Shown: positions 1 to 32,000 of the stretch, piece by piece | Position numbering within the stretch: position 1 is the first letter of the stretch | How the letters are laid out: every line of letters begins with the position of its first letter | Made by a program: the position numbers and the translations under genes | Origin: Candidatus Odinarchaeia archaeon | GTDB taxonomy: Archaea > Asgardarchaeota > Odinarchaeia > Odinarchaeales > Odinarchaeaceae | Assembly (NCBI GenBank): GCA_029856525.1 | Contig: JAHQXC010000004.1 | Location: 5,365-37,364, forward strand | Length of the DNA: 32,000 nt | Direction of reading: 5' to 3' | Notes under the pieces: model-generated | Databases searched by the model: none | What the model was told of the DNA's origin: nothing | The model's input: only the letters and a program-made list of their open reading frames with translations

Positions 1-497
1 TGGTAGTTTTAGGAGATGAAAGAGTAGGTAAAACCTCTCTCATATTCAGATATACTGAAAGAAGATTTCTAGGAGACTATAAACCTACGATAGGAATCGA
101 TTTCTCAGCTAAACTTGTCGAGATAGGTAAATATAATGTTGATCTTATCATCTGGGATTTAGGCGGACAGGAGAAGTACAGGATTTTGAGAAAACACTAT
201 TTAGAAGGCGCTAGGGGAGCTATACTAGTATTCGATTTAACTAACAGCCAGTCTCTTGAACATATAAACAGCTGGTATACTGATCTTCAACAAAACTGCG
301 GTGACGTCCCAGCCATACTCGTCGGTAATAAAGCTGATTTAGTTCAAGAACGGAAAGTATCAGCTGAAGAAGCTAGAAGAAAAGCTGAACTGTTAGGGTT
401 AAAATATATGGAATGCTCAGCTAAAGATGGAACAGCGGTTGATGAAGCGTTCAAGGATATAACCCAGCAGATGATAGAGAAATATGTATACGGCTGA
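1..497 (+). CDS. Rab/Ras-like small GTPase, 5'-truncated by the window edge
   Basis: The frame is open from nt 3, upstream of the track start at 186: VVLGDERVGKTS (G1), YKPTIG (G2), WDLGGQE (G3), NKAD (G4), SAK (G5). No C-terminal CaaX/CC motif. Confidence 0.95.
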   Translation, partial: VVLGDERVGKTSLIFRYTERRFLGDYKPTIGIDFSAKLVEIGKYNVDLIIWDLGGQEKYRILRKHYLEGARGAILVFDLTNSQSLEHINSWYTDLQQNCGDVPAILVGNKADLVQERKVSAEEARRKAELLGLKYMECSAKDGTAVDEAFKDITQQMIEKYVYG

Positions 498-504
498 ATT
501 CGAT

Positions 505-660
505 TCAACGTTTAACAGGAAACTCATAACCACACTCAGGGCATTTACAAAAACCACAGTCGCCTAAAGACCTACTAGGGCATGAACCGCACGCGAAAAC
601 TCGACCATAAGATATATTAAAGGTGAAACCGCATTTAGGGCATTTAACAAGATTACTCAT
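505..660 (-). CDS. Cys-rich zinc-binding microprotein (51 aa), not in the ORF track
   Basis: Manual translation: MSNLVKCPKCGFTFNISYGRVFACGSCPSRSLGDCGFCKCPECGYEFPVKR*. 8 Cys in CxxC/CPxCG motifs, GGTTGAT RBS-like sequence before the ATG, fills the intergenic gap. Confidence 0.8.
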   Translation of the reverse strand: MSNLVKCPKCGFTFNISYGRVFACGSCPSRSLGDCGFCKCPECGYEFPVKR

Positions 661-812
661 ATCAACCATCTCTTTAAGCTAAAGAAACTTTAACCATACA
701 TTTTTTAAACTTAACTCTAAATTACAGCTATATAAGCTGAGAGGAAACAATAAATACCAGCGTTAGCAAATTAACTATAATAATTTTAATCCATGTTTAA
801 GATTGATGGAAA

Positions 813-1436
813 ATGGAGATCAAAGGATATATATTGATAAAAGGGAATGTATACCCGGCCTCTGAAGTGTTAAAGGCGATTGCTAAAAATCCTCATATAA
901 GGTTATCTTTAACTGATAAAGGAGCTCTACTGATAGGGGACTCCAAGATCGATAAATTAAACGAGCCTCTACCGAACATAATCAAAAACATTCTCTGCTT
1001 TAAAGCGTTAGCATACTGCTGTCCACTAGACAGGCCTTGCTCCAACCGAGATTTAGCATTAGAATTATTGGGGATAAGTAAAACAGTGTATAAGAATCTT
1101 AAAGAAGAATTCGAGGGGAAACTGTTAAACTATATTAGTGAATCAGGAATTCAAGGTAAATCTATACCAGGTAAAGAAATATTTTACAGTGAGCAACCTG
1201 ACCGTGATATTTTAGAAGAATGGGATTTCTCATCTCTATCGAAACCTGAGAATCCTTATAAAAATGTAGAGGAGAGTAAACATGGAGAGACTGACGCGTT
1301 AAACTTCTTTACAATTTTAAGCGGTGAAACAGAATCTGAAAGACGGAAAGAAATTTATTGTAAAAGATGCGGGCGAAGCGTCGAAGCTTCAGCCAGATAC
1401 TGTCCTAATTGTGGTAGTTTAATCGAAAAAGTTTAA
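813..1436 (+). CDS. Hypothetical protein with a methanogenesis-marker-9/COG4008-like Cys motif and a C-terminal zinc ribbon
   Basis: Internal CFKALAYCCPLDRPCSNRDLALELLGISKTVYKNLKEEF; C-terminal CKRCG-x8-YCPNCG. Confidence 0.7.
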   Translation: MEIKGYILIKGNVYPASEVLKAIAKNPHIRLSLTDKGALLIGDSKIDKLNEPLPNIIKNILCFKALAYCCPLDRPCSNRDLALELLGISKTVYKNLKEEFEGKLLNYISESGIQGKSIPGKEIFYSEQPDRDILEEWDFSSLSKPENPYKNVEESKHGETDALNFFTILSGETESERRKEIYCKRCGRSVEASARYCPNCGSLIEKV

Positions 1437-1450
1437 AATAATTACAGAAA

Positions 1451-1587
1451 TTAGTTTTATAAATTTCGCTGCTGGAAGAGCAATGGTTTTAAGTGGTTGA
1501 TGCGAACCAGCCTAAAATCTCACAGTGTACTTGTTAACAGCACGCTGCGCGAGGGGAGAACCCCGTCTTTAGATGTGGGTAGTTCAC
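1451..1587 (+). mobile_element. Non-autonomous IS200/IS605-like element (omega-RNA/MITE-like), copy A
   Basis: First 91 nt match 4394-4484 except one base. Ends GAACCCCGTCTTTAGATGTGGGTAGTTCAC, resembling the hairpin plus TCAC right end of tnpB-encoding IS200/IS605 elements. No ORF. Confidence 0.7.
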
Positions 1588-1589
1588 TT

Positions 1590-2522
1590 TCAAGTTATTA
1601 AAGGTTTAATTCTTCTCCCAACATTAAACATTCTAAACCATTCACTGTCATTTAAAAATAATCCAGCGTAGGCTCCAGCATTACATCCTATACCACACCT
1701 TTCACATATAGGTTTAGCTCCATCACTATCTGTATTAGAAATCACGCATGATTGTTTTCTTCTACCTTTATTATCCAAATTTATAAAAAACCATTTCGGA
1801 CAGTTTAAACTCCACCCTCCATCTCTAAATAAATTTAACTGCATTGAGGTGTTAGCGATAAAATCAGGGAGTTTCTCTTTTATTCTTATTATGTTATCTA
1901 TAGTAGCATTCCGCTCTTTCCCGTAGGGTAACCACAATTCGTCATCATAGGAAAACGGTGTGTGAAACTGAAATGTAATCGCTTGAGCTATAGGATACCA
2001 CTCGCTAATAACTTTCGGAATTACTTTATAGTTTAATCTGTTTATCGTCATATTAATTACACATTTTATATCTGGATGGTCAATTATATTCTGTTTTATT
2101 TTTTCGTATATTTTCGCGCCTCTAATCATATTATGTATCGACTCTGTTCCATCTATCGAGGTGAAATAACCCACACCGAAATTAATTAAAGGGATTGTCC
2201 CATTTGTTACTATGGAGACATTCCTCCACTTCATCTCATCTAAAATAGCTTCAATAACATCAACTCTAAGAAGCGGTTCACCGCCAGTTAAACTAATAGC
2301 GCATACTCCTTTCTCTATAATTTCTTTCCTTACTATACTTCTCCATTCATCGGCGCTTAACTCCCTGCTTGAATCATTATTTCGCCACCAGTAGCAGTGA
2401 ATACAATTTAAATTACAGGCAGAGGTAATATCTATAGAACCGAATATCGGAATTTTTTTACCAAACAACTTTATTTGAATTATCTTCGAAGCGATTTCAG
2501 CGATGGTAATTATTTTTTTCAA
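1590..2522 (-). CDS. Radical SAM protein with Cys-rich C-terminal (twitch/SPASM-like) extension
   Basis: CNLNCIHC (CxxxCxxC), LTGGEPLL, IVTNG, SIDG; C-terminal CPKW...CVIS...CERCGIGC. Confidence 0.9.
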   Translation of the reverse strand: MKKIITIAEIASKIIQIKLFGKKIPIFGSIDITSACNLNCIHCYWWRNNDSSRELSADEWRSIVRKEIIEKGVCAISLTGGEPLLRVDVIEAILDEMKWRNVSIVTNGTIPLINFGVGYFTSIDGTESIHNMIRGAKIYEKIKQNIIDHPDIKCVINMTINRLNYKVIPKVISEWYPIAQAITFQFHTPFSYDDELWLPYGKERNATIDNIIRIKEKLPDFIANTSMQLNLFRDGGWSLNCPKWFFINLDNKGRRKQSCVISNTDSDGAKPICERCGIGCNAGAYAGLFLNDSEWFRMFNVGRRIKPLIT

Positions 2523-2862
2523 TTAAAAGCCTTCCTTAAATTATATGGATATGAAATTAATTTTATATTTTTTTTAAAAAATTTTTAGAATATAAATTAC
2601 TCTAAAAAATAAATTAACCTATATCCAAATCTATGTACTTTAACTAACACCAGCTTTTAAAGTTGTTTAAATTTTATTTTAACCCTGCTCGCTGGAAGCC
2701 ATCTCCAAATAGATGAGGGCTCCCTGTTCCTATTTTGCTATGACTTATGACAAGGACACAGTTTATATTTACAGGTAATGTTTAGTTCATGCTACTAACC
2801 GGTCGGCGGTAAGGCAAGATGCGCCTTTATGTAATTTCACAGTATAAATCTTCTAGATAACC

Positions 2863-3858
2863 TTATCTGCCTAAATGAAGTTCTCTAAGCTGATTGTATC
2901 CTGAAAGATAACAGTTATATGTGTATATTTCTTCAGCGGAAATCTTATCAGCTATTGATTTAATTATGTTCAATTCATCCTCGCCTGTTATATTCCAATA
3001 GAGGAGAGCTGGTTTAACATCTCTGTGTTTAAATGATTCACTCTTAGATATCGATGACGTCAATCTATTATACTCTGTAGTGTTAACTTCAGGAAGTATA
3101 GGAGTCCACGGGTGAATGTTAAACACTATCTTAGTAGCGCGGCTTATTGACTCAACATTTTGCCCGTACTCTAATTCTAAGTTCTCTGTATAGTTTACAG
3201 CTGGTTCAAGATAAATTTCAGAGTAAACTTCAAGCTTCTCGTTAACTTTTCTTAAACGCTCTACAAGTGTTGTTATCATACTTGATAGTTTATCCGCCCT
3301 CCACATTAACCATTTAGACTGCAAGTCACGGTCTGCTTGTATTCTATTAAAGTCGAATGAGGCGGGTATACCCGCTATCTGACTGAACTCTGCTTTACAA
3401 TTATCACAGAAACAGTAATTTCTATTTGTAAAAGTGTTTCCTGCAAGTATAACACCTTTAACAGGGTATTGGGCAACTTCTTCTAAGATTTTGGCAAGAT
3501 AGTTGACAGTCATCTCAGAAGGGCATATATGGGTTGCACTAATCTGACCGCCAGATTTAACACTAGAGTATTTTGGATCCTCAGCCATATAATTATCTAA
3601 AAGCGTGTTGACAACAGCATAGACGTCGAAAATATCAGATGAAATTTTAATAAATTCATTTAGAAAGTTTCCGTGAACAGGATCCTTTGGGGCTGTTGAA
3701 CTATCATAGAATACGCGGCCTGATGGAGGTTTAACAACTAACCCTATTTTTGAGAGATTCCCCCCGTATTCAGCTATAAACTGAGATGGCTTCATATTAA
3801 TAGCAGTCGGATCTAGTATCAGATTCAGATTATTAACTAAAAGCTCTCTTAAATCCAT
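2863..3858 (-). CDS. Hypothetical protein, probable glycoside-hydrolase-like TIM barrel with a CFCDNC motif
   Basis: 331-aa ORF. HICPS...YLAKILEEV..YPVKGVIL...YCFCDNCKAEF...WLMWR resembles GHL10/DUF187-like barrels (recognition only). Confidence 0.5.
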   Translation of the reverse strand: MDLRELLVNNLNLILDPTAINMKPSQFIAEYGGNLSKIGLVVKPPSGRVFYDSSTAPKDPVHGNFLNEFIKISSDIFDVYAVVNTLLDNYMAEDPKYSSVKSGGQISATHICPSEMTVNYLAKILEEVAQYPVKGVILAGNTFTNRNYCFCDNCKAEFSQIAGIPASFDFNRIQADRDLQSKWLMWRADKLSSMITTLVERLRKVNEKLEVYSEIYLEPAVNYTENLELEYGQNVESISRATKIVFNIHPWTPILPEVNTTEYNRLTSSISKSESFKHRDVKPALLYWNITGEDELNIIKSIADKISAEEIYTYNCYLSGYNQLRELHLGR

Positions 3859-4000
3859 GATACCACCCTAAAAAACATATTTTTCTAGTATTGAATATTT
3901 CAACAGATATTTATAAACTACTCTAAGATCTTAACTTCACCGGTATGGACTTTCAATTTAATATGAAGATTTGAAAACTAAAACACCTTATATTCCACGG

Positions 4001-4094
4001 CTCACTAGACGTGTCCTAGCTGACGGTACACTCGCAGACACTGAAGCCTCAGCTTGAGCGTGGGAATTGAGCTTGATCGGGTAAGTGTCTGCGA
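4001..4094. ncRNA. Candidate structured non-coding RNA (strand undetermined)
   Basis: 48/90 GC over 4001-4090 versus 7/50 over 4101-4150. Perfect 11-bp stem TCGCAGACACT (4032-4042)/AGTGTCTGCGA (4084-4094). No start-containing ORF found. Confidence 0.45.
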
Positions 4095-4149
4095 AAACTG
4101 TAGTATTTTAACTCTCTAAAAACGAAACTTTAAATTTTAAATAAAAATT

Positions 4150-4293
4150 TTATCGGCACATTATTTTTTTCACTATTGGCGGTCTAACCTTATATAATAC
4201 ACGGTAACCGCAATATGGACATTTAACACCGGACACCGTTTTAAGACTCTCTATTGTAATCTCTTTCTTGCAATTCCCGCAGATATAACTCAT
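4150..4293 (-). CDS. rpoP: DNA-directed RNA polymerase subunit P (Rpo12), not in the ORF track
   Basis: Manual translation: MSYICGNCKKEITIESLKTVSGVKCPYCGYRVLYKVRPPIVKKIMCR*, with the YxCxxC...vkCPYCGxRvlyKxRP signature. Confidence 0.95.
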   Translation of the reverse strand: MSYICGNCKKEITIESLKTVSGVKCPYCGYRVLYKVRPPIVKKIMCR

Positions 4294-4393
4294 CTTAAAC
4301 CACTTCCCTGATCAATGAGGATTCCTTTAATATAAAAATTACGTTTATATTTAAAGTTAACTTGAATTATAGAATAAGCCGTCTAGATCATCC

Positions 4394-4526
4394 TTAGTTT
4401 TATAAATTTCGCTGCTAGAAGAGCAATGGTTTTAAGTGGTTGATGCGAACCAGCCTAAAATCTCACAGTGTACTTGTTAACAGCCCGCTGTGCGGGGGAA
4501 GCCACCGTCTTTATACTGTAGGAGTC
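4394..4526 (+). mobile_element. Non-autonomous IS200/IS605-like element (omega-RNA/MITE-like), copy B, 3' end more degenerate
   Basis: Direct repeat of 1451-1587. 3' part CCCGCTGTGCGGGGGAAGCCACCGTCTTTATACTGTAGGAGTC; right boundary approximate. Confidence 0.65.
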
Positions 4527-4661
4527 TAATTTAAGAATAATAAAGTATAAATATTAAGTAACATCTTTTTATTAGTCAGAGGCTCAGTTGTTAAGCAAAG
4601 TTTTATATTTATAATATTTCTAAATTCATTTAAAAAAATTGAAATTATGAGGAAAATTTGA

Positions 4662-4973
4662 ATGGGTTTAGAGATCTGTGCTAAGTGCGGTTTGCCTAAG
4701 GATTTATGTGTTTGCGAGCAGATTGTTAAAGAGGAGCAGCGTATAAAGATACGCACGGAGAAAAGGAAGTGGGGTCGTGAAGTCACGGTTATAAGCGGCT
4801 TAGATAAGAAAGAGGTTAATATCGATGAGTTAGCTAGTAAGCTGAAGGCTAGTTGTGCTTGCGGTGGAACATATAAAAACGATCAGATAGAGTTGCAGGG
4901 TGCTCATAAAGAGAAAGTCAAGGAGTTGCTGATCTCCTGGGGTTTCTCCGAGGATAAAATAGACGTTAGATAA
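4662..4973 (+). CDS. sui1: Translation initiation factor aIF1 (SUI1 family)
   Basis: N-terminal CAKCGLPKDLCVCE; IKIRTEKRKWGREVTVISG; LASKLKASCACGGTYKNDQIELQG. Confidence 0.95.
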   Translation: MGLEICAKCGLPKDLCVCEQIVKEEQRIKIRTEKRKWGREVTVISGLDKKEVNIDELASKLKASCACGGTYKNDQIELQGAHKEKVKELLISWGFSEDKIDVR

Positions 4974-4995
4974 AATTTTATAATGGACGATTGAA

Positions 4996-5238
4996 ATGAA
5001 CTTTTTTAAAAGGCGTAGTCGACCTAAAGAAGGCTATGTTTTAATAAGATTATGCCCTGTATGCGGTTCAAGTAAGCTTAGAGAATTCAACTTTCTATCT
5101 GGCTGGTATACTCAGCTTCAATATATTTGCGAGTCTTGCGGTTATTCAGGCCCATTATATTTAGAGGTTGAAGTTGAAAAAAACCAGGTGAACGACCAGA
5201 ATACTAGTGGAGTTGTTAACCGTGAAGATACTTTATGA
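4996..5238 (+). CDS. Small zinc-ribbon protein
   Basis: CPVCGS...YICESCGYSGP. The 3' end overlaps the convergent epimerase gene (5216-5238). Confidence 0.75.
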   Translation: MNFFKRRSRPKEGYVLIRLCPVCGSSKLREFNFLSGWYTQLQYICESCGYSGPLYLEVEVEKNQVNDQNTSGVVNREDTL

Positions 5239-6160
5239 ATCTTCTAATACCTTCAGCTATGGTTATTTTAGGCTGCCAGCCGAGTCTCTTTATTTTTCCA
5301 ATATCTAGTAGCATTTTAGGAATATCGCCGGCCCAGCCTCCTCTCCCACCTGTGAACACGTATCTAACATTTTTTAACCCTAACATATCTACGATGATAT
5401 CTGCGATTTCTCTGACGGTTATCCATTCTTCAGAACCGATGTTAAAGAAATCGAAGCCTTTAATATTCTGTTCTTTCAGATAAAAGACAGCGTCGATGCA
5501 ATCATCTATATATAAGTAAGATTTTTTTTGCTGCCCGTCTCCTAATATTTTTAATTCATCTGGTTTATTAATTAATTTATGATAGAAGTCGTATATCACT
5601 CCGTGAGTTGATCTAGGTCCGAAGATATTCGCAAACCTGCAGGAGATTATGTTTAAACCATATGTCTGCGCGTAAGCTGAACAATACATTTCACAGCTCG
5701 CTTTTGAAGCACCGTAGCAGCTTACAGGTTTAAGAGGAGCTGTTTCAGGGGTTGGAAGAATGTCAGCTTCACCGTATAATGTTCCACCTGAACTGGCGAA
5801 TATGATTTTATTCACATCCGTTTTTCTAGAAGCTTCGAGAATATTTAATGTTCCTAAAGTGTTTATCATAAAATTTTTAACAGGGTCAGCGGCGCTAGCG
5901 TCTACACGCGGATCAGCTGCGAAATGGAAGATTTCTCTAACATCTCTGCAAGCTTCTAAAACAGTTTCAGCGTCTCTTATATCCCCTTTTATGAATTTCA
6001 CTTTTTTATTTTCGACGAGTTGTTTATAATAATCTCCTGCAGGGGATGAGAGATTATCTAGGATAACCACCTCCTCCCCCCTATTAATTAAGCGATCCAC
6101 TATGTGACTGCCTATAAACCCTGCTCCCCCTGTTACTAACACATAACTCATATAGTTCAC
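5216..6160 (-). CDS. NAD-dependent epimerase/dehydratase (UDP-glucose 4-epimerase-like)
   Basis: TGGAGFIG Rossmann motif, YGASK catalytic motif, RFANIFGP. The start may be the ATG at 6151. Confidence 0.92.
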   Translation of the reverse strand: MNYMSYVLVTGGAGFIGSHIVDRLINRGEEVVILDNLSSPAGDYYKQLVENKKVKFIKGDIRDAETVLEACRDVREIFHFAADPRVDASAADPVKNFMINTLGTLNILEASRKTDVNKIIFASSGGTLYGEADILPTPETAPLKPVSCYGASKASCEMYCSAYAQTYGLNIISCRFANIFGPRSTHGVIYDFYHKLINKPDELKILGDGQQKKSYLYIDDCIDAVFYLKEQNIKGFDFFNIGSEEWITVREIADIIVDMLGLKNVRYVFTGGRGGWAGDIPKMLLDIGKIKRLGWQPKITIAEGIRRFIKYLHG

Positions 6161-7092
6161 CTTGTAGTGACTTCACAACCGTCATTTGTCACTATTAAAG
6201 TATGCTCCGCCTGAGATACGTAGCTTCCCTTCACGTCTGCTAAAACATGATATTGGTGGAGGACTCCACTGTTAACGAGTTCTCTGAAAGCTAGTTTAAC
6301 TGAACCTAAACTCATATCTTTTAAAAGCCATCTTTGAGAGAATGGGAGTGTTTTAAACTCTTCCACTATCTTTTTTAAAACATTTCTAGCTAGCTGAGAG
6401 CGGAGGGGGGCTCTCACAGGGATAAAACTGTAAATATAAACATAAGGGGTTTCATGAGCGTATCCTTGACCTGTCGTCGCGAAGGTTTCGACAGCGTAAA
6501 CCTCTCCTTCGAGTACCTCTTTACCGAATGGCACTTTTATGTTAGGTATATTTTTAGCGCCGTGCAAGTTGTATTGGTCGAGTATATGACCTGAGAGATC
6601 TCTCACCGGTCTGTAACCGTATTTCTTAATAGTCTCCTCTATTATTCTCCCAACTTCATTTGTTTTAACTTTCGGTTTAATAGCCTCAATAGCCTTGTTT
6701 AAAGCCTCCTCTGACGCTTCAACTAATTTATTATACTCTTCATTGAACGCTACAGTGAAGGCTCCATCCGCTATGTACCCGTCTACGTGAACTCCGAAAT
6801 CTATTTTCACAACATCCTTATCCCCTATTACGGTTTCATCACCTGGAGGGGAGGAGTAATGAGCTGCAAGATTATTTATTGAAATATTAGTTGGAAAAGC
6901 GCATTTCCCTCCTAATTCAACTATTTTCCCTTCGATCATCTCACATAAGTCGATTAGTTTAACACCTACTTTCACATGCGGTTTTATATACTCAGCCACC
7001 TGTCGGTGGATGCTACCAGCCTTCCTATATTTCTCTAATTCTTCTCCCTTACTTAATTTTTCACGCTGCTCGTTTTCGCTCACGTATTTCAC
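6157..7092 (-). CDS. map: Methionine aminopeptidase type II
   Basis: AFPTNISIN..AAHY, KIDFGVHVDGYIAD, LSGH, YAVETF, SQAEHT. Confidence 0.97.
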   Translation of the reverse strand: MKYVSENEQREKLSKGEELEKYRKAGSIHRQVAEYIKPHVKVGVKLIDLCEMIEGKIVELGGKCAFPTNISINNLAAHYSSPPGDETVIGDKDVVKIDFGVHVDGYIADGAFTVAFNEEYNKLVEASEEALNKAIEAIKPKVKTNEVGRIIEETIKKYGYRPVRDLSGHILDQYNLHGAKNIPNIKVPFGKEVLEGEVYAVETFATTGQGYAHETPYVYIYSFIPVRAPLRSQLARNVLKKIVEEFKTLPFSQRWLLKDMSLGSVKLAFRELVNSGVLHQYHVLADVKGSYVSQAEHTLIVTNDGCEVTTR

Positions 7093-7208
7093 CTTTAAAC
7101 GAGTTATAACTAAATAATTATTTATAGAAACCTAAACTATAGCGCTTATAAATAATTTCATAGTAAATATTAAACATAACTGTTTAATATTATAAGTGTG
7201 GTGGGAGA

Positions 7209-7580
7209 TTGGCTGTTAACCGTGTCCCTCAAATAGAAGAGGTTCTAAGAGAATTAGAGCTTACAACTAGTCAAGTGGAAGCCAGCGCGGTTGTGAGCGT
7301 TGAAGGTCTTCCAATATGCTCGGCTATGCCGTTAGGGGTTGATGACGGTATTTTAGCAGCTATGACTGCGACTATTTTAAGCGTGGCTGAAAGAGCTGCA
7401 GGTGAACTGGCGCGGGGTAAATTGAACCGTGTTCTAGTTGAAGGAGGAGACGGATATTTTATAATCTCCTCCGCTGGTAGAGATGCGATTCTAGCTGTTC
7501 TAACAAAAAGTAAAGCGAATCTGGGAATGGTTTTCTTAGCTATGGATAGAGCGTGTGAAAAAATAAGTAAACTGATATAA
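7209..7580 (+). CDS. Roadblock/LC7 domain protein
   Basis: ASAVVSVEGLPICS...LAAMTATILSVAERAAGEL..GKLNRVLVEG..GYFII, typical roadblock pattern. Confidence 0.9.
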   Translation: MAVNRVPQIEEVLRELELTTSQVEASAVVSVEGLPICSAMPLGVDDGILAAMTATILSVAERAAGELARGKLNRVLVEGGDGYFIISSAGRDAILAVLTKSKANLGMVFLAMDRACEKISKLI

Positions 7581-7742
7581 GCAGGCTCAGATCGCCCGTC
7601 GATGATCATCCATTTTTAATGTCAACTTTCAAGCTTTCTTCATTGCCTATAACTCTTTTACAGTTATTAATATTTAACATTTAACTTTTAACTTTAAATA
7701 CTCGTATTTTAATAATCTGATTAAATTATTTCGGTGGGTTAA

Positions 7743-8345
7743 TTGCTAATAGACTTTGAAGGCATTGACGGTTCTGGGACTGAAACATGGTCTAAGTTTA
7801 CTTTAAAATATATTCTCGAAAAAGGCGGTAAAGCTGTTATTTACCGTTTCCCTGATTATAACAGTCCGTGGGGTAGAATAATCAGATCCTTTCTAGACGG
7901 GGAGATAGAGCTTAACGTTGACATTCAATTTTTAACTTATTCAACGGATATACTTAAAGACGCTGATAATATTAGACGGGATTTACAGGATAAAATAGTT
8001 TTAACAGACCGTTACATTCTTTCAACAATGGCTTATCAATGTAGTAAAGGTTTCCCTGTTGAGAAAGCGTTATCCTTCTACAAGATTTTCAATTTCCCAC
8101 TACCAGATTATGTTATTCTACTTTTAACTTCGAGTGAAATCAGTAAAAGCCGTAAGCTCTCAGAGAATAAGATTCTAGACCGTCATGAAAAAGACAGTGA
8201 TCTTTTAAAAAAAGTTTCAGATAATTATATAAGATTTTCAAGAGAAAAATATATATGTGAGAGATGGTTTCTCGTTGACACAAGCAGGGAGTTAGAAGCT
8301 ACTAAAAAAGATATGGAGAATATTCTAAATCTTATTTTAAAATAA
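7743..8345 (+). CDS. tmk: Thymidylate kinase-family protein with atypical P-loop
   Basis: FEGIDGSG(TET), RFP, LTDRYILSTMAYQ, PLPDYVILL. Confidence 0.8.
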   Translation: MLIDFEGIDGSGTETWSKFTLKYILEKGGKAVIYRFPDYNSPWGRIIRSFLDGEIELNVDIQFLTYSTDILKDADNIRRDLQDKIVLTDRYILSTMAYQCSKGFPVEKALSFYKIFNFPLPDYVILLLTSSEISKSRKLSENKILDRHEKDSDLLKKVSDNYIRFSREKYICERWFLVDTSRELEATKKDMENILNLILK

Positions 8346-8363
8346 AGCGTTGAAGTGGTTTAA

Positions 8364-9131
8364 ATGGGAGATTATTTTATTCAAAATTATAATAGTTTCG
8401 AAGGGTTTGGAAACCGTAAAATATGTATTCAGGGAATGCCGGGTATCGCTTTAGCTGGAAAATATACTGTAGACTATATTATTAAAACTTTAAGCGCTAG
8501 GAAAATATTCGATTTATATTTCTATGATTTCCCGCCTCAAGTTTTAATAGACTTAGGTTTAATGAATCTTCCTTCCGTTTACCTTTTCCATTATTATAAT
8601 GAGCTTAGCGGTGATGATCTTCTACTCCTCTCATCAGATTTCCAGCCTTTAACACATTACGGTGTAAACGCTCTCAGTTTAATTTTAGCTGAGCAACTTA
8701 GAAAGCTGGGTGTGAAACTTATTATCTCACTAGGAGCTTCAGCTGTTAACATAATTGTTAAAGATCCTAAGATATATGCTTCAGCCACTTCTCCGAGTAT
8801 TTTAAACACTAGTTTTAATACCCCAGATTTTGAGCGATTCGCAGACGGGGTTATAACAGGGATGAACGGTGTTCTACCAGCTATCATAGGACGGGAGGGA
8901 GATATACAAGGTGTCATTTTACTTGCTGAAGCGTGCCGTTATCTGACATGTGATTTCAGAGCGGCTAAAAAACTATTAGAAGTGTTGGAGAAAACTCTTA
9001 ATTTGAAAATAGACTACACGGAGATTAACAATAAAATTAGAGAATTAGATGAAAGCATCGAAAGACTAAAACTTGAAGAGCAGTCTCGCAGACAGCCAGT
9101 GAGAGATGAGAAAACTAATTATATAGGTTGA
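8364..9131 (+). CDS. PAC2 family proteasome assembly chaperone
   Basis: IQGMPGIALAGKYTVDY..., LIISLGA, GVITGMNGVLP, D.RAAKKLLEVL...LKID. Confidence 0.85.
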   Translation: MGDYFIQNYNSFEGFGNRKICIQGMPGIALAGKYTVDYIIKTLSARKIFDLYFYDFPPQVLIDLGLMNLPSVYLFHYYNELSGDDLLLLSSDFQPLTHYGVNALSLILAEQLRKLGVKLIISLGASAVNIIVKDPKIYASATSPSILNTSFNTPDFERFADGVITGMNGVLPAIIGREGDIQGVILLAEACRYLTCDFRAAKKLLEVLEKTLNLKIDYTEINNKIRELDESIERLKLEEQSRRQPVRDEKTNYIG

Positions 9132-9890
9132 TCAAGTAGCTGATTTAACAGCTTTAATTATCTCTTTAAGAGACGCGCCGCCGTCTTTTAAAACAGTTTT
9201 TTCAATAAAAGTGCCTTGAACGATTACAGAGGCGCCTGCTTCAACAGCCTTCTTAGCGTCAGCCGCCGTGTTTATCCCTCCGCCTACTATCACCGGGATT
9301 TGAACTGAACGTGAAACAGCTTTTATAAACTCTGTTGGAATGCACATGTCAGCGCCTGAACCAGCTTCTAAGTATATAAGCTTGTATCCTATTAATTCAG
9401 CCGCCATCGCGTATGCAACCGCTATTTTAGGCTTCGAACGTGGGATTAAGTGAGCGTAACCCATGTAGCCGGCTGTAGCCCCAGGCTCTACAATAATATA
9501 AGCCATTGAGATAGGCTCAACCCCCATTTTTTTAATGAGAGGAGCGGCTATCGCCTGAGCTCCTATAATCATATAAGGGTTTGTCGAGTTCAATAAACTC
9601 ATGAAAAATATGGCGTCAGCATACTTGCTTATCCCTGCTAAGCTACCTGGAAATAAGATAACCGGTATCTTAACATTCTCTTTTATTTTTTTAACAGCTA
9701 AATCTATATCTAGAGCTGTTGATCCGCCTACCATTATAGCATCGGTTCCAGCCTCATAGGCTAACCGGGCGATTCTACCCGCTTCCTCATAATCCTGTGT
9801 TAAAGGATCGGGATCGATTAAACTGAAATGTAACGCTTTCTCTCTTATAATTTTATCAGTGATATAACTCCACACACTTTTCCAAGTCAA
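9132..9890 (-). CDS. Geranylgeranylglyceryl phosphate (GGGP) synthase
   Basis: HFSLIDPD, DAIMVGGS, PVILFPG, FFMSLLNS.NPY, IYLEAGSGA, VGGGI. Confidence 0.95.
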   Translation of the reverse strand: MTWKSVWSYITDKIIREKALHFSLIDPDPLTQDYEEAGRIARLAYEAGTDAIMVGGSTALDIDLAVKKIKENVKIPVILFPGSLAGISKYADAIFFMSLLNSTNPYMIIGAQAIAAPLIKKMGVEPISMAYIIVEPGATAGYMGYAHLIPRSKPKIAVAYAMAAELIGYKLIYLEAGSGADMCIPTEFIKAVSRSVQIPVIVGGGINTAADAKKAVEAGASVIVQGTFIEKTVLKDGGASLKEIIKAVKSAT

Positions 9891-10034
9891 TTCAATTACA
9901 CCATCCTTTTAAAACATAATAGAAATCTCTGTAAACTACTATTAAATATATTTTTTCTCTTTAGATGGTGGTCTTGACGCGGATGATATTTAAAGGGGTT
10001 TATTGTACTAAAATAATAGGAGGCTGGAGGGGAG

Positions 10035-13000
10035 TTGTCTTCTACTAGCCGGTTAAGCGCTCTACTCTTATTAGCTTTAATAATAGGTTCAAGCGTATAC
10101 TTGTATCTGAATCGATCAGGCTTCCTCGGTTTTAATATATCTCAAATACCGTATGATGAGATTAAGACACAGGATTCTAGAATAATTTTTTCAGGTAATA
10201 ATCCGGAAACAGGCTTCGACCCATCCGCTTGGGGTGAGATGGGGGATTTTCTAGCGAATCTAAGCTACGGGTTCTATGATCAGTTAAGTTATCCAAATAA
10301 TCTACCGTTCACACCCCCACTTAACCCGCTTTTAGCCCCCCTCTACCTACCTTTAATGCAGACTATTCTATTCAATGTTACTCCAGCTAATCCAGCCAGA
10401 TACTGGAAGATGACCGCTTACGACGAGTATAATGGTGAAAACTGGTTGAAAACCATTTCTACTAGTCAACCTCTCACACAGGTTACAGCCGGCCCGCTGA
10501 TATATCAAGTATATATTAATATTACAAGTCAGCTTCAAGGTGAAATGTTACTTCCGATTATTTCACCTGAACCGTTAATAATAGAGGATTCGTTGAACGT
10601 TACCTCTGAGTCAAATTTACTCAGCCAGAATATTAGATCCGACCTGTATGGAAGCGCTATTTTAAGTTTAACTTTCTCCGCCCCTTCCAATTCCCTAATC
10701 TCATATCAATTAACATTTCTCCCTGTTAATTTATCTTCCATGCAAGCTAACTCCCTTCCCCCCTCCTATACCGATGACAGGATAAGACAGGTCTACCTTC
10801 AACTCCCGTCCCCTAGAGTTGCCTATCTTGAATCTAATCCTAGATTAGCCGCTCTCGTAGAAATGTTCGGCTCCTACGCTCAATCTCACAGCGTTTACGA
10901 TACAGCGATTCAGGTTTTAGGTTATCTTTCAACAAACTATGTTTTCGACCCGTTTGCTTCATATCCTGGAGGTTTAGATAGAGTTGAATGGTTTCTAGCC
11001 AACGGCCGCGGTACAAGCTTCGATTTCTCAACCGCTTACGCGATTATACTTAGATGCTTAAATATCTCGTCTAGACTCGTCTATGGTTTTCTACCAGGCG
11101 AGCAGATAGGCGATACACGCGTTATCAGAGGCTGGAATGTTCACTTCTGGGTGGAGGTTTTCAATCCTACGAGTACATGTGAAGATAACTGGGTTCAATT
11201 CGATCCAACTCCTTTACCAGCAGATATAACAAGTGTAGTCGGCGGTGACTCTCAGATCGGTGACGTTGAATACAATCTTATTTTAACCGTTGAAAATCAA
11301 TCCTCTTGGGTAACTACACGGGGAACTGTCTTCGAATTAGAAGTGTTTTTAACAAACACCACCGGGCCTATGGCTGATACTAATATAGAATTATATGATC
11401 TAACAGAGAACAGGCTTATAACCACCGGTTTAACCGGTTCAAACGGTGTCTTCACATACCAATATTCGTATAATAATATGGATCGAATAGGTCCACATCT
11501 AATATACGCTCTTCCCACATCTCTCCCTTTAATCAGAAACTATACAGTTGTAGTGGTTGACGGGGCTACTCAACTCTCTTTAGATGTCTCTCCAACCCCG
11601 CCTGAAAATATTACTAGAGGTAGAGAAAGTTTAACTTTAACAGGTATATTAACCGATGAATTAACCAATCAGCCTATCCCAAACCAGTATGTGAATATAC
11701 TGTTTGATAATATTCAAGTCGCTACTGCTTTAACAGACGCTTCAGGCCGCTTTACATACTCTCTCACACCGCCTTTAACAAGTATAGGCGATATCCCTGT
11801 TCGCGCATATTTTAACGGTGTATTCTACTACTATTTTAGTGGTCAAATATTACAAGCCGTCGCCCCATCCGCTGAATCTTATAGCGATGAGAAAACGGTT
11901 ATAGTAGTCGCGTCAACCACGCTAACAACCATGTTAAATAGAACAGCAGTGGCACCCGGAGACTGGATTAGAATATACGGTTATCTTACGTTTGATAACC
12001 GCTCAGGGTATGCGAATCAACCTGTAAGCGTTTACTGGTCTAACTCTTCAGGTACAATTCTGTTGACTTCGACTGTCACAGACTTCACCGGCTTCTACTC
12101 ATACGATTACCGTGTGCCACCTGGAGTGTACGGTGAAGCTAAAATCTTCGCTGTATTCACTTCTAGTGACCCTTACGTGTTAAGCTCTTTCACAGATCCA
12201 ACCATCTATATAGGAGAGGAGAAGATAACCATGCTAAACTGTTCTCCTAGCATTCTACACAGAGGTGAATACACTGAAATAACAGGGCTGCTCACGAACA
12301 GTTCAGGGAGCTCTCTCGCTGATCGAACAGTTATCGTTAACTTTTACTATATGGATACGATGAGCTTAGCGGCTTCAATATCATCTATTACTAATGAAAC
12401 CGGCTGGTTCACAGTTAACTATCGTATTCCCTCCTTCTTTCAGCCTGGAACCTATATTATTAACTGTTCAACAACCTCCCTTGCAGTGATCGCTAGCGAA
12501 CGTGTTTATCTTAATGTTAGCTCATCAACTATAATCAGATTCGAAGCGCACCCAGTATTTATAGCGCCTGGTGAAAACTTCTCTATAACAGGTTTAATAT
12601 TAGATGATCAGGGTAGCGGGTTAACCGTAAACCTATCCTTCTATTTAAACAGTATTCTACAATATAATATTACCGCGTTGAACGGTGGTTTCCAGATAAT
12701 AAACTATACTCTTCCATTCGGTTTCTCATCTAGTACTGTTAATTTAACAATTCAATTTATAGGGGATTCATTCTACGATTCTTCAAATCTCACACGCCAA
12801 CTTATGGTTTTCACAAGTGTAAACGTTTACGTTAACGTTGATCCTTCTATATGCTCACCTGGTCAGAGAGCGATATTTAATATAAGTGTGATTGATAATC
12901 ATGGGAGAGGTGTCTACGATAGAAGCGTTAACTTATTCTTGAATAACACGCTTCTAACAACTTTATATTTAGACACATCTATTAAATTATTAGAATGGGT

Positions 13001-13550
13001 TATACCTGAAAACACTCCAAACGGTCCTATAACAGTTTACGGTGTTCTAGTGGCGAGTGTTAACTCAAATTATTCACCCGCTACTTTAACAGTTCAGGTG
13101 GTTGGATTGCAATTAACAGGCGAGTATATTATTATAATTATAGGGTTTGTAATAATTATCGGAGTGAGCTCTCTAATTTACTTTATAGTTAAGAGGAGGA
13201 GAAGCGTTTACAGGGGGCCTAGAGAATTAGATTTGAGCAGTCAGATAAATAGACTTCAACAATATATTAGAGATGGGAAATCGAGAGACGGATTACTGTT
13301 CATGTTTAACCTGCTTGAGCAACTAATCTTAAAGAAATATAATCTTAAGCGGGGGAATTACCAGACTATGCGCGAATATGCTGGAGAGGTTACTAGTAAA
13401 ACAGATATAAATTCGAAAGCGCTGTATGATATTCTCAACATGGTGGAGAAAGCTAAGTATAGTAGGCTTAATATAGGTGAAAACGATTTAGCCCAGGCGA
13501 TGGCGGACTTCAAACTCCTCTACACTCAACTGACCGGAGCGGAATTTTAA
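10035..13550 (+). CDS. Large membrane-anchored transglutaminase-like domain protein with Ig-like repeats and a DUF4129-like tail
   Basis: N-terminal hydrophobic helix; TGase-like core (GRGTSFDFS..., HFWVEV, WVQFDPT); ~6 beta-rich ~100-aa repeats; TM helix followed by KRRR and a helical tail. Confidence 0.85.
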   Translation: MSSTSRLSALLLLALIIGSSVYLYLNRSGFLGFNISQIPYDEIKTQDSRIIFSGNNPETGFDPSAWGEMGDFLANLSYGFYDQLSYPNNLPFTPPLNPLLAPLYLPLMQTILFNVTPANPARYWKMTAYDEYNGENWLKTISTSQPLTQVTAGPLIYQVYINITSQLQGEMLLPIISPEPLIIEDSLNVTSESNLLSQNIRSDLYGSAILSLTFSAPSNSLISYQLTFLPVNLSSMQANSLPPSYTDDRIRQVYLQLPSPRVAYLESNPRLAALVEMFGSYAQSHSVYDTAIQVLGYLSTNYVFDPFASYPGGLDRVEWFLANGRGTSFDFSTAYAIILRCLNISSRLVYGFLPGEQIGDTRVIRGWNVHFWVEVFNPTSTCEDNWVQFDPTPLPADITSVVGGDSQIGDVEYNLILTVENQSSWVTTRGTVFELEVFLTNTTGPMADTNIELYDLTENRLITTGLTGSNGVFTYQYSYNNMDRIGPHLIYALPTSLPLIRNYTVVVVDGATQLSLDVSPTPPENITRGRESLTLTGILTDELTNQPIPNQYVNILFDNIQVATALTDASGRFTYSLTPPLTSIGDIPVRAYFNGVFYYYFSGQILQAVAPSAESYSDEKTVIVVASTTLTTMLNRTAVAPGDWIRIYGYLTFDNRSGYANQPVSVYWSNSSGTILLTSTVTDFTGFYSYDYRVPPGVYGEAKIFAVFTSSDPYVLSSFTDPTIYIGEEKITMLNCSPSILHRGEYTEITGLLTNSSGSSLADRTVIVNFYYMDTMSLAASISSITNETGWFTVNYRIPSFFQPGTYIINCSTTSLAVIASERVYLNVSSSTIIRFEAHPVFIAPGENFSITGLILDDQGSGLTVNLSFYLNSILQYNITALNGGFQIINYTLPFGFSSSTVNLTIQFIGDSFYDSSNLTRQLMVFTSVNVYVNVDPSICSPGQRAIFNISVIDNHGRGVYDRSVNLFLNNTLLTTLYLDTSIKLLEWVIPENTPNGPITVYGVLVASVNSNYSPATLTVQVVGLQLTGEYIIIIIGFVIIIGVSSLIYFIVKRRRSVYRGPRELDLSSQINRLQQYIRDGKSRDGLLFMFNLLEQLILKKYNLKRGNYQTMREYAGEVTSKTDINSKALYDILNMVEKAKYSRLNIGENDLAQAMADFKLLYTQLTGAEF

Positions 13551-14843
13551 TTGAATAAGCCGAGTTTGAAAATAATTCTTTTCACATTTATATTCTTTTT
13601 CAGCTTCACTCCTTTAATAATGCCTTTAATAGGAGTCGGCGGCGTGACAGTCGCAGACTACTCTATTTATAATACTAACTGGAACGGGCTCTCCACGTTT
13701 AAAAACATGATTGAACTTGAAGGATACCAGGTTAAACCTCTCATCTCATCTTTAAGCTGTATTAATCGAATTAATAATAAATCTGTTTTATTTATAATCG
13801 GCCCCTCCACTTTCTATGACAGTCTTTCAGCGCTTGCTTTAGTTGATTACCTTAATAAAGGCGGTAAAGTGATTATCGCAGACGACTTCGGCTCCTCTTC
13901 CTCTCTACTATCGATATTAGCGTCTATTATACCAGGATTAGGTTTATTTGAAGGAGATCTGCTTTTAGACGCAGGTTCATATGATAAAAATGTTTCTTTA
14001 CCGGTGATAACCTCTCTCAGCGATCACCCGATTTTTAACGGTGTGAACGCTATAATGTTAAATTACGCTACGGTTATAAGCGGGGGGATGATTTTTCTAG
14101 CCTACACTTCAAGTTTATCCTGGCTTGATGCGAATGCTAACTATGCTTACGATACAGGTGAAATAGTCGGCCCGTTCCCTGTTATCGCTTCAGCTAGCTG
14201 CGGAAACGGAACTATCATCTTAATATCAGATCCATCTATATTCAACAATGACATGATTAACAGAGCTGATAATCTAAGATTCGCTGTCAACCTTGTTAAC
14301 TGGGCTGCAGAGTATAATACTTCCACTCTTATAATATTTGATGAAGGACATAGAATGGACGTCTCCACGTCAACATTCTTTTTCGGTGTTATATTAGGGG
14401 AGGTTAACTGGATTTCAAGCAACTGGCTTATAGCACCATTATATCCGTTAATAGCTGTTTATCTTGTGAGATCATGGCTGCCTAAAAGAGAGAAGAAGAA
14501 AATCATCTATGAAGCTTCACCTCGCTTTAAAAGCGCGTTTTCACATAAAATAAGCTGGTATACTCTATCCCAGAACTATAATAAAGCCGTGGATGTTCTC
14601 TTCAAGAAATTGAAAAAGGATCTTTTAAAAACCTACCACTTAAAAGACTATGATGTCTCTTTAATATCTGAGGCTGTGGCTGTTAATAAACCTGAGATTG
14701 AAAGAGTGGAAGTCGAAAACTTTCTTAAAAATCTTGAAAACATTATTAACAGCGGTAGAATAATAGTTGATAAAGACGTTTTCCTCAAAATTTTCATAGA
14801 TATAAAAAAATTCAGGGAGAAGGTGGGTTTAAAATGGTGGTAG
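13551..14843 (+). CDS. DUF4350-like membrane protein
   Basis: DYSIYNTNWNGLSTF, GGKVIIADDFG, LISDPSIFNNDMI, IIFDEGH, TM helix and cytoplasmic tail. Confidence 0.85.
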   Translation: MNKPSLKIILFTFIFFFSFTPLIMPLIGVGGVTVADYSIYNTNWNGLSTFKNMIELEGYQVKPLISSLSCINRINNKSVLFIIGPSTFYDSLSALALVDYLNKGGKVIIADDFGSSSSLLSILASIIPGLGLFEGDLLLDAGSYDKNVSLPVITSLSDHPIFNGVNAIMLNYATVISGGMIFLAYTSSLSWLDANANYAYDTGEIVGPFPVIASASCGNGTIILISDPSIFNNDMINRADNLRFAVNLVNWAAEYNTSTLIIFDEGHRMDVSTSTFFFGVILGEVNWISSNWLIAPLYPLIAVYLVRSWLPKREKKKIIYEASPRFKSAFSHKISWYTLSQNYNKAVDVLFKKLKKDLLKTYHLKDYDVSLISEAVAVNKPEIERVEVENFLKNLENIINSGRIIVDKDVFLKIFIDIKKFREKVGLKWW

Positions 14844-15802
14844 CTGATGAGAAAATAATTGAACAGATCACGGTTGAAAATATTAGAAACTTCAGTAACG
14901 CGGTTATAAGAGAGGTTGGTAAAGTTATAGTAGGTAAAAAAGACCTTATCAGAAATATTCTTATAGCTTTACTATGCCGCGGCCATGTTTTACTTGAAGG
15001 TGTGCCCGGTGTAGCTAAAACAGAGCTCGCTAAAGCTTTTGCGAAAACTTTAGGCTGCGATTTTAAGAGAATCCAGTTCACACCCGACCTTCTCCCCTCC
15101 GATATTCTAGGTTCAGTTATATTCGATCAGCAGAAAGCCCAGTTTTATCTAAGGAAAGGCCCGATATTCACGAACATCCTCTTAGCTGATGAGATTAATA
15201 GAGCTCCGCCTAAAACTCAAGCTGCGTTACTTGAATCAATGCAAGAGTTCCAGGTTACTATTGAAGGTAAAGCAAATCCTTTAAACCATCCGTTCATGGT
15301 TCTAGCTACACAGAACCCGCTTGAACAGGAGGGCACCTATCCGTTACCGGAGGCGCAGATCGATAGATTCATGTTCAGGTTAATAGTCGATTACCCTGAT
15401 GATAAAGAAGAGGTTGAACTGCTTTTGAAAAGAAGCATACAAGCATCAGTAGATGTGAAGTCTATCGCTTCACCTGACATCATAGTAGCGTTACAGGAGT
15501 ATATTAACAAAATCTACGTTGACCCGGCTGTGATCGCTTACATTAAAGATTTGATTGTTAAGACTAGAAGTGATCCTCAAATCCTTCTAGGCGCGAGCCC
15601 CCGCGCTTCAATTGTTCTTTTAAACTCTGCTAGAGCTCTAGCAGCTATAAGTGGGCGTGAATACGTTATACCTGACGATGTGAAAAACTTAGCGTTTAAC
15701 GTTTTAAACCATCGTTTAATTTTAAGACCTGAGATAGAATTAGAAGGCGTCTCTGTTAAAAGAATCATCGAAAGAATATTAGAGTCAACTCCGATTCCTT
15801 GA
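14834..15802 (+). CDS. moxR: MoxR family AAA+ ATPase (MRP subfamily)
   Basis: GHVLLEGVPGVAKT, RIQFTPDLLPSDI, LADEINRAPPKTQAALLE, ATQNPLEQEGTYPLPEAQIDRF. Confidence 0.97.
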   Translation: MVVADEKIIEQITVENIRNFSNAVIREVGKVIVGKKDLIRNILIALLCRGHVLLEGVPGVAKTELAKAFAKTLGCDFKRIQFTPDLLPSDILGSVIFDQQKAQFYLRKGPIFTNILLADEINRAPPKTQAALLESMQEFQVTIEGKANPLNHPFMVLATQNPLEQEGTYPLPEAQIDRFMFRLIVDYPDDKEEVELLLKRSIQASVDVKSIASPDIIVALQEYINKIYVDPAVIAYIKDLIVKTRSDPQILLGASPRASIVLLNSARALAAISGREYVIPDDVKNLAFNVLNHRLILRPEIELEGVSVKRIIERILESTPIP

Positions 15803-15817
15803 AAACAGTGGTGTTTT

Positions 15818-17134
15818 ATGTTCACAGGTAGAGGGCAGGTTTTAGTTTTATCCGGTGTATTCTTTTTAACAGCAGGTTTCTCATTTATAAACTATTATCT
15901 GCTCGCAATCGGCGTTATGCTTATATTCGCAGCTGTCGTTAACCTCCCCTTCTTTAAATTAAAAAAATACAGGGAAAACATTAAAGTGGAGCGTAGTATT
16001 AGCAGTGAAAAAGTTTTCGCACTCGACTATCTGCATGTAAACGTTAAAATCGTGAACACAGGGGGCGTGATAGATTACCTAGAGTTTTTAGACGAAATCC
16101 CTAAGACTTTTAAATTAGTTTTAGGAAGGAATAGTTTATCCACGTATCTTACAGCTGGTGGTAGAGTAGAATTCTCCTATATCGTTCAACCCCGGCTTAG
16201 AGGAGTCTACCGTTTAGGTCCTTCTAAAGTTAAAGTTCATGACCGCCTTCATTTAAACTCGGAGGAGGCTGTCTTCGAAAACTATTCTGAGATTATCGTC
16301 TACCCTCCCTACGATGACATACGCCGTTACGGACAGATCGGTCAGAGAAGAATTCTAGGAGTTTTATTCGGAGCCCATAAATCTAAGGATAAAGGTGTTG
16401 GAATGGATTTCTTTGGAATTAGAAGATACGATCCTTCAGATGAACTCCGCTGGGTTGACTGGAAGGCTACAGCTAGAACAGGTAAACTTATGAGTCGAGA
16501 GTACGAGACTGAAAGAAATATTAAGATTATGATTCTCTTAGACTCTTCAGCCTCAATGTGTTCAGGTGACTTAGAGAATAATAAATTCGAGTATTCTATA
16601 AGAGCCGCTGTTCTACTCTCTCAAATCGCGTTAAGCCGGAGAGATGAAATAGGTTTAGTAGCTTATAGTTCGAAGATAGATGTTTTCATAGAGCCTAAAA
16701 ATGGTAGAAGACAAATATTCCGGATTTTAGACGCTTTAGCGCGTTTATCACCTTCCGGTTTATCTCAAACATACGCTGCGGTTAAGTACACAGTTAACCG
16801 GCTTAGAAAGAACGCCTTCTATATTATGTTAACAGATTTGGAGGGTTCTTCTAAACCATTATTAGAGGCTGTTAAGCTTATAAAAGCCCGCGGCTCAGAG
16901 TTGTTGATCATATCCCCTTTCACCCCATGGTTTGAAGCCGAATTATATAGTTCACCTGTCGAAAAAGCATTGTCTGTAGCTGTAGCCGAGGAGCTTTATG
17001 AAAATAGGGAGAAAGTGATCTTCGAGTTAAATAAATACCAGGTTCCAGTTTTAAACGTTGGACCTGAAGACTATATTCCCACTATTATGTCAGCTTATCT
17101 TAAAGCTAAGAGAAGAGGGGTCGGCTTAACTTAA
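15818..17134 (+). CDS. DUF58 domain protein (vWA-like MoxR partner)
   Basis: DFFGIRRYDPSDELRWVDWKATARTGKLMSREYE, ILLDSSASM; N-terminal TM helices. Confidence 0.93.
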   Translation: MFTGRGQVLVLSGVFFLTAGFSFINYYLLAIGVMLIFAAVVNLPFFKLKKYRENIKVERSISSEKVFALDYLHVNVKIVNTGGVIDYLEFLDEIPKTFKLVLGRNSLSTYLTAGGRVEFSYIVQPRLRGVYRLGPSKVKVHDRLHLNSEEAVFENYSEIIVYPPYDDIRRYGQIGQRRILGVLFGAHKSKDKGVGMDFFGIRRYDPSDELRWVDWKATARTGKLMSREYETERNIKIMILLDSSASMCSGDLENNKFEYSIRAAVLLSQIALSRRDEIGLVAYSSKIDVFIEPKNGRRQIFRILDALARLSPSGLSQTYAAVKYTVNRLRKNAFYIMLTDLEGSSKPLLEAVKLIKARGSELLIISPFTPWFEAELYSSPVEKALSVAVAEELYENREKVIFELNKYQVPVLNVGPEDYIPTIMSAYLKAKRRGVGLT

Positions 17135-17143
17135 GGTGGGTTT

Positions 17144-18202
17144 ATGAGTAGAATAGTATATTTGTTCAAGATTCTAAGTATTCTAATCGCGGTGGTGCTA
17201 CTCTCCCTTATAATCACGCATGTTAAAATAGATGTTTGGCGTGTTGAAGCCCTCCCAACAGTATTATACCAATTAAGCGCTTTAATTAGATACGGATTCG
17301 GTTTAGTAAATTATTATTCTACAATATCTTTTATCAGAATGTTCTCTCTTCTAACCTCCTCTTTTAACAGTGAGCTAAGCCAGGCTTTAACTCAACTATC
17401 CTCTCATTACTATGATATTATCTGGGGCGCGCACTCTCTAACCCCCCCTTCTATAATCTCTGTTTTAACGAATTTATACTATTTAAGCTTCCAGATAATA
17501 TTAGCAGCCGTCAGTGTCTCACTGATATTATTTACTTTTAGAAACCGTTTAAAATACATATTCATCATATTTCTCGGGTTAAACAGTATCATTATCCTCG
17601 CAGCCTTACAGGGAAACGCATTAATCGGTTTAACATCTTTAACCGGTAACCCTCTGATATTTCTCATAAACCCTGTATTCTCGTTAACAGTCCTATCATA
17701 CTATTACTTGGAAGTCTCTTTCACATGCGTGCACGTCAACGAGCTTTTTAAAGAAAACATCAAGCTCAGCGAAGAAACTTTGAAGAAGCTTGCCAACGCT
17801 AAAAACGCTAACGTTGAAAACCAGTATACTACCAGTGAAATCAAGGGTGTAAAGAGCGGTAGAGTCGATTTATTCAAGCTATCCGCGTTCATAGAGAAAT
17901 TGGAGCGTGATAACCCAGATTTCAGCAGGCTGATAAGCGGGGAATCCATTATTCCAAATGCGAGAAAACTGGTAAGCGACTTCATTGTTAAATCAATTCT
18001 ACGGGTGAGTTTGATTATAACACTCACATTTATATGCGTTAACCCCGCGCCATTACTGGCTTTAATAGGGTCTAGAGCACTTGTTGAGAGCGTTGAATTT
18101 ATAACACCTGAAATAGCGATTCTTCTACTACTGCCTTTAGCATTATTCTTCCCGATGATTTCACTGATAATCGACTACCGGAAGCGTAAACGTGAACAAT
18201 GA
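17144..18202 (+). CDS. Multi-pass membrane protein of unknown function, last gene of the MoxR operon
   Basis: 352 aa, several hydrophobic segments around a charged loop; 9 nt after DUF58 with a GGTGG RBS. Confidence 0.75.
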   Translation: MSRIVYLFKILSILIAVVLLSLIITHVKIDVWRVEALPTVLYQLSALIRYGFGLVNYYSTISFIRMFSLLTSSFNSELSQALTQLSSHYYDIIWGAHSLTPPSIISVLTNLYYLSFQIILAAVSVSLILFTFRNRLKYIFIIFLGLNSIIILAALQGNALIGLTSLTGNPLIFLINPVFSLTVLSYYYLEVSFTCVHVNELFKENIKLSEETLKKLANAKNANVENQYTTSEIKGVKSGRVDLFKLSAFIEKLERDNPDFSRLISGESIIPNARKLVSDFIVKSILRVSLIITLTFICVNPAPLLALIGSRALVESVEFITPEIAILLLLPLALFFPMISLIIDYRKRKREQ

Positions 18203-18301
18203 TCTAACCGTCTTTAAATAATATTTATCAATATATTCGCCTTAAACTAGCTTTAAATAACTGGACACCAATTATATTTTTGATTACTTTGAAAAATAGG
18301 G

Positions 18302-19042
18302 ATGTTGGAAATGGTTAAAATCTCATACTCTAAAAAAGTCTCTGTAGAGGACCTTACCAGATTGCTTAGAGAGCTTATCAGTGTCGCGGAAAAGAAAAAC
18401 ACATCTATAACAGTGGAGGGTATACCTGTACCTTTATCGTTGAATAAAATCTTAGAGCTTGAATTAGAGCTTGAAATAGGCGAAGAGGAGAGTGAACTTG
18501 AACTATCCCTCACATGGTCTAAAAGCGAGGGTGTTGAAACAAGTAAAGAGATGGCTGAAGCTATAGAAAGATTCGAGGAGTCGCCTCACGTGGAGGTTGA
18601 GGCTCCTACTCTTAAAGTATCTGAAAATATCGGCAAGATTCCAGAACCCGTATTAGAGGAGAAGGATATAGCCGGTGAACGTATCGGATTAGAGGAAAAA
18701 GAAGATTTAGATGTTGAAAAAAAATTGGAGGAGGTTATATCAACTTTAACCTCTGAAAGCATATCTGAGACAGGGCGAGAGGAGGATATAGATTTTAAAC
18801 CTCAAGGTAATCTTTTAAAAATTTCAGAAGAGCAGGCTTCAGCAAGCGAATTAAAATTTGAGATCCCAGAGTATAAGCCAGTTGAAGAGTCCACTTCAAC
18901 ATTAGAGTTAGAGAAACCGGAGCGGGAAATTGAGAAAACCGAGGTTGAAGTGAAAGAGGATAATTCAACTGAAGAGCTTGAAAGAATTTTGAAAGCTTTA
19001 AAAGAGAGTCGGTTAACAGGAGAGGAAGGTAGAGAGCAGTAA
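18302..19042 (+). CDS. Amphi-Trp-like domain fused to a long acidic low-complexity tail
   Basis: N-terminal ...DLTRLLRELI...ELELELEIGEEESELELSLTW matches the amphi-Trp pattern; the remaining ~170 aa are Glu-rich. Confidence 0.7.
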   Translation: MLEMVKISYSKKVSVEDLTRLLRELISVAEKKNTSITVEGIPVPLSLNKILELELELEIGEEESELELSLTWSKSEGVETSKEMAEAIERFEESPHVEVEAPTLKVSENIGKIPEPVLEEKDIAGERIGLEEKEDLDVEKKLEEVISTLTSESISETGREEDIDFKPQGNLLKISEEQASASELKFEIPEYKPVEESTSTLELEKPEREIEKTEVEVKEDNSTEELERILKALKESRLTGEEGREQ

Positions 19043-19121
19043 ACCATTAAAAATATATTTTAGTTTTTCAACCTCTATCTTCGGGCCCGTAGCGAAGCCA
19101 GGACATCGCGCAGCCCTCCGG

Positions 19122-19133
19122 ATGATAGGGGGG
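19122..19133 (+). other. tRNA intron 1 (12 nt, canonical 37/38 position)
   Basis: ATGATAGGGGGG. CTCC (32-35) pairs with GGGG, with 3-nt bulges G36-G37-a and g-g-A38; the inner helix is minimal. Confidence 0.85.
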
Positions 19134-19155
19134 AGGCTGAATTCACCGGTTCGAA

Positions 19156-19171
19156 TTCTATGAGACGGAAA
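19156..19171 (+). other. tRNA intron 2 (16 nt, non-canonical 59/60 position in the T loop)
   Basis: TTCTATGAGACGGAAA. Full BHB: central helix TTCG/CGGA, bulges A58-A59-t and a-a-T60, inner helix TCT/AGA. Confidence 0.85.
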
Positions 19172-19700
19172 TCCGGTCGGGCCCGCCACGTTTAAAACCG
19201 CATGCTTTTATAAATTCATCGTTATCGACAGGTGTTATAACAGCTGTGAGAGCACCCTCCTGGTATATTTCAAGTAGGTTTCTATCTCTTATTAATGCGG
19301 TTATTATCTTATCTCCGCTGCTTGCAAGCAGCGCTAGCTTCCTCTTAGAGGTTAATTCGTCTACCTTCTTGATCGCGGTAACTTTCTCTAAGGGTATTAT
19401 TTTTTTCTCCAATCCGTTTTCTATTATAATCTGTTTCTCGGTTACAGCTAATCTTATAAACTTATATTTAATGTGAAAATAACCTCCTAAAGCTATTATA
19501 ACGACGCCTATCGCTATAGAGAATAAAAGATTATAGAGTGATACTTCAGGAAACGGCATAAGAAAGTACACTACAGGGATAAGTGTGAAACCTATAATAA
19601 TTAAAGGCAGAGATCTACGCCAGCTTGAAACTTTTATTCTATCCTCATATATGAGATCTCTCTCGCATACTTCTCGATCACGTTTCAACGCATTTTCCAC
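19158..19700 (-). CDS. Two-TM membrane protein with a C-terminal bacterial PH-like domain
   Basis: Two hydrophobic helices then RLAVTEKQIIIENGLEKKIIPLEKVTAI. The start may be the TTG at 19688. Last 31 nt are antisense to the tRNA. Confidence 0.75.
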   Translation of the reverse strand: MENALKRDREVCERDLIYEDRIKVSSWRRSLPLIIIGFTLIPVVYFLMPFPEVSLYNLLFSIAIGVVIIALGGYFHIKYKFIRLAVTEKQIIIENGLEKKIIPLEKVTAIKKVDELTSKRKLALLASSGDKIITALIRDRNLLEIYQEGALTAVITPVDNDEFIKACGFKRGGPDRISVS

Positions 19701-19941
19701 CTAGATCATTGTGAGAAGTCCTCCTTAAAGGAGGGGATGTATCGCAGTAAAACTAGTTTATAACAGTTATTATTTAAGTATTTATTTGTCTAATATATAA
19801 TGACGTCATTGTACTTTAAGACTTCTTCTTTGAAAGGGAAAGGTAGTTGAGAAAATAATAAATATAATAGTGTGTTATTATTATCGCCGGACGGTTTTAT
19901 ATAACCGGTGAATAATTTTTACCTGTTAACGGTGTTATGTT

Positions 19942-21741
19942 ATGGCGCGTATCGCTGTTTTAAAAAAATCTAGCTGTAAGTCTAGGGACTGCGGGAAACC
20001 TTGCATGACCTTCTGCCCAGGTGTTAGAATGGGTGAGGAGACTGTTAAATTCGAGGAAGGTTCAAAGTATCCTATTATATCAGAGGAGTTATGCAGCGGA
20101 TGCGGTATATGCGTTAAGAAATGCCCTTTCAGAGCGATCGCAATAGTTAATACCCCTGAAACGGTTGAAGAGGAGGCTTCTCATAGATATGGGGTTAATC
20201 AGTTTACGCTTTTCAGGCTTCCCATACCTAGACCTGGGAAGGTTCTAGGTATAATAGGTAGAAATGGAGCAGGTAAATCCACGGCTTTGAGAATACTCGC
20301 AGGTGAGATAAAACCTAACCTAGGTAATGTTCAAAACCCCCCTGACTGGAATGAAATAATCCAGTTTTACAGGGGCTCCGAGCTTCAAGCGTATTTTGAA
20401 AAATTATCTAAAGGGGCTCTCAAAATAAGCTATAAACCCCAGTATATTACGAATATACCTAAAGTTTACACTGGTATTGTAGGTGATTTAATAAGTAAGG
20501 TGGATGAACGTGGCGTTGCTGAAAAGTTGATGAAAGAGCTTTATTTAGAATCCATTTGGGGTAATCAGCTTTCAACTCTTTCAGGCGGTGAGCTTCAACG
20601 TGTAGCTATAGCTGCAACAATCGCTAAAGAAGCTGAAGTGTATCTTTTCGATGAACCTTCAAGTTATCTAGATATTTTTCAAAGAATTATAGCGGCTAAA
20701 ATTATAAGAAGTTTAGCTGAAATCGGTAAAACTGTTATCTGCGTGGAGCATGATTTAGCTGCCCTAGATTTTATAAGCGACTATACCTGTGTTATATTCG
20801 GTGAACCAGGCGTCTACGGTATTGTATCCCATCCCTACGGTGTTAAAGAAGGGATAAACATTTTTTTAGACGGTTATCTTCCAGACGAGAATATCAGGTT
20901 TAGAGAGGAGAGTATCTCTTTCAGTAAAGCTCCTGCCATGCCTAAACTAGACTTGAAGACTACAGGTAGTTTACTAGAGTACAGCGGGTTTGAAATAAAA
21001 TTAGACGGTTTTAAGCTTAAAGCTTCTAGCGGGGGTGTTAAAAAATCTGAGATTATAGGAATTTTAGGAGCTAACGGAATAGGTAAAACAACTTTCATAA
21101 AAGTTTTAGCCGGTTTACTTAAACCTGACACAGCTTTCACAGGAGTAGGCTCGCTGAAAATAAGCTATAAACCCCAGTATCTTGAAGGCGATTACACTGG
21201 TACTGTAAGAGAATTTCTTTTATCCGCTGCAGGCGCATCTATCCTGGACTCTTCCGTTAAATCTAGTATAATCCATCCGTTGGAGCTTGAAGATTTAATG
21301 GATAAGTCTATTTCAATTTTAAGCGGCGGTGAACTTCAGAGAGTAGCTATAGCCGGGTGTCTTCTAAGAGACGCGGATATATATTTAATAGATGAGCCTA
21401 GCGCGTTTCTCGACGTTGAACAAAGGTTTGCAGCCGCTAAAACTATTAGGAGAATAGTGGAGTCTAAGAGTAAGGCTGCTTTTATAATAGAGCATGATCT
21501 TATCATGTGCGATTTAGTCTCGGATCGCTTAATAATATTTGAAGGCGAACCAGGCCGGCATGGACTAGCTAGTAGCCCTCAGGATATGCGTAGCGGAATG
21601 AACTCTTTCTTGAAAATGATGAATATAACGCTTAGAAGAGATGTTAAAACAGGTAGACCTAGAATAAATAAATTAGGGTCTAAACTCGACTCCGCGCAGA
21701 AATCGATAGGAGAATATTATTATGCGCCTGTAAAAAAATAA
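19942..21741 (+). CDS. rli: Ribosome recycling ATPase ABCE1/RLI
   Basis: N-terminal Fe-S Cys motifs (CKSRDC..PC...CP, CSGCGICVKKCP), two ABC domains (GRNGAGKST, GANGIGKTT, LSGGELQRVAIA twice), GRPRINK. Confidence 0.98.
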   Translation: MARIAVLKKSSCKSRDCGKPCMTFCPGVRMGEETVKFEEGSKYPIISEELCSGCGICVKKCPFRAIAIVNTPETVEEEASHRYGVNQFTLFRLPIPRPGKVLGIIGRNGAGKSTALRILAGEIKPNLGNVQNPPDWNEIIQFYRGSELQAYFEKLSKGALKISYKPQYITNIPKVYTGIVGDLISKVDERGVAEKLMKELYLESIWGNQLSTLSGGELQRVAIAATIAKEAEVYLFDEPSSYLDIFQRIIAAKIIRSLAEIGKTVICVEHDLAALDFISDYTCVIFGEPGVYGIVSHPYGVKEGINIFLDGYLPDENIRFREESISFSKAPAMPKLDLKTTGSLLEYSGFEIKLDGFKLKASSGGVKKSEIIGILGANGIGKTTFIKVLAGLLKPDTAFTGVGSLKISYKPQYLEGDYTGTVREFLLSAAGASILDSSVKSSIIHPLELEDLMDKSISILSGGELQRVAIAGCLLRDADIYLIDEPSAFLDVEQRFAAAKTIRRIVESKSKAAFIIEHDLIMCDLVSDRLIIFEGEPGRHGLASSPQDMRSGMNSFLKMMNITLRRDVKTGRPRINKLGSKLDSAQKSIGEYYYAPVKK

Positions 21742-21754
21742 AGGAGAGGAGGGT

Positions 21755-23725
21755 TTAGTCAGGTCCCTTATAGCCAACCGCGCTCTTTAACCCTTCAACA
21801 CTCTCCGGGTTTTGAAGCGTCATAATGTTTCCTAAAGGCTCGTTTCTGACCAGCGCTCTGAGAACTCTTCTCATTATTTTACCACTTCTAGTCTTAGGCA
21901 GATCCTCTGCGAATATTATTTTCTCAGGTTTACCTGTCGGACCTATTCCTTTCACAACTTGATCGACAATCTCTTTCTCAAGTTGGGGGCTCGCTGTATA
22001 ACCTGGTTTAAGTATTATGAAAGCTACAGGCGCTTCCCCTTTAATCTCGTGCGGCTGAGCTACCACCGCTGCTTCAGCTACAGCTGGATGCCCGCAGATA
22101 ACACTTTCAAGCTCACCTGTTGAAAGCCTGTGGCCTGCAACCTTCATCACATCGTCGACTCTGCCTGTGATTCTAATATAACCGTCCTCCGTGTAGTATG
22201 CTCCGTCAGAGCTGAAATAGACTTTTCCACCGTACTCGCCGAAGTATGTTTTCTTATATTTCTCAGGGTCACCCCAAATAGTTCTTAGCATACCTGGTGC
22301 AAGTGGAGGTATCTGAACAAGGTAACCTGAATCTCCCTGAGCCGGTCTGTTACCTTTCTCATCATATATGTCGTGTTCAACACCTGGGAATGATCTGCAA
22401 GCCACGGTTGGAATAAACGGGCCGATACCTGGTATCGAGTTAATAATTGTACCACCTGTCTCCGTCTGCCACCATGTATCTGTTATCACGCAACGGCCGC
22501 CGCCGATTACATTAAAGTACCATAACCAAGCGTCTAAGTTTATCGGTTCACCTACAGAGCCTAGTACTCTAAGCGTGCTTAGATCATATTTCTTAACCCA
22601 TTCATCACCCATTTTAATGAACATTCTAATCGCTGTCGGTGCTGTGTAGAAGATGTTAACCCCGTATTTCTCAATAATAGACCACCATCTACCCCAATCA
22701 GGTGTATCCGGCGCGCCTTCGTATATTACCTGGGTGCCACCGCATAGCAGGGGCCCATAGCAGGCGTATGTGTGACCTGTAACCCAGCCGATATCGGCGG
22801 TACACCAGTATATGTCTTCATCATGTAAGTCGAAAACCCACTTAGTCGTTATATAAGCTTGGACAGCGTAGCCTCCTGTCGTGTGAACTACACCTTTAGG
22901 TTTCCCGGTTGTTCCACTAGTGTAGAGTATGAATAGAATATCTTCGCTATCCATCTGTTCAGGTTCACAGTAGTCGTCTGCTTCATTCATTAATTCATGA
23001 TACCAGTAGTCTCTTCCATTCACCCAGTTGACTTCATTACCAGCGCGTTTAACCACAACTACTTTTTCAATTGTAGTTCCAGCCACAGCTTCATCAGCGC
23101 TAGCTTTCAGATTTATCACTTTACCTCTTCTATAATATCCATCAGCTGTTATCAGAACCTTCGATTTAGCGTCTTCGATTCTATCTTTAAGCGATTGAGC
23201 GCTGAAAGCTGAGAAAACCACGCTGTGAGGGGCGCCTATTCTAGCACATGCCAGCATCGCTATGTGAACTTCAGGTATCATTGGAAGATAGATGCTTACC
23301 CTATCCCCTTTCTTCACACCTAGCTTTTTTAACGCGTTAGCGAATTTGTTAACTTCCCTGTAAAGATCATTGTATGTGAGTATTCTATTAGGTTCGTTTA
23401 TAGGCTCAGGCTCCCATATGATCGCTGCTTTATTCCGCCTCCATGTTTCAACATGTCTGTCCACCGCATTATAGCAAACGTTTAGCTTACCCCCTATAAA
23501 CCATTTGAAGAACGGTAGATTCTCCTCGTAGACTTTCTCGAATGGTTTAAACCATGTTATCACTTCTTTAGCTATATTCGCCCAGAAGCCTATTCTATCT
23601 TTTCTAGCTTTTTCATATATGGTTTCATCGCTCATATTAGCGTATTTTTTAAGCTCTTCAGAAGGCCAGAAAACGTTTTCTCTCTTAGGATCTTTAACAA
23701 CCCATTGAACACCCTTTCTAACCAT
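21755..23725 (-). CDS. acsA: Acetyl-CoA synthetase (AMP-forming)
   Basis: LYTSGTTGKPKG, DTWWQTETGG, GRVDDVMKVAGHRL, LPKTRSGKIMRR. Confidence 0.97.
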   Translation of the reverse strand: MVRKGVQWVVKDPKRENVFWPSEELKKYANMSDETIYEKARKDRIGFWANIAKEVITWFKPFEKVYEENLPFFKWFIGGKLNVCYNAVDRHVETWRRNKAAIIWEPEPINEPNRILTYNDLYREVNKFANALKKLGVKKGDRVSIYLPMIPEVHIAMLACARIGAPHSVVFSAFSAQSLKDRIEDAKSKVLITADGYYRRGKVINLKASADEAVAGTTIEKVVVVKRAGNEVNWVNGRDYWYHELMNEADDYCEPEQMDSEDILFILYTSGTTGKPKGVVHTTGGYAVQAYITTKWVFDLHDEDIYWCTADIGWVTGHTYACYGPLLCGGTQVIYEGAPDTPDWGRWWSIIEKYGVNIFYTAPTAIRMFIKMGDEWVKKYDLSTLRVLGSVGEPINLDAWLWYFNVIGGGRCVITDTWWQTETGGTIINSIPGIGPFIPTVACRSFPGVEHDIYDEKGNRPAQGDSGYLVQIPPLAPGMLRTIWGDPEKYKKTYFGEYGGKVYFSSDGAYYTEDGYIRITGRVDDVMKVAGHRLSTGELESVICGHPAVAEAAVVAQPHEIKGEAPVAFIILKPGYTASPQLEKEIVDQVVKGIGPTGKPEKIIFAEDLPKTRSGKIMRRVLRALVRNEPLGNIMTLQNPESVEGLKSAVGYKGPD

Positions 23726-23914
23726 TGAACCACCTCTAGTGAAAATGTTATTTCAGTTCAGTGTTAAAATATATTCCTATAAAAAGCTTTAGGGATTAAG
23801 TGAATGTACGATAGGGAACTTATTTTCCTATTAATGTTCCCGTATAAACGTAAAATTTATAATGTTAATATAGGTTAAAGTTTTGAGCTTAAGATAATCG
23901 ATTCTGGTGTAGAC

Positions 23915-25051
23915 ATGAACAGCGACCAGGAGTCATTTACCGCGATACTTGTATTAGAGGACGGCTCTATTTTCAGAGGCTTCAGTTTTGGTTGTAAAGG
24001 TGAATTCGAAGGCGAGGTTGTGTTTAATACAGGTATGGTCGGCTACCCTGAGTCTCTTACAGATCCATCGTATCACGAACAGTTTTTATGTCTAACATAT
24101 CCGCTGATAGGAAACTACGGAGTCCCCTCCTACGATGTTTTCGAATATTCTCTTCCGAAATATTTTGAATCTGATAGAATCCAGGTTAAAGGATTAATAA
24201 TAAGCGAGTTATGTTTTCAGCCAAGTCACTGGCTTTCTGTTAAAACTTTAAGTGAATGGTTGAGTGAGCAGGGTGTACCTGGAATATACGGGGTTGATAC
24301 ACGAGAGTTGACTAAAAAACTCCGTGAGAAAGGGGTTATGCTCGGTGTTCTTAAAACATTTAGTGAAGGGGATGAAGTGGACGAGTCGGAGTTGATTAAA
24401 AAAGCTGGGCGGATAAAGGATCCTAACGAGAGAAATCTGGTAGCTGAGGTGAGTACTAAGAGAACTCTAATTTATAATAAAGGCGGTCGGCTGAGAGTGG
24501 TATTATACGACTGCGGTGTTAAATATAATATTATAAGATGCCTTGTGAAGAGGGGTGTTGAAGTTATACGTGTTCCATATGACACGCCATTCGATAAGGT
24601 TCTCGCGTATAAACCTCAAGGTGTATTACTGAGCAACGGTCCGGGTGATCCTAAGAAAGTGTCTTCTCTAATTCTTAATGTTCGAAGACTTTTAGAAGCC
24701 GATATACCTATAATGGGTGTTTGTTTAGGAAATCAGATTTTAGCTTTAAGCGGGGGAGCTGACACATATAAGTTAAAATACGGTCATAGGTCTCAGAATC
24801 AACCCTCCCTGAATGTTTTAAATAATAAATGTTATATTACCAGTCAAAATCACGGCTACACTGTTTTAGAGAATACCTTGGATGAAACAGACTTTAAACC
24901 ATGGTTTGTTAACGTTAACGACCATACTAATGAAGGTATAATAGATAAAACTGGCAGGGTTTTTGCAGCTCAATTCCACCCTGAGAATCATCCCGGTCCA
25001 GTTGACACTGAATTTATTTTCGACTTATTTGTAAAAAGAATGAGTGGTTAA
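23915..25051 (+). CDS. carA: Carbamoyl-phosphate synthase small subunit
   Basis: GEVVFNTGMVGYPESLTDPSY, SNGPGDP, GVCLGNQ, SQNHGY, QFHPE. Confidence 0.98.
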   Translation: MNSDQESFTAILVLEDGSIFRGFSFGCKGEFEGEVVFNTGMVGYPESLTDPSYHEQFLCLTYPLIGNYGVPSYDVFEYSLPKYFESDRIQVKGLIISELCFQPSHWLSVKTLSEWLSEQGVPGIYGVDTRELTKKLREKGVMLGVLKTFSEGDEVDESELIKKAGRIKDPNERNLVAEVSTKRTLIYNKGGRLRVVLYDCGVKYNIIRCLVKRGVEVIRVPYDTPFDKVLAYKPQGVLLSNGPGDPKKVSSLILNVRRLLEADIPIMGVCLGNQILALSGGADTYKLKYGHRSQNQPSLNVLNNKCYITSQNHGYTVLENTLDETDFKPWFVNVNDHTNEGIIDKTGRVFAAQFHPENHPGPVDTEFIFDLFVKRMSG

Positions 25052-25053
25052 CC

Positions 25054-28000
25054 ATGCCTAAAATGGATTGGATTCATAAAACTCTGATACTGGGGAGCGG
25101 AGCTATTAGAATAGGTCAGGCTGGTGAATTCGATTACTCAGGAAGTCAAGCTTTAAAAGCGCTTTCCGAGGAGGGTGTTGAAACAGTTTTAGTTAACCCT
25201 AACATCGCTACTATTCAAACAGATCCTAAGCTTGCCGGTAAAGTCTATCTTCTACCTTTAACCGCGGATTTTATTGAGAAAGTGATTGAGAGAGAACGGC
25301 CTGACAGTATTCTTCTAAGCTTCGGAGGTCAGACTGCTTTAAATGTAGGCGTAGAACTCGCTGAGAAAGGTATCTTAGACAAATACGGTGTTAAAGTTAT
25401 AGGAACCCCTATTGAAGCCATTCAAATCACAGAGGACCGCGACCTGTTTAAAAAAGCTATGTTTGAAGCCGGCGTTAACGTTTTAAAAAGCCAGGCGGCT
25501 GTGACAGTTGAGGAAGCTGTTAGAATAGCGGATGAGATAGGTTACCCTGTTATAGTGAGGGTTGCCTATACTCTAGGAGGTAAAGGATCAGGTGTAGCTT
25601 TTAATAAAGAGGAATTATTAGAGATCGCTCAACGCGGTTTAAAACAGAGTAGAATCAGCCAGATACTCGTAGAGGAATATGTGGGTGGATGGAAGGAGAT
25701 AGAATATGAGGTGGTCCGTGATAGAGATGATAATTGTATAATCGTATGCAACATGGAGAATTTTGATCCGATGGGTATACATACAGGTGAGTCTATAGTA
25801 GTAGCCCCATCTCAAACCCTCAACAACAATGAATACCATGCTTTAAGAGAGGCTTCTATTCGAGCTGTGAGAAAAGTTGGAGTTATAGGAGAGTGTAATA
25901 TTCAATACGCGCTTGACCCTAAATCTGAGAGATTCTATGCTATAGAGATTAACGCCCGTCTGTCAAGGTCTTCAGCACTAGCCTCTAAGGCTACAGGTTA
26001 CCCTCTCGCTTATATCGCTGCTAAACTCGCGTTAGGGTATACTCTGCCTGAATTAATCAACAAGGTTACGCTTAAAACCACAGCCTGCTTTGAGCCGGCT
26101 TTAGACTATATAACCGTGAAAATACCTAGATGGGACCTACGTAAATTTCAGAATGTCAGCCGTATACTAGGCCCTCAGATGAAAAGTGTCGGCGAGGTTA
26201 TGTCTATAGGTAGAAGCTTCGAGGAGGCGCTTCAAAAAGCTGTTAGAATGCTAGATATAGGTAGAATAGGGTTAGTCGCAAATAAAAGTGAGCCTAAGCT
26301 TACACGCGATGAAATAAAATACCGTTTAACTCACCCTACTGATGAGCGGCTTTTCGATATAGTAACCGCTTTAAAATCCGGGTTCACCGTTGGCGAGGTC
26401 AGCGAGCTGACTGGAATAGATTCATGGTTTATAACTAAAATAAAAAATATTATTGACTTAGAGCGTAAACTATCTAATTATAAAGGCAGAGTCTCCGAGA
26501 GAGATTTTAAACTGATAAAACTTTTAAGAGAGGCTAAGAAATCAGGGTTCTCAGATCTTCAATTAGCTAGAATTCTCGGAGACAGTGAGAGAAATATAAG
26601 GAGAATTCGTATAGAGCATGGTATAATCCCGTACGTGAAGCAGATTGATACTTTAGCCGCTGAATGGCCTGCTAAAACTAATTATCTCTATATGACTTAT
26701 AATTCAAGTGCAGATGACATTGAATTACCAGCGCATACATCTGATAAAATTATTGTTTTAGGATCCGGCACATACCGGATCGGTAGCAGTGTAGAATTTG
26801 ATTGGTGCGCTGTAAACATGGTGTGGTCTCTGAAAAAAATGGGTGTTAAAGAAGTAATAATGGTTAACTGTAACCCTGAGACTGTTTCCACAGATTACGA
26901 TATTTCAGATAAACTATATTTTGAAGAGTTAACTTTAGAGAGAGTTCTAGACATATACGAGAAGGAGAAGCCTAAAGGGATTGTGGTTTCAGTGGGAGGG
27001 CAGACCCCTAACAATTTAGCCTATCCTTTATACGAGTATAATATCCCGATTTTAGGCACCTCTCCAGTGGATATTGATAGAGCTGAAGACCGGGCTAAAT
27101 TCAGTAAGCTGCTAGATGAGCTCGGTATACCTCAACCGAAATGGGAGGCTTTAACCTCTCTGCAAGCCGCGAAAGCCTTTTGTAATTTAATCGGGTATCC
27201 TGTTCTCATCCGCCCATCATACGTGTTATCAGGGGCTGCGATGAGAGTTGCATATGATGAAAGCCAGTTAGAAGAGTTTTTGAAATTAGCAGCGGAGATT
27301 TCAGAGGATCACCCTGTCGTTATCAGTAAATTCGTAGAGAACGCTATGGAGATTGAAGTGGATGGAGTATGCGATGGGGAGGAAACCTTAATCGGCTCGC
27401 TCATCGAGCACGTTGAGTTAGCTGGGACACATAGCGGAGACGCTACTATGATTATACCGCCTCAGAGCATACCAGCCTCTGTTGAAGCTAAAATAATCCA
27501 TTACACTCGTAAAATAGCTTCCGCTTTAAAAATAAAAGGTCCATTTAATATTCAATACCTTGTTAAAGGTCACGATGTATTCGTTATCGAGTGCAATCTG
27601 AGAGCTTCAAGATCTATGCCCTTCGTATCTAAGATACGGGGTATGAATTTAATGACGATAGCCGCGTCTATTCTACTAGGAAATAAGATAAAAGACATCT
27701 GGTTTGAAGATTACACTTATCCGCGTTATCCGAAGTATATAGGGGTTAAAGTCCCGCAGTTCTCTTTTATGAGGCTTCAAGGCGCGGATCCTGTTTTAGG
27801 CGTTGAAATGCTATCTACAGGTGAAGTTGCTTGTATAGGGCGAACCTTTTCAGAGGCTTTTATAAAAGCACTCTTATCAGCGGAAAACGAGATACCTCTC
27901 CAAAACGGCCGCGCTCTTTTCTCAGTTGGTGGAGCTGAATTAAAAGAGAAGCTTATACCTATAGCTAGAGCATTCACTGAAATAGGTTATAAAATATATG

Positions 28001-28347
28001 CGACAGAGCACACCGCTGAAGCTTTAGTTAACGCAGGTATCCCGGTTCAAACAGTTTATAAGATTAGAGAGACACAGCGGAAACCGAATATAAAAGATTT
28101 ACTCGTGAACAGGGAGATAGACTTAGTGGTAAACATCCCTCAAACTACAACTATAGAGAAATACGTTGAGATCCTCCAAGACGAGTACGAGATAAGACGC
28201 AGCGCAGTGGAGTATAATATACCGGTGATAACTAATATAAAACTTGCTGAGGCTTTAGCGGAGGCGCTTCTAAAAATAAGAAATGAAGAATTCACAGTGA
28301 TTTCATTAAACGAATATATTAACTCTCTTCCACTTAAATTATGGTGA
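25054..28347 (+). CDS. carB: Carbamoyl-phosphate synthase large subunit
   Basis: LILGSGAIRIGQAGEFDYSG, duplicated ATP-grasp halves, NCNPETVSTDYD, C-terminal MGS-like domain. Confidence 0.98.
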   Translation: MPKMDWIHKTLILGSGAIRIGQAGEFDYSGSQALKALSEEGVETVLVNPNIATIQTDPKLAGKVYLLPLTADFIEKVIERERPDSILLSFGGQTALNVGVELAEKGILDKYGVKVIGTPIEAIQITEDRDLFKKAMFEAGVNVLKSQAAVTVEEAVRIADEIGYPVIVRVAYTLGGKGSGVAFNKEELLEIAQRGLKQSRISQILVEEYVGGWKEIEYEVVRDRDDNCIIVCNMENFDPMGIHTGESIVVAPSQTLNNNEYHALREASIRAVRKVGVIGECNIQYALDPKSERFYAIEINARLSRSSALASKATGYPLAYIAAKLALGYTLPELINKVTLKTTACFEPALDYITVKIPRWDLRKFQNVSRILGPQMKSVGEVMSIGRSFEEALQKAVRMLDIGRIGLVANKSEPKLTRDEIKYRLTHPTDERLFDIVTALKSGFTVGEVSELTGIDSWFITKIKNIIDLERKLSNYKGRVSERDFKLIKLLREAKKSGFSDLQLARILGDSERNIRRIRIEHGIIPYVKQIDTLAAEWPAKTNYLYMTYNSSADDIELPAHTSDKIIVLGSGTYRIGSSVEFDWCAVNMVWSLKKMGVKEVIMVNCNPETVSTDYDISDKLYFEELTLERVLDIYEKEKPKGIVVSVGGQTPNNLAYPLYEYNIPILGTSPVDIDRAEDRAKFSKLLDELGIPQPKWEALTSLQAAKAFCNLIGYPVLIRPSYVLSGAAMRVAYDESQLEEFLKLAAEISEDHPVVISKFVENAMEIEVDGVCDGEETLIGSLIEHVELAGTHSGDATMIIPPQSIPASVEAKIIHYTRKIASALKIKGPFNIQYLVKGHDVFVIECNLRASRSMPFVSKIRGMNLMTIAASILLGNKIKDIWFEDYTYPRYPKYIGVKVPQFSFMRLQGADPVLGVEMLSTGEVACIGRTFSEAFIKALLSAENEIPLQNGRALFSVGGAELKEKLIPIARAFTEIGYKIYATEHTAEALVNAGIPVQTVYKIRETQRKPNIKDLLVNREIDLVVNIPQTTTIEKYVEILQDEYEIRRSAVEYNIPVITNIKLAEALAEALLKIRNEEFTVISLNEYINSLPLKLW

Positions 28348-29841
28348 GCTGATTATCTTATTAACCTCCTCTGAGAGTTTACCATATTTTTCTTTAAGAA
28401 AATTTTTAATTCCATTAGTTAGTTCTTCGAATTCTCTTATTTTATTCAATCTATCCTCTCTCATCCTAAAATTCTCAGAAGGAGCCGGTCCTCCTATATG
28501 ATTTTTTCTTTTAACATTCTCTAACGGGTTTAAAACAATGTTTAACTCTTCTTCACTTAAATCTAGTTTCACACCTGTCTCTGAGTAAACAAGTTCACTC
28601 AACTCATCCAACTTTAAATCTTTAAGCCGTCTACCTTGCTTTAAAAGCATGTTAACAAGCCGCCCGGTAACCTGGTAGGCTGTTCTGAAAGGGAGGCCTT
28701 TTCTAACAAGTAGATCTGAAATATCAACAGCGCCTGTGAAGCCTTCTTCAACGCTTCTCAGCATTCTCTCCTTGTTAATTTTAATTGAATTCAACATTTT
28801 AGATAGAATGTTAACAGAGGAGACCGCTATCCTAACACTTTCAAAGAGTATTCTTTTAGTTTCTTGAAGATCGCGATTATATCCTGTCGGTAACCCTTTG
28901 AGAATACTCATAGTACTACACAATCCACCTATAATCACCGCAGCCCGACTTCTTACCAGTTCAGCTACGTCGGGATTTTTTTTCTGGGGCATAATGCTGC
29001 TGCCTGTTGCGAATTTATCGCTTAACTGAATGAAATCGAATTCGCTAGTTGACCATAAAATAATGTCTTCCGCTATTCTCGAAATCTGAACCATTAATAT
29101 GCATATAATTGATATAAGCTCTGCTTCGAATTCTCCTCTAGAAGAAACTACATCTAAAGTATTCTCTTGAACTCCTTCGAAACCTAGTAGTTCAGCTGTT
29201 AGATTACGGTTTACACTCCATGTGAAACCTGCTAAAGCCCCAGCTCCTAAAGGATTCTTATTCAGTCTCTTATATAATTGGTGTAGCCGCTCTAAATCTC
29301 TTATCAAAGCGTCTACATAGCTTAAACACCAGTGTGATAGTGTAATCGGTTGAGCTTGCTGCATGTGCGTGTAGCCTGGCATTAAAGTCTCATAGTTTTC
29401 TTCAGCCAGTTTTAAAAGTGTTTTCGAAAAATTGATTAACCCCTCTATTAAGGTGATTATAGCATCCCGCATATACATTCTAACGTCGAGTGCCACCTGG
29501 TCGTTTCTTGACCTGGCTAGATGAATTTTACCGCCTATCTCTCTACCAACTCTCTCAGTTACCAACCGCTCTATATTTAAATGAACGTCTTCGAATTCTT
29601 TTCTAAGCTGGATTTTCCCTTCAAGGAACTCTTTTTTTAAATCTTCTAAAACCTTTAATATGCTTGTTATCTCATTCTTTTTTAGCAATCCTATTTTGAA
29701 AAGCATTATATTATGCGCCTGTGTGCCTATAATATCATAGAATATGAGTTTTTCATCGATTTTAATATCTTCTCCAGCCGTATACTCTAATACTTCGTCA
29801 AGCGTATCTTCGTCGAAACGCGCCCGCCAGAAAAAGCTCAT
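28339..29841 (-). CDS. argH: Argininosuccinate lyase
   Basis: EDVH..IE, HLARSRNDQVA, MPGYTHMQQAQP, TGSSIMPQKKNPD, YNRDLQE. Confidence 0.97.
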   Translation of the reverse strand: MSFFWRARFDEDTLDEVLEYTAGEDIKIDEKLIFYDIIGTQAHNIMLFKIGLLKKNEITSILKVLEDLKKEFLEGKIQLRKEFEDVHLNIERLVTERVGREIGGKIHLARSRNDQVALDVRMYMRDAIITLIEGLINFSKTLLKLAEENYETLMPGYTHMQQAQPITLSHWCLSYVDALIRDLERLHQLYKRLNKNPLGAGALAGFTWSVNRNLTAELLGFEGVQENTLDVVSSRGEFEAELISIICILMVQISRIAEDIILWSTSEFDFIQLSDKFATGSSIMPQKKNPDVAELVRSRAAVIIGGLCSTMSILKGLPTGYNRDLQETKRILFESVRIAVSSVNILSKMLNSIKINKERMLRSVEEGFTGAVDISDLLVRKGLPFRTAYQVTGRLVNMLLKQGRRLKDLKLDELSELVYSETGVKLDLSEEELNIVLNPLENVKRKNHIGGPAPSENFRMREDRLNKIREFEELTNGIKNFLKEKYGKLSEEVNKIISSP

Positions 29842-29880
29842 AGATCAGCCTCAGAGATTATATTAAAAATTAAAAATATT

Positions 29881-31092
29881 TTATTTACTTAAATGTTTTT
29901 TCAGTATTTTATAGGCTAGCTGCGACTGCTGTAAAATAATGTTAATGTAACCTAAAGATGATTTCTGATCGAATATTGAAGTCTCCTCGTAAGTTGCGAT
30001 GCTTTTATCATATAGCATCCAATCTGATTTACGGCCAACTACCTGGCAGCTTCCTTTATAAAGCTTCACGCGGACGACGCCGTTAACTTTTAAATTAACT
30101 TTATCTATGAAAGCCTCTAAAGCTTCTCTTAACGGATCGAACCATAATCCCGCGTATGCTAGATAAGTCCAGCGCTCATCTACTAGCTGTTTAAACTGGA
30201 GTTCTTGAAATGTAGAAACAGCTTTCTCCAAGTCTCGGTGAGCTGTTATAATTGTCACAGCCGCCGGGCATTCATAGGTTTCCCTTGATTTAATACCTGT
30301 AACCCTGTCCTCCATGTGATCTATTCGCCCAACCCCATGGCTTCCAGCAATTTTATTCAAGTATTTTATTAAATCAACTAAATTCATTTTTTCACCGTTA
30401 ACCGCTGTTGGAACCCCTCTCTCAAACTCTATTTCAAGATACTCTGGTTTATTCGGAGCATCCACGGGGTTAACAGTCAGCTTCCAACCGTCTTCTTTAG
30501 GCTCAGCGTAAGGGTCTTCTAGGACACCGCATTCTATGGATCTACCCCAGAGGTTTTCATCTATACTATACGGTGAGTTCACTGTGACAGGTATAGGTAT
30601 TCCGTGTTTTTCAGCGTATTTAATAGATTCGCTTCTACTCATACCCCATGTGATTACAGGTGTTAAAACCTCTATATTCGGGGCTAATGTTTTTATACCT
30701 ACTCCAAGCCTAACGTTATCGTTTCCTTTACCTGTACAACCGTGCGCTATAATATTGATTCCCTCTCTAATAGCGGTTTCCACAGCTATCTTAGCTATTA
30801 AAGGTCTCCCGATAGCTGTGCTAAGAGGGTAGGCTCCCTGGTATAGGGAGTTCGCTTTAATAGAATAGCTGACATATTTTTCAGCGAACTCCTGTTGAGC
30901 GTCAACTGTAAAATGTTTTTTAACCCCTAGTCTGAGAGCTCTACGTTCTATTTCACTCCAGTCTTTCTCCTCTTGGCCTAGATTAACCGTTAAAGTATAG
31001 ACGTCGAATCCGTATTCGTCTTGAAGCCATTTCAGCATACAAGAGGTGTCAAGTCCACCTGAATATAGGAGTAAACATTTTTTATCTGCCAA
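29881..31092 (-). CDS. argG: Argininosuccinate synthase
   Basis: LLYSGGLDTS, AHGCTGKGND.VR, YSIDENLWGRSIE, GIKSRE.YE.PA; GGTGA RBS before the TTG. Confidence 0.98.
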   Translation of the reverse strand: MADKKCLLLYSGGLDTSCMLKWLQDEYGFDVYTLTVNLGQEEKDWSEIERRALRLGVKKHFTVDAQQEFAEKYVSYSIKANSLYQGAYPLSTAIGRPLIAKIAVETAIREGINIIAHGCTGKGNDNVRLGVGIKTLAPNIEVLTPVITWGMSRSESIKYAEKHGIPIPVTVNSPYSIDENLWGRSIECGVLEDPYAEPKEDGWKLTVNPVDAPNKPEYLEIEFERGVPTAVNGEKMNLVDLIKYLNKIAGSHGVGRIDHMEDRVTGIKSRETYECPAAVTIITAHRDLEKAVSTFQELQFKQLVDERWTYLAYAGLWFDPLREALEAFIDKVNLKVNGVVRVKLYKGSCQVVGRKSDWMLYDKSIATYEETSIFDQKSSLGYINIILQQSQLAYKILKKHLSK

Positions 31093-31229
31093 AAATCATC
31101 ACCGCTTAATTAAAACTGTATCTAAATCAGCGAATACACTTTTATATGTTCCGTAATTTCTATAACAGAGCTGAACTCACCCGGTTCTAAAAACAACAAT
31201 TAAAAAATGTTCACAACTAGCTTTTATAG

Positions 31230-31919
31230 TTAATATAATAAACTGCGCATTGAAATAATCTTATCCTCTAGTAGACGATAAGCTGTAAGAGCGTCTCTTC
31301 TATCTATGAGAAAAACAGTGTCCGTGTGACATGAGATAACCTGTGTGATGTTAATATTATTTCTCGCCAGTAATTCTAGTAGGTGGGATACTACGCCGGG
31401 TGTTTTAATAATTTCAGGCGGGCTTATAAGTATTATAGCCGATTGATCCCTGTATACTTCAACGATTCCTTTAGAGTCTACAACTTTTTTCACAGCGTCG
31501 ACGCTTCGCTCATCTATTATAAGATTGAACGTGTTTGTGCCCTGCGTCAGCTGGAGGAATCTGAAGTTTGGAATTGACTTAAACAATGCGTCTATCTTAC
31601 CTGATAGCTCAGATTGTTTAACTGTTAAAAGAATTAAATCGTTTTTAAGTTCTAGAATACTTTCAGCTATAACTTTTTTCACACGATCCTGGATCATTGT
31701 AAAGTTTCTCTTAACATCCTCAGAATACCTCATAAGAGCCATTTTAATTGCTTCAACACCAGCTTTTCTCCCTATCATTTTTTCCACGCTGCCGGCTATT
31801 AGTTCAGCTAAAGATGAGTAATTGACGATATCTAGTTTAATCGCGTCGATTATTGAAGGCATATTTGAAATAATCCGCCTGCTCGCTTCAGCTATAGATA
31901 TCTCCTGCATTAAATCCAC
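31230..31919 (-). CDS. Tandem ACT-domain protein with an N-terminal helical (HTH-like) domain
   Basis: N-terminal IVNYSSLAELI...AIKMALMRY; C-terminal TPGVVSHLLELLARNNINITQVISCHTDTVFLI (ACT_7/aspartokinase-regulatory-like). Confidence 0.8.
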   Translation of the reverse strand: MDLMQEISIAEASRRIISNMPSIIDAIKLDIVNYSSLAELIAGSVEKMIGRKAGVEAIKMALMRYSEDVKRNFTMIQDRVKKVIAESILELKNDLILLTVKQSELSGKIDALFKSIPNFRFLQLTQGTNTFNLIIDERSVDAVKKVVDSKGIVEVYRDQSAIILISPPEIIKTPGVVSHLLELLARNNINITQVISCHTDTVFLIDRRDALTAYRLLEDKIISMRSLLY

Positions 31920-32000
31920 CTTTCTCTAAAAACCGTTAAATAATAGGTTTAAAATAGCTATACGCTTAAAATTATTTAAAGACTTTTAACCAGCATTGAG

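What the first reader, a model, noticed from the sequence alone, without database searches (positions are those of the whole stretch)
1451..4526. Two ~135-nt ORF-less elements with tnpB-type right ends: candidate stand-alone omega-RNA guide cassettes/MITEs
Seen: 1451-1541 and 4394-4484 are identical except G1474/A4417, which lies in the loop of a TGCT/AGCA hairpin. Both start at TTAG followed by TTTTATAAA (TATA-like) and contain TGGTT-GATGCG-AACCA and a CGC-TG(C/T)-GCG hairpin; an A.A mismatch in copy A is a C-G pair in copy B. Copy A ends GAACCCCGTCTTTAGATGTGGGTAGTTCAC. Established: IS200/IS605 elements insert 3' of a 4-5 nt motif without target duplication, and the TnpB guide RNA is the right end plus 3' flank. 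Inference: these are internally deleted elements that may carry their own promoter and load a TnpB encoded elsewhere. Guides would begin TTTCAAGTTATTAAAG (A) and about TAATTTAAGAATAATA (B); TTAG may be the target/TAM. This is the best candidate for an undescribed RNA-guided system in the window.
Basis: partly seen in the sequence, partly recalled or inferred. Interest (0 to 1): 0.72.

Follow-up and report, generated by a model that had tools for sequence, protein, structure and literature searches.

The report
Gene-less TnpB transposon relics (PATEs)
The two ~135-base repeats are protein-less, internally deleted copies of an IS200/IS605-type (TnpB) transposon that keep the parent's promoter, its two ends and about two thirds of its guide-RNA scaffold; this kind of element is already described, so it is a clean example and not a new RNA-guided system.

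Summary
The repeat is real: window 1451-1541 and 4394-4484 differ at one base, and the copies then diverge. They belong to a family with about 10 right ends and 11 left ends in this 1.32-Mb archaeal genome. One member (contig C121) still holds a decayed tnpB C-terminus. Intact tnpB elements with homologous left and right ends occur in related genomes (G004, G006, G007, G018, G028). Copies A and B are the shortest derivative, with the left end fused to the 3' ~90 nt of the omega-RNA scaffold at a TGATG microhomology. Neither copy is present at the matching sites of three same-genus genomes, so they are insertions and not a conserved host RNA. Copy A keeps the family's consensus 3' module (loop GCGAAC, terminal hairpin, tail TAGTTCAC). 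Copy B's 3' end is decayed. No cognate TnpB is in the assembly; the two intact TnpBs are 27-36% identical. The would-be guides match only their own flanks, and no RNA data exist. Gene-less IS605 derivatives (PATEs) that encode omega-RNAs are published (Dyall-Smith 2011; Meers 2023). This scan has also reported them repeatedly on other DNA of this same genome. Verdict: new member of a known kind, low interest.

The parts
1451..1454 (+). TTAG left flank of copy A (candidate target/TAM)
   Evidence: The same 4 nt precede copy B. T-A-R precedes the TTTTATAAA of 6 of 9 family left ends. The first two T's align with flank DNA of same-genus G002. Whether it is target DNA or part of the element is not resolved.
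1455..1502 (+). Copy A left end (LE) remnant. It holds the TATA-like TTTTATAAA (1455-1463), the small TGCT/AGCA hairpin (1470-1482) and the eroded LE palindrome CAATGG-TTTTAAG-TGGTTG (1481-1499).
   Evidence: It is homologous to the LE of C14, C111, C77, C121 and C125 and to the LE of intact tnpB elements in G004, G006, G018, G028 and G122: TTTAT..AGAAGAC + hairpin + GATGAAT. The palindrome is strong in C14 (-8.8 kcal/mol, 3 of 200 shuffles fold as well) but degenerate here.
1498..1502 (+). Core-deletion junction (TGATG microhomology) of copy A
   Evidence: LE ...GGTGGATGAATT and RE ...GGGCTGATGTGAACC of the longer copies share TGATG. A and B join LE and RE exactly there and lack the ~45-nt 5' scaffold block GTGAATATAGG...GGGAG.
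1495..1587 (+). Copy A right end, i.e. the 3' module of the omega-RNA scaffold. It holds stem GGTTG/CAGCC with loop ATGCGAAC (1495-1512), the conserved core CACAGTGTACTTGTTAACAGC (1521-1541), a small hairpin (1541-1553), the terminal hairpin (1561-1579) and the tail TAGTTCAC (1580-1587).
   Evidence: The nhmmer RE profile gives E 6e-26. The architecture is shared with intact elements. The tail TAGTTCAC is identical to the consensus of 10 of the 11 elements from other genomes; G006 and G004b have CAGTTCAC. The loop GCGAAC also occurs in the G028 element.
1588..1603 (+). Would-be guide of copy A (TTTCAAGTTATTAAAG), antisense to the last codons and stop of the radical-SAM gene (1590-2522, minus strand)
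   Evidence: Position follows from the RE end. It has no other match with up to 1 mismatch in the genome and no TTAG-adjacent match.
4394..4397 (+). TTAG left flank of copy B
4398..4445 (+). Copy B left end remnant (TATA 4398-4406, hairpin 4413-4425, eroded palindrome 4424-4442, junction TGATG 4441-4445)
   Evidence: Identical to copy A except A4417. nhmmer LE gives E 9.5e-15.
4438..4529 (+). Copy B right end. The 5' half is identical to copy A. The 3' half (from 4485) is of a different lineage, with a weak terminal hairpin (4502-4522) and a deviant tail GAGTCTAA (4522-4529).
   Evidence: nhmmer RE gives E 2.3e-23. The 3' segment is 27/44 identical to A and 31/43 to C125. The candidate pseudoknot keeps only 3 of 6 pairs.
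4530..4545 (+). Would-be guide of copy B (TTTAAGAATAATAAAG), in the rpoP-SUI1 intergenic region
   Evidence: It has no perfect second match in the genome. The one 1-mismatch hit is not TTAG-adjacent.

Best explanation
Copies A (1455-1587) and B (4398-4529) are PATE/MITE-like, non-autonomous derivatives of an IS200/IS605-family element of the tnpB-only (IS1341) type.

The parent had a left end with a TATA-box promoter and a subterminal hairpin followed by GATGAAT. It then had tnpB, and a right end that overlaps the tnpB 3' end and encodes the omega-RNA scaffold, ending ...hairpin-TAGTTCAC.

In this genome the family has decayed. Most copies lost tnpB through core deletions. A and B carry a further deletion between TGATG repeats, which fuses the promoter and left end directly to the last ~90 nt of the scaffold.

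They reached their present sites by insertion, presumably mobilised in trans by a Y1 TnpA. The genome's only TnpA, on contig C44, belongs to an element with a homologous left end. One or both copies were later reshuffled by recombination with other family members, which would explain the identical 5' 91 nt and the unrelated 3' 45 nt.

Shown: family membership, descent from a tnpB element, absence from congeners, and the deletion architecture. Inferred: the promoter is active, TnpA(C44) mobilises the copies, and recombination made the mosaic.

Most likely both copies are now relics. Copy A could still yield a scaffold-plus-flank RNA with an intact-looking 3' module. Copy B probably could not.
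For: 1. Repeat family: 7 BLAST copies, then 10 RE and 11 LE nhmmer hits in the own genome.

2. tnpB descent: C121 has ...CWGCNS..KCRDCALEYNRDLTGSVNIGSR (Pfam PF07282, 33.9 bits) running into the same RE. It is 50% identical over 52 aa to the G006 TnpB.

3. Intact relatives:
- The G006 tnpB is 417 aa (PF07282, E 2.9e-19), with an RE hit at E 1.4e-9 and a homologous LE.
- G004 copies are 79-82% identical to it.
- G007, G018 and G028 copies are 56-76% identical, each followed by an RE ending TAGTTCAC.

4. Conserved RNA/ssDNA architecture with compensatory changes:
- The first stem varies as GGGCUG/CAGCCC, GGGCG/CGCCC, GGGCCG/CGGCCC and GGUUG/CAGCC.
- The terminal hairpin arms vary as CCCCU/AGGGG, CCCUC/GAGGG, CCAUCG/CGAUGG and CUCCCGAC/GUCGAGGAG.
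- The loop hexamer GUGAAC is complementary to the terminal GUUCAC, and becomes GUGAGC with GCUCAC in the C93 element.

5. Mobility: element B is absent from the rpoP-SUI1 spacer of G001, G002 and G003 (16-67 nt there, against ~220 nt here). No family hit was found in those genomes.

6. No target-site duplication and no terminal inverted repeats, which fits the PATE definition (PMC3119063).

7. The LE of the C44 TnpA+TnpB element is homologous to the PATE LE.
Against: - No precise empty site (TTAG joined to the 3' flank) could be shown. The congeners are only 75-84% identical in these spacers, and the metagenome contigs gave no joints.
- The LE palindrome that TnpA should bind is eroded in A and B. 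This sits badly with a very recent TnpA-mediated copy event.
- The 91-nt identity could instead reflect gene conversion.
- The TAM is not established. Older copies have TGTA, TACC or AATC where A and B have TTAG.
- Expression is untested.
Confidence: 0.87

Rival explanations
1. Functional stand-alone guide cassettes. The LE promoter transcribes the truncated scaffold plus flank, and a TnpB encoded elsewhere (for example the C93 TnpB, or an unassembled cognate) loads it. That TnpB then cuts the vacated site to keep the element in place.
For: - Copy A keeps the consensus tail TAGTTCAC, a 7-bp terminal hairpin and the stem with loop GCGAAC. The same loop occurs in the G028 tnpB element.
- A TATA-like box is a conserved LE feature across the family.
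- The C93 TnpB element has the same 3' layout: loop GUGAGC, a TTTA-loop hairpin and tail TAGCTCAC.
- For ISDra2, the 5' part of the omega-RNA (-231 to -117) is dispensable (review PMC13639567).
- Meers et al. propose exactly this for PATEs (PMC10055086).
Against: - No cognate TnpB is in the 93%-complete assembly. The best full-length matches are 27.5% (C93) and 36% over 97 aa (C44).
- C93's pseudoknot and tail letters differ from A's.
- Copy B's tail (GAGTCTAA) and hairpin depart from the consensus, and only 3 of 6 pseudoknot pairs remain.
- A and B lack the ~45-nt 5' scaffold block kept by every other copy.
- Family copies are 25-40% diverged from each other, as expected for neutral decay.
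Confidence: 0.1
2. A duplicated host non-coding RNA gene or promoter module, unrelated to transposons.
For: Both copies sit in intergenic DNA next to core genes (rpoP, SUI1) and start with a good archaeal TATA box.
Against: A tnpB remnant and intact tnpB genes sit directly upstream of the same sequence elsewhere. The copies are absent from three congeners at the matching sites. There is no Rfam family match.
Confidence: 0.02
3. The 91-nt identity is not from transposition. Instead, gene conversion or recombination between two older, independently inserted family members homogenised it. On this reading A and B are old relics, and nothing in the family is currently mobile.
For: - The mosaic pattern is 90/91 identical, then 27/44.
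- The switch point lies in the family's most conserved core.
- The LE palindrome is eroded.
- A's two flanks come from different genomic contexts, and the radical-SAM protein ends 13 aa early at the RE junction.
Against: The identity starts exactly at the element's left boundary (TTAG+TTTTATAAA), where no homology is available to prime conversion. Both copies share the same rare TGATG core deletion.
Confidence: 0.3

Closest known systems
PATEs (palindrome-associated transposable elements) of IS605-type transposons, defined in Haloquadratum walsbyi (Dyall-Smith et al. 2011, PMC3119063)
   Same: [quoted passage not shown] No terminal inverted repeats and no target duplication. Near-terminal palindromes related to those of IS605/IS1341-type elements. 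Derived from full elements by repeat-mediated core deletion. Heterogeneous families with a conserved terminal oligonucleotide. All of these are seen here.
   Different: The host is a different lineage: a small AT-rich archaeon from sediment or hot-spring metagenomes. In A and B the left palindrome is eroded. A and B are a second-step deletion derivative of an already gene-less element.
PATE-like elements that encode omega-RNAs in Geobacillus stearothermophilus, with the TnpB homing model (Meers et al. 2023, PMC10055086)
   Same: Protein-less LE+RE elements that retain the guide-RNA scaffold and would need TnpA and TnpB in trans. The guide is the 3' flank, and the TAM is the motif 5' of the LE.
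   Different: In that work, activity of TnpA and TnpB was shown experimentally and cognate proteins are present. Here no cognate TnpB is in the assembly and nothing has been shown to be expressed.
ISDra2 TnpB omega-RNA (Karvelis 2021; Nakagawa 2023; Sasnauskas 2023, as summarised in PMC13639567)
   Same: The scaffold derives from the tnpB 3' end plus the RE. It has several stems and a pseudoknot, with the guide at the 3' end. The 5' part is dispensable.
   Different: No sequence or Rfam-level similarity. The pseudoknot here (loop GUGAAC with terminal GUUCAC) is inferred from complementarity and one compensatory pair, not from a structure.
sotRNAs at the 3' end of IS1341-type tnpB genes in Halobacterium (Gomes-Filho et al. 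2015, PMC4615843)
   Same: An archaeal non-coding RNA that overlaps the tnpB 3' end, i.e. the archaeal omega-RNA.
   Different: Those lie within intact tnpB genes and were detected as transcripts. Here the gene is gone and no transcript data exist.

Membership tests
IS200/IS605-derived PATE | Too short to encode a transposase; no ORF | tested here: met
   133 and 132 nt. No ORF of 50 aa or more lies inside either element.
IS200/IS605-derived PATE | No terminal inverted repeats and no target-site duplication | tested here: met
   The ends are TTTTATAAA... and ...TAGTTCAC. The flanks are ..ATTAG / TTTCAAG and ..CTTAG / TTTAAGA, with no direct repeat.
IS200/IS605-derived PATE | Near-terminal palindromes at both ends, related to those of IS605-type transposons | tested here: inconclusive
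   The family meets this. C14 has the LE hairpin CCGCCGC-TTTTAA-GCGGTGG at -8.8 kcal/mol, with 3 of 200 shuffles folding as well. G006, G004 and C44 have covarying LE hairpins, and RE hairpins covary. In A and B themselves the LE palindrome is degenerate and the RE hairpins are no better than shuffles.
IS200/IS605-derived PATE | Sequence homology of both ends to a full element that carries tnpB (and/or tnpA) | tested here: met
   The RE is homologous to that of the C121 remnant and of the G006, G004, G007, G018 and G028 elements. The LE is homologous as well.
IS200/IS605-derived PATE | Mobility: presence/absence polymorphism with a scarless empty site 3' of a 4-5-nt target | tested here: inconclusive
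   Absent at the orthologous spacer in G001-G003. The spacers are too diverged to show a precise TTAG-flank joint, and the metagenome contigs gave no joints.
TnpB omega-RNA (reRNA) | Scaffold derived from the tnpB 3' end plus the RE, immediately followed by flank-derived guide | tested here: met
   The alignment with tnpB-linked REs ends at the same tail ...TAGTTCAC. A and B keep only the 3' ~90 nt.
TnpB omega-RNA (reRNA) | Conserved secondary structure with covariation, including a pseudoknot | tested here: inconclusive
   Stem 1, an inner helix and the terminal hairpin show compensatory changes across copies and genera. GUGAAC:GUUCAC becomes GUGAGC:GCUCAC in C93. Column-wise statistics were not possible because MAFFT registers slip between subfamilies. 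No covariance model was built.
TnpB omega-RNA (reRNA) | Transcribed and bound by a cognate TnpB | not testable with these tools
   No RNA run holds the locus. The cognate TnpB was not found in the assembly.
TnpB omega-RNA (reRNA) | Match to a curated omega-RNA, HEARO or IS605-orfB family in Rfam | tested here: not met
   No hit at gathering or at E up to 10. This family of ends is not in Rfam 15.

The most novel reading that the evidence does not exclude
Copy A is a naturally minimised, promoter-driven omega-RNA gene (about 105 nt of scaffold). A TnpB supplied in trans, either the C93-type nuclease or an unassembled cognate, still loads it. The genome's scattered gene-less copies would then act as a distributed set of guides that one nuclease uses to defend many insertion sites, a step towards a CRISPR-like separation of guide and effector.
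Probability: 0.08. Interest if true: 0.5.

Novelty: new member of a known kind. Interest (0 to 1): 0.2.

Why it matters
The finding documents a decaying IS200/IS605 (TnpB) family and its gene-less derivatives in a small, little-studied archaeal lineage. It also gives a usable description of that family's ends: an LE with TATA box, AGAAGAC, a hairpin and GATGAAT, and an RE with a GUGAAC loop, a covarying terminal hairpin and the tail TAGTTCAC. Annotators can use this to mask such repeats instead of calling them novel ncRNAs. The description also gives TnpB miners the guide-RNA boundaries for the intact relatives in G004, G006, G007 and G018. The idea that such elements supply guides in trans is already in the literature, and this window adds no functional evidence for it.

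Tried and rejected
- Rfam cmscan at gathering and at E up to 10 gave nothing relevant. ARAGORN found no tRNA or tmRNA.
- Exact-pattern scans for the conserved core (TGATNNGAAC..AGTRTWCTTGTKAAC) in genome contigs, viral contigs and metagenome contigs returned only unrelated chance hits. The family was reached only through the TnpB protein and nhmmer profiles.
- BLASTN of copy A against 40 relatives found no hit outside the own genome. The query was too diverged for BLAST, so this is not evidence of absence.
- Sequencing runs: no RNA holder is listed. Contigs of three DNA runs laid on 600-5300 gave no joints or empty-site forms, and the contigs simply break at the repeat.
- Trans targets: the 16-nt flanks of seven copies have no second perfect match and no TTAG-adjacent near-match in the genome.
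- RNAalifold on MAFFT alignments recovered only the first stem, a small hairpin and one long-range helix. Register slips between subfamilies prevented more. I did not build a covariance model.
- Single-sequence folds of A and B are no more stable than shuffles.
- I first read ATGGTTTTAAG as a leaderless tnpB start. Comparison with C14, G004 and G006 shows that TTTTAA is the loop of the LE hairpin, so I dropped that reading.
- The other non-coding stretches between A and B (2523-2862, 3859-4150) are not repeats of any family in the genome.
Full report
**Observation.** The repeat exists as described. The repeat finder reports 1451-1558 and 4394-4501 at 95% identity. Direct reading shows 1451-1541 and 4394-4484 differ only at G1474/A4417. 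After position 91 the copies diverge sharply, to 27 of 44 aligned bases identical. The small hairpins are not by themselves more stable than shuffled sequence. Their meaning comes from comparison with relatives, not from folding energy.

**Setting.** The window is contig C37 of a 1.32-Mb, 127-contig, 93%-complete genome. The genome is AT-rich and archaeal: RNA polymerase subunit P at 4150-4293 (minus strand) and aSUI1 at 4662-4973. DNA runs that hold it come from sediment and hot-spring metagenomes.
- Copy A lies between a zinc-ribbon protein gene (813-1436) and the 3' end of a radical-SAM gene (1590-2522, minus strand).
- Copy B lies between rpoP and SUI1.

**A family, not a pair.** BLASTN of copy A against its own genome finds five more diverged copies of the 3' ~100 nt (73-83% identity). 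nhmmer profiles raise this to 10 right ends and 11 left ends. In most copies (C14, C111, C77, C125) the left block is TTTTATAAA..AGAAGAC, a hairpin, then GATGAAT. It is separated from the right block by an extra ~45 nt beginning GCGTGAATATAGG.

In contig C121 the two blocks are ~290 nt apart. The DNA between them reads ...CWGCNS..KCRDCALEYNRDLTGSVNIGSR, the zinc ribbon and RuvC-III motif of TnpB (PF07282, 33.9 bits). GTGAATATAGG is therefore the codons for VNIG, and the right block is a tnpB 3' end plus transposon right end. That is where TnpB guide RNAs (omega-RNAs) are encoded.

**Intact parents elsewhere.**
- The RE profile hits the 3' end of a 417-aa tnpB in G006, same order but another family (E 1.4e-9; PF07282 E 2.9e-19). 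Its RE ends GGGGCAGTTCAC.
- The G006 left end has the same AGAAGAC, hairpin and GTGAATT layout, with a covarying hairpin.
- G004 has two copies at 79-82% protein identity.
- A phylum-wide search (400 genomes) finds 56-76% identical TnpBs in G007, G018 and G028, and ~40% identical ones in three further genomes. Each of the eight examined loci is followed by an RE ending TAGTTCAC.
- Their left ends share TTTAT..AAGAAGAC, a hairpin and GATGAAT. The TATA-like box is therefore an inherited part of the element, presumably the tnpB promoter, and was not gained by the mini-elements.

**Architecture of the right end.** Across 22 right ends the following recur.
- A stem whose arms covary (GGGCUG/CAGCCC, GGGCG/CGCCC, GGGCCG/CGGCCC, GGUUG/CAGCC). 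It closes a loop that ends in GUGAAC.
- A long-range helix (CCUCCC/GGGAGG and variants).
- A small hairpin with several pair types.
- A terminal hairpin whose arms differ completely between lineages (CCCCU/AGGGG, CCCUC/GAGGG, CCAUCG/CGAUGG, CUCCCGAC/GUCGAGGAG).
- An 8-nt tail, TAGTTCAC.

The loop hexamer is complementary to the last six bases. In the genome's C93 tnpB element both change together (GUGAGC with GCUCAC), which suggests a pseudoknot next to the guide. ISDra2 omega-RNA is known to have a pseudoknot (review PMC13639567). Here it rests on complementarity and one compensatory pair, not on a structure. MAFFT register slips prevented a clean column-wise covariation statistic.

**What A and B are.** They are the shortest family members. 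The left end is fused to the scaffold at a shared TGATG (1498-1502 and 4441-4445), removing the 5' ~45-nt block. This is the repeat-mediated core deletion described for PATEs (PMC3119063).
- Copy A keeps the stem with loop GCGAAC, a loop also seen in the G028 tnpB element. It also keeps a 7-bp terminal hairpin and the consensus tail TAGTTCAC.
- Copy B shares A's first 91 nt, but its 3' part is of another lineage, nearest C125. Its hairpin is weak, its tail is GAGTCTAA, and only 3 of 6 pseudoknot pairs remain.
- In both copies the left palindrome, which is strong in C14, G006 and G004, is eroded.

**Insertion, not conserved host RNA.** In the three same-genus genomes the rpoP-SUI1 spacer is 16-67 nt between the conserved blocks where this genome has about 220 nt, and the element is missing. 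No family member was found in those genomes or in the syntenic regions.

At site A the left flank is syntenic with G002 up to ...GAAATT. The right flank is a radical-SAM gene that is not syntenic in the congeners; G002 has a beta-carbonic-anhydrase-like gene there. This gene is closest (78%) to genes of another family. Its product ends 13 residues earlier than the G006 orthologue, right at the RE junction. Together with the A/B mosaic, this suggests recombination between element copies at the conserved core. I could not show it. A precise empty site was not obtainable because the congeners are too diverged and the metagenome contigs give no joints.

**Can they work as guide cassettes?** The genome has one Y1 TnpA (C44), in an element whose left end is homologous to the PATE left end. 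It is a plausible mobiliser. For the nuclease the picture is weaker.
- tblastn with the G006 TnpB finds only the 52-aa C121 remnant (50% identity) and two distant TnpBs, C93 at 27.5% and C44 at 36% over 97 aa.
- The 16-nt flanks that would serve as guides match nothing else in the genome. This is what the homing model expects, and it gives no sign of retargeting.
- No RNA data exist.
- A truncated scaffold is not disqualifying in principle, because ISDra2 tolerates loss of -231 to -117 (PMC13639567).

I put about 10% on copy A still being used in trans, and less on copy B.

**Comparison with what is known.** The elements meet the PATE definition: no ORF, no inverted repeats, no target duplication, and ends homologous to IS605/IS1341-type elements, with origin by core deletion. 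The one caveat is that the near-terminal palindromes are decayed in these two copies. Meers et al. [quoted passage not shown] Earlier follow-ups in this scan reached the same reading for other pieces of this genome. I reached mine before reading them. I also re-tested three of their points myself: the copy numbers for this subfamily, the missing cognate TnpB, and the GTGAGC/GCTCAC pairing.

**Verdict.** This is a real and correctly recognised mobile-element relic, but an ordinary one: a new member of a known kind.

Noticed in passing
window 1588-2862: The radical-SAM gene (1590-2522, minus strand) and the 340 nt upstream of it are not syntenic with the three same-genus genomes. G002 has a beta-carbonic-anhydrase-like gene at this spot. 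The gene is 78% identical to genes of another family (G005, G006) but about 70% identical to non-syntenic paralogues in G001 and G002. Its product ends ...RRIKPLIT*, 13 residues short of the G006 orthologue, exactly at the right-end junction of copy A. This may be a rearrangement mediated by recombination between element copies.
   Followed up: partly
window 3916-4125: About 150 nt between the GH-like gene and rpoP are present here but not in G001-G003. The stretch holds a GC-rich patch (3990-4100) with an 11-bp stem TCGCAGACACT/AGTGTCTGCGA. It is unique in the genome, has no Rfam match, and its fold z-score is -1.4.
   Followed up: partly
own genome C44:8130-9960 (L025, L070): This is the only Y1 TnpA of the genome, followed by a 447-aa TnpB. 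Its left end (CTTTACC..AAGAAAGC, hairpin TTACGG-TTTTAA-CCGTGG, ATGAATTG) is homologous to the left end of the gene-less copies. It is a candidate for the transposase that mobilises them.
   Followed up: partly
own genome C93:26009-27305 (L024): An intact 426-aa TnpB sits at a contig end. Its right end has the same layout as the family but with co-changed letters (loop GTGAGC, tail TAGCTCAC). The contig stops exactly at the transposon end, as expected for a repeat that breaks the assembly.
   Followed up: partly
own genome C24:13449-13607 and C82:20216-20374: A right-end fragment on the minus strand abuts a variant left end on the plus strand (head-to-head). The two loci share this arrangement, so it may be a composite or rearranged sub-family.
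   Followed up: no
L074-L083 (G007, G018, G028 and others): Close homologues (56-76% identity) of the G006 TnpB occur in other families of the phylum but not in the window's own genus. Several carry in-frame stops. This points to horizontal spread followed by decay.
   Followed up: partly
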